A DNA stretch of 64,000 nt from an uncultured delta proteobacterium (GCA_963716725.1 CAVQUB010000009.1:288001-352000), one strand, 5' to 3'; numbered from the stretch's first letter, positions 1 through 64,000 are shown. Notes: generated by a model from the letters alone, not told the origin. Translations and numbers: made by a program.

Positions 1-767
1 TTGGCCTCGGCCTCGCTGGCGCGCGCCAGAGCGAAGCCGTCGGGGCCCAGAGCGATGGCATCGACCAGCTCGCGCGCGCTCTCTCGTTCGTGGAGGCGGC
101 GACCGGCGCAGAGCTCCCAGAGCACCACGGCAGCGGCGTACACGTCGGCGCGACCGTCGATGTCGCGCAGCTCGAGCTGCTCGGGCGCCATGTACGCGAT
201 CTTGCCCTTCAGTTCACCGATTCGGGTGGTCTGGGCGCGCCGAGCCGCCTTGGCCACACCGAGGTCGAGGAGGCGCACGACGCCGTCTTCGCCCACGATC
301 ACGTTTTGCGGAGAGACGTCTCGGTGCACGATGTGCAATGATTTTCCGCGATCGTCCCGGGCCTCGTGGATCGCGTGCAGACCCTCGAGCATGTCGATGC
401 CGACGGCCACCACCACCGCCAGGGGGATCAGCGTCTGGGTCTGTCGCGCCTTGGAAATGAGCCACGACAGCGGGACGCCGGCGACATACTCGAGGACCAG
501 CAGCAGATCGCTGCCCTCGGCGACGACGTCGAGCAGCGGGACCACGTTCGAGTGGCGCACGCGCGCCGTGAGCCGGGCCTCGTCGAGTAGCATGGCAACC
601 AGCTCCGGATCGCGGGCGTACTCCCGGCGCAGGCGCTTGACCGCGACGATGCACGAGTGACCCAGGGGCCCGCACTGGCGGGCCAGGTGAACGGTCGCCA
701 TGCCGCCCGAGCCGATGGCGTCGCCCAGCACGTAGCGTCCGCCGGCGAAGGGGGGGTCCGAGATCAC
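1..767 (-). CDS. Hanks-type Ser/Thr protein kinase (5' part; runs off window start)
   Basis: Manual translation from GTG at 767 (GTGA overlap with upstream stop): RYVLGDAIGSGGMATVHLA...VAVK...HRDVSPQN...DLG. Missing from the ORF track because it is truncated. Confidence 0.9.
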   Translation of the reverse strand, partial: MISDPPFAGGRYVLGDAIGSGGMATVHLARQCGPLGHSCIVAVKRLRREYARDPELVAMLLDEARLTARVRHSNVVPLLDVVAEGSDLLLVLEYVAGVPLSWLISKARQTQTLIPLAVVVAVGIDMLEGLHAIHEARDDRGKSLHIVHRDVSPQNVIVGEDGVVRLLDLGVAKAARRAQTTRIGELKGKIAYMAPEQLELRDIDGRADVYAAAVVLWELCAGRRLHERESARELVDAIALGPDGFALARASEAEA

Positions 768-2080
768 TTGCGCCCCTTCCGAGGTCGGGGCAGGCCGTAG
801 GTCTCGATCCGATCGATCAAGGTCCGCCGCGGGATGCCGAGGACGCTCGCCGTGCGAGTCTGGTTGCCGGCGCAACGTTCGAGCGCGTCCAAGATGCGCT
901 TCTTCTCCAGATCATCGAGCTCAGTCTTGAGGTTCGGAGCGCCCGCGCGAGTCGTGCGGCTCGGAGTCGCGAGCACCGTTCGGGGAAGGTGAGCGGTTTC
1001 GAGCCGGGAGCCGGGGCACAGGAGCACCGCGCACTCGATGGTGTGGCGGAGCTCGCGGACGTTGCCCGGCCAGGCGTAGCTCTGCAGGGCCAGCAGGAAC
1101 GCCGAGCAAAGCTCCGGGGCGGGCCGCCGGAGCTGTTCGGCGACCTCGTCTACGAAGGTGCGAGACAGCTCCTCGATTTCGTCACCCCGCTCCCGGAGCG
1201 AAGGCACCCTCACCACCACGCCGCACAAGCGATGAAAGAGATCCGCGCGAAAGTCTCCGGCGCCGACCATCGCCTCGAGATTGCGATTCGTCGCTGCCAC
1301 GAAGCGGACGTCGAAGGTGCGCGGACGGAGCGATCCGATCCGGAAGATCTCCTTGCACTCGAGGGCGCGAAGCAGCTTGGCCTGGGTCGGCTTCGGCAGC
1401 TCGCCCACCTCGTCCAAGAACACTGTGCCGCCATGCGCCGCCTCGAGCAGCCCAGGCTTGGGGTTGTTGGCGCCGGTGAACGCGCCACGCTCATAGCCGA
1501 AGAGCTCGCTCTCGAGCAGCTGCTCCGGCAGCGCCGCACAGTTGATGCGCAGAAAGGGAGCGCCCGCCCGCGGAGACGCCGCGTGGAGTCGATCCGCCAT
1601 CACCTCTTTGCCGACGCCGGTCTCGCCCACGAGCGTGACGGGGATGTTGCCTTTCGCGACGCGGTCGATCAGCTCGCGCACCCCCGACATGCTCTCGGCC
1701 GCGACCTCGACGGGCTTGCTCTCGGCTTGCACACACTTGAGCAGGACCAGAGCGTCGCCGATCTCGATGACGGCGCCGCAGGGAATGGGCGTGCGCGTGT
1801 GCGCGGTGAGCGAGCGACCCGCGAGCCGCGTGCCATTCACGCTGCCCAGGTCTTCGATGGCCGGTTTGGGCCCGAAGCTCAAGCGCACATGGCTGCGCGA
1901 CACGGAAGGGTGCGGCACCCGAACGTCGGCGGTCGAGTCGCGGCCGATCACGATGGCGCCGTTCATCGAGAGCGGCGTCGCTAGATAGCCGCCGTCCCAA
2001 TACGCGATGACCTGCCCCGCATCTGCTTTGACGCTGACGCGGGCGCGACGGGTGGTCTGGTCAATCCCCCGGGACATCAC
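764..2080 (-). CDS. FHA-domain sigma54-dependent transcriptional activator (FHA-AAA+-Fis HTH)
   Basis: FHA motifs IGR..., SRSH, DLGSVNGT; Walker A GETGVGKE; ESELFGYERGAFTGA; FLDEVGE; WPGNVREL; C-terminal GNQTRTASVLGIPRRTL HTH. Confidence 0.95.
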   Translation of the reverse strand: MMSRGIDQTTRRARVSVKADAGQVIAYWDGGYLATPLSMNGAIVIGRDSTADVRVPHPSVSRSHVRLSFGPKPAIEDLGSVNGTRLAGRSLTAHTRTPIPCGAVIEIGDALVLLKCVQAESKPVEVAAESMSGVRELIDRVAKGNIPVTLVGETGVGKEVMADRLHAASPRAGAPFLRINCAALPEQLLESELFGYERGAFTGANNPKPGLLEAAHGGTVFLDEVGELPKPTQAKLLRALECKEIFRIGSLRPRTFDVRFVAATNRNLEAMVGAGDFRADLFHRLCGVVVRVPSLRERGDEIEELSRTFVDEVAEQLRRPAPELCSAFLLALQSYAWPGNVRELRHTIECAVLLCPGSRLETAHLPRTVLATPSRTTRAGAPNLKTELDDLEKKRILDALERCAGNQTRTASVLGIPRRTLIDRIETYGLPRPRKGRK

Positions 2081-2092
2081 AGGTCCGGGATT

Positions 2093-2935
2093 CTACCGCA
2101 CGAGTACAGGCGGCGACTTGCGCGTTGTCATCAGCGTTTGCCGGTTGTGCGGCTTCTGCACAACCTGTCCGCCGGCTCGGTCCTCGGTGAGCAGCAAGTA
2201 GACGGCGCTGCCCAGCGCAATCGCGGAAAGACCGAGGAACGTACCGGCGGCAATCAGGCGAGGCTGAGTCGCTGCCGAGCCCCCCTCGGGCCCGCGGTGA
2301 GCCATCCACGCCATGTAGCCGCCGGCGGCCAGCCCCGTGAGCCCGCCGGCCAAGAGCGCGTGCGTGAGCGCGCGATCTGGGTGGGTCGCCCCCCGAGCCC
2401 GACCCCGCGCCCGACGCCGGGCCGTGGTCGCCTTGGCTCGCGCTTCCCCTGGAACCATCGTGGCGCTCAGGACCATCGCGAGGCTCCGGGGCGGATCGCC
2501 CCGGAGGACCGTCACCCTGGCGCGGCCCCGCCTGCCGCCTGCGGCTCGCACCACGATCTCGTGCTCGCCTGGGTCGAGCCGCATTTCTTGCGGAGAAACC
2601 CGGATGGCGGTCCGGATCCCGTCCAAGAAGATCTCCGCGTTCGTGACCTCGACGCCGGCGGCGTCGGTCACTTGCAGGCGCAACGCCGGCACCGACAGCT
2701 CCAGGTCGCGGAACCAGGCCGCGCACTCGGCTCGGATCGGCTCGGGGCAGGCCGGGGCGGCGCAGGTCAGCGCGGCCTCCCGCGCGAGCACCAGCTCCTC
2801 GACGCGGGTGTGGCGCTGCGTGCGCGCGTGCGCCTCGATGCAGACACGCTTGAGGGGCACCGGGTCGCCGCTCTGCGCTGACGCGATCATCGGAACGAAA
2901 GCCAGCGCGACTGCGACTGCGACTCTCGTAACCAT
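2093..2935 (-). CDS. Secreted/membrane PEGA-like protein
   Basis: ATG 2935, signal peptide (MVTRVAVAVALAFVPMIASA), Cys-containing helical region, LDPGEHEIVVRA PEGA-like motif, two C-terminal hydrophobic segments; the last ~25 aa look like run-on. Confidence 0.65.
   Translation of the reverse strand: MVTRVAVAVALAFVPMIASAQSGDPVPLKRVCIEAHARTQRHTRVEELVLAREAALTCAAPACPEPIRAECAAWFRDLELSVPALRLQVTDAAGVEVTNAEIFLDGIRTAIRVSPQEMRLDPGEHEIVVRAAGGRRGRARVTVLRGDPPRSLAMVLSATMVPGEARAKATTARRRARGRARGATHPDRALTHALLAGGLTGLAAGGYMAWMAHRGPEGGSAATQPRLIAAGTFLGLSAIALGSAVYLLLTEDRAGGQVVQKPHNRQTLMTTRKSPPVLVR
2143..2167. promoter_or_regulatory. Palindrome GGTTGTGC-N7-GCACAACC; candidate activator-binding site / left copy of a 21-bp inverted repeat
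   Basis: Perfect 8-7-8 palindrome ~65 bp upstream of the activator start; 2147-2167 matches the reverse complement of 3334-3354 at 20/21 nt. Confidence 0.6.
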
Positions 2936-3028
2936 TGCAGCGCTCTCTCTTCCACAATCGAAGCGTCGTTGGCAAGCGCGCGGAAACGACCTGCCGGAAC
3001 GGCAGCTCCGCGCTGCGACGAGATCTGA

Positions 3029-3044
3029 CGGCACGCGTCTTGCG
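3029..3044 (+). promoter_or_regulatory. Sigma54 (-24/-12) promoter
   Basis: CGGCACGCGTCTTGCG: GG(3030-31)-N10-GC(3042-43), nearly identical to TGGCACG-N4-TTGC; predicted +1 about 3055. Confidence 0.8.
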
Positions 3045-3056
3045 CTACACGTTCAC

Positions 3057-3323
3057 ATGCGTGAGTCCTTCGTTCGTTGTTTGCTGATCCTCCGCGAGAT
3101 CCCCGAAGCCCCCGGTCGCGTCGACACGCTCACGCTCGCAGCGTTCCTGGAGCAGCGAGGCTTCCAGGTGTCGCGCCGAACCCTGCAACGAGATCTCGAA
3201 AGCATGTCGCGGGTGCTGCCCTTGGTCTGCGACGACCGCAAGAAGCCCTACGGCTGGTCCTGGTGCCCCGGGGTCGACGTTTCGCTCCCCCGAGTGGTGC
3301 GGCGGGGGGCAAGAGCTGCGTGA
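3057..3323 (+). CDS. Stand-alone winged-HTH protein resembling the N-terminal DNA-binding domain of WYL regulators (88 aa)
   Basis: MRESFVRCLLILREIPEAPGRVDTLTLAAFLEQRGFQVSRRTLQRDLESMSRVLPLVCDDRKKPYGWSW; the R-T-x-x-R-D-L and KPYGWSW patterns match WYL-protein HTHs; no WYL domain follows. Confidence 0.75.
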   Translation: MRESFVRCLLILREIPEAPGRVDTLTLAAFLEQRGFQVSRRTLQRDLESMSRVLPLVCDDRKKPYGWSWCPGVDVSLPRVVRRGARAA

Positions 3324-3333
3324 GTTGTGCGAG

Positions 3334-3354
3334 CAGGTTGTGCAGAAGACGCAC
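3334..3354. promoter_or_regulatory. Right copy of 21-bp inverted repeat (CAGGTTGTGCAGAAGACGCAC)
   Basis: 20/21 identity to the reverse complement of 2147-2167; extra GTTGTGC half-site at 3324-3330. Confidence 0.6.
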
Positions 3355-3522
3355 TTCGGCCCGGCGGCGCCGGCGCCCTGCCCCGGGGCCGGCCGGCCCG
3401 ACCTGCCCGACCCGCCCGACCGGGGGCGGGCGCGGGTGAGCGCTGGATCGCGGCGATTTCCCGTCGCGCGGCGGCCCGGGCGCTAACTCGCCCCTCGCTT
3501 CGCAAGCGCGTAAGCTGCACGC

Positions 3523-5344
3523 ATGATCTGGGTGCGTCGGGTGATCGTGGGCGTCAGCGTGACCCTCGCTTCGGCGGTGGCGTGTTCGAGCGATCCGGAG
3601 GTCACCAAGCACGAGGGGACGGGCGGCAAGCCGGGTGATGCGGGCTTCGACTCCACGATCTGCAGCATCGGGCAGTTCGTGTGCGGCGGAGACGTCGCAA
3701 AGCCCTGCCTCGGCAGCGGTCAGTTCGGCGATCCCGTCGACTGCAAGGCCGACGGCAAGACCTGCGCTGCTCCCTACGGCTGCGTGACGTGCTTGCCCGC
3801 GCAGCAGAGCTGCGAAGGCGGCGTCGGCAAGTACTGCAAGAACGACGGCAGCGCCTGGGAGACCTTCGAGTGCGACGCCGCCCAAGGCATGAAGTGCGAG
3901 CCAAAGGGCTGCACCGGGAGTTGCACGCCGCCAAGTCTGTCCAACAGCTACCTGGGCTGCGACTACTTCCCCACGGTCACGCTCAACCCGGTGTGGAGCG
4001 GCTTCGATTTCGCAGTGGCCGTCGCCAACGCCGGCAGTGGGACCTCCAACGTCGTCGTGACCCGCGGCTCCACCGAGGTGAAGAAGACGACCGTCGGCGC
4101 GGGCAAGCTCGAGGTGATCACCCTGCCCTGGGTCAGCGAGCTCAAGGGCGGCGACGTCGATGCCTGTCAGCTGCCGCCCGATCCGGGCGCGACGCGCGTG
4201 GTCAAGGGCGGCGCCTACCGGCTCCGCAGCGATAGCCCCGTCACCGTGTACCAACTGTCACCGTTGAGATACGAGATCAAACCCGCGCCGAGCGCCTGCC
4301 CGGTGGGAGCCAAGTGTCCGGGCGGATTCGGCTGCGGATTGCCTGGCGTTCTCCAACGACGCCACGCTGCTCCTGCCGTCGACGACGTTGACTGGGAACT
4401 ACACGACGCTGGCCTGGCCCAGCGCACCGAACCGCGCGGGCTTCGTCGCCATCACGGCAACGCGAGACGGCACCGATGTGCAGCTCCTGGGCAAGGGCGA
4501 CTTCGCCGCCGGGGCCGGCATCGACGCCGCGGGCAATGGCAAGGTCAGCCTCAATCGCGGCGACGTGCTCGAGGTCATCGCCAAGCACGACGGGCCCTCG
4601 GGCCAGTACGGCGCGGACATCAGCGGCACGCGTCTCAAGGCAAACCAGCCGGTTCAGGTGATCGCGGGGCATTCGTGCGCCAACATTCCCACGGCGACCA
4701 CCGACGCCTGCGACCACATCGAGCACTCGATGTTGCCCATCGAGACGCTGGGTAAAGAGTACTATGTGACCTTTCCAGCGGCGCTGGCGAGCCAATCTCC
4801 CCACGTGGTTCGCATTGTCGCCATCGAGCCGAACACCAAGCTGAGCTTCGATCCGCCCAGCGTCTCAGCGGACAAGACCCTGTCGCCGAGCGACCCACCG
4901 CTCGAGCTCTCGGCGGTGACCAGCGACTTCAAGGTCAGCTCCGACAAGGCCTTCATGGTCGCCCAGTACATGCAGGGCCAGGGCTCGGTACCGAGTGGTT
5001 CGGGCGATCCCAGCTTGGCGCTCTCGGTCCCGGCCGCCCAGTACCGCAAATCGTACACCTTCATCGCCAGCGCGAGCTACGACACCAACTTCGTGAACGT
5101 GATCGCCAAGACTGGCTCAACGGTGACCCTCGACGGCACGGCGGTCCCCGCGGCGAGCTTCACTGCCATCGGGTCGAGCGGGTTTTCCGTGGCTCGGGTC
5201 GAGCTGCCGCTGGGCAGCGAGGTGCATGCCATCGAGTCCGGCTCGGTGTTCGGGGTGATGGTGTACGGCTACGGGCGCTACACCAGCTACATGTATGCCG
5301 GTGGCCTCGACCTGACTCCAATCACGATCCCGCCAGTGTTCTGA
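3523..5344 (+). CDS. IgGFc-binding-domain lipoprotein, frameshifted at ~4327
   Basis: Lipobox AVAC, Cys-rich N-terminus, SYLGCDYFP, then DCLAFSNDATLLLP, DHIEHSMLPIETLG, GDPSL, YGYGRYTSYMYAGG in the next frame; removing one T at 4327/4328 joins ORFs 3523-4755 and 4388-5344. Confidence 0.8.
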
Positions 5345-5467
5345 TCCGAGACACGTCGCGCCGAGCTGGTGCCGAAGACGAGTCGTTTGGGCCTGACGCC
5401 CCGAGTTCGGATATAGTTGGGCTAGTTGGGCCACGGTTCGCCGAGCGCGACCGCAAGGAGGCTTTCA

Positions 5468-7399
5468 ATGTCGAAGCAAGCAGAGAGTCTTCTCACCACC
5501 ACCAAGTTGAGTCGGGTAGTTCGCAGCACGCTGCTCAGCGGGTTGATGCTCGCCGGCGCGGCGGCCTTCGCCTGCGGTGGCTCGGGCGACGAGGGCACCG
5601 ACGGCACGGGCGGCAGCGGAGCCAAGGGCAGCGGCGGCAGCGCTGCTGACGGCGGCGGCCTCGGCGGCGCCGCGGGCTACGCGGGTGCGGCGGGCTACGC
5701 GGGCGCGGCGGCCTCGGGCGGCAACGGCGCGAGCACCGGCACGGGTGGCTCGGGAGCGAACGGCGGAACCGGCGCTGGCGGCTCCGGTTGCGTGCCCAAG
5801 ACCTGCGCCGACAAGAAGGCCACCTGCGGCACCATCGACGACGGCTGCAGTGGGACCGTCTCGTGTGGAACCTGTCCCGGCGGTCAGATCTGCTCGAGCT
5901 CCACTCAGACCTGCGCTCCACCCTCCAACGAGTGCAAGGCCATCGGCGCCGAATGCGGTGTGATCAACGACGCGTGCGGCGCCAGCGTCGACTGCGGCTC
6001 GTGCCCCGCGGGTCAGGTCTGCAACGGCGCCACGCGCAAGTGCGGCCCCTGCGTGCCCGCCAAGTGCGAGGGCGACAAGTGCGGCACCTTGCCCGACGGC
6101 TGCGGTGGCAACATCACCTGCACGGCCTGCGGCAGCGGCCAGGTCTGCGACGCGGTCAGCAGCAAGTGCATCAACTGTGCAAAGACGACCTGTCAGGCCG
6201 AAAAGGTCGAGTGCGGGACGATCAGCGACAAATGCGGGGCGGCGCTCAACTGCGGCGCCTGCCAGGCAGGGTTCACGTGCAACGGCGGCCAGTGCTTGCC
6301 GACGCCTCCGCCCACCGAGTGCAAGAACCAGGGCAAGAACTGCGGAACCATCACCAACAGCTGCACCGGTCAGCAGGTCGCCTGCGGCAACTGTCTGCCC
6401 GGCGAGATTTGCTCGAACAACCTCTGCGTGGCCTGCATTCCAAAGTCGTGCGCCGAGCTCAAGAAGACCTGCGGCCCAGCTGACGATGGTTGTGGCGGGC
6501 AGCTTCAGTGCGGCGACTGCACCACCAACCAGAAGTGCTACGGCGGCAACTGCTGCTCGCCGACGTCCTGCGCAGCGCAGGGCAAGAACTGCGGCAAGAT
6601 CTCCGACGGCTGCGGCGGCCAACTCGACTGCGGGACCTGCATCAACAACGAGAAGTGCGGCGGCGGAGGCACGGCCAACGTGTGCTCGCCCTGCGTGCCG
6701 CAGAGCTGCGCCGCGCAAGGCAAGAACTGTGGGGATCACAGCGACGGCTGCGGCGGCAAGGTGACCTGTGGCGACTGCACCACCAACGAGACCTGCACGA
6801 ACAACGGCAAGTGCTGCACGCCCACCAGCTGCGCCGCGCAAGGCAAGGACTGCGGCAAGATCTCCGACGGCTGCGGCGGGCAACTCGACTGCGGGACCTG
6901 CTCCAACGGCGAGCTGTGCGGGGGCTCCGGCACCGCCAACGTCTGCGCGCCCTGTGTGGCCAAGACCTGCTCGGCGCTGGGCAAGCAGTGCGGCACCACC
7001 AGCGACGGCTGCGGGGCGCAAATCGACTGTGGCCCCTGCCCCACCGGACAGGTCTGCGCCAACAACCAGTGCTGCTCGCCGACGACCTGCGCCGCCAAGG
7101 GCGCGCAGTGTGGCTCGACGAGCAACGGCTGCGGCGGTCAGCTGGACTGTGGTCCGTGTCCGAGCGGACAGGTCTGCCAAGGCAATCAGTGCTGCCAGCC
7201 CCAGACCTGCACGCAGATCGGCAAGCAGTGCGGAAGCTGGCCCAATGGTTGCGGCAGCCAAGTCACTTGCGGGCCCTGCCCCGGCGGACAGGTCTGCCTG
7301 ACCAACGGCACCTGTTGCGTTCCGCTGAGCTGCACCGGCAAGTGCGGCTACAGCGGATCGGATGGTTGTGGCGGCCAGGTCGTCTGCCCGCCCTGCTGA
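5468..7399 (+). CDS. Cys-rich repeat lipoprotein (about 13 C..CG..DGCG..CG.C units)
   Basis: AAGGAGG RBS before ATG 5468; lipobox AFAC; Gly-rich linker; tandem ~40-45 aa Cys repeats typical of myxobacteria. Confidence 0.85.
   Translation: MSKQAESLLTTTKLSRVVRSTLLSGLMLAGAAAFACGGSGDEGTDGTGGSGAKGSGGSAADGGGLGGAAGYAGAAGYAGAAASGGNGASTGTGGSGANGGTGAGGSGCVPKTCADKKATCGTIDDGCSGTVSCGTCPGGQICSSSTQTCAPPSNECKAIGAECGVINDACGASVDCGSCPAGQVCNGATRKCGPCVPAKCEGDKCGTLPDGCGGNITCTACGSGQVCDAVSSKCINCAKTTCQAEKVECGTISDKCGAALNCGACQAGFTCNGGQCLPTPPPTECKNQGKNCGTITNSCTGQQVACGNCLPGEICSNNLCVACIPKSCAELKKTCGPADDGCGGQLQCGDCTTNQKCYGGNCCSPTSCAAQGKNCGKISDGCGGQLDCGTCINNEKCGGGGTANVCSPCVPQSCAAQGKNCGDHSDGCGGKVTCGDCTTNETCTNNGKCCTPTSCAAQGKDCGKISDGCGGQLDCGTCSNGELCGGSGTANVCAPCVAKTCSALGKQCGTTSDGCGAQIDCGPCPTGQVCANNQCCSPTTCAAKGAQCGSTSNGCGGQLDCGPCPSGQVCQGNQCCQPQTCTQIGKQCGSWPNGCGSQVTCGPCPGGQVCLTNGTCCVPLSCTGKCGYSGSDGCGGQVVCPPC
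5788..7396 (+). repeat. Intragenic Cys-repeat array including a recent ~261-bp duplication
   Basis: Units starting at 6551 and 6812 are nearly identical (CC.PTSCAAQGK.CGKISDGCGGQLDCGTC.N.E.CGG.GTANVC.PC). Confidence 0.8.
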
Positions 7400-7412
7400 G
7401 ATACACCCCCCT

Positions 7413-9287
7413 ATGCGTTCAGCTTTCTTGATCACGACCCTGGTGTTCGGGTCGTTGTCGCTCGCCATCGCCTGCGGTGACGACGACGGCGGCTCGAGCA
7501 AGAAGAAGAGCGACGCCGGCACCGACGCGTCCACCGACTCGGAAGGCGGCATCGATGGCGGCCCTGATGCGAAGACTTACGCCTCGTGCTCGAGCGACGA
7601 CTGGTGCTGGGAGCTGCCGCGACCCCAAGGCAACACGCTCCGAGGCGTGTGGGCGACGAGCGACAAAGACATCTGGGCCGTCGGCGACCGCGGGACCGTC
7701 ATTCATTGGGACGGCAAAGGCTGGGAAGGCCTCGAGTCCGGCACCACCGAAGACCTGACGGCGATCTGGGGAGCCAGCGCCACCCGCGCTTGGGCCGTGG
7801 GCGCCCTGGGCACCATCGTGTCCTGGGACGGCAAGGCGTGGTCCAAGCTCGACCTCCCGATGGACGCCGAGGCAGGCGCCGACGCGGGCGTGACCACCAA
7901 CTTCCACGACGTGTACGGCGCCAGCGCCGACGACGTGTGGGTGGTCGGCGACGGCGGAGCGATTTGGCACTTCGACGGCCAAGCGTGGGCGACCGAGAGC
8001 AACCCCAACCCGCAGACCCTGCGAACGGTCTTCGCCGCGACGACAGGCAAGGCGTGGGCAGCCGGCGACGGCGGCGTCGTGCTCGAGTGGAGCGGCACGG
8101 ACTGGGCCGTGGCCACCACGGGTGGGCCAGGGTTCTTGGCGCTCGACGGGACCCCCGATGGCGCGGTGATCGTGGCGTCGGGCCAAGGCGGCTACTTCAT
8201 TTCGAACGCAAGCGGCGCCTGGAAAGGCGAGCAAATCCCGGGCGCGACCAACCTGCGCAGCGTATGGCTCGAAAGCAGCGAGCGCCCCTGGGTCTTCGGC
8301 GACGGCGGGCAGATCTTCCGCTTCGACGCGACCGCGAAGACCTGGAGCAAGATCGCCAGCAACACCACGCGCGCGTTTCTCAGCGCGGACGGGCCCGACA
8401 ACGACAGCGTCTTCGTCGCGGGCGAGAGCGGCATCATGATGCGCTGGGATGGCGACGCGCGCGCCTTGATTTCGAGCGGCTCGTCGGCGAATCGCCTCGC
8501 GCTCGCCGGCTCGGGCCCCAAAGACGTGTGGGTGGTCGGCGACGAGGTGCTGCACGATCAGGGCAGCGGCTGGCAGGTGGTGCAGCCGGGCACTCCCCGC
8601 GCGCTCTACGACGTCGCGGCGGTCGCGGCGGGAGACGCCTGGGCCGTCGGCACCGGGGGAACGGTGCTGCACTGGAAGGGAACTCCCGCGAGCTGGGAGC
8701 TCGTCGACGTAAAGTCCCTGGCTTGGCTGCGGGGCGTGGCAGTGACCTCGACCGGCGGTTGGATCGTCGGCGAAAAGGGCGCGCTCTTCGCGCTCATCAA
8801 CCAGACCAGCTGGATCGCGACCCCGAGCAATACCAGCGCCACCCTGAACGACGTGTGGATCGCCAGCGGATCTGACGCCTGGGCGGTCGGCGAAAATGGC
8901 ACGCTGATGCACTGGAACGGCACCGCCTGGGCCCCGTACCCGATCACGAATGAAGCGGGTCCCGTGCCGACCTTGCGCGCGGTCTGGGGCGCCGACGCAA
9001 AAGACGTGTGGGCCGTCGGCGTGAACGGCACGGTCGCCCGCTACGACGGCAGCTCATGGAGCGTGACCCGATCCGGCGAGGGCTACTCGCTCAACGACAT
9101 CTGGGGCAGCTCGGCCAGCGACGTGTACGCCGTGGGCTCCGACGGCAAAGTGCTGCACTTCGACGGCTCGGTCTGGACCGAACAGGACACAGCGGTGGGC
9201 GAAACCCTGAACGCGGTCTGGGGCCCAGACGCGAAGAACGTATTCATCGCCGGCGAAGGCGGCGCGCTCCTACGGCAGTCGAAGTAG
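7413..9287 (+). CDS. Beta-propeller lipoprotein (Trp-rich L..VWG....DVWAVG..G.VLHWDG..W repeats)
   Basis: Lipobox AIAC; about 14 repeats of ~40 aa. Confidence 0.85.
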   Translation: MRSAFLITTLVFGSLSLAIACGDDDGGSSKKKSDAGTDASTDSEGGIDGGPDAKTYASCSSDDWCWELPRPQGNTLRGVWATSDKDIWAVGDRGTVIHWDGKGWEGLESGTTEDLTAIWGASATRAWAVGALGTIVSWDGKAWSKLDLPMDAEAGADAGVTTNFHDVYGASADDVWVVGDGGAIWHFDGQAWATESNPNPQTLRTVFAATTGKAWAAGDGGVVLEWSGTDWAVATTGGPGFLALDGTPDGAVIVASGQGGYFISNASGAWKGEQIPGATNLRSVWLESSERPWVFGDGGQIFRFDATAKTWSKIASNTTRAFLSADGPDNDSVFVAGESGIMMRWDGDARALISSGSSANRLALAGSGPKDVWVVGDEVLHDQGSGWQVVQPGTPRALYDVAAVAAGDAWAVGTGGTVLHWKGTPASWELVDVKSLAWLRGVAVTSTGGWIVGEKGALFALINQTSWIATPSNTSATLNDVWIASGSDAWAVGENGTLMHWNGTAWAPYPITNEAGPVPTLRAVWGADAKDVWAVGVNGTVARYDGSSWSVTRSGEGYSLNDIWGSSASDVYAVGSDGKVLHFDGSVWTEQDTAVGETLNAVWGPDAKNVFIAGEGGALLRQSK

Positions 9288-9330
9288 CTCCGCGCTGCGC
9301 TCCCGCTGCGCGCGGACGTCACCGCTGCCC

Positions 9331-9651
9331 TCAGACCGGTGTCGCGAGCTTGAGACCGACGATGCCCGCGATGATGAGCCCGAGGCTCAGCAGACGTGGG
9401 GCGCTTGCAGGCTCACCCAACAGCACGATTCCAAGGATCGCCGTGCCGATGGCGCCCACACCCACCCAGACGGCATACGCCGTCCCGACCGGCAGCGACT
9501 TCATCGCGACGCCGAGCAGACCGAGGCTGATGAGCATGGCCACCGCAGTGCCCAGCGTTGGCCAGACGCGCGTGAACCCGTCTGTGTACTTGAGCCCGAT
9601 GGCCCAGCCGACTTCGAACAGCCCTGCGACGACGAGGATGATCCAGTTCAT
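9331..9651 (-). CDS. sugE: SMR-family guanidinium/quaternary ammonium exporter (SugE/Gdx)
   Basis: [28 protein letters not shown]...[19 protein letters not shown]...GE...GIVGLKL, 106 aa. Confidence 0.95.
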
Positions 9652-9752
9652 GGGACGATGGCCGCCGGCTCCCGTCCCCGTCGTTCCACCGACGTGACGG
9701 TCCGGATTTGCCGGGCGCTGTCTGTACCTGAAGCCCGCGGGGTGGGCAAAGC

Positions 9753-12170
9753 TCAGGGCCAGAGCGCGTCCCTCACCAAATCGTCGCGGTAGAGCAGGTC
9801 CTCGCAGAGCTCGAAGGGGGCAACTCGATCGCCGACCCGACAGTACGCGCGATCGGCGAGATCCGACTCGCCGCCGAAGCGCTCGATGACCCCGCCGGGA
9901 CCGCTCGCGACGACGGCGCCAGGCATCGCGCCGAAGCGGAGATTGACGCGCTCTATGAGATCCGCGCCCGCGATCAGGACACGCCCCTCGTGTTCGACCA
10001 CCACGACCTTGCCGCTCGGAGCGAGCTCGGCGCGGGACGCCTCCCACGGGGCGGTGACCTCCCCCGCCCTCGAGAGCAACGCGAACTCGCGGTACGAGCA
10101 ACGGATCAGTACGCTGGACCCGTCTGCCGAGACGCTGATCGGTCCGTCCTTGCAGCGGCCGGTCAGCAAGCGCTTCGGCTCGCCGCTCGGCAGGCTCCAT
10201 CGCTCGACGCCGCGAGCAGCCGTGCTGACGATCAAGGCCTTTCCGTCGCCAGAGAGCCCCACCGCGCGCAAATCCTTGGCCGCACCCAGCGCTGCCGCGC
10301 TTCGCTTCTCGAAATCGTAGCGCGTGAGCTGATCTCCCGCCGTGAACACCGCCTGGTCGCCGACGACCGCCAGCGCGCGCCGGCCGCGGTCCCGCCCCGT
10401 CGTGAACTCCGTGGTCCAGGCCCTCGCGCCAATCCGGGTGGAGAAGAACTTGAGTTCGAAGGGCCCGCCGGCGCCGCGCAGCACCTCCGGCGAGGCAAAG
10501 GCGAGCTGGTCGACCCACTCCGGAGCGTCTGCCAGCTCGAGTGGCGCTCCGCTCCGCATCTCCCAGGCGCGAACACCGCGGCCACCGAAGCTCCCGGCGA
10601 GGCGTTGGCCCAGTCGCGAGAACGCCAGCGTGGCCTTGTACCCCGGCACCGAGAAGCTGCGGGCGCGCTCGGTCTGAGCGCCTTCGACGAAGAGGTCGAT
10701 GCGCGAGTCGGAGCCAGTGCCGAGCTCGCGGGCCATGGCGAGATGCCCGTCGGTGACGGCTAGATCTTCCAGGCGGGCCTCCACCCGCCGGGCTGCGACG
10801 CGCAGCTTCCCGCTCGCTGCCTCGACGATGCTGAGCCCCCCGCCGCGGTCGCTGACCGCGATCACCTCGCCGTCCGCCGAGAGCACGGCGCTGCCTCGCG
10901 GCAAGCTCTTGGCGGCCAGGGCACGTCCGCTCGCGCTGTCGAGCTCCATCAGGGCGTCGCCCCAGGTGCCGCCGGTGACGCGGATCCGGCCACCATCCCC
11001 CGAGAACCCCAGGACCGGAGCTGACCACGGCCGGTCGAGGGCCGCGGTGGCGATCGGGGCGCCGGTCGTGACATTCCAAATCTCGAGGGCCATGCGCGAA
11101 TGAATGGAGGCGAGGCGATCACCCGAGGGGGAAAACACGAGAGAGTCCGCTGTCTCGAGCGCGCCCTTCTTGCCCAGTCCACGAACCTTCGTGAGCTTCT
11201 TCGCGTCGAGCAGCTCGAGGCCGCCGGAGCGGGTCGAGCAGGCGACGAAGCTGCCACTCTGCGAGGCAGCGAGCGCCGACACCTCCCGTCCGTCTTTGAT
11301 CACGTACTCGGCGAGCGAGTCGCCGGAGCGCAGATCGAAGCGCCGCACCACGGCATCGAAGCCGGCCCTCGATCCGGTGATGATGCTCTCACCGTCCGCT
11401 GAGAAGGCGAAGCTGCGGATCTCTTGGTCTGCCCACTCGAGCTTGCGTCCGAGGAGGCCGGTGCCCACATCGTAGACGAACAGCTCGCCCTGTCGGGCAA
11501 TCGCCACGCGGTCCCCCCGGGGCGAGAAGCGCGCGCCACCAGAATCGCCGCGGGGCAGCTCACCCTCCAGCCGAAGAAACTGCCGCGGCGCCAGGGTGCG
11601 AGCGTCCATCAGAAGGAGCTCGCCCGCAGCTTGTCCGAGCAACATCGCACCGTCATGGGAGAGCGCGATCGCCTGCAGCTCCGCGACGCCGTTCCAAACC
11701 GTCAGCAGCGTGCCCCTCTTCGAATGTTGTCGCGCGGCGAGCGAAGCGAGACGGCGGGCGCGGGGCGTGTCGCCCGCAGCTCGTGCCTTCTCCGAAGCCG
11801 CCCAGAGCTCGTCGGGAGTGGTGCCCGCACCCTTAGCAGCGACCTCACTCGCCTCTCGATTGCGCACCTCGAGCGCGCGGGTTTGCTCAGCCACGGCGGG
11901 ACACAGCGCGCGTGCTCGCTCGATCAAGTGCGCGGAGCGCTCCCCAAATCCGTCAGTCCCGAGCTGGGTCGCACGAGCCAGCTTGCGTTCGGCGCGCTGA
12001 CAGGCTGTCGGCAGCGGGGTCTCGCTCGGCGCCGTCGCTTCGGTCGCCGAGGCCTTCGCAGGCTGGGACGGCGGCTGAGCCGCTGTCAGCGCCTGCGGAG
12101 CCTGCGGTCCCTGCGGTCCAGACGCACAGCCGAGGGCCGCCACCGCGACCAGAATGAGGCGTCTCGCCAT
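9753..12170 (-). CDS. WD40-like beta-propeller lipoprotein
   Basis: Lipobox ALGC; repeated FSP.G..LA / AFSADG blades. Confidence 0.8.
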
Positions 12171-12271
12171 CGAACGCAGTCTATACGTCCGACGAGCTCG
12201 GGTCTTCCCGCATCGCTGCTCCGCGCATGCGTTCCCTGCATCGTTCGCGCCCTTGGTTGATCAGGTCGCCG

Positions 12272-12898
12272 TCACCAGTCGCCGCAGTCCAGGCACGCCC
12301 GGGGTTGCGCGGCGTTGGCGCGGGTCTGAGCCGCACGGAAGCGATCCCCAAAGTCGCTGACGGAGCCCATGCGTTCGAGCAACTGGGCCACGTAGCCGTT
12401 CAGCCTGGCCTCGAAGAATGCCTGCTGCTCCTTCACGACGGCTGCGTAGGCCTTGCCGTGTTCGGACGAGCCCGGGCACAGCGGTTCCAGCGCACCAACC
12501 AGGTGCAGCGCGGTGGCGTGCGTGCTGGCCAGCCGCTCCACCGCCGCGTCCGATTGGCACTCGTCCGCCGTGCAGGTGAGCATGCTCCTGGCGACGCCCG
12601 CGACTTCGGGCTGCGCGCGCGCCACCTGCTGCTTCAGGTGCGCGTACATGCGACGGGCATCCTCGGACGCACCTGCGGGGATCACGATGGCCGGCGGCGC
12701 GTCGGACTCGAGCTTGGTCTCGCGCTCCGGCGCGGTGCCGCTCGCGGCGGGCGCCGCCGTGGTGACGGGAAGGATCTCCGGTGCGCTCGAGGGCTCCTGC
12801 GGCGTGGCTTTGGCGCCGCCACACGCGGTCGCCGCGAGGGCCGCGCCCATGAAGAGCGCGCGGCGTCTGAGGAGGATGCGTCGGTCTTCGTCGTTCAT
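12272..12898 (-). CDS. Hypothetical lipoprotein
   Basis: RRRALFMGAALAATACGG (possible Tat-type lipoprotein signal); C-terminal PRACLDC; coding-type codon bias. Confidence 0.65.
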   Translation of the reverse strand: MNDEDRRILLRRRALFMGAALAATACGGAKATPQEPSSAPEILPVTTAAPAASGTAPERETKLESDAPPAIVIPAGASEDARRMYAHLKQQVARAQPEVAGVARSMLTCTADECQSDAAVERLASTHATALHLVGALEPLCPGSSEHGKAYAAVVKEQQAFFEARLNGYVAQLLERMGSVSDFGDRFRAAQTRANAAQPRACLDCGDW

Positions 12899-12984
12899 GG
12901 TGTTGGGGCGCTCGCAGCGTGCGGCGCGTGAGATTAGCCCAGCCAGGGTTGGGTTCCAAAGTCGGCTGTGCGACCCTCGAGACC

Positions 12985-13965
12985 ATGCGGAGCATTTGGC
13001 TGGTCTCGTCGTTGCTGCTCCTCGGCTTCGCCGGCTGCTCGGACGGAGACAGCGGAGGCTCGAGCAAGTCAGACGCAGCCTCGTCCGGCGGAGGCTCGAG
13101 CGGTGGAGGCGGCACTGGTAGCACTGGTGGCACCGATGCCGACGCGAGCAGCGGGGGGACGAGCGGCGCTGCGGGGAGCGGGACCGGCGGCAGCGGCGCG
13201 GGCGGCAGCGGCGCGGGCGGCACCGGCGGCGGGACTCAGAGCGCAGGCTGCGGCAAGACGGGCGCGTTCGTCGGCGTCAACGACGCCGCCACCATCACCG
13301 TGTCCGGCGCAACGCGCAGCTACGTCATCAGCGTGCCGGCCGACTACGCGTCGAGCAAGAGCTGGCCGGTGATCTTCGGATTTCACGGGCTCAACACCGA
13401 TGGCAAGAGCGCGCGCGGCTATCTCAAGCTCGAGCCGGGCGGAGCGAAGGACGCGATCTTCATTTATCCGACGGCGACCAACAAGGCGAGCGGCTGGAAG
13501 ATGAAAGAGGGAGAGGGCGACGTCGAGTTCTTCGATGCGCTCGTCGCTAGCGTGAGCGCGAGCCACTGCGTCGACCCCACGCGCGTCTACGCCACGGGCT
13601 TCTCGCACGGCGCCATGTTCACCAACAATTTGACCTGTTGGCGCGCGTCGAAGCTCCGGGCCGTCGCTCCGACCGGCGGCTCCGGGCCCTGGTATGGCGC
13701 GAGCTGCACCGCGAGCCTGCCCGCGATGATCATTCACGGCAGCAAAGATCCGACGGTCGCTCCCGCCGACGGCGCCAAGACCCGAGACTACTGGCTGAAA
13801 CAAAACGGGTGCGCCGCCGCCAGCACGCCCTACGCGCCCGAGCCCGCGTGCGTGACCTACAGCGGCTGCAAGCGACCGGTGGTCTGGTGTTCCTTCGACG
13901 GCGGTCACACCGTGCCCGCCTTCGCGGGGACCGCGGTGAAGGCCTTTCTGCTCGCGGCGCCGTGA
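12985..13965 (+). CDS. Alpha/beta-hydrolase lipoprotein (PHB depolymerase / feruloyl esterase-like)
   Basis: Lipobox FAGC; PVIFGFHG; GFSHG nucleophile elbow; HGSKD; GGH. Confidence 0.85.
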   Translation: MRSIWLVSSLLLLGFAGCSDGDSGGSSKSDAASSGGGSSGGGGTGSTGGTDADASSGGTSGAAGSGTGGSGAGGSGAGGTGGGTQSAGCGKTGAFVGVNDAATITVSGATRSYVISVPADYASSKSWPVIFGFHGLNTDGKSARGYLKLEPGGAKDAIFIYPTATNKASGWKMKEGEGDVEFFDALVASVSASHCVDPTRVYATGFSHGAMFTNNLTCWRASKLRAVAPTGGSGPWYGASCTASLPAMIIHGSKDPTVAPADGAKTRDYWLKQNGCAAASTPYAPEPACVTYSGCKRPVVWCSFDGGHTVPAFAGTAVKAFLLAAP

Positions 13966-14025
13966 GGTCTGCGCCGAATCTGCGAGCCCGTTGACGCTGC
14001 GGAGCTTGGCTGAGAGCCTGCCGCC

Positions 14026-14363
14026 ATGTTTCGGATTTATGGCTGCTTGCTGCTCGGCTTGCTCACCGCCTGCGGCAGCACGGACGAAGCGCGCTGCTCG
14101 CCGCCGCGGAGCAGACGGCAATGGAGACGGGGGTGCCCGCTCCGAGCGGGCCCGTGAGCTACGGCCTCGGGCTGCAGATGCTCGACGCGAGCATCACTGG
14201 GGGCGCCGGCAAGGCCTACGGGCACGGCGGGTCCATCAACGGCTACCACACCCAGGCGTTTCACTTTCGAGAGACGCAGACCACCATCGTCAGCATCGTG
14301 AACCAAGACGGCAGCGAGCCCAACGATGTGACCGCGGCTGCGTTGACGGCGTTGTTTCCCTGA
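14026..14363 (+). pseudogene. Internally deleted serine hydrolase (beta-lactamase/DD-peptidase family) lipoprotein
   Basis: MFRIYGCLLLGLLTACGSTDE signal joined out of frame at ~14090 to the C-terminal ALLAAAEQTAM...YGLGL...YGHGGSINGY...IVSIVN; the SxxK catalytic region is absent. Confidence 0.7.
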
Positions 14364-14408
14364 GCGCGTCCCGACGCGAGCGCCACCTCGCCCCGGATTG
14401 CAGGCGCC

Positions 14409-14546
14409 TTGACCCGGCGCGAGCACTTGGGTCTGAAGGCCGCCGAGTGGTGCCGCGAGAACGGCATCACGGGCGACGACACCCAGCAGAACGTGAACTG
14501 GTGCCGGGAGTTCGAGTGGCCCGAGATCCCGTTCCAAACACCGTGA
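14409..14546 (+). pseudogene. Orphan C-terminal gene fragment
   Basis: Frame with strong GC3 bias: LTRREHLGLKAAEWCRENGITGDDTQQNVNWCREFEWPEIPFQTP*; no good start or RBS. Confidence 0.35.
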
Positions 14547-14585
14547 GCCGCCGGCGGTGAGGCCAGACGCTTGGGCCGCCGGACG

Positions 14586-15842
14586 CTATCGCTCCGGGTC
14601 GATCACCGCGCTCGAGCGTTGGACCTCGGACCGCGAGATGCCCAGCGTGGCTGCGAGGGACGACCAGCCCCTGAGCGCAGCGCGCACCTCAGCTTCGATG
14701 GCGGAGGCCTGCTGCTGCGTCAGCCGGTAGAACTCCCGGCTCGCACGCAGAGCAGCGACCGACGGGATCGAAGTCGATGCGTCGAGGGCGAGCGCGTGTT
14801 CGTCCTTGTGAAAATTCGGGTTCACGTCGAACGCAGGTGCGAGGCGCCAACCCTTGGCGCCTCGGAGAAAACCGTGGTTGCGCAGGTGATCGTCGCGATT
14901 GCCGATCAGCACGTTGAACACCCCTCGACGATACAGTTCGGCGAGATCCAGCTGGATCGTGTCCGGATCGCCGTGGTCCTGGATCGCGAGCGCGACGTCC
15001 AAGTAGCTCGCCGGGGCGCCGTCATCCTTCATCGTCAGCGTCATGGCCGAGACGTAGAGCCGGCGCCGTTTGCCCTCGCGGTCGAAGCGGCGCACGGCAA
15101 AGGTCCGATGCCCCGGGCCCAGCTGGAGACACTGCGCCGCCGGCACTCGCACCTTCGCCCGCTCCGCAAGCTGGTGTGCCAGATACTCCCAAGCGCCCAC
15201 GTCGTGGCGGTCTTGCGCCGCCGGGAACTTGGCGATCCACAGCCCGCCATCCGATCCGCTGAACGTCGCCTTTGGTCGGGCGCCGCCCAAGCTTGAACCA
15301 GGGGCCAGGAGCTGTCGAAGCCACGTCTCGTATTCCGTACGATCTTCGCAGCCCGGGCTGTCCAGCGCGAGAGCTGCCGCTTCGAGCTCACGCAAGCGCG
15401 CAAGGGGTGGCACTTCGAGGCCGTGGTCTCCAAGGTAGCGCCCACCGTCGTCGAGCTCCCGCAGGCGAAGCGCGCCGATTCGCGACACGTCGGACACGCC
15501 GAGGAGGAAATCCCACTCGCCAAGCTGGCGCGGCTTGCGCCCGTCGCGGGCAGCATCCAGTCCTTCGCGACGCTCCATCAGCACGCGTCCCCAGCGGTCC
15601 GGCGCCGTGTCCCGAAAGATCCCGAACAGACCTCGCGGCTTTGCGGGGAACATCTCCCCGGGAAAGAGCGGCAGCTCCGGGTCGAGAGAAAAGGCTTGGC
15701 GAAGCTGCGACAGCCACGCCTCGGAGTAGACGAACCGACACACCGTCGCACTTCCGCCGCGCTGGCGCGACAGCGCGCCGACGTCCATCGACGACGCGAA
15801 CATCGCGTCATCGAGCTCGACGCTGACTTCTTCGGGCATCAT
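14586..15842 (-). CDS. hipA: HipA-family toxin kinase
   Basis: F.Y...W..F.LDP.L; D.APD.WG; GSSLGGARPKA; WIAKFP; DDHLRNHGFL; LAPAFDVNP; ATGA overlap with the antitoxin. Confidence 0.92.
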   Translation of the reverse strand: MMPEEVSVELDDAMFASSMDVGALSRQRGGSATVCRFVYSEAWLSQLRQAFSLDPELPLFPGEMFPAKPRGLFGIFRDTAPDRWGRVLMERREGLDAARDGRKPRQLGEWDFLLGVSDVSRIGALRLRELDDGGRYLGDHGLEVPPLARLRELEAAALALDSPGCEDRTEYETWLRQLLAPGSSLGGARPKATFSGSDGGLWIAKFPAAQDRHDVGAWEYLAHQLAERAKVRVPAAQCLQLGPGHRTFAVRRFDREGKRRRLYVSAMTLTMKDDGAPASYLDVALAIQDHGDPDTIQLDLAELYRRGVFNVLIGNRDDHLRNHGFLRGAKGWRLAPAFDVNPNFHKDEHALALDASTSIPSVAALRASREFYRLTQQQASAIEAEVRAALRGWSSLAATLGISRSEVQRSSAVIDPER

Positions 15843-16159
15843 CGTTCGGTCGATCCTCGACCGCGGGGAGCACCCTTTTGGTGGATGTCTTGCAGCTGAC
15901 GTCCGAGCGCGTCGTCCGCCGCCAACTCGTCGATGTCCGCGCCAAGACCGAGAACCTGGAGCACACGGAGGAACGCGGCGATGCTGACCGCGGCGTCCCC
16001 TCTCTCCAGCTTGCGGAGCGTGGGCACCGAGACGCCTGCGCGCATCGCCACGGTGCTCTGCGTCATCCGGCGCCGCTTGCGAGCCGCCGCGAGACGCTCC
16101 CCCAACGCAGCGACTTGTCGCGCCGCCGCGGGGAACGCCGGAGGGCTTCGCTTCACCAT
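15839..16159 (-). CDS. XRE-family HTH antitoxin (HipB-like)
   Basis: LGERLAAARKRRRMTQ..A.RAGVS..TLRKLE.G...VS; directly upstream of hipA. Confidence 0.88.
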   Translation of the reverse strand: MVKRSPPAFPAAARQVAALGERLAAARKRRRMTQSTVAMRAGVSVPTLRKLERGDAAVSIAAFLRVLQVLGLGADIDELAADDALGRQLQDIHQKGAPRGRGSTER

Positions 16160-16208
16160 GCAACATAAGCTATCGCTTAGCGACCCTGATGCAACTTTAA
16201 TGTTGCAT
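16158..16208. promoter_or_regulatory. Candidate hipBA operator(s)
   Basis: AT-rich palindrome ATGCAAC-TTTAAT-GTTGCAT (16189-16208) plus a third ATGCAAC half-site at 16158-16164 over the start codon. Confidence 0.65.
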
Positions 16209-16293
16209 TTGCCGGTCGTCGAAGCAACGGCGTCGCACGCCGCGGCACGCCGCAGCAGGCCGTCCACGACGGCGCGCGGCGCGAAGCGCCGGC

Positions 16294-17481
16294 CTAGGGG
16301 CAGGTGACGAACGTGGTTTCGTACTGAGCGAACAGCGCGCCGGTATCATTGCGAAGCTCGACCCGATACGGGACATCGAGCTGGGGCTGCCAACCGTCCG
16401 GCGAGAACGAGCTGAAGTCCGTGTAGAAGTGCCCCTGCTTCATGGGGTTCTCCTTGCCCGTGCTGACCACGAACACGCGTGCGGCCAGCTTGGGCGTGCT
16501 GGCCTTGCCCTTCTGGACAAACCACACGGTGGGCACAGCGCTCTTCACGTTCAGGCCCGGTCCGGGGTGGGCGACAAAGGCCGGATCGCTGCTCAGCGCC
16601 GTGTACGCCCCGCCGTAGTGCATGTCTGAGCTCGAGCCGCTGGCGCCGAACCAAACGCCGGCACGACCGACGGAGAGCACATTGCGGCGGTGGACCAGGT
16701 TCTGATCATTCTCGAGCGCGTAGCCGTTCACCTGTCCGACCAGGCCATACCCGCCGGCGATCAGCGACGAGCCACAGGCCGTTGCGCCAAGCTTCGTATA
16801 ACACTGCACTGTCGGCGCTGGAGAGTGGCCGAAAGAGTAGTTGAGGATCTTTGCGCACTCTTGCTGGCCTTGAGCCGTCGCGGGATCGACCTGCACCGGC
16901 CCAACGCCGAGCATCCAACGATAGAAGTTCAGCCAGCGCAGCGCCGCGGCTTGACCGCTGTAGGGGACAGTACCGGGATCGCAATTGCCGCCCGTGCCCG
17001 CGATCCATTCCTTGTATCCGCTGACCTTGGCAGCGGCGTACTGCGAGCAAACCTCGGCCTTCTTGCGCTTGGTTGGATCGGAGATCGCCGAAGCAACGCA
17101 GGTGGCGCCCGAGGGCTCCCACCCTGGCGCGCAGACGCACTTGTTGCTGTCGTCGCAGAGCTTGGTGCCGGTACACGACGCGCTGCACGCGACGGGCGCG
17201 CCGCCGCTGCCACCGGTCGACGACGTGCCACCGGTCGACGACGTGCCGCCGGTCGACGACGTGCCACCGGTCGACGACGTGCCACCGGTCGACGACGTGC
17301 CGCCGGTCGACGACGTGCCGCCGGTCGACGACGTGCCTCCAGCGCCGGCGACGGAGCCGCCGCTGCCCGAGCTGCCACCCGACGCGCCTCCGGTACCACC
17401 GGATCCCGCATCGTCGTCGCCGCCCCCGCAAGCGACCGCACCCACCGCGCCAAACACCAACAACGAAAGGCCGATCCGCAT
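16294..17481 (-). CDS. CAP/SCP-like domain lipoprotein with GGTSST linker
   Basis: Lipobox AVAC; EGF-like Cys motif; C.PG......AL...NFYRW.LG...FGH.P...HRRNVL, typical of myxobacterial CAP-like proteins. Confidence 0.7.
   Translation of the reverse strand: MRIGLSLLVFGAVGAVACGGGDDDAGSGGTGGASGGSSGSGGSVAGAGGTSSTGGTSSTGGTSSTGGTSSTGGTSSTGGTSSTGGTSSTGGSGGAPVACSASCTGTKLCDDSNKCVCAPGWEPSGATCVASAISDPTKRKKAEVCSQYAAAKVSGYKEWIAGTGGNCDPGTVPYSGQAAALRWLNFYRWMLGVGPVQVDPATAQGQQECAKILNYSFGHSPAPTVQCYTKLGATACGSSLIAGGYGLVGQVNGYALENDQNLVHRRNVLSVGRAGVWFGASGSSSDMHYGGAYTALSSDPAFVAHPGPGLNVKSAVPTVWFVQKGKASTPKLAARVFVVSTGKENPMKQGHFYTDFSSFSPDGWQPQLDVPYRVELRNDTGALFAQYETTFVTCP
17209..17334. repeat. 18-bp tandem repeat x7 (GCC[A/G]CCGGTCGACGACGT), encodes TSSTGG
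   Basis: Seven contiguous copies with no spacers. Confidence 0.95.
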
Positions 17482-17521
17482 GCGCTCAGTCTGAGCGCAG
17501 CTGCGCGCAGCTTCAAGGGGG

Positions 17522-17950
17522 ACCAAGACCTCTCAGCTGCGAATCCGTGTTTCCTCGCGGCAGAAGGCCGGTCTGAAGCAACGGGCGAGTGCGGCCGGAA
17601 TGAGCGTGTCCGAATGGGTGCTCGCCCTGGCGTTTCCACCCAAGCGAGAGCTGTTTGTACAACTGGCGCGTGAGCTCGGGGCGGGAGAGCGCCGCTCGAC
17701 CAGCCTCGCAGCGCTGCACGACTTCCTCGATAGGCTCGACGCGGACGAGTTCTTCCACGTGCTCGAGGACGCGCCACCAGCACGGCTGCGGAGCCCGGAC
17801 GACGCGATCGTCGCGGCGATGGTCGAGCACGCGGCGTCGCTGAAGCGCGCGCAACGTGTCCGCCTGCGCATGACACCGCAGGCGTCGCGGCTGATCGGGC
17901 GTGCGCCAATCTCCGACGCCCGACGACGCCCGCGCCCGCTCCCCGCCTAG
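17522..17950 (+). pseudogene. Degenerate ribbon-helix-helix (DUF1778-like) antitoxin-type gene
   Basis: In frame upstream of ORF 17600: TKTSQLRIRVSSRQKAGLKQRASAAGMSVSEWVL (RHH pattern), preceded by GGG rather than a start codon; sequence after AAMVEHAA looks like run-on. Confidence 0.55.
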
Positions 17951-19525
17951 CTACCCGCGCCGCCGTCTCAGCGCGAGCGCCGCGATCCCCAGCGCGATCC
18001 ACCACGCCGCTGATCCGGGATTCCGCGATCTGCGCAGGCTGCAACCGCCGCTCTCCGCCTCGACGGTGCCTCCGGCTTCGTGCTCCGGCGGCGCCTCGGT
18101 TTCACCGGGGCTCTGGCAGGCGTCGAGATCCGTGTCGGGCTTGCCGGGACACTGATCGTTCGCGTCGATCACGCCGTCCCCGTCGTCATCGTCGTCGCAA
18201 GCGTCGCCAGCGCCGTCGTGGTCCGTATCGGCCTGGTCGGGGTCGGCGATCTCGGGACACAGGTCGTCCGCGTCGTCGACGCCGTCGCCGTCGGTGTCCG
18301 TCTCGCAGGCGTCGCCGATGCCGTCCTGATCCTGGTCCGACTGATCCGCGTCGGCGACCGTCGGACACACGTCGCTCTCGTCGAGCACGCCGTCGCCATC
18401 GTCGTCGTCGTCACAGGCGTCGCCCTTGCCGTCGGCGTCGGTGTCCGTCTGTTCCGGATCCGGCACCTGTGGGCACACGTCCTTCGTGTCGTCGAAGCCG
18501 TCGCCGTCGTCGTCCGCTTCGCAGGCGTCGCCCTTGCCGTCTTGGTCGGTGTCCGTCTGGGTCGCGTTCTTCGTGGTCGGACAGTTGTCCTTGGCGTCCA
18601 GCACGCCGTCGCCGTCATCGTCGTCGTCGCAGGCGTCGCCCTTCTTGTCCTTGTCCGTGTCCGTCTGGGTCGCGTTCTTCGTGGTCGGACAGTTGTCCTT
18701 GGTGTCGAGGACCTTGTCGCCGTCATCGTCAGTGTCGCAGGCGTCGCCCTTCTTGTCCTTGTCCGTGTCTGTCTGGGTCGCGTTCTTCGTGGTCGGACAG
18801 TTGTCCTTGGTGTCGAGGACCCCGTCACCGTCGTCGTCGGTGTCGCAGGCGTCGCCCTTCTTGTCCTTGTCCGTGTCCGTCTGGCTCGCGTTCTTCGTGG
18901 TCGGACAGTTGTCCTTCGCGTCGACCACGCCGTCGTCGTCTTTGTCCTGGTCGTTACAGGGGCCGGTGCCCGGATCGGTGCCCCACCACTCCCAGTGCCA
19001 GTTCTCGCTGGGCACGGTGCGCTTGAAGCCATACGAGCCCGCGTGCTTCGAGAGCCACGAATAGACTCCGGCAGATGAGGCATTGAGATCGAGCGCGTGG
19101 CCGCTCTGGTGGTTGCTGTAGCCCGGCTTCGCCGCCAGGTTGCAGCTGTTGCAACTGCAGCTCGTGTAGCAGCCGTAGAGATACTGCTGCTGAGCCATGG
19201 TGCGGAAGCCGCTGACCACTCGGATCTGCACGCCCGCCGCCGCAGCGGCCTTGGCCATCTTCATGTAGGCGTTGGCGGTCTTCCACTCGACGTGTTTGCC
19301 GTCGACGGTGACGACCTGAATGCTGAACGCCTTCCCACTCGAGTAGCCGGTCGCCGACGACATGCCACACGAGAGCGTCGACAGCTCTTCACTGACCACG
19401 TCGATGTCTTCGTAGAGCTCGCTCTCGTCGTGGTCGTAGTGGTCGCCGGTCTCTGCGAGACAGCCGCCGAGGACCAACAGGCCGAGGCAGAGCACGAGGC
19501 GGAGCAGACCGAAGACGCGGATCAT
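17951..19525 (-). CDS. M15B (VanY-like) D-Ala-D-Ala carboxypeptidase with TSP3 repeats and MYXO-CTERM
   Basis: [19 protein letters not shown] zinc motifs; DxDxDG..D..DNCP...N..Q.D.D.D..GDAC repeats; C-terminal GGCS...[17 protein letters not shown]. Confidence 0.9.
18150..18950 (-). repeat. 108-bp (36-aa) thrombospondin type-3 repeat array
   Basis: About 4 near-identical plus 3-4 diverged units. Confidence 0.85.
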
Positions 19526-19655
19526 GGCCGGGAGAGAGCACGAGGCGGGCCAAGCTCGCTTCTGGGCTGATCTGGCCGCGAAAGCCTGGGTGGGACCCTG
19601 CTGCGCCAACCCGGGGTTGGCGGCGCCGGGGTGCGCTGCGGGCTCGCCGCCGCGT

Positions 19656-21086
19656 TCAGAGCCCCGAACTCGTCACGCCGTGGTGCACGGCGCCGGAGCT
19701 GGGATCGGGCTTCGCCACGGGAGGCTTGCCCGCCACCGGCTTGGGCTTCGCTTTGGGAGCCGGTGCGGGCGGCGGCGTGGGGAGCGGCGCGGACGAAGCT
19801 GCGGGCTGAGCCGCCTCGCTGGCAAGCGCAGGCGCGACCGTCGGTGGTTCGGGGACGGGGGGCGACGCAGGCGTCGCCGAGACGGCCTCGCCCGACTCGG
19901 AGGCGGCGGGCGTGGGTTCGGGTCGCGACAGCGCAATGGCCGCGCCGAGCCCGGCGACCACCACCACGCCCAGGCCGACGATCAAGGGCAAGGCCGAGCG
20001 ACGCTTCGGGATCGCCAGCGCCGCTTGCGGCTGAAGCTCCGACGGCTGCGGAGCGCTCGGGCTGGTGGCGGCAGGCTGCGCCGAGGTCCCGTGCGGAGGC
20101 AGCTCCATGGCCGCGGTGGTGCTCGTCGCGATGGGGTCGGTGTGTGTGCGCCTGTCGGCGCCCAAGAGCGCCATGAACGCTTCGGCGCCGCGCCGGCCGC
20201 CGAGCAGCGAGACGTGTCCGATCTCGGCGAGCGCGTGCTCGATCGCGTCGGCCATGACCCCGGCCTCGGCGAAGCGCGCGCCGCGATCGCGCGCGATGGC
20301 GCGACCGACCAGATCGGCGACGCACTTCGGCACGTCCGGCAGGAGCGAAGCGAGGTGCGGCCGCTCGCCTTGGATGATCTCCACCAAGAGCAAGCCATAG
20401 GTCTCCGCCAGGAACGGAGGCCTGCCGACCAGACATTCCCAGAGCATGACGCCCAGCGAATGCACGTCGCTGCGCGCGTCGATGCTCTTGTCGCCAGCCG
20501 CTTGCTCGGGGCTCATGTAGAGCGGCGAGCCGAGCACGGCGCCGGTGCGCGTCATGCCGGTCACGTTGCGACCCGTCGAGTCCGCCACCAGCACCTTGCT
20601 GATCCCGAAGTCGAGCACCTTGGGCGTCATCGAGCCATCGCCCGTCCGATGCAGAAACACGTTCGACGGCTTCAGGTCGCGGTGGATGATGCCCTTCTCA
20701 TGGGCCAGCGCGAGGCCGCGACACGCGTCGAGCACGATCTCGAGGGCGACACCCACCGGCAACGCGCCGGCGCGGTTGAGGGCCTCGTCGAGGCCGACAC
20801 CATCCAGGACCTCCATCACCAAGTACGGCGCGCCGTCCATGCTCGGCTCGGAGCCGGCGTCGAAGATCTCGACGATGCTGGGGTGGCGCAGCTTGCCGGC
20901 GACCTTGGCCTCTTGGAAGAAGCGGGCCAGCTGATCCTGCGTGCGCTCGGCGCTCGCGTGCAGGAACTTGATGGCGAAATCGCGCTCGGTGACCTGGTTC
21001 TTCGCAAGCCACACCGACCCCATGCCCCCTTCGCCCAGCTTGCGAAGGATCCGGTACTTGCCTGCGACGAGCGCGCCCTCTTCCAC
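19656..21086 (-). CDS. Membrane Ser/Thr protein kinase
   Basis: GTG start; [24 protein letters not shown]; transmembrane helix and Pro-rich tail. Confidence 0.93.
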
Positions 21087-21137
21087 GCCGCCGCAGCGTA
21101 GCGCATTCCGCGGACCGTTGAGGTAGACTCCGCGCGA

Positions 21138-22142
21138 ATGCCGCGCAGTCGCTGGATCATCCCGCTCTCGCTGAGCTTGGCGCTGCCCGCGTGGGGTCAG
21201 ACCGCCTCGGAGATCGCGGCCGCCAAGCAGTGGTTCACCCAGGGCATGGCCCTGGAAGAGAAGGGCCAGTTCGGCGACGCGCTGGAGCAGTTCAAGAAGG
21301 CGCTGGCGGTGAAGAAGACTCCGCAGATCGTCTTCCACGTCGCGCTCTGCGAGCTCGAGACCGGCGCGTTGGTCGAGGCGCTGGTGGACTTCGGACGGGC
21401 CGTCGAGATCGCGAAGGCCGAAGGCAACGCCCAGGTCGAGTCGGCCGCGAACGCGGAGCTCGTCAAGCTCAGGCCGCGAGTGCCTGCGGTCGAGATCGTG
21501 GTCCGAGGCGGCGCGACCCCGACGCGCGTCTTGCTGAACGGCACCGAGATTGCCGTCGCGACCCTCGGCTCCCCGGTCCCGGTCAATCCTGGACGGTACG
21601 AGGTCGTGGCGGAGTTCGAGGGCGTGCCCGTGCGACGCAAGTTCAGCGTCGCAGAACACGGTCGCGCCAAGGTCGAGATCACGCCGCCGGTGGCGACCGC
21701 CGACACGCCCGGCGCTCCGGCGCCCACTCCCGCAGCGAAGAAGGCGCCTCCTGCCGCGCCGGCCGAGCCCACTCACCCGACGCCGGAGCCGACCGCGTCG
21801 CCCTCGGTGTTGCCCTGGGTGATGGTGGGCGGGGGCGTGGTGTTCGCCGCGGGTGGTTTCTATCTGTGGAAGCTGCGCGGTGATCAGATCGATGCGCTCG
21901 ACGAGCTGTGTCCAGAGCAAGACCGCTGCCCGATCGAGCGCGCGGGCGAAATGGACGACGCCGAGAGCAAGGGCAAGACCTACACGGCCCTGGCGTTCGC
22001 GGGCTGGGGCGTTGGCGCTGCTGCCATCACGGTGGGGACGGTGATGCTGCTCGGTTCGTCATCGAGGGAGCGCGCGACGGCAGAGTGGGCGCCGGTCATC
22101 GGCCCCGGGTTCTCGGGCGCCAGCGTGCGCGGCCGGTTCTGA
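21138..22142 (+). CDS. TPR/PEGA-domain secreted protein
   Basis: Signal peptide, TPR-like helices, VPVNPGRYEV, C-terminal ...GASVRGRF; divergent from the kinase. Confidence 0.8.
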   Translation: MPRSRWIIPLSLSLALPAWGQTASEIAAAKQWFTQGMALEEKGQFGDALEQFKKALAVKKTPQIVFHVALCELETGALVEALVDFGRAVEIAKAEGNAQVESAANAELVKLRPRVPAVEIVVRGGATPTRVLLNGTEIAVATLGSPVPVNPGRYEVVAEFEGVPVRRKFSVAEHGRAKVEITPPVATADTPGAPAPTPAAKKAPPAAPAEPTHPTPEPTASPSVLPWVMVGGGVVFAAGGFYLWKLRGDQIDALDELCPEQDRCPIERAGEMDDAESKGKTYTALAFAGWGVGAAAITVGTVMLLGSSSRERATAEWAPVIGPGFSGASVRGRF

Positions 22143-22143
22143 G

Positions 22144-23082
22144 TCACTTCACGCTGCGCGCGCAGCGGAAGCCGGCGTCGTTGTAGCGGTCGCCCGCTCC
22201 GTAGGGCTCGAGCCGACCTTGGGTCCGTTGCTCGCCAACGTCGGTAATGTATGAGCCACCGCCGCGCAGGCGTCGAGCCGAGACGTCCGCGCCGTCGGAG
22301 GGGGCCGCCCAGTTCGGTTCGTTCTTGTTGCCTTCCCACTGGACGTCCCACACCCACTCGAACACGCTGCCCACCAGGTCTTCGACTCCCTCGGCGGTGT
22401 GATCGAGGTTGGACGATCCGACGGGCCGCGGGAACCCGCAGAATCCCCCGTTGAATTTCAGGACCGCGCCATCGCACCCTCCGGGTGGCTCCGCGTTTCC
22501 CCAGGGAAAGAGCTGAGGCGCTACGCCATCGGTGCGCACGAAGCTCCACTCCGCGGCGGTGGGGAGGCGCTTGCCCTCGGAAGCGCAGAACGCCGCGGCT
22601 TGCATCCACGAGACGCAGGTCATGGGGAAGTTGACCGCGTCCTCTGTGCTGCTCTCCGCCAGTCGCCAGGTCGTAGATGGCGCCTCCCCTAATGGATAGG
22701 GCTCCGGCCCGCTGCATTTGCCGTCGGTGTCCACAGCCGCCCAGTCGAAGTACTCGTGGCTGACGCTGTCGTTCCAAGAAGCCTCCCAGCTCATCTGCTC
22801 CTCGTACGCGCCGTCGGGGTCGAGCGAGCTGTCTGGATCGGGGATCTTCTGTCCGTGCTTCCACCAGTCGTTGAAGCGGCCGACCGTCACCTCGTACTGA
22901 TCGATGTCGAAGTCGTAGCTGAAGCTCACGGTGTTGCTGGTCAGGCCTGTGTCGGCGGCCACCTCGAAATCGACTGATTGCCCCGCGCTGTGCACACTCA
23001 CCATGTGGTCGTCCGGCTCCGTCTCGTAGTCGGGGAAGCACCCCGCGAGCACCACCGCCGAGAGCACCAGAGCGCGACGCAT
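22144..23082 (-). CDS. FGE-sulfatase (SUMF1-like) domain lipoprotein
   Basis: Lipobox LAGC; YEVT, P..CVSW.QA..FC...GKRLPT.AEW, FPWG, DLVGSVFEWV, GFRCAR. Confidence 0.88.
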   Translation of the reverse strand: MRRALVLSAVVLAGCFPDYETEPDDHMVSVHSAGQSVDFEVAADTGLTSNTVSFSYDFDIDQYEVTVGRFNDWWKHGQKIPDPDSSLDPDGAYEEQMSWEASWNDSVSHEYFDWAAVDTDGKCSGPEPYPLGEAPSTTWRLAESSTEDAVNFPMTCVSWMQAAAFCASEGKRLPTAAEWSFVRTDGVAPQLFPWGNAEPPGGCDGAVLKFNGGFCGFPRPVGSSNLDHTAEGVEDLVGSVFEWVWDVQWEGNKNEPNWAAPSDGADVSARRLRGGGSYITDVGEQRTQGRLEPYGAGDRYNDAGFRCARSVK

Positions 23083-23337
23083 GCGCCTGGGTATACAGCG
23101 CTGCACGAGCCGGCGCGAGCGCGCGCAGCGCTCCGCGACACCGCAACCCGCGCTAACCCCCCGGGGCGTCGCCTCGGCAGGGTCGCCCGTGAGCGCGGTG
23201 TCACCCGGGAAATTCCCCTGTGTTGTCCGGCTGACCGGCGACGCTGATCGGGCTCGGACGCGCTGCGTCGAGCGAGGACGCTTGACCCAGAACCGGTCCT
23301 CGGTTTGAGTCTCTGGCGATTTCACGGAGGTTCATCG

Positions 23338-23886
23338 ATGAAGCTTTCAACTGGCTTGGTTGTTCTCACGGGTTTGGCGGCGTGTTTCTGGGCGGGCTGC
23401 TCGAGCGAAGACTCGACAGGCGGCACCGGCGGCAGCGGCGCGACGGCAACGGGTGGCGTTGGAGCCACGGGCGCGACCGGCGGCTCGGGCGCCATGGGCG
23501 GCTCCGGTGCGATGGGCGGCTCCGGCGCGACCGGCGGCTCCGGCGCGACCGGCGGCTCCGGTGCGACCGGCGGCGGCGGAAGCTGCCCGGATGATCTCTT
23601 CAACCAGAAGTGCGCCGCGCTCGGCTCGAGCGATGCCAAGCAGAACGCATGCATCAAGGGCGCCTGCTGCGCTGCGGCGGACGCCTGCCTCGCCGACAAA
23701 GCGTGCGCTTCGCTCGTGATGTGCGGCAGCAACTGCCTGCAGGCCGGCGGGGATCCGCAGAGCTGCGGGACGCAGTGCTCCAGCTGCGTGACCGATCCGA
23801 CTCTCTATAACGCGATGAACAAGTGCGTCACGGACTGCGCGGCGGGCACCACCGACGCCGGCACCACCGACGCCGCGACCGACTGA
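23338..23886 (+). CDS. Gly/Cys-rich lipoprotein
   Basis: GGAGG RBS; lipobox WAGC; GGSGA(T/M) repeats; Cys-rich domain. Confidence 0.8.
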   Translation: MKLSTGLVVLTGLAACFWAGCSSEDSTGGTGGSGATATGGVGATGATGGSGAMGGSGAMGGSGATGGSGATGGSGATGGGGSCPDDLFNQKCAALGSSDAKQNACIKGACCAAADACLADKACASLVMCGSNCLQAGGDPQSCGTQCSSCVTDPTLYNAMNKCVTDCAAGTTDAGTTDAATD

Positions 23887-23910
23887 GACCTCGACAGCGG
23901 TCTTCACGCG

Positions 23911-23949
23911 CGCCCGCGACGCCTCGGTGTCGTGGGCGTTCGTGTTTTT
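23911..23949 (+). terminator. Intrinsic terminator
   Basis: CGCCCGCGACGC-CTCG-GTGTCGTGGGCG stem followed by TTCGTGTTTTT. Confidence 0.7.
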
Positions 23950-23996
23950 GTCACCCGCGTTTGACGGCGCTCGGCGGCTCGCGCATGGCAGGGGTC

Positions 23997-26180
23997 ATGA
24001 ATCGCACCTCGGCCTGCGGATGTACCTTGGCACTGACCCTCGCTTCCTGCGGCCCGAGCGCGGGGGGCGGCGGATCACCGCCCAGCACACCCCCGCCCCC
24101 AACCTCGAGCGGCAGCAGCGCGGGTGCCCCGGCGAGCCCGGCGGATCCGGCTGACGCTTTGCTCGCGGAGTGGAAGGGCCCCCACGGCGGGGTGCCGCCC
24201 TGGGACAAGCTCGACCCCAAGTTGTTCATCCCGGCCATCGACAAAGCCGCGGCTGCTTACTTGGCCGAGGTGAACGCCATCGCGACGCGCACCGACGCGC
24301 CCACCTTCGACAACACTCTGGCGGCCCTCGAACGTTCGGGAAAATCCCTCGATCGGGTGGGCACGCTGTACTTCGTGATGACCGCGAACCTGAACACCCC
24401 GGAGGTCCAGAAGCTGGCGGAGGTGATCGAACCGAAGCTCAGCCAAGTCTCCGACGAGGTGAAGTTCAACGCCAAGCTCTTCGCGCGGATCAAGGCCGTC
24501 TACGACGCGCGGGAAACCAGCGGCCTGAGCGCCGAACAGAAGCGCGTGGTGCAGAAGACCTACGACGACTTCGTGCGGCGCGGGGCCAGCCTCGACGCCG
24601 ACAAGAAGAAGCGCGTCGGGGAGATCAACCAGACCCTCGCCAAGCTGTACACGGACTTTGGCAACCGAGTTCAGGCGGACGAGAACACCTGGGTGGTCTT
24701 GGGCAAGGACCAGCTCGGTGGTCTGCCCGAGTCGCTGGTGCAGAGCTACAAGGCCGCGGCGGACGAGCGCAAGGTCGCAGGTTGGCTGGTGGTCAACACG
24801 CGCTCCGCGGTCGATCCCTTCCTGACCTTCAGCGACGAGCGCAGCGTGCGCGAGAAGGTGTGGCGCGCCTTCGTCGAGCGCGGCAACCACGGGGACAAGA
24901 ACGACACCAACGGGCTGATCACCGAGATCGTGAAGCTCCGGGCCGAGCGCGCGGGCGTGCTGGGCTTCGCGAGCCACGCGCACTGGCGCATGAGCGACAC
25001 CATGGCCAAGGAGCCGAAGGCGGCCGAGAAGCTGATGATGCGCGTCTGGCCCGCGGCGGTGGCGCGCGTCAAGCAAGAGGTCGCGGACATGCAAAAGCTG
25101 GCGACCAAGCTCGGGCACAAGCTGACCGTCGAGCCCTGGGACTACCGCTTCTACATGGAGAAGGTGCGTAAGGAGCGCTACGACCTCGATCAGAACGAGT
25201 TCAAGAAATACTTCGAGCTCGAGAACATGATCCAGGCCTCGTACTTCATGGCCGGCAAGCTCTACGGCTACGCCTTCGAAGAGGTCTCGGGGACGCTGCC
25301 GGTGTTCCACCCGGACGTGCGCGTCTACCGGGTGACCCGCAAGAGCGACAAGAGCCACGTCGGCTACCTGTATCGCGACGACTTCGCGCGCACGCACAAG
25401 AGCTCGGGCGCGTGGCAGGCGACCTACCGCGAGCAGCAGAAGGTCGACGGCAAGATCTTCCCGATCGTCTCGAACAACAACAACTTCACCAAGGGCGGCA
25501 AGGGCCAGCCGGTGCTGATCAGCCTCGACGACGCCAGGACGCTGTTCCACGAATTCGGGCACGCGCTGCACGCGCTGAGCAACGAGACCACCTACCCATC
25601 CCTGACCAACACGCCGCGGGACTTCGTCGAGTTCCCGAGCCAGGTCCACGAAAACTGGGTGCTCACCCGCGAGATCTTGGACACCTACGCGCTGCACTAC
25701 GAGACGAAGCAGAAGATGCCCCAAGCGCTGATCGACAAGATGCGCAAGGCGAGCACCTTCAACCAGGGTTTCTCCACGGTGGAGTACCTGAGCGCCGCCC
25801 TGGTGGACATGAAGCTGCACACCGATCCCAAGGGCGCGGTCGATCCCAAAGCCTTCGAGGCGAGCACGCTGAAGGCCCTGGGCATGCCCAAAGAGATCGT
25901 GATGCGCCACCGCATGCCGCACTTCCAGCACCTCTTCACCTCGGACGCGTACTCGGCCGGGTACTACTCCTATCTGTGGTCGGACGTGATGGCGGCGGAC
26001 GCTTGGAAGGCCTTCGAGGACACCAAGGACCCCTTCAACCCCGACGTCGCCAAGAAGTTCAAGGACCTGATCTTGGCCAACGGTGACGCGATCGATCGCG
26101 CCGAGGCCTACCGGCAGTTCCGCGGCCGTGACCCCAAGGTCGAGGCGTTGCTCGCGAATCGCGGCTTCCCGACCAAGTGA
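23997..26180 (+). CDS. dcp: M3A peptidyl-dipeptidase (Dcp-like), lipoprotein
   Basis: FHEFGHALH, DFVEFPSQ, YSAGYYSY.W, FRGRDP; lipobox LASC; start could be 23985. Confidence 0.9.
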   Translation: MNRTSACGCTLALTLASCGPSAGGGGSPPSTPPPPTSSGSSAGAPASPADPADALLAEWKGPHGGVPPWDKLDPKLFIPAIDKAAAAYLAEVNAIATRTDAPTFDNTLAALERSGKSLDRVGTLYFVMTANLNTPEVQKLAEVIEPKLSQVSDEVKFNAKLFARIKAVYDARETSGLSAEQKRVVQKTYDDFVRRGASLDADKKKRVGEINQTLAKLYTDFGNRVQADENTWVVLGKDQLGGLPESLVQSYKAAADERKVAGWLVVNTRSAVDPFLTFSDERSVREKVWRAFVERGNHGDKNDTNGLITEIVKLRAERAGVLGFASHAHWRMSDTMAKEPKAAEKLMMRVWPAAVARVKQEVADMQKLATKLGHKLTVEPWDYRFYMEKVRKERYDLDQNEFKKYFELENMIQASYFMAGKLYGYAFEEVSGTLPVFHPDVRVYRVTRKSDKSHVGYLYRDDFARTHKSSGAWQATYREQQKVDGKIFPIVSNNNNFTKGGKGQPVLISLDDARTLFHEFGHALHALSNETTYPSLTNTPRDFVEFPSQVHENWVLTREILDTYALHYETKQKMPQALIDKMRKASTFNQGFSTVEYLSAALVDMKLHTDPKGAVDPKAFEASTLKALGMPKEIVMRHRMPHFQHLFTSDAYSAGYYSYLWSDVMAADAWKAFEDTKDPFNPDVAKKFKDLILANGDAIDRAEAYRQFRGRDPKVEALLANRGFPTK

Positions 26181-26232
26181 TTGCGCTCTGCTGCTGGCGA
26201 GGGCTCGGGTCCGGGTTAAGCTGCCGCCTGCC

Positions 26233-27147
26233 ATGCGCGCCGCTCGGCTCGTGCCCCTGCTCTCCTGCGCAGCTCTCGTGGCCGCGGCCTCGGACTCGCG
26301 CGCTCTGACTCACGTCGTGCAAAAAGGTGACACGCTGGCCTCCATCGCCGAGCGCTACTACGGGCGCATCCAGCACGAGCGCTTGCTGGTGGCCGCCAAC
26401 GGCCTCGACTCCCGAGGCGGGAGCCCCATCGTGGTCGGCATGCGCCTGGAGGTGCCCGCGCTGTCGCACCGTCGCGTCAAGAAGACCGACAACTGGGCCG
26501 ACCTGGCCACGCACCACTTGGGATCAGCTCATCGGGCCGACGTGCTGAGCATGGCCAACGGGTCGAGCCCTTGGCTGCCGCCGGCAGATGGCGCGGAAAT
26601 CCTGATCCCCTACAACTTGCCGGTGATGGTCACGAATGCGGACACCATCGTGAGCATCGCACAGAAGTACATGGGCGATCCCAACAAGGCTTGGGTCCTC
26701 GACCACTACAATGCCTTCAAGGGCAAGAAGCTCGCGACCGGAGACATCGTGCTCGTCCCGCTGACCGAGCTCGCCCTGACCGAAGACGGCAAGAAGGCTG
26801 TCGCCGAGACAAACCCCCTGGTGTGCTCCCAGGCCTCGGGCGAGACCCGAGACCGCCAGCGTAAGGTGCAGTCGGAGCTGCCCTCGCTGAACGCAGACGT
26901 GAAGGGTGGTCGCTACGTCGATGCCGTCGCGCGAGGGAATCGCTTCTTGTCGTCGAGCTCGCAGCTCACCACCGAGCAACTCGCCAACGTGCATCGCCAG
27001 TTGCTCGAGGCCTACGCCGCCCTCGACGCACCGGGTCTGGCCAGAGCGGCCTGCGGGGAGTGGAAGAAGCTCGACCCCGGTGCCAACCTCGATCCTGTCA
27101 CCATGAGCCCCAAGCTGCGGGAGGCCTGCGTGGAGCCTGCGCCGTGA
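26233..27147 (+). CDS. LysM-domain secreted protein
   Basis: Signal peptide; HVVQKGDTLASIAERYYG plus two degenerate LysM units; C-terminal helical domain. Confidence 0.85.
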   Translation: MRAARLVPLLSCAALVAAASDSRALTHVVQKGDTLASIAERYYGRIQHERLLVAANGLDSRGGSPIVVGMRLEVPALSHRRVKKTDNWADLATHHLGSAHRADVLSMANGSSPWLPPADGAEILIPYNLPVMVTNADTIVSIAQKYMGDPNKAWVLDHYNAFKGKKLATGDIVLVPLTELALTEDGKKAVAETNPLVCSQASGETRDRQRKVQSELPSLNADVKGGRYVDAVARGNRFLSSSSQLTTEQLANVHRQLLEAYAALDAPGLARAACGEWKKLDPGANLDPVTMSPKLREACVEPAP

Positions 27148-28301
27148 CGGAGGCGCTGGAAAACAGCGGCGACCGCGCGCTCGGACCCGGGGCGGTGGTG
27201 GCCGGGCGCTACCGCATCGAGACGGTTCTGGGCGACGGTGCCAGCGGTATCGTGTTCCGAGCCGAGTGCTGCGCCGCGCCCGACAGCGGCGCCGCGTCCG
27301 GCCAGATCCACGCGGGGCAGCGCGTGGCGCTCAAGGTGATCCACCGCCACCTGGCCCGCGACCACCAGATCAGCCGGCGCTTTCACCGCGAAGCGCGCAT
27401 CTTGCGCAAGCTGCGTGCGCCGAACCTGGTGCGACTGCTCGACTTCGGCGAGACCGAGGACGGGCTGTTGTTCATGGCGCTCGAGCACGTCCAAGGCACG
27501 CCGCTGGACGTGGTCTCCAAGTCCGGCCCCATGGCACCGGCACGCGCCGTCGAGATCACGCGTCAGGTGTGCACCGCGCTGGACCACGCTCACTCCGAGG
27601 GCGTCGTGCACCGCGACTTGAAACCGGGCAACGTCATCATCGAGCGCGACGACGAAGACGACGCGGAGACCGCGCGGGTTCTGGATTTCGGCTTGGCCAA
27701 AGTCCTGCGCGGCGATGCGAGCCAATCGCTCACGGCGTTGACGCAGCAAAACATGGTCTTCGGAACCCCAGAGTACATGGCCCCCGAGGCTGCCCGCGGG
27801 GACGATGTGGACGCACGCAGCGACGTGTACGCGGCCGGCATCATCCTCTACGAGCTGGTGACGGGCTCCGTGCCCTTCGGTGGCAACAACCCCATCGCGA
27901 TCATGACCGCGCACCTGACGGACACGGTGATCGCGCCCTCGGAACGCGCACCAAACGCCGGCATCGGCCCGGCGCTGGACGCGGTGGTGATGCACGCACT
28001 GGCGAAGAAACCCGAAGATCGCTATCCGTCGGCCGCTGCTCTTTCCGCGGCGCTCGCGCAGGCGATGCACTCGCCGCGGGACGTCGCGTCGACCCGGCCA
28101 CCGCCCTCGGACCAGGAGCTGGGCAATCGCGACACCGAACTCTCACTTGGATCTCCGGATCTTCAGCGGAAGGAACAGGCTGCCCAGGTCTCCGCTTTGG
28201 CCCCGGGCGCGCCCGCCACCAGCTGGTTCTGGCTGGTCGCGGTCCTGGCCGCCCTGATCGGGATAGCGGCAGGCGTCGCCCTCAGCATGACTGGAGGCTA
28301 G
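27144..28301 (+). CDS. Ser/Thr protein kinase with C-terminal membrane anchor
   Basis: GTGA overlap; GDGASG, VALK, HRDLKPGN, DFG, APE. Confidence 0.93.
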   Translation: MTEALENSGDRALGPGAVVAGRYRIETVLGDGASGIVFRAECCAAPDSGAASGQIHAGQRVALKVIHRHLARDHQISRRFHREARILRKLRAPNLVRLLDFGETEDGLLFMALEHVQGTPLDVVSKSGPMAPARAVEITRQVCTALDHAHSEGVVHRDLKPGNVIIERDDEDDAETARVLDFGLAKVLRGDASQSLTALTQQNMVFGTPEYMAPEAARGDDVDARSDVYAAGIILYELVTGSVPFGGNNPIAIMTAHLTDTVIAPSERAPNAGIGPALDAVVMHALAKKPEDRYPSAAALSAALAQAMHSPRDVASTRPPPSDQELGNRDTELSLGSPDLQRKEQAAQVSALAPGAPATSWFWLVAVLAALIGIAAGVALSMTGG

Positions 28302-28310
28302 CTCGTCGCG

Positions 28311-29243
28311 GTGAACGCCTCCGGCCATGAATCACGACTCTCCGTCGAGCAGAAGCTCGATTGGGGAGAGCTCGCGCCGCTGCGCATCACCGCGCGGCAC
28401 GCCGCGGACGGCGTCTACGCGGGTGGTCATCGCAGCCAGCGCCGCGGCGCCGGCGTGGAGTTCGGCGGACACCGTGCCTACGTGCCGGGCGACGACCTGC
28501 GCTTCATCGACCGGCACGCCTTGATGCGGCACGGGCGATTGATGGTGCGTCAGTTCGAAACCGAGACCGATCGAACCCTGCGCCTCGTGGTAGACGCGAG
28601 CGCGTCGATGGCCTTTCGGAGCCCCGCAGGGCGCGGCGCCAAGCTGGCCTATGCCGCGGTGATCGCCGCCGCGCTCGCCCGCATCGCCATCTCGAACGGC
28701 GACCCGGTGGCGCTGGACTGGATCGGTGGCGAAACGCGGCAACCGTTGCCTGCACTGGGGGGACGCGAAGCCTTCGAGCGCGTGGTCGCTGCCCTGGAGA
28801 CGGTCCAGCCGGGCGGGGACATCCGCCTGGACACCGCGGCCACCGAGCGCGCTTTTGCGGCCGTGGCTCGCTACGCGCGACGCGGCTCGGTCGTGGTGCT
28901 GCTGAGTGACTTGCTCGATCTGCCGGAGCACACCCTCGATCGCTTCGCCGCCCTGTCGTCCCTCGGCCGCACCTTGATCGCCGTACGAGTGCTCGATCCC
29001 TTGGAAGCGACCTTCGGGCTCGAAGGACCGGTGCGGCTCTACGCCAGCGAGGGTGACTTTCACGTCGAGACCGACGCCGGCGCCGTGCGCGAAGGCTACC
29101 TCGCCAACCTCGCCGCGGCGGGAGCCGTCTGGGCAGATCGCCTCGCCGTACACGGCGGGCGCATTGTCGAGAGCGTGACCGACGGCGATCCCGTCACCAC
29201 CGTGCGCGAGATCGTCTTGGGCTCGAGCGGAGGCCCTCGATGA
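28311..29243 (+). CDS. DUF58 family protein
   Basis: G.HRS.RRG.GVEF..HR.YVPGDDLRFID; VDASASM; VLLSD. Confidence 0.9.
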   Translation: MNASGHESRLSVEQKLDWGELAPLRITARHAADGVYAGGHRSQRRGAGVEFGGHRAYVPGDDLRFIDRHALMRHGRLMVRQFETETDRTLRLVVDASASMAFRSPAGRGAKLAYAAVIAAALARIAISNGDPVALDWIGGETRQPLPALGGREAFERVVAALETVQPGGDIRLDTAATERAFAAVARYARRGSVVVLLSDLLDLPEHTLDRFAALSSLGRTLIAVRVLDPLEATFGLEGPVRLYASEGDFHVETDAGAVREGYLANLAAAGAVWADRLAVHGGRIVESVTDGDPVTTVREIVLGSSGGPR

Positions 29244-31267
29244 GCTTCGTCGTTGGACTCGCGCTCGCGGTGGCGGCGTTGGTGGCGGCGCCATTTCTGG
29301 CCCACCTGCTGCGCCGGTCGCGGGCGGACGAGCGCGAGTTCCCGCCCGCACATCTGGTTCCGACGGTGGAGCCGGTCGCGCGCCAACGCAGCCGCATCGA
29401 AGACCGGGTCCTGCTTGCGGTTCGCGCGGCCATGATCTTGGCGCTGGCCGTGCTCGGCGCAACGCCCCTGGTGCGCTGTTCCCGGCTGTCCATCGCGCGC
29501 CAAAGCGGGGGCTCCGTCGCGCTGGCGGTGGTCATCGACGACTCCCTCAGCATGCGCGCCCGGCTGCCGTCGGGAAAGTCACGCTTTGATCGAGCGGTGA
29601 GCGGGGCCTCGGATCTGCTCGCGGCGGCGCGCGAAGGCGACGCAGTGGCTATCGTGCTCGCGGGTGCGCCAGCGCGACTCGCCCTGGCTGCGACCACCGA
29701 TCTCACAGCCGCGCGGCGCGCCCTCGCTGAACTCGCCGTCACGGACCGTGCAACTGATCTCGAAGCCGCCGTGCAGCTGGCACGTTCGTCGGTGAAGCCC
29801 CTGCCCCACGTCGATCGCCGGGTCGTGCTGCTCAGTGATTTCGCTGGAGCTGCCATCCCCGAAGGACAGCCGGCCATTTGGGCGCCGCTCGCCGAGCTCC
29901 GCAAGGCCGTCGACGACTGCGCCGTGGTGTCCGCCGAGAGCCACGGCCGTCGCATCACCGCCAACATCGCATGCTCGTCGGGACGAGCCGCCCGGGGCCG
30001 CTCGCTCGAGCTGGTGGTGAGCGGTGGACCGCCGGCGAACCTGGCGGACGGTGGAATCGCCACCAAGGCCAAGACCGGTGAAGTCGTGGCCAGTGCCAAG
30101 CTCAACGCCCGCGCCGGGGAGCAGAGCATCGCGTTGGAACCGTCGATCTTGGGCGCAGGCCTCGACGCCCAGCTGTCGGGCAAGGACGCCATCGCCGAAG
30201 ACGATCGCGCGCCGGTTGCTCCAGAGTCCCAGGTGCTGGAGCTCGGCGTGATGTCGGACCTCGCCACGGCGAGCGTGACGACCGGCGGCTCGACGGTGGT
30301 CGAGCAAGCGCTGGACGCGCTGGCGCTCGACGTCGGTGTGCGCCCGCTCTCCACGCTGCCCGACGATGTCAAAGAACTGAAGCGCTTCGTCGCGCTCGTC
30401 CTCGACGATCCGAGCGGCTTCGGTCCGGAGGCGCGCGCCGCGCTCGGCGAGTGGCTCGAAGGCGGCGGCGTGGCCGTCGCGCTCCTGGGGCCGCGCGCCG
30501 AGAGCGTGCAACTGGGGACGACGCTGGAGCCCTTCGTGAGCGGCGCGCTGGCGTGGAGCAGCACCACGAGCAGCGGCGTCGATCCCGGCACTGTCGCCTG
30601 GCTCGGCGCACCGGGCTCGAGTCTGGCGAGTCTCGGGCCCCGAGGTCGGGTGCGGCTCGAGACCACGCTCTTGCCCGGCACCAACGTGCTCGCGCGCTGG
30701 GACGATGCGCAGCCCTTCGCGCTGGCGCGCGACGTCGGGCGCGGGCTCGCGCTCACGGTCGCGCTGCCGAGCTCGCCGGATCTGAGCGACTTCGCCCTCC
30801 GCCCGGGATTCCTGGCGCTGCTCGAGCACGTGGTGGAGCAGGCTGAACGTCGGACCGGACCGAAACGCACCGTCGCCGGCGTCGCATGGGCCTTTCCAGC
30901 AGCAAAGCGGGTCGAGGTCGAAGGTCCCCGGGGCACGCTGCCAGAGGCGGCGCTGGAGCGCGACGGCGCACAACGCGCCTTCGTGCCGGAGCTGATCGGT
31001 CGATACCGCATTGTCGCCGACGGCGTGACGGAGCACCGCACCGTCAACTTGGCTTCGGCGGAAATCACTACTCTGCCACTGGAGCCGAACCAGAACGGCG
31101 AGCGCACCGTGACCACCGGCGTCGAAAGCCAAGTCGACGTGTCGTCCGAGGTCGCCCTCGTGCTCTTGGCGCTCCTCGTGCTCGAGCTCGCGCTACGCGC
31201 TGCGGGGCGCCTCGCACCTCGTCGCGCACGGCGTCGTGCCGATCCGACCCCGCGTGCCTCGAGCTAG
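29240..31267 (+). CDS. BatA-like N-terminus plus vWA-domain membrane protein
   Basis: P...HLLRR...FP; MIDAS DDSLSM; VLLSD; C-terminal LL.LE transmembrane helix. Confidence 0.85.
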   Translation: MSFVVGLALAVAALVAAPFLAHLLRRSRADEREFPPAHLVPTVEPVARQRSRIEDRVLLAVRAAMILALAVLGATPLVRCSRLSIARQSGGSVALAVVIDDSLSMRARLPSGKSRFDRAVSGASDLLAAAREGDAVAIVLAGAPARLALAATTDLTAARRALAELAVTDRATDLEAAVQLARSSVKPLPHVDRRVVLLSDFAGAAIPEGQPAIWAPLAELRKAVDDCAVVSAESHGRRITANIACSSGRAARGRSLELVVSGGPPANLADGGIATKAKTGEVVASAKLNARAGEQSIALEPSILGAGLDAQLSGKDAIAEDDRAPVAPESQVLELGVMSDLATASVTTGGSTVVEQALDALALDVGVRPLSTLPDDVKELKRFVALVLDDPSGFGPEARAALGEWLEGGGVAVALLGPRAESVQLGTTLEPFVSGALAWSSTTSSGVDPGTVAWLGAPGSSLASLGPRGRVRLETTLLPGTNVLARWDDAQPFALARDVGRGLALTVALPSSPDLSDFALRPGFLALLEHVVEQAERRTGPKRTVAGVAWAFPAAKRVEVEGPRGTLPEAALERDGAQRAFVPELIGRYRIVADGVTEHRTVNLASAEITTLPLEPNQNGERTVTTGVESQVDVSSEVALVLLALLVLELALRAAGRLAPRRARRRADPTPRASS

Positions 31268-31301
31268 CTCCCCACGAAGCGCCGTGATAGTTCCACGCAC
31301 C

Positions 31302-31841
31302 ATGAAGGTTCGCGGTCTCGTCATCTTGGGCCTGGTCCTCGCGGGCTGTCACTCACCCGGGCTCTACGGCCACAGCCAGGTGTACGCGCCGCTCAGCGAC
31401 GAAGAGTCCGCGCTGGAGCGCGCCAAGGAGTACGACCCCGTGATGGCTCAGCGCACTCCCGACGAGTGGAAGGGCAAGCTGATCACCCTCTTCGGCGTGG
31501 TCAAGTCGCGCCACCCGGGTCCCGGAGGCAACGCCGATCTCGCGCTGAGCGTGCGCACCCTCGAAGCGCGAAACCTGTGTGACACCTCGGACGAAGACAC
31601 CTGTCGCGTTACGGTCAGCGATCGCGAACACGCCGCCGTGCACGCTCACGCGCGACTCAGCGGAGACGACGATATTGGCCGGAAGAGCGTCGGGGCCGGT
31701 TCGTTGGTGCGGGTCGTCGGCACCCTGACCGACAGCGTGGACGCGAACGACGGCGCGCCGGTCGTGAAAGTGACCTATGTCCGGCACTGGCCCCGGGATT
31801 TCTACGTGACCTCGGCGGATCGCGAACACATGCGCCGCTGA
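31302..31841 (+). CDS. Hypothetical lipoprotein (possible OB fold)
   Basis: Lipobox LAGC; GKLITLFGVV...GSLVRVVG. Confidence 0.75.
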   Translation: MKVRGLVILGLVLAGCHSPGLYGHSQVYAPLSDEESALERAKEYDPVMAQRTPDEWKGKLITLFGVVKSRHPGPGGNADLALSVRTLEARNLCDTSDEDTCRVTVSDREHAAVHAHARLSGDDDIGRKSVGAGSLVRVVGTLTDSVDANDGAPVVKVTYVRHWPRDFYVTSADREHMRR

Positions 31842-31892
31842 GCGCGGATTCCATTGCTCCGCGCGAGGCCTGTGGTATTCGTCGCGCCTCTC

Positions 31893-32864
31893 ATGCGTCG
31901 ACTCGTCGCCTCCGCGCTCTTCGCCTGCGCGCTGTCCTCCGTCTCCCTCGAGGCCGAAGCCACCGTGATCGAAAAGGTCGTGGCCGTGGTCGGCGAACGC
32001 GCCATTCTCCTCAGCGACGTGCGCGCGCGGGCCACGCCCTTCTTGGTCAAGATCCACCAGGAGGTGCCAGCCGGCGCCCAGCGCAGCGCGGCCATCTCCC
32101 AGACCTACAAGAACGTGCTCGAGCGCATGGTGGACGAGGAGCTGCAGGGCCGCGCGGCCAACCGCTCCAAGTTGGTCGTTGACGCCAAAGAGGTGGACGA
32201 CGCCATCGGGCGGGTCGCCGCTCAGAACGGCATCAGCGTGGACAAGCTGGTCGCCGAAGCGGCCAAGAGCGGCCTGGACGAGAAGGGCTACAGAAACGAG
32301 ATCCGCCGGCAGGTGCTCGAGGCCAAGCTGCTCAATCTGCGCGTGCAGGGGCGCATCCGGGTCACCGAAGAGGACGTGCGCACCATGTACCGCAAGCTGG
32401 TCATGGACGAACGCCGCAAGCTGGGCTTTAGCGCCGCCTGGATCCGCATCGACGCCCCGCCCGCAGACAAAGGCGCTGCCCGGGAGAAGCGGGCGCAGGC
32501 AGAGTCGCTGGCCGCCCAGGCACGCGCCGGTGCCGACTTCGGGAGCCTCGCGCGCGACAAGTCCGACGACGCACGCAGCCGCGACCGAGGCGGGCAGCTC
32601 GGCCAGCTTCGCCCCGGCCGGCTGCCTCCTGCCATTGACGCCGCGCTGATGAATCTCGAACCGGGACAGGTCTCGAGCTCCGTGCGGGTGGGCGACTCGT
32701 TCTTCGTGGTCAAGCTCATTGCCCGTGACGAGACCGAGCTGCCCGACTTCGAAGAAGCAAAGAACGAGCTCGGCGAGCGCGTGTACCTGGAAAAGATGGG
32801 CAAGGCACGACGCTCTTGGGTCGAGAGCCTGCGCCGGCAGACGCACGTCGAAATCCGGATGTGA
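31893..32864 (+). CDS. surA: SurA-like chaperone / parvulin PPIase
   Basis: IEKVVAVVGE..ILLSDV; GADF..LA...SDD.....GG.LG; L.PGQVS..V. Confidence 0.85.
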   Translation: MRRLVASALFACALSSVSLEAEATVIEKVVAVVGERAILLSDVRARATPFLVKIHQEVPAGAQRSAAISQTYKNVLERMVDEELQGRAANRSKLVVDAKEVDDAIGRVAAQNGISVDKLVAEAAKSGLDEKGYRNEIRRQVLEAKLLNLRVQGRIRVTEEDVRTMYRKLVMDERRKLGFSAAWIRIDAPPADKGAAREKRAQAESLAAQARAGADFGSLARDKSDDARSRDRGGQLGQLRPGRLPPAIDAALMNLEPGQVSSSVRVGDSFFVVKLIARDETELPDFEEAKNELGERVYLEKMGKARRSWVESLRRQTHVEIRM

Positions 32865-32912
32865 GCGGTCGCCGGCGATCCGACGCCTCGCGGGGCGCTC
32901 GCAGCGCGCGGG

Positions 32913-33044
32913 CTACGGCACGCCGGTCGAATACAGGTTGCGCAGGTGCTCGAACGCGGCGTTGAAACGCAATCGAAACTGCTGGGCGAAGGCCCCGGCC
33001 TCGTGCAGCTCGTGGGACGAGTGCCAGTCGACTTCGTCCGTCAA
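32913..33044 (-). CDS. Small 43-aa ORF translationally coupled to the DsbA fusion
   Basis: TTG overlaps the upstream TGA (TTGA); MTDEVDWHSSHELHEAGAFAQQFRLRFNAAFEHLRNLYSTGVP*; high GC3. Confidence 0.4.
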   Translation of the reverse strand: MTDEVDWHSSHELHEAGAFAQQFRLRFNAAFEHLRNLYSTGVP

Positions 33045-35537
33045 CGAACTCCGCACAAGGCGTCGTAGACACGCCCGCGAGGCGTGCCGCCGGCGACGAG
33101 ACTGCGAGCGCTCTCGAGCTCTTCTTTGACCACCACGTCGAAGCGCTCGAGCGGCAGCGCTCCGCTCAGCGAGCGCCCGTTGACGAAGAACGCCGGCGTG
33201 CCCCGCACACCCAGCTTCTGTCCGATGCGTGCGTCCGCGTCGATCTTCGCATCGTGCGTGCGCTTCTTCACCGCGTCCATCAAGGGACCCGGCGGCATGC
33301 CGAGCCCACTGGCAACGACCTCGAGGCCCGCGTCGCTAAGGTCCTTCTGGCTGGCGAACAGCAGGTCGTGCGCCTTCCAGAACTTGGTCGGTCCGCCTTG
33401 CTCGAAGACCTCGAGGGCAAAGGCCGCCGCCGGACGGGCCCGACGGTGGTGATCGAGGGGAAAGTTCTTCCACACGATGCGCAGATCGCCGCCATGTCGC
33501 GCCAAGAGCGTGTCGAGGGTGGGCTGCACACGCTTGCAGAATGGGCACTCGAAGTCCGAGTACTCGACAATGGTCACGAGTGCGTCCGCGGCGCCTCGCA
33601 CCGGTGAGCTGCCGACTGGCGGGCAATTCCGGTCCGCGACGTCCTTGCCGAGCCCGATCAGGTTCTTTCGCACGCGCGTGGCGTAGAGTTCCGAGAGCGC
33701 GGTCCCCAGGGTGAGCAGGCTCCGGGCCGAAGACCGCTCTTTCTCAATCACCCGCTCGAGCTCGGCAGCAGTCGAGAAGCCCTCGATGCGCACCCCGTTG
33801 GCAAAGAAGGTGGGCGTCTCGCGCACGTCGAAGAGCCCAGCGAGCTGCAAATCGCGACTCACCTCGCTCTCGGTCTCGGCCTGGGAGAGCCAGTCCTCGA
33901 TGCGGCTCGCTCGGCCGCCGGCGGCCTCGACCCACTTGCCGAGCTCGACCTTGTTTGCATCGTGAGTCGTGCTCGCTGCCTGGGAAAAGAGCCGCCAGAA
34001 CGCGGCCTCGCCGTACTCGCGCCTCACTCCTACGGCGACGCGCGCTGCATCGCGTGCGCGGGAGTGAATGGCCAGCGGTCGGTGGCGAAACGCGACGCGC
34101 ACGTCATTGGGAAAGGCTCGCAAGATGCGCTCGATGGCCTTGTAGGCTCGCCGGGTGTGGGGGCACTCGAGGTCGCCGAACACAACCAGCGTCACCAGCG
34201 CCTTGTCGCTGCCCCAGACTGGCAGGTCCGCGGTGACTGGGAGCGGCGAGAGCGCGTCCGCGGCGCCGGCCGCTCTGGGGGCGGTGCTTGGCGGCGGCAG
34301 CGCGGCATCCGGCTCGTCGGGCGCCGGATCCGGTTCGTGCCCCTCGCCAGCATCGCTCGGCTCGGGTGGCGGTGGCGCAGTGGGAGTCGGCCCGAGGCCG
34401 GGTCCCGGTGTGGTCGTCGCGGTGGTCGCGGGCACCCGCGCCGACGGCGCTCGCAGTAGCGAGTAGGCAAACAGACCGCCCACCCCGAGCAGCATCACAA
34501 ACACGCCGCCGACCAGCGCGAGTACCCAGATCGCGCTCTCTGCCCTGCGCCTCGACGGCGGGATAGAGTCGGCGTTCGGCGACCGGAGCGGCGGCGGTGG
34601 CGCGCCCGGCGGCGGGGCAGGCGGCGGCGACGCAGCGGGCGGCAGCGACGCAGCGGGCGGCAACCCGCCCGGCGGCGACGCAGCGGGCGACGCTGGATCC
34701 GCTTCGGCTTGCCACGGCGGAGGTGCCCCAGCGCCGGGCGCTTCGACCTGGGGAGTGTGCGCCAGCGGAACGTGAGGGCGGAGCAGCGCCTCGGCGAGGT
34801 CCTGCGCAAAGCGGACGACGTCGACCGGGCGCGCAGCCGGAGATCGCGCCACCGCCTTCGAGATTCAGCGCTTCGACTTCGTCGCTCACGTCCACGCCGC
34901 AGGCGCGTGGCGTCGGACGTGCGTCCGATGGCGAGAGCGTCCGTCCAATCGCGAGCTCGGTGACAATGAGACCCAGCGCGAACACATCGGAGGCTGGCGT
35001 CACGGGGTCCGGGTTGATCCCGTCGTGCTCGGGTGCGCGGCGATCCTGCGGCACGATGGACACGCGCGCGCCCGCGAGCTCGCGCACCACGGCGTCGAGC
35101 GCGAAGCCTTCGATGCTCACGCCTTCGGGACCCAGGCGGATCAGACGAGGGTCGAGCAGTCCAAAGGCGATGCCTTGATCGTGGAGCGGCGCGATGGCCG
35201 CGGCGATCTGAGTCAGCGTGTTGCCAATGGCGGCCGGCGTCAGCCCGACGCGATCCGCCAAGCTCTCGCTGAAGCGACGCTCGTAGGCCAGCACCAGCTC
35301 TCCGGCCTCGAACCCGGCCGCCACCGGGCGGGCGATGCCTTCGGCGCCGATGCGGTAGCGGTCTTGGGCTGCGAGGGCCTGATCGGGATGGCCGGCGCCG
35401 GTGATCGTGACGGCCACCAGGGTCACGCGACCGCCCTCGGAGTCGAGCCCGACCCCGCAGACCACACCGGGCCCGATCTCGCGGACGGACTCGACGCGGT
35501 AGCGCCCGATCACGCTCTGTGCGACGGACAGCGGCAC
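33041..35537 (-). CDS. Pseudokinase - Pro linker - TM - tandem DsbA/thioredoxin fusion, frameshifted at ~34864
   Basis: Kinase-fold remnants (GRYRV, RAPE, DVFALG); deleting one base gives EVEALISKAVARSPAARP and joins ORF 33041-34852; DsbA sites DLECPHT and DFECPFC with cis-Pro loops TPTFF and TPAFF. Confidence 0.8.
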
Positions 35538-35654
35538 GGCGCACACCGTATCATCGCCTGCCAGTTTGGCAGCCAGGTCTGGGGCTCGGACAGCCTGTCC
35601 GGTCGTTTCGGAGCGCAGGCGGCGAAAAGAGCCGCTGGCGGCGGGTTTGCAGCG

Positions 35655-35670
35655 TGGCACGCTGTGTGCT
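35655..35670 (+). promoter_or_regulatory. Sigma54 (-24/-12) promoter
   Basis: TGGCACGCTGTGTGCT: GG-N10-GC, one mismatch to consensus, just upstream of ATG 35686. Confidence 0.7.
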
Positions 35671-35685
35671 CAAAGGGGTTCCCTG

Positions 35686-36912
35686 ATGGCGTCGAGACCA
35701 TGGACCGCGGCTCTCTTGGGCGTGGCCGCGAGCGCGGTTGCGCTGGCCGCCACCGCTCAGTCAGTGACCGTCAGCGGCGCGAGTCTGGACCGCAAGCTCG
35801 GCTTCCGGTCCAGCGATCAGGAGCCGACCTGGGTCAGCTACTCCGACTGCACCGGCGGCGACGAGCTCAGCTTCGAGACGACCCTGGTGAGCGCGGTCGG
35901 CCTATCGCTCGAGGTCTGGGTCGGGAGCAGCGCGGATTGCACTCCTTACGATGCACGCCTCGGCGGGTCGCCCACCTGCTGGCAGGTCTACAAGACCGCC
36001 CCGCAGGCCACGACTCAAAACGTCAAGATCCGCGCCCAAGACATCGTCGCGCAGAACAAGGCCACGGACGGGACCTGGGGTCCGGCCTCGGGCACCGCCG
36101 CCGACTGCAACGACAGCGGCACGGCGAGTGAAGGTCAGCAGGTCACGCTCTACTTCATGCTGGTCGACGGCACGGGTCAGCCGGTGGGGACGGGCACCAA
36201 CTACCAAACCAAGTTCGACGTCGTGGGCCCGCCAGCTCCCACCGGTATCAGTGCTGGCATCGGCGAAGACCGCCTGATCGTGAGCTGGTCCGCGTCGACC
36301 GCATCGGATTTGATCGGCTACCGCGTGTACTGCGATCCGAAACCCGGCGCGGTCGCTCCGGCAAACTCACCCATGGCAGACGCAGGCGCAGCGGGTGCAG
36401 GAGGCGCGGCGGGTGCCGGAGGCGCGGCGGGTGCCGGAGGCGCGGCAACGGATGCCGGAGGCGATGCGGCCATCGAGGCCGGCGCGGACGCAGCGAGCAC
36501 GGGCGGCAGCGCGGGCACCGACGGCGGCGCGGGCACGGGCGGCGGCAGCGCGGGCAACGCGAACTGCCCTTCGGCCGCGCTGACGCCCGGAGAGCGACCG
36601 AACTCAGCCTATCAATGCGGGTCCGTCACAGGGAAGTTGGCGACCGGCGCCACCGCGTCGAACCTGGTCAACGGTGTGAAGTACGCCGTTGGCGTGGTCG
36701 GCTTCGATCTAGTGGGCAACTCGGGCGTGCTGTCGTCCATCGCCTGCGGCAGCCCCCAGCCGGTCGACGACTTCTTCGAGCTGTACCGTCGCGCGGGCGG
36801 CAAGGGCGGTGGCGGGTTCTGCGCCATCGGCGCTGATCCCAGCCACGCGAGCCTCGCAGCGCTCGCGCTCGCCCTCGCGGCCCTCGGGCTCCGGCGGAGG
36901 CGCGCGTCATGA
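35686..36912 (+). CDS. Fibronectin-III-containing MYXO-CTERM surface protein (MXAN_2561-like)
   Basis: Signal peptide; P.APTG...G...L.VSW......GYRVY; LVNGV.Y...V...D.VGN; DDFFELYRRAGG..GGGFC...LRRRR tail. Confidence 0.75.
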   Translation: MASRPWTAALLGVAASAVALAATAQSVTVSGASLDRKLGFRSSDQEPTWVSYSDCTGGDELSFETTLVSAVGLSLEVWVGSSADCTPYDARLGGSPTCWQVYKTAPQATTQNVKIRAQDIVAQNKATDGTWGPASGTAADCNDSGTASEGQQVTLYFMLVDGTGQPVGTGTNYQTKFDVVGPPAPTGISAGIGEDRLIVSWSASTASDLIGYRVYCDPKPGAVAPANSPMADAGAAGAGGAAGAGGAAGAGGAATDAGGDAAIEAGADAASTGGSAGTDGGAGTGGGSAGNANCPSAALTPGERPNSAYQCGSVTGKLATGATASNLVNGVKYAVGVVGFDLVGNSGVLSSIACGSPQPVDDFFELYRRAGGKGGGGFCAIGADPSHASLAALALALAALGLRRRRAS

Positions 36913-37667
36913 GGCGCTGTCTCGCGTCCGCGATGGCCATCACCGCGGTGGCGGCCACCACCCCCGCATGGGCTCAGGGCACCGACGCCTTGGGCGCGTA
37001 CGGTGGGCTCGAACGTCGGCACCAACACGAGTCGCCCCAGTACGCCGCCTTCGAGCTGCGCTTTGGACCCTATCGGCCCGAGGTGGACTCCGAGTTCGGC
37101 GGGGCAACACCCTTCGGCGACACCTTCGGCAACGACAAGCGCTACCTGATCGGCATGGAGGTCGACTGGCAAGCGCTGCGCGTCCCGCACTTTGGCAGCG
37201 TGGGCCCGGGTATCGGCTGGGGCTACACCCGCTTCAAAGCCGACGCGCTCCTGGCCGACGGCAGCGGCAACCGCTCGGCCCAAGCGACGACGCTCAACAT
37301 CATGCCGATGTATCTGGTGGGGGTCGTGCGCGTCGACGTGCTGGCTCGCGAGACCTTCGTGCCGCTCGTGCCCTACGCCAAACTCGGCCTCGGCTACGCC
37401 CTGTGGTGGTCAAGTGACGGCGAAGGCACCGCTCACGGGGACGACGGGACCCCGGGACGCGGCTCGTCCTACGGCGCGCAGTGGGCCCTCGGCGGCATGC
37501 TGCTGCTGGACGTTCTCGACCGGAGCAGCGCCGTCGAGATGGACACGACGACAGGCGTGAACAACAGCTACTTCTTCCTGGAATGGTACCGCAGTCAGCT
37601 GGGCACCAGCGACCAGATGAAGGTCGGCACCAGCACCTGGATGCTGGGGCTCGCGCTGGAGATTTGA
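36909..37667 (+). CDS. Outer-membrane beta-barrel protein (MXAN_2562-like)
   Basis: ATGA overlap; ESPQ..FELRFGPY.P.VD; alternating beta-strands; ends WMLGLALEI. Confidence 0.75.
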   Translation: MRRCLASAMAITAVAATTPAWAQGTDALGAYGGLERRHQHESPQYAAFELRFGPYRPEVDSEFGGATPFGDTFGNDKRYLIGMEVDWQALRVPHFGSVGPGIGWGYTRFKADALLADGSGNRSAQATTLNIMPMYLVGVVRVDVLARETFVPLVPYAKLGLGYALWWSSDGEGTAHGDDGTPGRGSSYGAQWALGGMLLLDVLDRSSAVEMDTTTGVNNSYFFLEWYRSQLGTSDQMKVGTSTWMLGLALEI

Positions 37668-37673
37668 CGCTGC

Positions 37674-38447
37674 TCAGCGCGCCCGGAGCAGCCGGAGGAT
37701 GTGCTTCTGCTCCCACTGCATGGCCCGCTCGAAGTACCGGAACTCGCGCTCCCGCCGTAAGAACTCCCCAGAGTGTAGCGACGTGCGCCCGCCTTCTTTC
37801 ACCATTGGAACCACGTGGTGCAAGAGCTCGTGGTAGACGATGTACGCCAGGAAGTAGCGGGGCACCCAGTCCTTGTCGAGGGCCGGGTGGATGCGGATCA
37901 GGCGCTCGGTGGCGCTGTAGCTGCCGAGCTTGATGGTCTTACGTGGCCCGGCGCTCGGGTGGCTGTGTCGTCCCCAGGTGATCAACACGTCGGGCGGGAC
38001 CGCCGAGCCCAGGTAGCGGTGGCTCACTTCGGTCAAGATCGCGTAGAGATCGTGCACCCGACCCCGCGGACGCAAGCGGCCGCGCGTGGCCTGGACGGCG
38101 CGGATGCGGTGCGAATTCGACTCGATGAAGGCTCCGACGATCTCGGAGGCGTCTCGGTCACCGTCGACGATGTAGCGAACCAGCGAGTCCACCACTCGCT
38201 CCGAGGCGTCCAGGAACATCATGTGCACCCGGACCTGGAGCACGCCGGCGACCTGGCTCCGGGTCACCATGCGCCGGCGGTTGTCGGTGACGGAGAGCTG
38301 CACCATGCCGCCGAAGGCGACGTGGAGGCGGCGCTCGAGAGCCTGGCGCGCTCCTTCGTGTACGAAGATCTGCGGCCCCGTCCCGGTGAAGCGCAGCGGA
38401 AGCGCGACCTGCTCGGGGTGCGGGATACGAACCGCCGACGGCGACAT
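37674..38447 (-). CDS. SprT/YgjP-like zinc metalloprotease domain protein
   Basis: TDNRR.M; ITWG; IKLGSY; IRIHP.LD..VP.YF..YIVYHELLH; H..EF. Confidence 0.8.
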   Translation of the reverse strand: MSPSAVRIPHPEQVALPLRFTGTGPQIFVHEGARQALERRLHVAFGGMVQLSVTDNRRRMVTRSQVAGVLQVRVHMMFLDASERVVDSLVRYIVDGDRDASEIVGAFIESNSHRIRAVQATRGRLRPRGRVHDLYAILTEVSHRYLGSAVPPDVLITWGRHSHPSAGPRKTIKLGSYSATERLIRIHPALDKDWVPRYFLAYIVYHELLHHVVPMVKEGGRTSLHSGEFLRREREFRYFERAMQWEQKHILRLLRAR

Positions 38448-38730
38448 GCGCGGGGCCGAACCTACTGAGGGACGGCCCTTCGCCAGACGCGCCGGGGCAA
38501 CGATCCACGGGAAGCTGATGGCGCGTCGGGAGGTCACTGATCTACGGGTATGGGGCACGATCGGGTGCGTCAAGGAACAGAGTTTTTCTTTGAGGTTACG
38601 GGCGCTTATCGGGGCTCTCGGAGCCCGATTGTGAAGTCGTCCTAAGTGCGCGCCGACGCTCACGATCCCGGCGGCCCAGTGGTCAACACGGCCCGGATCC
38701 GCATCAATCTGTCCCCGGGTCCTCAGGACC

Positions 38731-38762
38731 TTCTCAACGGGTTATCCACAGGCTGTGGACGC
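38731..38762. promoter_or_regulatory. DnaA box with flanking degenerate boxes
   Basis: Perfect TTATCCACA at 38742-38750, inverted TGTGGAC at 38754-38760, weak TTCTCAACG at 38731-38739. Confidence 0.5.
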
Positions 38763-38794
38763 AGGGGCGCCCCACCGCCCCTCGGCGCCCCTGC
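38761..38794 (-). terminator. Hairpin downstream of recA
   Basis: Perfect 11-bp stem GCAGGGGCGCC/GGCGCCCCTGC; no clear U-tract. Confidence 0.45.
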
Positions 38795-38815
38795 TCTCCT
38801 GTTGGTGGCGCCGGC

Positions 38816-40011
<1,196 letters not shown>

Positions 40012-40118
40012 CTGCGCCTCCCGAACCTGTTCGCTTTCGACACTGGTCCCTGCGGTCGAGAGCCCAAAGGCTCCCACCGAAGGGCGGTCTCGGCACCGCG
40101 CCGAGCATCGATGTGCGA

Positions 40119-40147
40119 CAGATACTGTGCGGCTGTTCAGATGTCAA
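40119..40147 (-). promoter_or_regulatory. recA sigma70 promoter with LexA (SOS) box in the spacer
   Basis: TTGACA (40147-40142) - 17 nt - TATCTG; the spacer contains CTG-N10-CAG (CTGTGCGGCTGTTCAG, 40125-40140) with the GTTCAG half-site of the Myxococcus LexA box. Confidence 0.75.
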
Positions 40148-40181
40148 CTGATCGCCTCGGCGGGTCGGACGTTGCCTGTCC

Positions 40182-40634
40182 TCAGGGAGGGCAGCTCTGC
40201 CCGAAGGCCGGCTGTGGGCACTTCAGGTAGTCCAGCAACGTGGATTTCTGCGCCGCGGAAAGCGGCTCCACGGGGCCGTCCTTCACCGAACCCGCGCAGG
40301 AAGTGCCCTCGGCGCAATAGGGCATGAAGTCGGTCTTCACGGCCTTGAACGCGGCCTCGTAGAGGGGCCCGCCGTAGTCCGCGAGCAGGTCGGCGTAGAC
40401 CAAGAGCGGGAAGGGCGCGCCGTTCGTTGCCGGGCTCTGGTGGCAGCGTTGGCAGCGGGTCTTCATGATCTCCGCGACGTCGCAGGGCAGCTCGGCGTTG
40501 GGCTCGAGCTCGAGGTTGCAGGCGGTCCCGGCGTCCGGGATCGGCCCGGGGCCGGCTCGATCCACGGCGGGGTCGTGATCGGCGCAGGCGCCGAGTGCCA
40601 TCAAAGCCATGCCAAAGAATCGAAGCGCTCTCAC
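40182..40634 (-). CDS. Lipoprotein with single CxxCH motif (putative c-type cytochrome)
   Basis: Lipobox LGAC; LPCDV...CQRCH..P..GAPFPL; MP as possible axial Met. Confidence 0.7.
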
Positions 40635-41236
40635 AAACAGGCCGCGGTGGGATTGAGCTTGGCGTGGTCGCAGTGCGTCGAGGGGTCCATGGATGCTGCG
40701 GTCGCGTGATAGATGCGACAGAAGAGGCTGTCACCGGTCTTGGTCCCGGTGTCGTAGCCCGCGGTCGTGGCGCCAGAGATGGTGGCGCAGGCGGTCACGC
40801 AGTCGCTCGCGCTCGCGTAGGAGCCGGCGCAATGTTTGATCATCAAGCTGCAGTAGCCGTCGCAGTTGGTGCCGCAGGCGCCATCACCCGCAGGACCTGC
40901 CTGCGGGCATTGAGAGGGCGTTGCCTTCGCTTTGCTGGCGCGGAGGGCGCGGCACTCGAGGCTGTTGCCGCTTTGATCGCCCGGGGTCCCCGCCGGAAAG
41001 GAGCTGCAGCTCTCGAGACACATGTCTTTGGCACCGTACTGCGCGCTCGCGCCGGTGCAGGCCGCCATGATCGTGTCGCAGTAAGCGGCGCAGGTGGCGG
41101 GCCCACCACCGCCAGCGCCCGCGGCACCGCCAGTGCCTGGGCTGCTGGCGCTGTCGTCATCGCCGCACCCCGCACCCAGTCCTCCGCCGAGCACCGCGCA
41201 CAGAAACCCGCCCCAGCCCCAGATCGAACCTCGCAT
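40631..41236 (-). CDS. Cys-rich lipoprotein (two C..YC..C..Y....C...C...G...G.SL.CR repeats)
   Basis: Lipobox GAGC; GTGA overlap with the downstream gene. Confidence 0.75.
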   Translation of the reverse strand: MRGSIWGWGGFLCAVLGGGLGAGCGDDDSASSPGTGGAAGAGGGGPATCAAYCDTIMAACTGASAQYGAKDMCLESCSSFPAGTPGDQSGNSLECRALRASKAKATPSQCPQAGPAGDGACGTNCDGYCSLMIKHCAGSYASASDCVTACATISGATTAGYDTGTKTGDSLFCRIYHATAASMDPSTHCDHAKLNPTAACL

Positions 41237-41286
41237 GCGCCGGAGCATGTGGCCGCCGATCCGAGGTTGTCAACGCCGCCGGCGGG

Positions 41287-42612
41287 TCAATACGGGTTCT
41301 TGCGCGGCGCTTCGGCGACAGCCGTCGACGCGGGTCGCTGGGCCTTGGGCAACTTCTTCTTCACGCCGAGCGCGCGCGCTGTCGCGGTCACCAAGTCTGG
41401 CTCTTCGCCGGACGGGTCGAGCAGCACGCGGGGCGCATCGACTACGGGGTCGGCGCTTCGAGGCAGCTCCGCGGCGGCCACCGGAGGCGCCAGCTCGCGT
41501 CGCTCGGGCACCGAGCTTGCCGCTATTGCCACGCCCATCGCCAGGCCCACGGCGGTGCCACCGATGGCGCCCCCCACCATCAGACCCCCGGGCGGCGCCC
41601 GTCGCGTGATGAACTGCCAGCAACGCACGCCAACCGGAAAGGCCGTCGACGGAAGTCGCGCGCCCTTTGGAAGGACGCCGATGGAGACGCTTGGCTGGAT
41701 CGACGACAAGCGATCGGTGGCTCGGCGCATCTGTCCGCCAACGCGGCTCGGATGCGAGAGCGCCCTCGCGACTCCCTCGAGTACCTCCGCGACTTCGAGG
41801 GCGGACTGCACTCGGGCCTCACGATCCTTGACCAGGCAGCCTTCCACCAGGCGCGCGAGCACCGGATCGACGCGCGGACGCGTCTGCAACACCGGTACGT
41901 GGGGAGCGCTGATGATGGCGAGCATCAGCGCGTTGTAGTTGGAGCCGCGAAAGGGCGGAGCGCCAGTCAAGCACTCGTACAGGAGGACCCCGAGCGTCCA
42001 CACGTCGGTGCGCGCGTCTACGTTTTCGGCGCCACGCGCCTGCTCCGGGCTCATGTAGGCGGGGGAGCCGAGCACCGCGCCGCTCCCGGTCTTGACCCGG
42101 GCTTCCAAGCCCGGGCTCAGGATTTTGCTCACGCCAAAGTCCAGGATCTTGGGCAAGGGTTCGCCACCGTGGGCGTCGGTCGCCAGGAAGACGTTGGCGG
42201 TGGACAGGTCACGGTGCACGACGCCAGCACGGTGCGCGAGCTCGAGACCCCGGGCGATCTGCGACAGGACGATGGAGGTGGTGAGATCGCCGAGGGCACC
42301 CTCTCTCGCGATACGCGACTCGAGACTCTCGCCGGCCAGCAGCTCCATCACCAAGAAGGGTTGGCCGCCGGGCTCATGACCGACGTCCACCACGTCCACG
42401 ATGCTCGGATGGCGCACCCGGCTGGCGGCCTGCGCTTCTTGGAAGAAGCGTTTCACCGCCTCGTCGTTGTCCGCCAGGGCGGGCAGGATGAATTTGATGG
42501 CGAAGTCCCGCCGCATCAAGACGTTGGTCGCCGCCCACACCTCGGCCATGCCGCCGATGCCCAGGCGCCGGACGAGTCGGTACTTGCCTGCGAGCAGGTC
42601 TCCGGGATCCAC
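41287..42612 (-). CDS. Membrane Ser/Thr protein kinase
   Basis: GIGGMA, FAIK, HRDLSTAN, DFG, SPE; ends KNPY. Confidence 0.93.
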   Translation of the reverse strand: MDPGDLLAGKYRLVRRLGIGGMAEVWAATNVLMRRDFAIKFILPALADNDEAVKRFFQEAQAASRVRHPSIVDVVDVGHEPGGQPFLVMELLAGESLESRIAREGALGDLTTSIVLSQIARGLELAHRAGVVHRDLSTANVFLATDAHGGEPLPKILDFGVSKILSPGLEARVKTGSGAVLGSPAYMSPEQARGAENVDARTDVWTLGVLLYECLTGAPPFRGSNYNALMLAIISAPHVPVLQTRPRVDPVLARLVEGCLVKDREARVQSALEVAEVLEGVARALSHPSRVGGQMRRATDRLSSIQPSVSIGVLPKGARLPSTAFPVGVRCWQFITRRAPPGGLMVGGAIGGTAVGLAMGVAIAASSVPERRELAPPVAAAELPRSADPVVDAPRVLLDPSGEEPDLVTATARALGVKKKLPKAQRPASTAVAEAPRKNPY

Positions 42613-42674
42613 GCGATGATTTCAGCGGAGGGCGACCCTCGCGGCCAAGATCTTCGCTGCGGCGGCAGCTGCGC

Positions 42675-43814
42675 TCAGGACTGACCGGCGGCCGCCAGCT
42701 GCTGCTGTTGCTGCTGGAGGAACTGAGCGACCGCGCGCGATCGCTCGATGGCAAACTGCTTTACTTCGCGGTTCGACGAGCCTGCCAGCGCGTTCAAGAG
42801 CTTCGTCACCTTGTCGATCTGACGAGCTTGGAACAACGCCTCGAAATAATTGTTGGCGAGACGCACGTCGTTCACCATGGAGTTTTCGTGCTTGGAGAGC
42901 AGGCCGATCACCTGGTCCAGGTCGCCCGACTGTCCATAGAGCGCGGACAGCGAGATCAACGCGAGAGTGTCCTTCTCGTTGCGCGCGACGGCCTTCTTCG
43001 CGAGCTCGATGGCCTTGTCGCGAGTGCTCTCTTCGCCGGAATAGAAGCCCTGGAGCGCGACGTAAGGCGCAGACGAACGCTTGTGCGTCTCGGCGTCGGC
43101 CAAGTCGGCCACGGCCTTCAGCGCCGCCTCTTCGTTCTCGTTCTCGCGGACGTGCGCGTAGAGGTAGGCCCAGGCGTCGACGCAGCCGGTGTCGGTGTTG
43201 ATCGCTCGCTGAATCCACTCGCGCTCGGCGGCCTTGTCGGCCTTGCCCTTCGAGACCTTGGCCAGGTGCAGGGCGGGGTACGGGTTGTCCGCCATGAGAT
43301 TGAGCGCTCCCTTGAGGGTGGCCTCGGCCTTGTCCCACTTCTCTTGCTGCATCTGCGCGATGCCGAGACCCAGCCAGTCCTCGCCGGTACCGCCCGACGC
43401 GACGACCTTCGCCAGCACCTTTTCGGCGCGCTCGAAGCGATTGTATTTCATCAGCTCCTGGGCGAAGAGCCGGCCGCGGTTCAGATCGTCCTTGTTCTCG
43501 CTCCAGTGTTTCTCGAGACCCGAGAGCAGATCTTCGAGGCCGATGGCGATCGGACGACCCTCTGCATCCTGCACCTGCACCGCGGGGCCGTTGAAGCCGA
43601 GCAGCTTCCACATCTGCTCGACCTCCATGGCGACGGGGCCGTTCTTGATCGACTCGAGCAGCTCGTCGGAGGGCTTCGAGAGCGGCAACACCACGAGCGC
43701 GTTTCCGGGAACGCCTCCGGGGAAGGCGCTGACCGGGGCGACGATGGCGGCGCCACCTTGGAGCTGGAGGTTGGTGGGCTGTTCGGCGGCACCAGGCAGA
43801 TTGGGCTGAGTCAT
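42675..43814 (-). CDS. TPR-repeat protein
   Basis: Repeated helical TPR patterns; GAGAGG RBS; strong codon bias. Confidence 0.8.
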   Translation of the reverse strand: MTQPNLPGAAEQPTNLQLQGGAAIVAPVSAFPGGVPGNALVVLPLSKPSDELLESIKNGPVAMEVEQMWKLLGFNGPAVQVQDAEGRPIAIGLEDLLSGLEKHWSENKDDLNRGRLFAQELMKYNRFERAEKVLAKVVASGGTGEDWLGLGIAQMQQEKWDKAEATLKGALNLMADNPYPALHLAKVSKGKADKAAEREWIQRAINTDTGCVDAWAYLYAHVRENENEEAALKAVADLADAETHKRSSAPYVALQGFYSGEESTRDKAIELAKKAVARNEKDTLALISLSALYGQSGDLDQVIGLLSKHENSMVNDVRLANNYFEALFQARQIDKVTKLLNALAGSSNREVKQFAIERSRAVAQFLQQQQQQLAAAGQS

Positions 43815-43969
43815 TGGAACACCTCTCTCGGGACCTGCGCGCGCGCGGCCCGAGCCGCGGCACGGGCCAGACGGCTCCCCGGTTCGGGGGGGCGGAAGCT
43901 AGCAGCGGGCGCGGTGCCGGGCAACGGGACTCGACAACCCCGCGGGGATGAGCGAAAACGGGAGAATCA

Positions 43970-44485
43970 ATGCAGAAAACGGCCGCGACCCTGATCACCG
44001 TGGTGGGCGCGTTGCTCGCTCACGTCGCGGAGGCTCGCGCGGACCAGCTGGTGATCAAGCACCCCGGCCGACACCCGGACTACAGCGTCGAGGTCGAGCC
44101 GCATTTCTTCTTCGGATTCGATCCTCCAGGCGCGAAGGCGAGCAAGGGCTACGGCCCCGGACTGCGCGCCACCATCGAGCTCGTCGACAACGGGTTCATC
44201 AAGACGATCAACAATACGGTGGGCCTGGGCTTCGGCTTCGATTGGATCGCGTTCCAGAGCAAGCACCAGGCGGTGTGGGTGCCCGTGGTGATGCAGTGGA
44301 ACTTCTGGCTCAGCCGGAGCTGGAGCGTCTTCGGCGAGCCCGGTGGCGGCTTCTGGCTGGGCAACGCCAAGGGGATCCGGCCCGCCTTCTACGGCGGCGG
44401 CCGTTTTCACTTCAGCGACAAGATCGCACTGACGGCGCGCGTTGGCTTCCCAGCGCTGAGCCTGGGCGCGTCCTTCGTGTTCTGA
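43970..44485 (+). CDS. Small outer-membrane beta-barrel-like protein
   Basis: Signal peptide ARA-D; amphipathic strands; terminal Phe. Confidence 0.7.
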   Translation: MQKTAATLITVVGALLAHVAEARADQLVIKHPGRHPDYSVEVEPHFFFGFDPPGAKASKGYGPGLRATIELVDNGFIKTINNTVGLGFGFDWIAFQSKHQAVWVPVVMQWNFWLSRSWSVFGEPGGGFWLGNAKGIRPAFYGGGRFHFSDKIALTARVGFPALSLGASFVF

Positions 44486-44569
44486 ACCGGGCGCCCAGGC
44501 CACGAAAAGCCCAATCTGAGCGGGCCAACGTGGCGGGTCGCGGCCGGGAAGGCTATAGAAAACCCTCCG

Positions 44570-45583
44570 GTGACCATCCTCATCAGCATCCTCGGCCTGG
44601 CCCTTCTGATGGTGATTCACGAAGGCGGACATCTGCTGGCGGCACGGGCCTTCGGCATGCGCGTGATCCGATTCAGCATCGGCTTCGGGCCCGCGCTGTG
44701 GAAGCACCAACCGCGCGGCAGCGATACCGTGTACCAGATCGCGCTGATCCCCTTTTTGGCCTACGTGCAAATTGCCGGGATGAACCCCCTCGAGGAGATC
44801 GATCCCGACGACAAGGGCAGCTACGCCAACGCCTCGCTCCTGGGGCGCATCTCGGCCATCGTCGCCGGGCCACTGGCCAACTACCTGTTTGCCTCCGTGT
44901 TCTTCTTCGTGGCGTTCTTGATTGGCGGTGAACCGACCCGAATCCACGTGATGAAGGAGGGCGCGGCCGAGCGCGCTGGAATGCAGAACGGCGACAAGGT
45001 GCTCAGCATCGACGGCACCAAGATCGAGCGCTGGGAGCAGATCCCCGAGCTGGTACTGCCGCGCGCAAATCAGAAGATGAACATCGTCGTGGATCGGGGC
45101 GGCGAGCAGAAGAGCATCGAGCTCGTGCCCGAGCCCAAGGCGAAGTCCGGTGGCGGCCAGATCGGCGTTCGCCCAGTGTCCGCCGTGCCCGCGCTGGGCG
45201 TAAGAGAAGCCGCCGTCGAGTCCATCATCCACCCCGCGAAGGTCGTCGAGGCGCTGGTCGTGGGGCTGGGCCGAATGATCACCGGTCGAGAGAAGCCCGA
45301 GGTCTCCGGCCCGGTGGGCATCGTGCGAGAGACGAGCCGCGCCGCCGAACAAGGCGCGGCAGAATACCTGTTTTTGCTCGGCCTTTTGAGCGCATATCTG
45401 GGCGGCTTCAACCTGCTCCCATTCCCGGCACTGGACGGCGGCCGCCTGATGTTCTTGTCCTACGAGGCCGTGACACGCCGGCGACCGAACGCCAAAATCG
45501 AGGCCCACGTGCACGCCGTTGGTCTCTTGATGCTTCTGGCGTTGATCGCGGTGGTGAGCGTCTTCGACATCCGCGGAAAGTGA
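44570..45583 (+). CDS. rseP: RIP metalloprotease RseP (M50 + PDZ)
   Basis: HEGGH, FSIGFGP, AGPLAN, PDZ, SGPVGI, NLLPFPALDGG. Confidence 0.92.
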   Translation: MTILISILGLALLMVIHEGGHLLAARAFGMRVIRFSIGFGPALWKHQPRGSDTVYQIALIPFLAYVQIAGMNPLEEIDPDDKGSYANASLLGRISAIVAGPLANYLFASVFFFVAFLIGGEPTRIHVMKEGAAERAGMQNGDKVLSIDGTKIERWEQIPELVLPRANQKMNIVVDRGGEQKSIELVPEPKAKSGGGQIGVRPVSAVPALGVREAAVESIIHPAKVVEALVVGLGRMITGREKPEVSGPVGIVRETSRAAEQGAAEYLFLLGLLSAYLGGFNLLPFPALDGGRLMFLSYEAVTRRRPNAKIEAHVHAVGLLMLLALIAVVSVFDIRGK

Positions 45584-46437
45584 GCGGCTACGTCGAGCTC
45601 CACGGGCGGGGCATGCACTCGGGCGCGCCGACCAGCGTGCGCTTCGATGCGCGCCCCGGCCCCTTGTTGTTTCGGCTGGGACCCGACCAGGCCAGCATCG
45701 AGGAGCTCGAGGTCGTCCGCGCGGATCAGGGCGTCTGCCTGAAGGCGCGTCGCGGAAGCCACGAAGTCGACGTGTGCGAGCATCTGCTCGCGGCGCTCGC
45801 GGGTCTCGGCGTGCGCAGTGGTCTGCTCGTGTCGCTGCCGGGGTCCGAGGTCCCGTTGCTCGACGGCTGCGCGCACGAGCTCGCGCGGGCGCTGTCGCTT
45901 CTCGCGCCGCGGCGCGACCCGCCGCCGCTGGTCGTGGCGCAGCGCGCGGAGATCGTGCATGGCTCGAGCCGGTATCGCTTCGAGCCGGCCGCTGGATTGC
46001 GGCTGGAGGTGGAGGTCGAGTTTCCGGGTGACCCCGCCAGCATGCGCGCCGAGCACAGCGTCGAGGATGTCGGCCACTTCGTGAGCACCATCGCTCGCGC
46101 TCGGACTTTCGGCTTCGAGTCGGACGCTGAGCGGCTGCGAGCCCGGGGACGTGCGCGCCACGTGGACCCGGCCGCGGTCGTGGTCCTCGACGCGCAGGGC
46201 CGGGCCCTGGCCCCTTCGGCGGCGCTGGCCGACGGGGAGCTGGCGCACCACAAGCTCCTCGATCTGATGGGCGACCTGTATTTGTACGGCGGCCCTCCGC
46301 TCGGATGCGTCTGGGCGCGGCGCCCCGGGCACGAAGCGACCCACCGAGTCATGCGGAAAGCCCTCGACCAGGGCGTGCTGGTCCGCGCCCCGGCCGGGCC
46401 TGCCGACGGCCGCGCGGGGGCCGCAAACTACAAATGA
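45580..46437 (+). CDS. lpxC: UDP-3-O-acyl-GlcNAc deacetylase (divergent)
   Basis: G.GMHSG; EHLLAAL; EVPLLDG; IARARTFGF; HKLLDLMGDL; GH. Confidence 0.85.
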   Translation: MSGYVELHGRGMHSGAPTSVRFDARPGPLLFRLGPDQASIEELEVVRADQGVCLKARRGSHEVDVCEHLLAALAGLGVRSGLLVSLPGSEVPLLDGCAHELARALSLLAPRRDPPPLVVAQRAEIVHGSSRYRFEPAAGLRLEVEVEFPGDPASMRAEHSVEDVGHFVSTIARARTFGFESDAERLRARGRARHVDPAAVVVLDAQGRALAPSAALADGELAHHKLLDLMGDLYLYGGPPLGCVWARRPGHEATHRVMRKALDQGVLVRAPAGPADGRAGAANYK

Positions 46438-47150
46438 CCTCGCTCAGGCGCTACGCTTGCCCTCGATGCATCTGCGCAGCGTTGCGATCTCTGCTGGGAG
46501 CCTCCCTGCTCGCGGCGTGTTCGAACCCCAAGGTTCCCCTCGCCGAGGGCCCCCGCGAGTACGCTCCGACCGACTACGAAATCGTGCTCGACCGCTGGAC
46601 TCGCAGCGACAATCTGGTGACCGCGACCGAGCTCGACAACGTGCTGAGCGTCACCGCGACCTACGAGTCGTGGGACTTCCGCTGGGCCTACGTGGTCCGC
46701 TACGCCGACGACTATCGCTTGACCGTCGATCAGCGGCGCTCGTTGCTCGAACGCTCGCTGGCCGAGAGCCGGACCGCGCACACGTTCTACGTCGCCCTCT
46801 ACGCGCAGCGGCACAAGTGGGGCGACCTGATGGCCGACAACCCAGCCTGGATCGTGCGGCTGATCGACGACCAGGGCAACGAGACCGCCCCCGCAGAGAT
46901 CGAAGCGATCAAGAAGCCGGGCGCCATCGAGCGCACCTACTTCCCGTACACGACCCCCTGGCGCAGCGCTTACCGGATCCGTTTCCCCCAGACCCACGGC
47001 GACGGGCGGCCGACGTTGTCGAAGACCGCGAGCTGGATCGGCCTCAGATTCGCGGGAGCGCAAGGCAACCAGGCGCTGGTGTGGGAGGTCGAGCGGCCCT
47101 CTCAGCGAGGCGTCAGCCGGCGAGGATCTCGAGCAATGGCGGCACGCTGA
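46434..47150 (+). CDS. Hypothetical lipoprotein
   Basis: ATGA overlap; lipobox LAAC; strong codon bias. Confidence 0.75.
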   Translation: MTSLRRYACPRCICAALRSLLGASLLAACSNPKVPLAEGPREYAPTDYEIVLDRWTRSDNLVTATELDNVLSVTATYESWDFRWAYVVRYADDYRLTVDQRRSLLERSLAESRTAHTFYVALYAQRHKWGDLMADNPAWIVRLIDDQGNETAPAEIEAIKKPGAIERTYFPYTTPWRSAYRIRFPQTHGDGRPTLSKTASWIGLRFAGAQGNQALVWEVERPSQRGVSRRGSRAMAAR

Positions 47151-48672
47151 CCATCAGCTCGTGCGCCGCGTGGCGCTCCGCGAACAGCAGCAGGGCGCCG
47201 CTGGGGCCGGCGCGGGCGCCCATGGGAGCCACCGACGCCGACATGACCGAGGTGGCGAATAGGAACTCGCCGGGCCCGAGCTCGCCGACCACGTCCTCAC
47301 CCGCAATGAGCTCGATCACTCCTCCGCCGACGATGAACATGCCGGGCACGGGGCTGCCCGAAGTGACGATGCCTTCGCCCGCCATGAATGCCCGGACCTC
47401 GCAGCGACTGGTGACCATCTGGCGCAACGCTTCGTCGAGTCGCTCACCCAGCGGGCCCATGGTGGCGCCAGCGAGAGCTTGAAAGCGATCGGCTACCAGC
47501 CGCAGCTCGTCCGCAACCCAGGGACAGGCCGAGGTCGCGCTCGCGAGAGCCGCCTCGTCCCACACCGCGACCTTGGTGTCGCTCTCGCCGGCCACCACTC
47601 GCAGCGAGACGCTCTCGTCGAAGGTGCCGCGGGTGAAGACCACGTCTCCCACCTGCGCCAGGGCGCAGGGCACGTCGGCAATCGACGCCATGACGCTGGT
47701 CCAACCTTCGACGACCAACGCGACCGCGAACGCGCTCACCTCTTCGTCGACGTCCAAGCTCTCGATCCGAGCGACCCGCACCAACTCGGCCTGGGCCTCC
47801 GGGGGCAGATCCTGCAAACCGGCGACGTCCGCGAGGCTGACGCCTCCGAGGCTCGCTTCCGTGCCCTCGCTCGGAGTCGGTGGGGCCTCGCCGCCGACTT
47901 CAAGCTCGGGGGCCCCGGCCGGGATTTCGTGCGAAGGCGGCCCGGCGGCTGCGCGCAACAATACGTCGAGGTCCTGCTCGCCGTCCCCGTCACCGCCCTC
48001 GAAGGACACCGACCCGAGGATCTCGGCCTCCGTCGTGCTGACGGTCGGAGACGAGTCCGGCGAGGGCATCTCCGACTCGGGCACCGCCCCGGGGCTCACG
48101 GTGGGCGCCTCGAAGACTTCCGCGGGCACGCCAACGGGCGCGGCCCCTATTGGCCTGGGTAGGTGCGGCGGCGGCGGCGCGGATGCCACCTTGGCGGTGG
48201 CCGACGGCGGAGGCGGTGGGCGCGCGCGGCGCCTCTTGCCCTCGGCGGGCAGAGTGGGCGGAGCCACGGGCGGAGGCGGAATGCTCGAGCCCAACCCCGG
48301 CACGCCGGCCGTCGACACGATCTCGGTCGCCACGTCCTCGTCGAACTCGACGTCGATGCTCGCACGAACGTTCGAGGAGGCGGAGCCGAGCAGGCTGTCC
48401 GCGACCGAGGTCTCCGTCTCGACGGGGGCAGGCGGCGAAGCAAACACGTCGTCGACGAGTCGCTCTTCGACGCCGGCGATCTGCGCATTGATCTGCATTG
48501 CGCGCTGCGCGTGGCCGACCTCCATGGCCGACTCGACCGCCCGACGCAGCCACAACACGGCATCGGGTTTCGCACCTCGGCGCCACTGCACGGCGGCCGT
48601 TTGGAGCGCCCACGCGACGTCGTCGTCGTCTTCGTCGAGCGGGATCGGGATCACGTCGTCCGGCGCGGACAT
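47113..48672 (-). CDS. Cyclic-nucleotide-binding-like domain protein
   Basis: C-terminal GE.IV..G....GMFIV.GG...LGPGEF cNMP fold, preceded by a degenerate copy and a Pro-rich linker. Confidence 0.7.
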   Translation of the reverse strand: MSAPDDVIPIPLDEDDDDVAWALQTAAVQWRRGAKPDAVLWLRRAVESAMEVGHAQRAMQINAQIAGVEERLVDDVFASPPAPVETETSVADSLLGSASSNVRASIDVEFDEDVATEIVSTAGVPGLGSSIPPPPVAPPTLPAEGKRRRARPPPPPSATAKVASAPPPPHLPRPIGAAPVGVPAEVFEAPTVSPGAVPESEMPSPDSSPTVSTTEAEILGSVSFEGGDGDGEQDLDVLLRAAAGPPSHEIPAGAPELEVGGEAPPTPSEGTEASLGGVSLADVAGLQDLPPEAQAELVRVARIESLDVDEEVSAFAVALVVEGWTSVMASIADVPCALAQVGDVVFTRGTFDESVSLRVVAGESDTKVAVWDEAALASATSACPWVADELRLVADRFQALAGATMGPLGERLDEALRQMVTSRCEVRAFMAGEGIVTSGSPVPGMFIVGGGVIELIAGEDVVGELGPGEFLFATSVMSASVAPMGARAGPSGALLLFAERHAAHELMVSVPPLLEILAG

Positions 48673-48731
48673 ATTCGGGCCTCGGAATCATAGGCCGACG
48701 GCGCGGCCTGCGGCAAAACGAGCAGCGTCAT

Positions 48732-51332
48732 TCAGGGCGGAGGCATCAGGATCTCGCGATCCTTTGCCCCGTTCGGCGGCCCCACCAGACCCCGGCGCTC
48801 CATGACCTCGACGATTTTGGCCGCGCGATTGTAGCCGACGGTCATCTTTCGCTGAAGCCAGGAGGTGGAACACCGGCGTGTCTCCTGCACGATCCGGACG
48901 GCCTCCTCGAAGCGCGCATCGATGGCCTCGTCGGCCTCTTCTCCGTCCGCGTCGTCGCCGGCGGCCAGGATCTCTTCGTGGTAGATCGGGCTCCCCTGCC
49001 GGCGCACGAAGTCGGTGAGCGCGGCGACCTCTTCTTCGCTCACGAAGGGACACTGGACTCGTCGCGTGTCGGTCGCGCCGTTCAGCTTGACCAGCATGTC
49101 GCCTTTGCCGAGCAACAGCTCGGCGCCTTGCTCGTCGAGAATGGTACGACTGTCGACCTTCTGCGCGACGCGGAAGCCAATGCGCGACGGGAAGTTCGCC
49201 TTGATCATGCCGGTGATCACGTCGACGCTCGGGCGCTGCGTCGCGAGCACGACGTGCATGCCCGCCGCGCGGGCCTTTTGAGCCAGGCGCGCGACGCACA
49301 CCTCGACCTCTTTGCCCTGCTGCATCATGAGATCGGCGAACTCGTCCACGACGATCACGATATAGGGCAGCTTGTGCGGCAAGAGCTTGCCGTCGGAGCC
49401 GTCCTTGGCGACCGGAACGCTGACCATCGATCCGTCGGGCGCAAGCGCTTCCACCTCGTCAGGCGCAGGTGCAGGCGCCTCGCCAGACACGACCCGCTTC
49501 ACCCATGCGTTGTAGGTCGCGATGTTCTTGGTGCCGGCGTTGGCGAAGAGTTGGTAGCGGCGCTCCATCTCGTCAACGGCCCACTTGAGCGCCGTCGCGG
49601 CCTTCTTCATGTCAGTGACGACCGGCAAGAGCATGTGCGGAATGCCGTCGAAAGGCGCCAACTCGACCACCTTGGGGTCGATCATGAGAAAGCGTAGCTC
49701 TTCGGGGCTGCGACAGAAGAGCAGGCTCGAGAGCATCACGTTGAGGCCGACGCTCTTGCCGGCCCCGGTCGCGCCGGCCACGATCACGTGGGGCATGGAC
49801 GCGAGATCCGCATAGAACGGCACGCCGACGATGTCGCGCCCGAGCACCACCGGTAGCGGGGCCTTCTCGGCCAGCTTCGCGAAGTGTTTGTCTTCAATCA
49901 GCTCGCGCAGATTGACCGGGATCCGCTCGTCGTTGGGGATTTCGAAGCCGATGCGGTTCTTTCCTGGGATGGGCGCGACGATGCGCACCGTTCGCGACAG
50001 TCCGAGCGCGAGGTCGTCGGCGAGGCTCGCGACCTTGCTGACCTTGGTCCCGGGCTCGGGCGCGACTTCGTACATGGTGACGGTCGGTCCGGGGTGGACC
50101 TCTTCGACGCGCACGGACACGCCATAGTCTGCGAGGGTCTTCTCGAGCAGCGACGCGTTCTGACGGATGCGCTCCTTGTCGACATCGCTCTGCACGTGAG
50201 TGGAGACGGCGAGGAGGCTCGCCGCCGGAAACGCGTAGCCCGGGGTGTTTCGCGGGCTCGGCCCGCTGCCGACCTTCACGACCTTGGCTTGGTGGGACTC
50301 GACGATGACGAGCCCCGCTGGCGCCGTCTTCGCTTTGTCGACCTTCGCGCGCGCCGGGGGTGGCTCGGCGGATTCTGCCAGGGCGACCTCGGCCAACTCC
50401 GGGGTCGGGGGGCTGGCGGCCTCGACCGGGACCGGCGAAGGGACCACGTCCACCGGGCTCGCCGCCGGGGTGAGCAGCGCCTCGACCGGACCACCCGCTC
50501 GAGCTCGGCGAAGCGCGGTGGAGACGGCGATCGGAGGCGTGCATGTGGTCTCCGGGGGTCCGAAGAGTTCATCGTCGATCAGCTGCGCGATGATCGCCTC
50601 GTCGGTTTCATGGGAGGTGATCTGCGGTGCGGCGGCTTCGATGCGCTGCGCCCTCTCCTCTTTGCGCAGCTCCCGAGCCTCTAGCCATGCGATGCCCATG
50701 CGCCGCGACGTGGCCCGCGCGCGTTCGGCGACGATGGCGAGGATCACCCCGGTCTTCTGCACCAGGCCAATGAAGGAGAAGCTGCTGCGCCCGATCAGGA
50801 TCAAACCCACGACCGTCCCACCCACCAGGAAGGAACCGACCGACGAGAACAGGCCGCGCGCCAGCTCGCCGAACACCAGCCCAACGTTGCCGCCGGACGG
50901 GACCCGTCCGAAGACCAGGAGCTCGGGCGCGGCCACGCGGACGAGCGAGGCGATGACGATGGCCAGTACCAGATCGCCGGCCACTCGGAGGCTGGCGGAC
51001 CCGATGTCTCTGCGTCGCAGGAGCGGCAGCCCAATGAGCGCGATCTCGAGCGGCACGAGCCAGGCAACGACGCCGAAGGCGCGGACGAGGATGCTGGCGA
51101 CGAATGCTCCCACCGGACCGACCCAGTCGCGACCAATGACGGTGGGGTCGTTCAGGTCGAGCCGGAAGCTGGCCAGCGCGAGGCAGAGGAAGCAGGACAC
51201 CGCGAACAGCAGCAGGGCGGCGGCCTCGCGGCCCCTCCGGGCGGACAGGGTCGGCGAACTCGGCGCGCGCTCCGCTGCGGCGGGCGGCTCCGGCGCTGGC
51301 GCGCGGCGTGGCGAAAAGGGTCGGGCGCCCAT
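48732..51332 (-). CDS. ftsK: DNA translocase FtsK
   Basis: N-terminal TMs; MPHVIVAGATGAGKSV, VVDEFADLM, ATQRPSVDVITG, gamma domain S.S.LQRK..VGYNRAA. Confidence 0.97.
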   Translation of the reverse strand: MGARPFSPRRAPAPEPPAAAERAPSSPTLSARRGREAAALLLFAVSCFLCLALASFRLDLNDPTVIGRDWVGPVGAFVASILVRAFGVVAWLVPLEIALIGLPLLRRRDIGSASLRVAGDLVLAIVIASLVRVAAPELLVFGRVPSGGNVGLVFGELARGLFSSVGSFLVGGTVVGLILIGRSSFSFIGLVQKTGVILAIVAERARATSRRMGIAWLEARELRKEERAQRIEAAAPQITSHETDEAIIAQLIDDELFGPPETTCTPPIAVSTALRRARAGGPVEALLTPAASPVDVVPSPVPVEAASPPTPELAEVALAESAEPPPARAKVDKAKTAPAGLVIVESHQAKVVKVGSGPSPRNTPGYAFPAASLLAVSTHVQSDVDKERIRQNASLLEKTLADYGVSVRVEEVHPGPTVTMYEVAPEPGTKVSKVASLADDLALGLSRTVRIVAPIPGKNRIGFEIPNDERIPVNLRELIEDKHFAKLAEKAPLPVVLGRDIVGVPFYADLASMPHVIVAGATGAGKSVGLNVMLSSLLFCRSPEELRFLMIDPKVVELAPFDGIPHMLLPVVTDMKKAATALKWAVDEMERRYQLFANAGTKNIATYNAWVKRVVSGEAPAPAPDEVEALAPDGSMVSVPVAKDGSDGKLLPHKLPYIVIVVDEFADLMMQQGKEVEVCVARLAQKARAAGMHVVLATQRPSVDVITGMIKANFPSRIGFRVAQKVDSRTILDEQGAELLLGKGDMLVKLNGATDTRRVQCPFVSEEEVAALTDFVRRQGSPIYHEEILAAGDDADGEEADEAIDARFEEAVRIVQETRRCSTSWLQRKMTVGYNRAAKIVEVMERRGLVGPPNGAKDREILMPPP

Positions 51333-51514
51333 GTAGGGTACTGACCTACATCAGGTACCCAGACTGGGAAAATAAGCTGCGGACTGGCCCACCCGACGCC
51401 CGTTCAGTACCGAAATCTTCAGCCCGGAAGTCCGCCGTTCCCTTGAGTCGGGTTCGGCCGAACCTGTACACTCCTGCCTCTTCGATCCAGAAGCAACTCG
51501 GGCGGGCCCCTCGA

Positions 51515-53164
51515 ATGGCAAGGTACGCGAAAACGAAAAGGTTCTCGGCGAAGCTCGGCGCAAGTTGGGCACGCACGCTCCAGCTGGTCACCCTCGGTGC
51601 TGCGATCGGCATCGGAGCGGCCTCCCAGGGGTGCCGCACGAGCAACGACGACATCGATCGATGGACGACCACGGCTCAAGGGCCACGCAAGCTCGTCGCG
51701 GTGCTGACACACGACAAGTATCCGCTCGAGATCCGCGTCGAAGCGGCCATGGGCATGGTGCGCATGAAGGCCCGAGGCGGTCGGCGCATCGGCATCAACG
51801 GGCAAGACGACCAACCGGGGCTGCTCAGCGCACTCGAGTCGATACCGCCTGCCGTGCGTGAAAAGATCGTGTCGCGCATGGTGCCGCGTCTCGAAGCCGA
51901 AATGAAGAAGGAGCCGCCGAAGGCTCAGGCCGGGCAAACAGCCCCGGCCGATCCCAGCTTCGATCACAAAGACGCGGCCTACGCTCTGCTCACGCACAAC
52001 GAGGGAACCCTCGTTCAGAGCGAAGAGATCAAACAACGCCTGCGAGTCGCCTTGATCGATTGGTCGATGACCAACTTCGCGGATCGCCTCGAAGAATCTT
52101 CCCAGCTCTACGGGGTGGAGCAGGTGTTGCGATTCCTCGGCTCCGAGGGTGTGGCACGCCTGCCCCCGCAGGTCGTGCCGGGGGCCAAGAAGCTGGACCG
52201 AATGGCAGATCTCATCGCCGAGCTGGGTGATGCCAAGACCAAAGCGGCCGGCAGCCAGCAGCTGGTGGCCATCGCGAAGGACATCTCTTCGGATCACTGG
52301 GTCCAGCAGAAGTCGCCCTTGGTCGATGCCGCGAACAAGGCGAGCAAGCTGAACCCCAACCCCGAGCAGTTCAAGGCGCAGCTCGATCAGTATCAAGAAG
52401 AAGAGCTGCTCCGCGTGTTCGCCTCCATGAAGAAGGTCGGCCAACCGCCGGCCGTCGAATACCTTCTCGACTTCGCCAAGAACGACAAGAACGAGAAGCG
52501 GCGTGCCGCGGCCCTGGCAGCCCTCGAGGGCAACCTCGACAAACACGACGCCAAGCACGTCACGAGCATCCTCGACATCGCGTCGGGGGCAGACACCCCC
52601 CTCACGGTGCGAGACATCGCGCTCCGACGGGTCGGTGAGCTGCCTCGCAAGCAGGTCGTCGAGCGGCTCTACGGGCTCTTCTCCAACGACAACTGGAAGA
52701 TCCGCTGGGTAGCGGCCGAGCTCGTGCTGAAGATGAGCGACACGTCCCAGCTCGACGAGTTCATGGGCAAGCTCGCGAGCGTCCGGCACATGGCCCTCAC
52801 CGAGCCGCTGCGTTACGGCGCGCTGATCGGCGAGATGAAGGGCAAGGACAAGCCCGAGAGTTCCGTGCGACGGCTGTTGGGGCGCGATCAGGCGGTGCCC
52901 GTACGTCTCAGCGCACTCGGGTTCTACTACGAGTGGGGCGGCAAGCCGGACCTCTCGAAGATCGAGGGCCTGATGAGTGATCGCGCCAAGGTGCCCAGCT
53001 GCAGCGAAGGCGCCGAGGACTGCGAGTGGCAGTGCGGCGTGGGTGAGGGCAAGAGCCAAGAGCTCAAGGAAATCAAGACTGTCGGAGACTTCGCCCAATA
53101 CTGCGTCAAGCCAGCGATGGAGAAGCGCGCGGTGGGCAAGAAGGACGAAACCAAGGGCAAGTGA
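51515..53164 (+). CDS. HEAT/ARM-repeat-like lipoprotein
   Basis: Possible lipobox SQGC; helical repeats (VRDIALRR, IRWVAAEL); start uncertain. Confidence 0.7.
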   Translation: MARYAKTKRFSAKLGASWARTLQLVTLGAAIGIGAASQGCRTSNDDIDRWTTTAQGPRKLVAVLTHDKYPLEIRVEAAMGMVRMKARGGRRIGINGQDDQPGLLSALESIPPAVREKIVSRMVPRLEAEMKKEPPKAQAGQTAPADPSFDHKDAAYALLTHNEGTLVQSEEIKQRLRVALIDWSMTNFADRLEESSQLYGVEQVLRFLGSEGVARLPPQVVPGAKKLDRMADLIAELGDAKTKAAGSQQLVAIAKDISSDHWVQQKSPLVDAANKASKLNPNPEQFKAQLDQYQEEELLRVFASMKKVGQPPAVEYLLDFAKNDKNEKRRAAALAALEGNLDKHDAKHVTSILDIASGADTPLTVRDIALRRVGELPRKQVVERLYGLFSNDNWKIRWVAAELVLKMSDTSQLDEFMGKLASVRHMALTEPLRYGALIGEMKGKDKPESSVRRLLGRDQAVPVRLSALGFYYEWGGKPDLSKIEGLMSDRAKVPSCSEGAEDCEWQCGVGEGKSQELKEIKTVGDFAQYCVKPAMEKRAVGKKDETKGK

Positions 53165-54054
53165 TGGAATCGTCGGATCCGAACAAGAAAGCCCCGCGTA
53201 CGTTTCAGTGCCGCGAATCGCTCTGGCACAAGTTCGAACAGATGGCGCGCGAGCTCGAATGCTCCGTGGACTACCTGATCAACGACGCGATGAAGCAGTA
53301 CGCGCGCCAGCGTGGTTACAGCAGCACGGCAGTCCCCGCGACCATGGGTGCGCCGCCGCCTCCGCCGCCGCCAGCCGGTGGGCCGCCCCCGATGCCCGCG
53401 GCCGCGGCGCGGCCCTCGGCGCCCGCGCCGCCGCCCCCGCAGGCCCGCGCGTCGGTGCCGCCTCCGCCGCCTCCGCCGCCCCGCGCCGCGTTCTCGTCGA
53501 ACGCCGGAGCGCCACCACCCCCACCACCACCACCCCCACCTCCTCCTCCGGCCACGACCGGCGGGTCGGTGGCGCGCCGGGCGCCTGCAACAGCGGGACC
53601 GCCTCCTCCGCCTCCGCCACCCGGACCGCCTCCTCCGCCGCCGGCCCCTCCCCGAGGCGCTGGACCGCCGCCTCCGCCACCGCCGGGACCTCCAACCCTG
53701 AGCCGCGGCGGGCCGCCGCCGCCGCCACCCTTGCCGCGCTCGGCTCCGCCGCCACCGCCGGCGCAGCAGTCCTACGGCACGCTCAACATCTACTATTCCG
53801 GCGAGCGCTTCCCGATCACCAAGGACCGATTCATCATCGGCCGCGGCAAGCAGTCGAGCGACTTGACGATCAAGGATCCGAACGTGTCGCGACAGCACGC
53901 CATGGTCGAGTACTTGAACGGGCAGTACTACATCGTGGACATGGGTTCGACCAACGGTGTCGAGTACAACGGGCAGCGCGTGCAGCGCAAAGTGATCAAC
54001 GAAGGCGACCACTTCAAGGTCTGCGATCACGAGCTCAGCTTCAGCTACGCCTGA
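53161..54054 (+). CDS. Ribbon-helix-helix - polyproline - FHA protein
   Basis: RTFQCRESLWHKFEQMARELECSVDYLINDAMKQYAR; ~140-aa Pro tract; IIGR...SRQHA...DMGSTNG. Confidence 0.88.
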   Translation: MMESSDPNKKAPRTFQCRESLWHKFEQMARELECSVDYLINDAMKQYARQRGYSSTAVPATMGAPPPPPPPAGGPPPMPAAAARPSAPAPPPPQARASVPPPPPPPPRAAFSSNAGAPPPPPPPPPPPPPATTGGSVARRAPATAGPPPPPPPPGPPPPPPAPPRGAGPPPPPPPGPPTLSRGGPPPPPPLPRSAPPPPPAQQSYGTLNIYYSGERFPITKDRFIIGRGKQSSDLTIKDPNVSRQHAMVEYLNGQYYIVDMGSTNGVEYNGQRVQRKVINEGDHFKVCDHELSFSYA

Positions 54055-54091
54055 CCGGCGCCGCGCCAGCAGCTGAACGAGGTCGTCGGGC

Positions 54092-54997
54092 ATGCACGTT
54101 GCGGTCATCGGCGCTGGAGCCCTGGGCCGTGTCTTCGGCGTGCTTCTCGCCGACGCCGGCCAACGCGTCACCTTCGTCGTTCGTCCCTCACGGGCCGACG
54201 AGACCACGCCCTTCGTCATCGAGCGACGCAACGGAGACCGGCGAAGGCGCCAGATCAGATCCCCCGTCCGAGCGATCGACATCCCGCAGGACGCGGCTCT
54301 GGTGCTGCTCGCCGTCCGCGTGGATCAACTCGATGACTCGATCGAAGGCCTGATCCGCAGAGGACCGGCGGTGCCCCTGGTCTCGCTCACGCCGCTCCTG
54401 CCGCTGACGCTCCAGCGGGTGAGCGAGTGGACGTCCGGTCGGTGCTTTGTGGCAATGCCCAGCTTGGCGGCGAGCGCTCGGGCCGACGGCACCGACGACT
54501 ACTGGGCGTTCCGGCTCTCGCCCAGCCTGTTCGAACCCGGCGCGCCCGAGGTCGCCGGCCTGGTCCAGGCGCTGGTCGACTCCAAGCTGCCCGTTCGCCT
54601 CGCGCCCGACGTTCGGACGAGAAATCCGGCCCTGACCATGGCGTTCTTTCCGATCACCGTGGCGGTGAGCCGGGCGGGCGGCATCGACGAGCTGCTCCGC
54701 GACGCGCCGCTGGCGGAGTTGGGGGCGCGCGCGACGCGCGAAACCCTCCAACTGGCCCGCGAGGTAGGTCCCATCGACACGGCGGTTGCCATGGCGCTCC
54801 GAGCGTTGACGCCACGCACGCTGCGCGGCGCCTTTTTGCTGCTCGTGAGGCTTTTCCCCCGAGCCACCCGCTTCGTGGATACCCACTTCGGGGACAAGCT
54901 CGGTGACCAGCATCGCCGGATCGGCGCTGAGATCCTGGAGCTCGGCGAGCAGCACGGCATCGAGCTGCCGAGCCTCGGGCGGCTGCTCTCCACGTAA
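54092..54997 (+). CDS. Ketopantoate-reductase-like Rossmann protein
   Basis: MHVAVIGAGALG...VTFVVR; C-terminal G..HGIELP; catalytic residues not evident. Confidence 0.65.
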   Translation: MHVAVIGAGALGRVFGVLLADAGQRVTFVVRPSRADETTPFVIERRNGDRRRRQIRSPVRAIDIPQDAALVLLAVRVDQLDDSIEGLIRRGPAVPLVSLTPLLPLTLQRVSEWTSGRCFVAMPSLAASARADGTDDYWAFRLSPSLFEPGAPEVAGLVQALVDSKLPVRLAPDVRTRNPALTMAFFPITVAVSRAGGIDELLRDAPLAELGARATRETLQLAREVGPIDTAVAMALRALTPRTLRGAFLLLVRLFPRATRFVDTHFGDKLGDQHRRIGAEILELGEQHGIELPSLGRLLST

Positions 54998-55034
54998 GTT
55001 CTCGCGCCGGGCACCAGCGCGCTAAACTTCAACC

Positions 55035-56279
55035 ATGCGCCGCGTCGCGCTCTTGCTCACCGCCTTCGCCTGGCTCCGACCGGCCTTTGCCCAGTCGCTC
55101 CCATGGATAGAGGGAGGCGTCCCGGTGCCGACACGCATCGCGAGCGTCGAGATCCCAGAGAAAGACGAGCCGCTGTATCTGCGCCCCAACCCCCGCGCCG
55201 CGCGGCGCGGCTCCGCCGAGATGGGTGCTCGGCTGCCGCTTTATGCGGCGAAGCGCGGCGCCGGGTGCCGCGGCTACTGGTTGATGGTCGGCCCCCTCGC
55301 GTGGGTGTGTCAGGATCGCGTTCGCCTCTCGAGCGATCCTGCCGTGGCCGCGCGGCGCACGCCGCTCTCGATGCCCGAGGGCCTGCCCTACCGCTACCAC
55401 TTCGTCGGCCGCAACGGCGCGCTGGGCTACCGCACGCTGTCGATGGCGGAGGAGGTCGCGCCCGATGCCGAGCTCGAACCCGGGTTCTCCATCGCCGTCG
55501 TCCATGTGGCCAAGCGCGGCGGTGATCCCTTCGCGTTCACGACCAAGAACCTCTGGGTTCCACTGCGCGATCTCGGGCCGGCCCGCGCGCTTCCCTTCCA
55601 AGGGGCCGAGATCGCCGATGGCAAGCTGAACCAGGCCTGGGTCTTTGCCGATCGCGCCGAAGTCTTCGACAAACCCGGGGGCACCCGCTCGAAGTCCGAG
55701 GTTCGACCGCAGTGGGAGCGCCTGGAGGTGCTCGACACCGTCGAAAAGAAGGAGCATCGCTGGTTCCGAATCGGAGAGGGGCGCTGGGTCAGCGATCGTG
55801 ACGTGCGCGCCCCGACCAGCGCCCCGATTCCGGGCGACGCCGCGGCCGGTGAACGCTGGATCGACGTGGACATCGCCAATCAAGTGCTGACCGCCTACGA
55901 AGGCGAGCGGCCGGTGTTCGCGACTCTTGTCTCCACCGGCAAGGGCAAGGGCAAGAGCATCCTGGCCACTCCCGTGGGTTCTCATCGGATCTGGGTGAAG
56001 CTGCTCTCGAGCGACATGGACAACCTCGAGAACGAGGAGGCCAGCCGCTACTACGCCATCCAAGACGTGCCCTGGGTCATGTATTTCGAGAAGGGCTACG
56101 GCCTGCACGGGACGTTCTGGCACCGCTCTTTCGGCCGCATCCGCAGCCACGGCTGCGTCAACCTGAGCCCGCTGGACGCGCAACGCCTGTTCAACTGGAC
56201 GGGACCGACCCTTCCGGCCGGCTGGACCGCCGCGCTGCCTTCGCCCTACGACCGAGGCACCTTGATTCGAGTGCGTTGA
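55035..56279 (+). CDS. L,D-transpeptidase (YkuD)
   Basis: WIDVDI..Q.L.AY; VSTG; TP.G; LHG.FWH..FG...SHGCVNLS. Confidence 0.92.
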   Translation: MRRVALLLTAFAWLRPAFAQSLPWIEGGVPVPTRIASVEIPEKDEPLYLRPNPRAARRGSAEMGARLPLYAAKRGAGCRGYWLMVGPLAWVCQDRVRLSSDPAVAARRTPLSMPEGLPYRYHFVGRNGALGYRTLSMAEEVAPDAELEPGFSIAVVHVAKRGGDPFAFTTKNLWVPLRDLGPARALPFQGAEIADGKLNQAWVFADRAEVFDKPGGTRSKSEVRPQWERLEVLDTVEKKEHRWFRIGEGRWVSDRDVRAPTSAPIPGDAAAGERWIDVDIANQVLTAYEGERPVFATLVSTGKGKGKSILATPVGSHRIWVKLLSSDMDNLENEEASRYYAIQDVPWVMYFEKGYGLHGTFWHRSFGRIRSHGCVNLSPLDAQRLFNWTGPTLPAGWTAALPSPYDRGTLIRVR

Positions 56280-56307
56280 ACACACGGTTTCGCATTAGTA
56301 TCTCCCC

Positions 56308-56763
56308 ATGAGCTTCGAGATCGGGCGGGACACCGTGCTCGCGCTGGTGGCCGTGGCATGGGCAGACGGCAAGGTCGATCCCGCCGAGGCGGCAGGGATC
56401 CGCGGGGCTGCGCAGCAACTGGGTCTCTCGGCGGACGACCTCAAAGTGGTGGAAGCGGCCCTGGGCCGCGAGTTCTCCATGAACGAGGTGGAGACCGTGC
56501 ACATGAACCGCCACACCCGCCTGTTCACGTACGCGGCAGCCACCTGGATCGCGAGGATCGATGGTGGCATCGCCGGCGCGGAAGAAGCCGTGCTCATGCT
56601 CTTGGCCGACCGCCTCGGGCTATCGCAGGTCGCGCGCGAAAATGCCAAGACCGTGGCGCACGGGCTGCGCGTCGGTCCCCCGTCGAATCGACCGGGCGGC
56701 TTCGATCTGGTCGCGCTCAAGTCCCGGCTCTCGGCCGGGCTCAGCCAAATCGGCGACGCCTAG
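56308..56763 (+). CDS. TerB-like / DUF533-like protein
   Basis: AVAWADGKVDPAE and IARIDG....EE...L.LLA..LGL. Confidence 0.75.
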   Translation: MSFEIGRDTVLALVAVAWADGKVDPAEAAGIRGAAQQLGLSADDLKVVEAALGREFSMNEVETVHMNRHTRLFTYAAATWIARIDGGIAGAEEAVLMLLADRLGLSQVARENAKTVAHGLRVGPPSNRPGGFDLVALKSRLSAGLSQIGDA

Positions 56764-56765
56764 CG

Positions 56766-58463
56766 ATGGTCTCCATCGTCCACGCGGCTCGTGATATCGC
56801 GCGGGTTCGCCAAATCTCCCTGGTGCTCGTGCGCCACGGCTTCGGAGAAATCGCCCGTCGCGTCGGCTTCGGTCGCGAGAAGAAGGCGAAAGAACACGGC
56901 CCGACGGCAGACGACGAGATCCCCGCCGAGGACGAGGCGCGTGGCGCCCAAGCGCGGCAGCAGACCTCCACGGCCGTGCGCGCCCGACGCGTGCTCGAAG
57001 ATCTCGGACCGTCCTTCGTTAAGCTCGGTCAGATCGCATCGACGCGCGCCGACGTCTTGCCGCCGGATTTGCTCACCGAGCTCAAGAAGCTCCAGGACTC
57101 GGTGCCCGAGGTACCCTTCGAGCAGATCAAGGCGCAGGTGGAGCGCTCACTCGGAGCGGAGCTCACTGAGGTCTTCGAGAGCTTCGAGTCGAAACCCTTG
57201 GCCGCCGCCAGCATCGCGCAAGTACACCGCGCCGTGCTCAAGGGCGACGACGGCCCTCTGGACGTGGTGGTCAAGGTACAGCGGCCCGGCATCGCCGAGA
57301 CCATCGCCAGCGACCTGGACCTCTTGCACACCTTCGCGGCGCTGATCGAGCGGACTATCCCGGAGAGCAAGATCTACAACCCCGTGGGCTTGGTCCAGCA
57401 GTTCGACAAGGCCATCATCGCCGAGCTCGACTTCGCCACCGAAGCCGACAACGCCGTGCGTTTCAGCCAGAACTTCGAGTCGTTCCGCAACGTGCGCTTC
57501 CCCAAGGTCTACAAGCAGGCCTCCAGCAAGCACGTGCTCACCCTGGAGTTCATTGACGGCAAGAAGGTCTACGACGCGCTCAGCGCGGGCTACGACGGCA
57601 AGAAGCTGGCGCGGATCTCCCTCGACGTGATCGTGAAGCAGATCTTCGAGGACGGCTTCTTCCACGCCGACCCCCACCCCGGCAACGTGCTCGTGCTCGG
57701 CGCCGAAGACGACCCGATCTTGGTGATGATCGACCTGGGCATGGTGGGACGCCTGTCGCCTCGCATGCGGGACCTGACCGTGGACGTGATGGTGGGAGCG
57801 GTGCGCCGCGACTACGAAGCCATCGCCGATGCGATGTACGCCATCGGCACGCCCACCAAGAAGATCGACATGGAGGCCTACCGCGCAGAGGTGGGCATGC
57901 TCAGCGAGAAGTACCTGGGCAAACAGCTGAAGGACATCGAGCTGTCGGCGATGATCCGCGATCTGGTGCAGGGCGCGACCAAGTACGGCCTGGAGATCCC
58001 TTCGGACTTCATGTTGGTCGGCAAGGCCTTGATGACGGTCGAAGGCGTCGGGAAAGAGATCGACCCCGAGCTCGACGTCTTCGAAGAAGCGAAGCCGCTC
58101 TTCGTCGAGATCCTGCGCAAGCGCTACTCCCCGGAGCGGCTCGGCAACGAACTCTTGCGACGGCTCGAGAAGCTGAGCGGCGCGACCTACAACATGCCCC
58201 AGCAGCTCCAAGAGGTGCTGGACGACCTGCGGCTGGGGCGGCTGAAGATCCACACCACCGACGCGGGCCGCGCCAAGGCCGCCGACCGCCTGGGCCGCCG
58301 GCTGTTCTCGGCAATCATCGCGGCGGCGCTGCTGCTCGCCGGCTCCTGGCTCGTGGCCTCAGCTCGCGAGATCGCCGGCTACCTGCTGATCAGCGCGGCC
58401 TTGGGCCTGCTCGGCGGGCACGTTGCCCTGGATGCCGGTCGGGCGTTTCGCCTGAAGAAATGA
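56766..58463 (+). CDS. ABC1/UbiB-family atypical kinase
   Basis: LGPSFVKLGQ; AAASIAQVH; VVKVQRP; FFHADPHPGN; DLGMVG. Confidence 0.93.
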   Translation: MVSIVHAARDIARVRQISLVLVRHGFGEIARRVGFGREKKAKEHGPTADDEIPAEDEARGAQARQQTSTAVRARRVLEDLGPSFVKLGQIASTRADVLPPDLLTELKKLQDSVPEVPFEQIKAQVERSLGAELTEVFESFESKPLAAASIAQVHRAVLKGDDGPLDVVVKVQRPGIAETIASDLDLLHTFAALIERTIPESKIYNPVGLVQQFDKAIIAELDFATEADNAVRFSQNFESFRNVRFPKVYKQASSKHVLTLEFIDGKKVYDALSAGYDGKKLARISLDVIVKQIFEDGFFHADPHPGNVLVLGAEDDPILVMIDLGMVGRLSPRMRDLTVDVMVGAVRRDYEAIADAMYAIGTPTKKIDMEAYRAEVGMLSEKYLGKQLKDIELSAMIRDLVQGATKYGLEIPSDFMLVGKALMTVEGVGKEIDPELDVFEEAKPLFVEILRKRYSPERLGNELLRRLEKLSGATYNMPQQLQEVLDDLRLGRLKIHTTDAGRAKAADRLGRRLFSAIIAAALLLAGSWLVASAREIAGYLLISAALGLLGGHVALDAGRAFRLKK

Positions 58464-58500
58464 AAAAGCCGCCGACGCGCGTTCGGGGCCGCGCCGGCGG
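58463..58500 (-). terminator. Intrinsic terminator of the atp F0 operon
   Basis: Minus strand CCGCCGGCGCG...CGCGTCGGCGG followed by CTTTTT. Confidence 0.7.
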
Positions 58501-58594
58501 AGATTTCTATCGCCGAGGTGTCGGCGCGATCGCGCGGCCCGAGGTCGATGCCGGAGCATCGGGACCTCGCGCCGCTACGCTCGCGGCGAGCCGC

Positions 58595-58924
58595 TCAGAT
58601 GACCTTGCCCTGGAGCAAGAACGCGATGGCGAAGGCGAACAGCACGAGCGACTCGATCAGCGCGAGACCCAGAATCATCGGGGTCTGGATGCGCGCTGCA
58701 GCGCCCGGGTTACGGCTGATGCCCTCGAGAGCTGCGGCCGCAGCGCGACCCTGGCCCAAGGCGCCACCGAGCACCGCGAGGCCGATCGCGAGACCGGCCG
58801 CGAGCGCGGCCATCGACTGCGCCGAGAACTTGTTGGCGGCCGCGCCGCCGTCCTGGGCGAACGCAGTCGAAGCGAAGAGGGTGACGAGCGACGCGACGAC
58901 AAGCGCCAGCTTCTTCTTGGACAT
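58595..58924 (-). CDS. atpE: F0 ATP synthase subunit c (with N-terminal signal-like extension)
   Basis: [20 protein letters not shown] loop, ALIES. Confidence 0.95.
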
Positions 58925-58988
58925 TGACGAGTCTCCTTTTTGGGGGCGGGGCGGCTCTAAGCCGAATCTTTCGAGAAATCCACGGAAA

Positions 58989-59759
58989 TCAGTGGTGCTC
59001 TTCGTGCTCCGTCGCGAGCCCGATGTAGATGCTCGTGAGGAGGGTGAAGACCAGGGTCTGGACGATGACGACCACGATGCCAAGAGCCATCACCGGCAGC
59101 GGGACCAAGACGGCCACCAGTGCCAGGAAGATGCCGAGGATCAAGTGGTCAACCGCCATGTTGAGCATGAGGCGGACGGCGAGCGTGATGGGGCGCACGC
59201 AGAGCGAGATGACCTCGATCGGCAGGATCAGCGGAGCCAGCCACCACTTGGGCCCCATCAAATGCTTGATGTAACCCATGCCGTTGGTCTGGATGCCCAC
59301 CATGTTGAAGTAGATGAACACCACCAGCGCGCAGCCAAGCGTGATGTTCAAGCTGCTGGTGGCCACCGGCAGTCCTGGGATCAGCGCCATGATGTTCGAG
59401 AAGAACACGAAGGTCGCCGACGTCCCGATGATGGGGAAGTACTTCTTGGCGCGTTCGGCATCCATGACGCTCTTGGCGAGGTCGTAGAAATAGCCAAGGA
59501 AGGCTTCCATGAAGGTGCGCAGCGTCAGCCCGTCGTCGGGGACCACGGCTTCGTTCGGGTCGGCGAGGCGCGCCTTGACCGCCAGCGCGACCAAGACCAC
59601 GAGGAACGCCACCAGCAACGAGGCCACGATGGGCTCGAAGCTCTGCCAGGTCGCCGGGTGTTTGGCGACGATGCTGTCACCAATGGCGCCAGCGTTGTGC
59701 GACAGCGTGTCTTTGGCGTAGGCCAGCAGCAACGTGAGCCAGGAGGCATGCTCGGGCAT
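58989..59759 (-). CDS. atpB: F0 ATP synthase subunit a
   Basis: N...LIPG...TSSLN.T; PIE.IS...[23 protein letters not shown]. Confidence 0.95.
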
Positions 59760-59763
59760 GGGT

Positions 59764-60117
59764 TCAGCCTTCCTCTTCGACGGGATGCGGAGCGCCGAGC
59801 TGCCCGGCGACGACGCCGATCGGCAGGGCTCCAAGTCCAACGAGCAGCGGGAGCAGGTCGACCCAGCCGTTCGTGAGCAGCAGATACAGTCCCCCGAACA
59901 GCACCCCCATCTTGGCCACGGCGATCAGCGGCCACGGGACGCGGCTGCGCTTTCCGCCGAGCATGCCGCGGACCACGACCGTGATGACCCACAGGTTCGC
60001 CGCGGCCACGGCGGCGCCAAGCGCGATGCTGCGGGCGGTGTGCGCACCACTCACGAAGGCGCCGACCACCGTCGCCGACGCGCCCACCAACAGGACAGCC
60101 CACATGGCCCGGGCCAT
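59764..60117 (-). CDS. atpI: ATP synthase protein I
   Basis: GAAGGAG RBS; 4 TMs with LG....N and K motifs; directly upstream of atpB. Confidence 0.75.
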   Translation of the reverse strand: MARAMWAVLLVGASATVVGAFVSGAHTARSIALGAAVAAANLWVITVVVRGMLGGKRSRVPWPLIAVAKMGVLFGGLYLLLTNGWVDLLPLLVGLGALPIGVVAGQLGAPHPVEEEG

Positions 60118-60130
60118 GCTCGCGTCTCCT

Positions 60131-60403
60131 TCAGTTTGCGTCGTCGTCGTCATCGTCGAGCTTCTTCCTGGCTTCTCGGTCTTCGCGGTCCATGCGGTCG
60201 GCTTCACGATTGGCTCGGTTCAGCGCTCGCCACAGAGTTCGGGCGCCTGCCGCGAGTCCGAAACCAAAACCCACTAGAGCGATCCAGTGAGTCCCGAGCT
60301 TTCAATCGAGCCAACTGCCCACGAAGAGGCCGAGCAGCACGCTGAGGGCCAGCTCGAGACCGACCGTCCCGTAGGATCCGAAGCCTTTCCAGTTTTGCTT
60401 CAC
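60131..60403 (-). CDS. atpZ: AtpZ/AtpI-family protein interrupted by an in-frame TGA (60302-60304)
   Basis: YGTVGLELALSVLLGLFVGSWLD*KLGTHWIALVGFGFGLAAG; the AtpZ G.WLD.KLGT motif continues in the same frame. Confidence 0.8.
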
Positions 60404-60478
60404 CAGAGCCCCCCGAGGAGGGCCGCTCCGTCTGGGACGGAACGAGGAAAACCCCCGGAACTCCCGGGAGCGGCGGTC

Positions 60479-60507
60479 GATTAACACGTCGCCCCGGCGG
60501 GGGTCAA
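60479..60507 (-). promoter_or_regulatory. Candidate sigma70 promoter of atpZIBE
   Basis: TTGACC - 17 nt - TTAATC. Confidence 0.45.
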
Positions 60508-60555
60508 CGCTCCCTCGACGCACCGCGCCGAAAGCCTGGTGCTATCCTGCTCCCC

Positions 60556-61452
60556 ATGCTTCGGAGCGCTGCGGTCCTGACAATCGTCGCGATTTTTGCG
60601 CCTCGAACGGCGGGCGCCCAACCGGGGCAACCCGCCGGGCCTCCGCCGGGTCCCGCCCAAGGGCCAGCCGGCGCCCCGCCGCCGGGCTACTACACGGAGC
60701 CGGCCACGCCGTCGGGATCGCCGCCGCCGGGGCAGGGCGGGCCGCCGCCAGGCGCCTACGAGCCCCCGCCGCCGGGTTACTACCAGGCCCCGCCGGTCTG
60801 GGAGCCGCCTCCACCGCCCAAACCCAAGCACCGCGCACCGAAGACCGCCTTCTGGCTTGGCGCGCGCGTCGGCTACTTCGTTCCCTTCGGCAATCTGTGG
60901 CAGCAATACTCGCCGCCCAACTACGATCCAGTGAAGTGGAGTGGGTACGGATCGAACGGGCCGATGTTCGAGCTCGACATCGGCGCGCGCTTCAGCCGCC
61001 ACTACAACGTGTTCTTCGCCTGGGAGCGCGCGACGCTCGGCACCGGCAGCGAGGCGCCGGACGCCAATGGCGGACAGAAACGAGGCAGCACGGACTACTA
61101 CGCCGTCGGCCTTCGCTTCTCGTCGGACGCCGATCGCGTCGGATTCCTGACCGAGATCGATCTCGGCTGGAGGCGCTTCCAGGCAGAGTGGGAAGACGGC
61201 ACGCGGCTCGAGCTGTCGGAAGCTCCCCTCGAGTTTCGCATCGGTCTCGGCGCTGACATCCGCGTCACGCCCTTCTTCTCTCTCTCGCCCATGGTCACCC
61301 TCGGTGCCGGCTCCTTCGGCAAGGCGGAGTGGGAGTCGCCAAGCGGGAAGAAGACCGACGCCTTCTTGCCTGGCGACGAGGTCGCCGGGCACGGCTGGCT
61401 CACCCTCCAGCTCGGTGGCCATTTCGACATTCCGGGCGGCAGCCCGAATTGA
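60556..61452 (+). CDS. Outer-membrane beta-barrel protein with Pro/Tyr-rich N-terminus
   Basis: Signal peptide; amphipathic strands; HGWLTLQLGGHFD end. Confidence 0.75.
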   Translation: MLRSAAVLTIVAIFAPRTAGAQPGQPAGPPPGPAQGPAGAPPPGYYTEPATPSGSPPPGQGGPPPGAYEPPPPGYYQAPPVWEPPPPPKPKHRAPKTAFWLGARVGYFVPFGNLWQQYSPPNYDPVKWSGYGSNGPMFELDIGARFSRHYNVFFAWERATLGTGSEAPDANGGQKRGSTDYYAVGLRFSSDADRVGFLTEIDLGWRRFQAEWEDGTRLELSEAPLEFRIGLGADIRVTPFFSLSPMVTLGAGSFGKAEWESPSGKKTDAFLPGDEVAGHGWLTLQLGGHFDIPGGSPN

Positions 61453-61520
61453 AGCGTTTCTGGAAAGAAACGAACCGCCAAGACGCCGAGAGCGCCACGT
61501 CGCGCCATGAGTTCGAGCGG

Positions 61521-62663
61521 GTGATTCGGCGAACCACGGTTCTGATCGCGGCGCTCTCGATCGTGATCACCCGCCCGAGTCGGGCCGACTCCGGCCTGAA
61601 CGACGCTACCTGGGAGCCGGAATCGAGCGGGGTCGCGCCAGCGGATGAAACGCCTCCCGAGCCGCGAGACCCCCGCGCCCTCGATCCCAGGTCTCGCGCC
61701 CTGGCCGTCGCGGTCGCAGTGGGTCCGGGCGCCGTGGTGCACGGGGCGGGACACTGGGCTCTGGGCCGCCCCAAGACAGCGGCGCGCCTCGCGCTGATCC
61801 AAGGCGCAGGCCTGGGCGGCATGGTCGTCGGGCTCGCGGGCCTCGCGGTCACCGGCGCCAGCCGCTACGTCGTCGCGCCGCTCGCGCTCGCCACCATCGC
61901 GGGCGCGGGGCTCTTCGCGCTGCCGTGGCTGGCGGACATCTACGGCAGCGCCGCCTTGCCCGACGGAGCGAGCGCAGCGCCGACCCGGGCGCCGGTCCTG
62001 ATCAGCGAGCTCGGGCATCGCTACGTCTGGGATGCGCAGTTCCGCTACCGACACTTTTTGGTGCAGGGCGCTGACCTCCGCTTCTCTCGGCTCCGACTGG
62101 CTCAGAGCGGCTGGTTTGCGCTCGACGACGACAACGCCCGCATGCGCCTGCTCGTCGCGCATCGACTGTCTGGTCCGACCCCCGACGACGTTTCCGCCGA
62201 CGGCAGCTTCTTGGATCTCGAAGCGGCGCTGACTCACCACCGCTTCGACTCGGACGGCTTTCGCTCGCTCACGGGCGAGGTCTCGCTGAACCTGCGGCGC
62301 GACCTGGCAGGCATGGATCGGGCCCTCGGTGGCTCTTTCGTCGAGGCCGGCGCGGGCCTCGCGCTTCAACGCTTCGAATACCGAGTGCCTGGCGTGAGCA
62401 TCGACGCCGACACGAACGACCTCTTGCTCGCTCGCTTCGCCTTCGGCTTCTATCTAGGAGAGGCCGGCGAGGCGCAGCTCTACTACGACCATCGCCACGA
62501 CGATTTTGCCGCCGGGCTCGAGTTGACCGGGCTCGGCAGCGGAGTCGCGGGGCACTTTGGCGCCGACGCGCGCTGGTTCTGGGGGCAGTGGGGTGTGCGC
62601 GCGGAAGGACAAGTCGGATCCGCGTGGCTGGGTGGGTTGTCGCTGATGTTTCGCCAGGAGTGA
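61521..62663 (+). CDS. Hypothetical membrane / outer-membrane protein
   Basis: PG..VHG.GH motif, hydrophobic hairpin, beta-rich C-terminus; start uncertain. Confidence 0.65.
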   Translation: MIRRTTVLIAALSIVITRPSRADSGLNDATWEPESSGVAPADETPPEPRDPRALDPRSRALAVAVAVGPGAVVHGAGHWALGRPKTAARLALIQGAGLGGMVVGLAGLAVTGASRYVVAPLALATIAGAGLFALPWLADIYGSAALPDGASAAPTRAPVLISELGHRYVWDAQFRYRHFLVQGADLRFSRLRLAQSGWFALDDDNARMRLLVAHRLSGPTPDDVSADGSFLDLEAALTHHRFDSDGFRSLTGEVSLNLRRDLAGMDRALGGSFVEAGAGLALQRFEYRVPGVSIDADTNDLLLARFAFGFYLGEAGEAQLYYDHRHDDFAAGLELTGLGSGVAGHFGADARWFWGQWGVRAEGQVGSAWLGGLSLMFRQE

Positions 62664-62667
62664 GCAA

Positions 62668-63771
62668 ATGCCGAACACACGATGGATTTTCCACGTCACT
62701 TGGGCGCTCTCGCTCGGGCTCTTGTTCGCGGGCGGCTGCGCGCGCGCCAGCCAAGAGCGCGCGGAGCGCGACCTCGAGGTGGGCAAGGCCGAGGGCCACG
62801 GCCTGGCGATCGACGTCGCTTCCGGGCTGGCGGCGGTGCGACGCCTCGCGCCCGGAGAGCTGGTGCTGTGGAGCAGCGCCCCCGCATGGTCGCTGACCCT
62901 GACCTCGAAGGACGACGTTCCGACCACCTGGCTGGTGTCCCTCGAGAACGTGCTGCCCGACGTCGAACTGACGGGCAGCGTCCCGATCGAGCTCGTCTCG
63001 AACACGCTGGCCACTCGCAAGCAGTACCGAGTGCAGCTGCCGGCTGGCGCTCGAACGACGCTCACGATGGCGCCACCGGACGCGCAGGACTCGTCGAGCT
63101 GGCGATTCGCCGTGATGAGCGACGTTCAGGAGGCCATCGACGACGTCGGTGACATCTACCAGAAGGTCAACCAGACGCCGAAGGTGCGCTTCTTGTTGGG
63201 CGCGGGGGACCTCACGCAGCAGGGCACGGACGCCGAACTCGAGCGCTTCAAGGACGAGCTGACCTCCCTCGACGTGCCCTACTACACGACGCTGGGCAAC
63301 CACGAACTCGGGGACGGCGGGCCCGCCTACCAGGACTGGTACGGCCGCGCGAGCTTCAGCTTCGTGTACCGCAGCGTGCGCTTCTCGATGCTGGACACCG
63401 CCAGCGCCACCATCGATCCGATGGTCTACGACTGGCTCGATGGCTGGCTCGATCAGGGCAAGGATGGAGTGCACGTCGTCGCCATGCACATCCCCCCCAT
63501 CGACCCGGTCGGGGTGCGCAACGGCTCCTTCGCCAGCCGCAACGAGGCCGCCAAGCTCTTGACCCGACTCGCCAAGGGCAAGGTCGACGTGACGCTCTAC
63601 GGCCACATCCACAGCTACTACTCCTTCGACAACGCGGGCATCCCCGCCTACATCTCCGGCGGGGGCGGCGCCATCCCGGAGCGCTTCGACAACGTCGGCC
63701 GACACTTTCTGGTGGTCGACGTCGACCCTAGCCGGGGCGTGTCGGCCGTCTCGAAGGTCGAAGTGGACTGA
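62668..63771 (+). CDS. Calcineurin-like metallophosphoesterase lipoprotein
   Basis: Lipobox AGGC; SDVQ, GDL, GNHE, MHIP, GHIH. Confidence 0.9.
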   Translation: MPNTRWIFHVTWALSLGLLFAGGCARASQERAERDLEVGKAEGHGLAIDVASGLAAVRRLAPGELVLWSSAPAWSLTLTSKDDVPTTWLVSLENVLPDVELTGSVPIELVSNTLATRKQYRVQLPAGARTTLTMAPPDAQDSSSWRFAVMSDVQEAIDDVGDIYQKVNQTPKVRFLLGAGDLTQQGTDAELERFKDELTSLDVPYYTTLGNHELGDGGPAYQDWYGRASFSFVYRSVRFSMLDTASATIDPMVYDWLDGWLDQGKDGVHVVAMHIPPIDPVGVRNGSFASRNEAAKLLTRLAKGKVDVTLYGHIHSYYSFDNAGIPAYISGGGGAIPERFDNVGRHFLVVDVDPSRGVSAVSKVEVD

Positions 63772-63772
63772 G

Positions 63773-64000
63773 TCAGCCCAGGATGCGCTCAGCCTCGTCG
63801 AGTTGCGCGTTCATGAGCGAGACAAGCAAGGGCCGAAGCGCGCGCACGGCGCGCGCACGGTGACTGATGCAGTTCTTCTCGGCCTCACCGAGCTCGGCCA
63901 TGGAGCGTCCGCCGGTCTCGGCCGCGAGAAAGAGCGGGTCGTAGCCGAAGCCGCCGCTGCCCCGTGGATCCCGCGCGATGGCGCCCTCGACCTTGCCCTC
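63773..64000 (-). CDS. rdgB: RdgB/HAM1 non-canonical purine NTP pyrophosphatase (3' part)
   Basis: Manual translation: EG.I...[13 protein letters not shown]...MAEL...[11 protein letters not shown]. Confidence 0.93.

What the first reader, a model, noticed from the sequence alone, without database searches (positions are those of the whole stretch)
1..3354. Kinase - FHA/sigma54 activator module that appears to drive a WYL-less winged-HTH microprotein
Seen: the operon PEGA protein > FHA-bEBP > Ser/Thr kinase is divergent from an 88-aa gene. That gene has a near-perfect sigma54 promoter (3029-3044) whose predicted +1 lies ~2 nt before the ATG. Known: FHA domains read phospho-Thr, bEBPs activate sigma54 promoters, and this HTH type normally leads a ~330-aa WYL nucleic-acid-sensing regulator. 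Inference: a phosphorylation-gated cascade that produces a ligand-independent repressor or a competitor of full-length WYL regulators.
Basis: partly seen in the sequence, partly recalled or inferred. Interest (0 to 1): 0.75.

Follow-up and report, generated by a model that had tools for sequence, protein, structure and literature searches.

The report
Sigma-54-driven stand-alone winged-helix microprotein
A small, conserved 88-residue DNA-binding protein, related to the DNA-binding end of larger WYL-type regulators but lacking their sensor and pairing domains, sits directly behind a conserved sigma-54 promoter, while its link to the neighbouring kinase and activator genes rests on adjacency alone.

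Summary
Window 3057..3323 (+) encodes a real 88-aa winged-helix protein. It has 88-aa homologs at 77-85% identity and dN/dS of 0.15-0.18. Its HTH is homologous to the N-terminus of HTH-WYL-WCX regulators, but its nearest relatives form a WYL-less clade, so it is not a truncation.

The sigma-54 element at 3029-3044 is the only conserved block in otherwise unalignable upstream DNA of three lineages. It leaves about 2 nt before the ATG.

That spacing is a genome-wide class. In G000, 17 of 52 non-coding sigma-54 cores are followed by a long-ORF ATG 12-16 nt later, against 0 of 47 spacing controls. Genus relatives have 24-26 such sites each.

The FHA-EBP and Ser/Thr kinase are confirmed; the "PEGA" label is not.

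The proposed wiring, adjacent kinase/FHA-EBP driving the microprotein, is adjacency only:
- The orthologous loci have a different upstream neighbour and no EBP on their contigs.
- No shared enhancer motif was found.
- Sigma-54 sites are nonetheless enriched near EBP genes in this genome.

The competitor-of-WYL function is untested.

The parts
1..767 (-). N-terminal part of a Ser/Thr protein kinase, last gene of the operon. The gene continues beyond the window start. Likely start is the GTG at 767, overlapping the activator's stop codon by 4 nt.
   Evidence: Pfam Pkinase 1.3e-33. ORF. Whole gene 17307..18875 of the C9 270001-300000 stretch. The same 4-nt overlap and a similar N-terminus occur in the G149 ortholog pair.
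764..2080 (-). FHA-domain sigma-54 enhancer-binding protein, 438 aa: FHA, AAA+ sigma-54 interaction domain with GAFTGA, lid, Fis-type HTH.
   Evidence: Pfam FHA 5.2e-12, Sigma54_activat 1.2e-61, AAA_lid_14 5.1e-21, HTH_8 1.1e-12. GAFTGA seen in the translation. NCBIfam hits only to generic sigma-54 activator models, all below their cut-offs.
2093..2935 (-). First gene of the operon: 280-aa protein with an N-terminal signal-like segment and a hydrophobic C-terminal part.
   Evidence: ORF. No Pfam PEGA hit; CarboxypepD_reg E=0.062. Many 23-39% identical paralogs in genus relatives.
2936..3056 (.). 121-bp divergent intergenic region.
   Evidence: Sequence. No sigma-70-like promoter and no terminator-like site in 2800-3600. 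No inverted repeat of 10 nt or more. A short CTGCCG-gaa-CGGCAG palindrome at 2991-3005 was seen by eye.
3029..3044 (+). Sigma-54 (-24/-12) promoter element cGGCACGcgtcTTGCg. GG at 3030-31, GC at 3042-43.
   Evidence: 10 of 12 consensus positions. Conserved in G028, G149 and L062. The N4 spacing is enriched in non-coding DNA, 52 against 13-18.
3057..3323 (+). 88-aa stand-alone winged-HTH gene of the WYL-regulator HTH lineage, with no WYL and no WCX domain. Predicted leaderless or 2-nt-leader mRNA.
   Evidence: 88-aa homologs. dN/dS 0.15-0.18. AF2 pLDDT 85.6 with H1-b-H2-H3-wing topology. One 151-nt, 100%-identical metatranscriptome contig at 3113-3263 (weak hint only).
3523..5344 (+). Conserved downstream neighbour: lipoprotein with an IgGFc_binding-type domain. 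It is a single 606-aa ORF in relatives. In the window it is split by an apparent +1 frame change near 4330-4340.
   Evidence: Pfam PF17517 2.3e-66 on the G028 ortholog. Synteny. Frame change. Conserved TAAGNT about 6-9 nt before its ATG.

Best explanation
Window 3057..3323 is a functional gene for an 88-residue stand-alone winged-helix DNA-binding protein. It descends from the DNA-binding domain of HTH-WYL-WCX regulators (the BrxR/CapW/PafBC/DriD kind) but belongs to an established lineage that lost the WYL sensor domain.

It is transcribed from a sigma-54 promoter that abuts the start codon. The mRNA therefore has essentially no leader and no Shine-Dalgarno site.

Because sigma-54 promoters are silent without an ATP-hydrolysing enhancer-binding protein, the regulated variable is the amount of the protein, not a ligand bound to it. 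A signal switches an EBP on, the microprotein is made, and it occupies DNA sites through its recognition helix and wing.

The adjacent FHA-EBP, presumably gated by phospho-threonine from its co-operonic Ser/Thr kinase, is the best single candidate for that EBP, but only a candidate.

My odds for each step:
- Real protein-coding gene: 0.97 (shown).
- Functional sigma-54 promoter: 0.8 (inferred from conservation).
- Leaderless translation: 0.7 (inferred from the genome-wide class).
- Adjacent FHA-EBP is the activator: 0.35-0.4 (adjacency only).
- Target is the operator of the full-length WYL paralog: 0.15 (speculative).
For: Real gene:
- Three database homologs of exactly 88 aa, at 85, 81 and 77% identity.
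- The same length and stop position in G028, G149 and L062.
- dN/dS 0.15-0.18 at dS 0.5-1.05.
- No remnant of a lost C-terminal domain downstream.

Fold: AF2 pLDDT 85.6, pTM 0.74, with H1-strand-H2-H3-hairpin wing. Foldseek returns only winged-HTH proteins (PadR, Fur, SmtB, Z-alpha), all with E>=0.02.

Lineage:
- 923 library representatives at E<=1e-3.
- Of the 55 best hits scanned, 16 carry WYL+WCX, 9 carry WCX only and 30 carry neither.
- The family profile hits PafBC, PafC and other WYL structures.
- In a quick tree the gene falls in a 22-row clade (SH-aLRT 85) with no protein of 300 aa or more.

Promoter: the GG-N10-GC element is conserved at -27, -28 and -29 from the ATG in three lineages whose remaining upstream DNA is unalignable.

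Class of leaderless sigma-54 genes:
- In G000, 17 of 52 non-coding sigma-54 cores are followed by a long-ORF ATG at 12-16 nt, against 0 of 47 controls.
- The four genus relatives have 24, 26, 24 and 24 sites, against 0-2 for the reversed pattern and 1-2 for N5 spacing.
- By my eye, 12 of the 22 G000 ORFs start with a signal peptide plus Cys directly at that ATG. That fixes the start codon independently.

Sigma-54 itself: rpoN is present in 4 of 4 genus relatives.

EBP link: 43 EBP cores in G000. Six of 52 sigma-54 cores lie within 2 kb of one, including this site at 1324 bp, where about 1.3 are expected by chance and 0 of 47 controls do so.
Against: - No transcription start or rpoN dependence was measured. 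The only RNA evidence is one 151-nt contig of depth 2 in one metatranscriptome, found with this very stretch.
- rpoN was not found in G000 itself with PF04552 or PF04963. The assembly is 84% complete.
- The element has C instead of T before GG and G instead of A/T after TTGC.
- Genome-wide, the core is no commoner than spacing controls when coding DNA is included: 48 against 48, 32 and 50.
- EBP link: it is not syntenic in G028, L062 or G149. No shared upstream motif was found. No inverted repeat of 10 nt or more lies in the intergenic region.
- DNA binding, oligomeric state and targets are all unknown. The WCX dimerisation domain that full-length relatives use (passages) is missing.
Confidence: 0.6

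Rival explanations
1. The microprotein is sigma-54-dependent, but its activator is one of the roughly 42 other EBPs. The adjacency to the FHA-EBP/kinase operon in this genome results from a rearrangement whose breakpoint lies just upstream of the promoter.
For: - The synteny break lies exactly at the promoter. Downstream genes are conserved in all lineages, upstream genes are not.
- G000 has no ortholog of the G028 membrane kinase; its best match is 44-46% identical.
- No EBP lies on the ortholog contigs.
- G000 has 43 EBP cores and relatives have 35-40 EBP paralogs each.
- No shared enhancer motif was found.
Against: - Sigma-54 sites within 2 kb of an EBP gene are about 4.5-fold over chance in G000.
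- Orthologs of this EBP (65-67% identity) exist in exactly the two genus relatives that carry the orthologous microprotein. Those two may simply be the closest kin.
- The ortholog contigs are short (8.5-28 kb).
Confidence: 0.4
2. The microprotein is a local regulator of the conserved downstream block of secreted proteins (an IgGFc_binding-type lipoprotein and a Cys-rich repeat protein). It has nothing to do with full-length WYL regulators.
For: - The gene, its promoter and the two downstream genes stay together in G000, G028, L062 and G149, while the upstream side changes.
- By my eye, 12 of the 22 members of the sigma-54 leaderless class are secreted lipoproteins, so the regulator shares a regulatory style with envelope genes.
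Against: - The downstream gene has its own conserved -10-like TAAGNT close to its ATG.
- In G028 an oppositely oriented lipoprotein gene is inserted between the two.
- No operator was identified.
- The three lineages belong to one genus, so the synteny may be mere inheritance.
Confidence: 0.3
3. The sigma-54-like element is not a working promoter, and the gene is expressed from some other signal.
For: - Two non-consensus flanking positions.
- Genome-wide core counts equal spacing controls when coding DNA is included.
- rpoN was not found in G000.
Against: - The element is conserved in three lineages within unalignable DNA.
- Strong non-coding enrichment and a fixed distance to ATGs.
- No sigma-70-like site in 2800-3600.
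- rpoN is present in 4 of 4 genus relatives.
Confidence: 0.1
4. The 88-aa ORF is a decaying 5' fragment of a full-length WYL regulator gene.
For: The HTH is homologous to N-termini of 330-350-aa WYL proteins.
Against: - Identical 88-aa length in four other sequences.
- dN/dS 0.15-0.18.
- No WYL or WCX remnant in 2901-3700.
- The nearest relatives are all WYL-less.
Confidence: 0.03

Closest known systems
BrxR / CapW / PafBC / DriD-type HTH-WYL-WCX transcription regulators
   Same: Homologous N-terminal winged HTH. The conserved motifs R-T-(I/L)-Q-R-D-L and K-P-Y-G-W-S-W are shared (consensus). The full-length paralog in the same genome carries Pfam WYL 1.2e-10 and WCX 7e-15. The family profile hits PafBC and PafC structures. 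In BrxR the wHTH is residues 1-94, ending in a cross-over helix (PMC9122601, passages). That is about the size of the short proteins here.
   Different: There is no WYL ligand-sensing domain and no WCX dimerisation domain. Control would come from synthesis via sigma-54 rather than from a ligand. In the papers I searched (listings; passages of PMC9122601) I saw no description of stand-alone HTH relatives.
FHA-domain enhancer-binding proteins paired with Ser/Thr kinases in myxobacteria
   Same: The architecture FHA + AAA+ with GAFTGA + Fis-type HTH, with a kinase gene overlapping by 4 nt. That myxobacteria hold many FHA-EBPs is my recollection (Jelsbak et al. 2005), not read here. High EBP counts in Myxococcota are stated in PMC12316311 (passages).
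   Different: No target is known for this EBP. Its arrangement with the first operon gene varies between relatives.
Leaderless mRNAs from promoters that abut the ORF (Deinococcus-Thermus, actinobacteria; sigma-A-type pexR in myxobacteria)
   Same: The promoter element lies at a fixed short distance from the ATG, leaving 5 nt or less of leader. This is the definition used in PMC12754779 (passage) and the theme of PMC12340547 (abstract only).
   Different: Here the promoter is of the sigma-54 (-24/-12) type. In the two searches made and in the sigma-54 regulon survey PMC12316311 (0 occurrences of 'leaderless' or 'start codon'), I found no description of a sigma-54 leaderless class.
Small stand-alone winged-HTH regulators (PadR-like, ArsR/SmtB, Fur DNA-binding domains)
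   Same: They are the best structural matches of the AF2 model: TM 0.5-0.6, E 0.02-0.2.
   Different: There is no significant sequence relation. Those proteins dimerise through extra helices that are not evident here.

Membership tests
Sigma-54-dependent promoter | GG and GC doublets exactly ten bases apart within a TGGCACG-N4-TTGCW-like element (consensus recalled) | tested here: met
   cGGCACGcgtcTTGCg at 3029-3044 matches 10 of 12 positions. It is conserved in G028, L062 and G149.
Sigma-54-dependent promoter | The organism encodes sigma-54 (rpoN) | tested here: inconclusive
   PF04552 and PF04963 were not found in G000, which is 84% complete. PF04552 was found in 4 of 4 genomes of the same genus.
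Sigma-54-dependent promoter | The organism encodes enhancer-binding proteins with a GAFTGA AAA+ domain | tested here: met
   43 AAA+ cores in G000. The adjacent one shows GAFTGA.
Sigma-54-dependent promoter | Transcription starts about 12 nt after the GC and depends on rpoN and an EBP | not testable with these tools
   Only one 151-nt RNA-library contig lies inside the ORF. Contigs cannot show a start.
HTH-WYL-WCX regulators (BrxR/CapW/PafBC/DriD kind) | N-terminal winged HTH homologous to the family | tested here: met
   44-50% identity to the N-termini of WYL+WCX proteins. 163 library hits at E<=1e-10. wHTH fold.
HTH-WYL-WCX regulators (BrxR/CapW/PafBC/DriD kind) | WYL ligand-binding domain | tested here: not met
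   The protein ends at residue 88. No Pfam, NCBIfam or PADLOC WYL hit. No remnant downstream.
HTH-WYL-WCX regulators (BrxR/CapW/PafBC/DriD kind) | C-terminal WCX dimerisation domain | tested here: not met
   Absent. Some close relatives keep WCX without WYL: P0007, P0008, P0030.
FHA-domain enhancer-binding protein with partner Ser/Thr kinase | FHA + sigma-54 AAA+ domain + DNA-binding HTH in one protein, with a kinase encoded alongside | tested here: met
   Pfam results. The 4-nt gene overlap is conserved in G149.
FHA-domain enhancer-binding protein with partner Ser/Thr kinase | Phospho-threonine-dependent activation, and binding to an enhancer upstream of the target promoter | not testable with these tools
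   No conserved upstream motif was found, and no inverted repeat of 10 nt or more.
PEGA-domain protein (first operon gene) | Match to the Pfam PEGA domain | tested here: not met
   No PEGA hit even at E<=10. The best hit is CarboxypepD_reg at E=0.062.
Leaderless mRNA | 5 nt or less between the transcription start and the start codon, with no Shine-Dalgarno site | tested here: inconclusive
   Only 13 nt lie between TTGC and the ATG. The N-terminus MR(E/D)SF(V/L)RCLL is conserved, so the ATG is the start. The genome-wide class supports it. No start site was mapped.

The most novel reading that the evidence does not exclude
The 88-aa protein is a signal-gated decoy DNA-binding domain. A phosphorylation-controlled EBP switches on leaderless, sigma-54-dependent synthesis of a bare WYL-family wing-helix. 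That protein then occupies, or poisons by mixed assembly through the retained cross-over helix, the operators of the ligand-sensing HTH-WYL-WCX regulator on the tRNA-Pro defence-like island. This would override nucleic-acid sensing with a kinase signal. The short genes placed 33-46 nt upstream of full-length WYL genes in this genus would be the ancestral form of the same antagonist or partner principle.
Probability: 0.1. Interest if true: 0.75.

Novelty: new variant of a known kind. Interest (0 to 1): 0.5.

Why it matters
WYL regulators are studied as ligand-sensing switches of DNA-damage and anti-phage responses. A conserved lineage that keeps only their DNA-binding domain, sometimes encoded directly in front of a full-length WYL gene, would add an unstudied layer (antagonist, partner or independent regulator) to that family.

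This member is controlled by sigma-54, which ties it to the large kinase/EBP signalling repertoire of myxobacteria.

Separately, roughly two dozen genes per genome in this genus have a sigma-54 promoter abutting the start codon, and most encode secreted lipoproteins. This predicts a class of leaderless sigma-54 transcripts that I did not find described. It is directly testable by start-site mapping.

Tried and rejected
- Homodimer prediction of the 88-aa protein: no verdict (score 0.03 against a mark of 0.42). Not counted as evidence either way.
- Word-indexed search for longer relatives: none of 202 candidates at E<=1e-3. The exhaustive search then found many, so one search was a sensitivity failure.
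- Single-sequence PDB search: the only hit below 1e-3 was a TALE repeat protein built from eight sub-threshold repeats. I judged it spurious.
- Foldseek against PDB: no match at E<=1e-3, only generic winged-HTH folds. The fold therefore cannot assign the protein to WYL N-termini; sequence does.
- Search for a shared enhancer in the 220 nt upstream of the three orthologous promoters: shared k-mers were at shuffled expectation.
- Inverted repeats: none of 10 nt or more in the window's intergenic region. The 6-3-6 palindrome CTGCCG-gaa-CGGCAG (2991-3005) and a similar CTGCC-c-GGCAG in G028 were seen by eye. Their spacing differs and G149 lacks them, so I dropped them.
- A CTGCGAC / GCGACGA half-site at 3012-3020 resembles motifs upstream of full-length and tandem-short paralogs. 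It is not conserved in the orthologs and its chance expectation is about 0.03 per region. Dropped as post hoc.
- Sigma-70-type promoter and intrinsic-terminator scans of 2800-3600: none found.
- RNA evidence: one 151-nt exact contig within the ORF in run X1. Runs X2 and X3 gave only 90-95% matches to conserved kinase/EBP parts, from other organisms. This shows neither a start, a strand nor a level.
- Earlier notes of this scan: nothing on record.
- The careful tree search did not finish. The quick tree with SH-aLRT support was used, and many forks are unresolved.

Full report
**What is there**

The window is G000:C9:288001-352000. On the minus strand lie three tightly packed genes.

- A 280-aa protein at 2093..2935 with a signal-like N-terminus.
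- A 438-aa enhancer-binding protein at 764..2080, with FHA (5.2e-12), Sigma54_activat (1.2e-61), AAA_lid_14 and HTH_8 (1.1e-12). GAFTGA is visible in the translation.
- A Ser/Thr kinase (Pkinase 1.3e-33) that runs off the window start.

The kinase most likely starts at the GTG at 767, overlapping the activator's stop by 4 nt. The orthologous pair in G149 has the same overlap and a similar kinase N-terminus.

There is no Pfam PEGA match even at E<=10; the best hit is CarboxypepD_reg at 0.062. There is no NCBIfam match.

A 121-bp intergenic region separates this operon from an ATG at 3057. That ATG opens an 88-codon frame ending at 3323.

**The 88-aa gene is real and is not a truncation**

- The word-indexed protein search found three other proteins of exactly 88 aa, at 85, 81 and 77% identity. 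It also found the window's own product called from a later start (4 hits among 6 candidates).
- The gene has the same length and stop position in G028, G149 and metagenome contig L062.
- Pairwise dN/dS is 0.15-0.18 at dS 0.5-1.05.
- The N-terminus MR(E/D)SF(V/L)RCLL is conserved in orthologs. It is recognisable in paralogs as MSDxFLRYLL. So 3057 is the start codon, not the downstream TTG that one gene caller chose.
- AlphaFold2 with a 148-row alignment gives a confident model (pLDDT 85.6, pTM 0.74). Its topology is helix, strand, helix, helix, beta-hairpin wing, then a weak short C-terminal helix.
- Foldseek finds only generic winged-HTH proteins, with E>=0.02.
- No trace of a lost C-terminal domain lies downstream.

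**Relation to WYL regulators**

Pfam, NCBIfam and PADLOC give no significant family for the 88-aa protein. The exhaustive profile-free search, however, finds 923 cluster representatives at E<=1e-3 and 163 at E<=1e-10.

Of the 55 best hits scanned with Pfam, 16 carry WYL+WCX (about 320-345 aa). Nine carry WCX without WYL (about 170-235 aa). Thirty carry neither, and some of these are clearly contig-end fragments.

A profile of the family hits PafBC, PafC and other solved WYL proteins through the C-terminal part.

In G000 itself there are two paralogs, side by side on contig C6: a 105-aa HTH-only gene, and 46 nt later a 352-aa gene with Pfam WYL (1.2e-10) and WCX (7e-15).

The same "short gene directly upstream of a full-length WYL gene" arrangement recurs in G181 and G149. 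By coordinates it recurs twice in G106.

The short paralogs (90-105 aa) share a C-terminal (L/F)R(D/E/A)(V/L)(V/A)xR(A/V)A helix. The BrxR paper describes the wHTH domain as residues 1-94, ending in a cross-over helix that packs against the other protomer (PMC9122601, passages). The short proteins therefore correspond to a complete wHTH domain.

A quick ML tree of the HTH region (160 rows, 72 columns, many forks unresolved) places the window's protein in a 22-row clade with SH-aLRT 85. That clade contains the genus's short paralogs, HTH-WCX forms and a 278-aa form with an unassigned C-terminus. It contains no protein of 300 aa or more. The full-length partners of the tandem pairs fall elsewhere (support 96).

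**The promoter**

At 3029-3044 the + strand reads cGGCACGcgtcTTGCg, with GG at 3030-31 and GC at 3042-43. This matches 10 of 12 specified positions of the recalled consensus TGGCACG-N4-TTGCW.

The equivalent element is gGGCATGactcTTGCg in G028 and L062, and cGGCACGagtcTTGCg in G149. GG lies at -27, -28 and -29 from the ATG respectively, and the rest of the upstream DNA cannot be aligned.

Genome-wide, the exact core GGCACG-N4-TTGC is no commoner than spacing controls when coding DNA is included: 48 against 48, 32 and 50. In DNA that a crude GC3-periodicity mask flags as non-coding, GGCAYG-N4-TTGC occurs 52 times against 18, 13 and 16 for N3, N5 and N6.

rpoN was not found in G000, which is 84% complete. 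It is present in all 4 other genomes of the genus.

No sigma-70-like promoter or intrinsic terminator was found in 2800-3600.

**The short distance to the ATG is a class, not a quirk**

In G000, 17 of the 52 non-coding sigma-54 cores are followed by the ATG of an ORF of 50 aa or more, starting 12-16 nt after TTGC (mode 13-14). None of the 47 spacing-control sites is.

The pattern GGCAYG-N4-TTGC-N(12-15)-ATG occurs 24, 26, 24 and 24 times in the four genus relatives. The reversed pattern occurs 0-2 times and the N5 spacing 1-2 times.

In a sample of 61 genomes of the phylum, 54 have at least one site. Counts of 9-20 occur in some genomes of the same order, and most others have 0-6.

Of the 22 G000 sites, 12 open (by my eye, no predictor used) with a signal peptide ending in a lipobox-like Cys that begins right at that ATG. 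This fixes the start codon independently of the promoter.

With the C of TTGC at -12, an ATG 13 nt later begins at +3. The predicted leader is therefore 2-3 nt, within the "5 nt or less" definition of leaderless quoted in PMC12754779 (passage).

I did not find such a sigma-54 class described in two literature searches. It is also not in a 2025 survey of sigma-54 regulons, which contains neither "leaderless" nor "start codon" (PMC12316311).

**Is the neighbouring kinase/FHA-EBP the driver?**

This is the weak link.

Against:
- In G028, L062 and G149 the gene divergent from the microprotein is an unrelated 532-aa membrane Ser/Thr kinase (Pfam Pkinase 3.5e-38). It is about 31% identical to the window's kinase.
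- tblastn with the window's EBP finds nothing on the 10.9-kb G028 contig, the 8.5-kb L062 contig, or the whole 28.3-kb G149 contig.
- The EBP's orthologs (65% and 67% identity) lie on other contigs of G028 and G149. The first operon gene is placed differently there.
- Each relative has 35-40 EBP paralogs at E<=1e-60, and G000 has 43 AAA+ cores.
- No k-mer is shared by the three upstream regions above shuffled expectation.
- The window's intergenic region has no inverted repeat of 10 nt or more.

For:
- In G000, 6 of 52 sigma-54 cores lie within 2 kb of an EBP core, this one at 1324 bp. About 1.3 are expected by chance, and 0 of 47 spacing controls do so. So adjacency carries information in this genome.
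- G028 and G149, the two relatives with the orthologous microprotein, are also the two with a close ortholog of the EBP. They may simply be the nearest kin.

I put the adjacent EBP at 0.35-0.4.

**What the microprotein does**

The conserved neighbours are downstream: a lipoprotein with an IgGFc_binding-type domain (PF17517, 2.3e-66) and a Cys-rich repeat protein.

The lipoprotein gene has its own conserved TAAGNT 6-9 nt before its ATG. In G028 an opposite-strand gene is inserted between it and the microprotein gene. The microprotein is therefore probably monocistronic.

G000 holds one full-length WYL family member. It lies on an 8.8-kb segment between two tRNA-Pro(CGG) genes. That segment also encodes an AAA ATPase, a PD-(D/E)XK-FtsK fusion that matches PADLOC SspH models (4.2e-58), and an Uma2 nuclease.

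A bare wHTH of the same lineage could compete for that regulator's operators. This is inference only. The recognition helices are similar, but the motif is conserved family-wide, so specificity cannot be read from it. The oligomeric state is unknown.

**RNA**

One metatranscriptome run holds a single 151-nt contig (depth 2, no mismatches) at 3113-3263, inside the ORF. The run was found with this stretch, and contigs show neither ends nor strand. It is at most a weak hint of expression.

**Verdict**

The gene is a conserved stand-alone member of a WYL-less branch of the WYL-regulator HTH lineage. It sits behind a conserved sigma-54 promoter that predicts a leaderless transcript, one of about two dozen such genes per genome.

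The competitor function is open.

Novelty: a new variant of a known kind. Interest is moderate (0.5).

Noticed in passing
G000 genome-wide, e.g. C3:279388-279417, C8:217172-217201, C15:481406-481435; also genomes G028, G106, G149, G181: A class of sigma-54 promoters abuts start codons. In G000, 17 of 52 non-coding GGCAYG-N4-TTGC cores have a long-ORF ATG 12-16 nt later, against 0 of 47 spacing controls. Genus relatives have 24-26 such sites each, against 0-2 in controls. By eye, 12 of the 22 G000 ORFs begin with a lipoprotein-type signal peptide. This predicts leaderless sigma-54 transcripts. I did not find this described in the searches made.
   Followed up: partly
G000:C6:198723-207645 (L061 2723-11645): An 8.8-kb segment flanked by two tRNA-Pro(CGG) genes. 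It carries an AAA ATPase, a PD-(D/E)XK-FtsK fusion matching PADLOC SspH (4.2e-58), an Uma2 nuclease, a 105-aa HTH-only gene, and 46 nt later a 352-aa HTH-WYL-WCX gene. It looks like an integrated defence-type island with a short-plus-long regulator pair.
   Followed up: partly
L036 (G181:C8), L026 (G149:C112), L002 (G000:C6); by coordinates also G106:C2: A recurrent tandem: a 90-105-aa HTH-only gene lies 33-46 nt upstream of a 342-352-aa WYL regulator gene. The short proteins share a C-terminal (L/F)R(D/E/A)(V/L)(V/A)xR(A/V)A helix. This suggests a conserved two-gene regulator unit.
   Followed up: partly
Library proteins P0007, P0008, P0030, P0032, P0040, P0047, P0048, P0055, P0056: A third architecture in the family: HTH directly joined to WCX with no WYL domain, about 170-235 aa. 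These form their own clades in the quick tree.
   Followed up: no
window 4330-4340: The IgGFc_binding-type lipoprotein gene (3523..5344) changes frame by +1 right after ...CPGGFG. It is one 606-aa ORF in G028, L062 and G149. This is either an assembly error in the MAG or a real pseudogene.
   Followed up: partly
window 3511-3516, with aligned positions in L033 and L034: A conserved TAAG(A/C)T lies 6-9 nt before the ATG of the lipoprotein gene in three lineages. It looks like a -10 element abutting the ORF, so this gene may also be leaderless, from a sigma-70-type promoter. Tandem short HTH genes show a similar TACNNT about 13 nt before their starts.
   Followed up: no
L035 6538-7374 (G106:C2): The closest homolog in G106 (59% identity in the HTH) is 278 aa. 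Its C-terminal part of about 190 aa matches no Pfam family. It is another domain partner for this HTH lineage.
   Followed up: no
window 5426-7399: A 657-aa secreted protein made of many Cys-rich repeats of about 40 aa (C..G..C..C..G..C). It has no Pfam or NCBIfam match and is conserved next to the lipoprotein gene in relatives.
   Followed up: no
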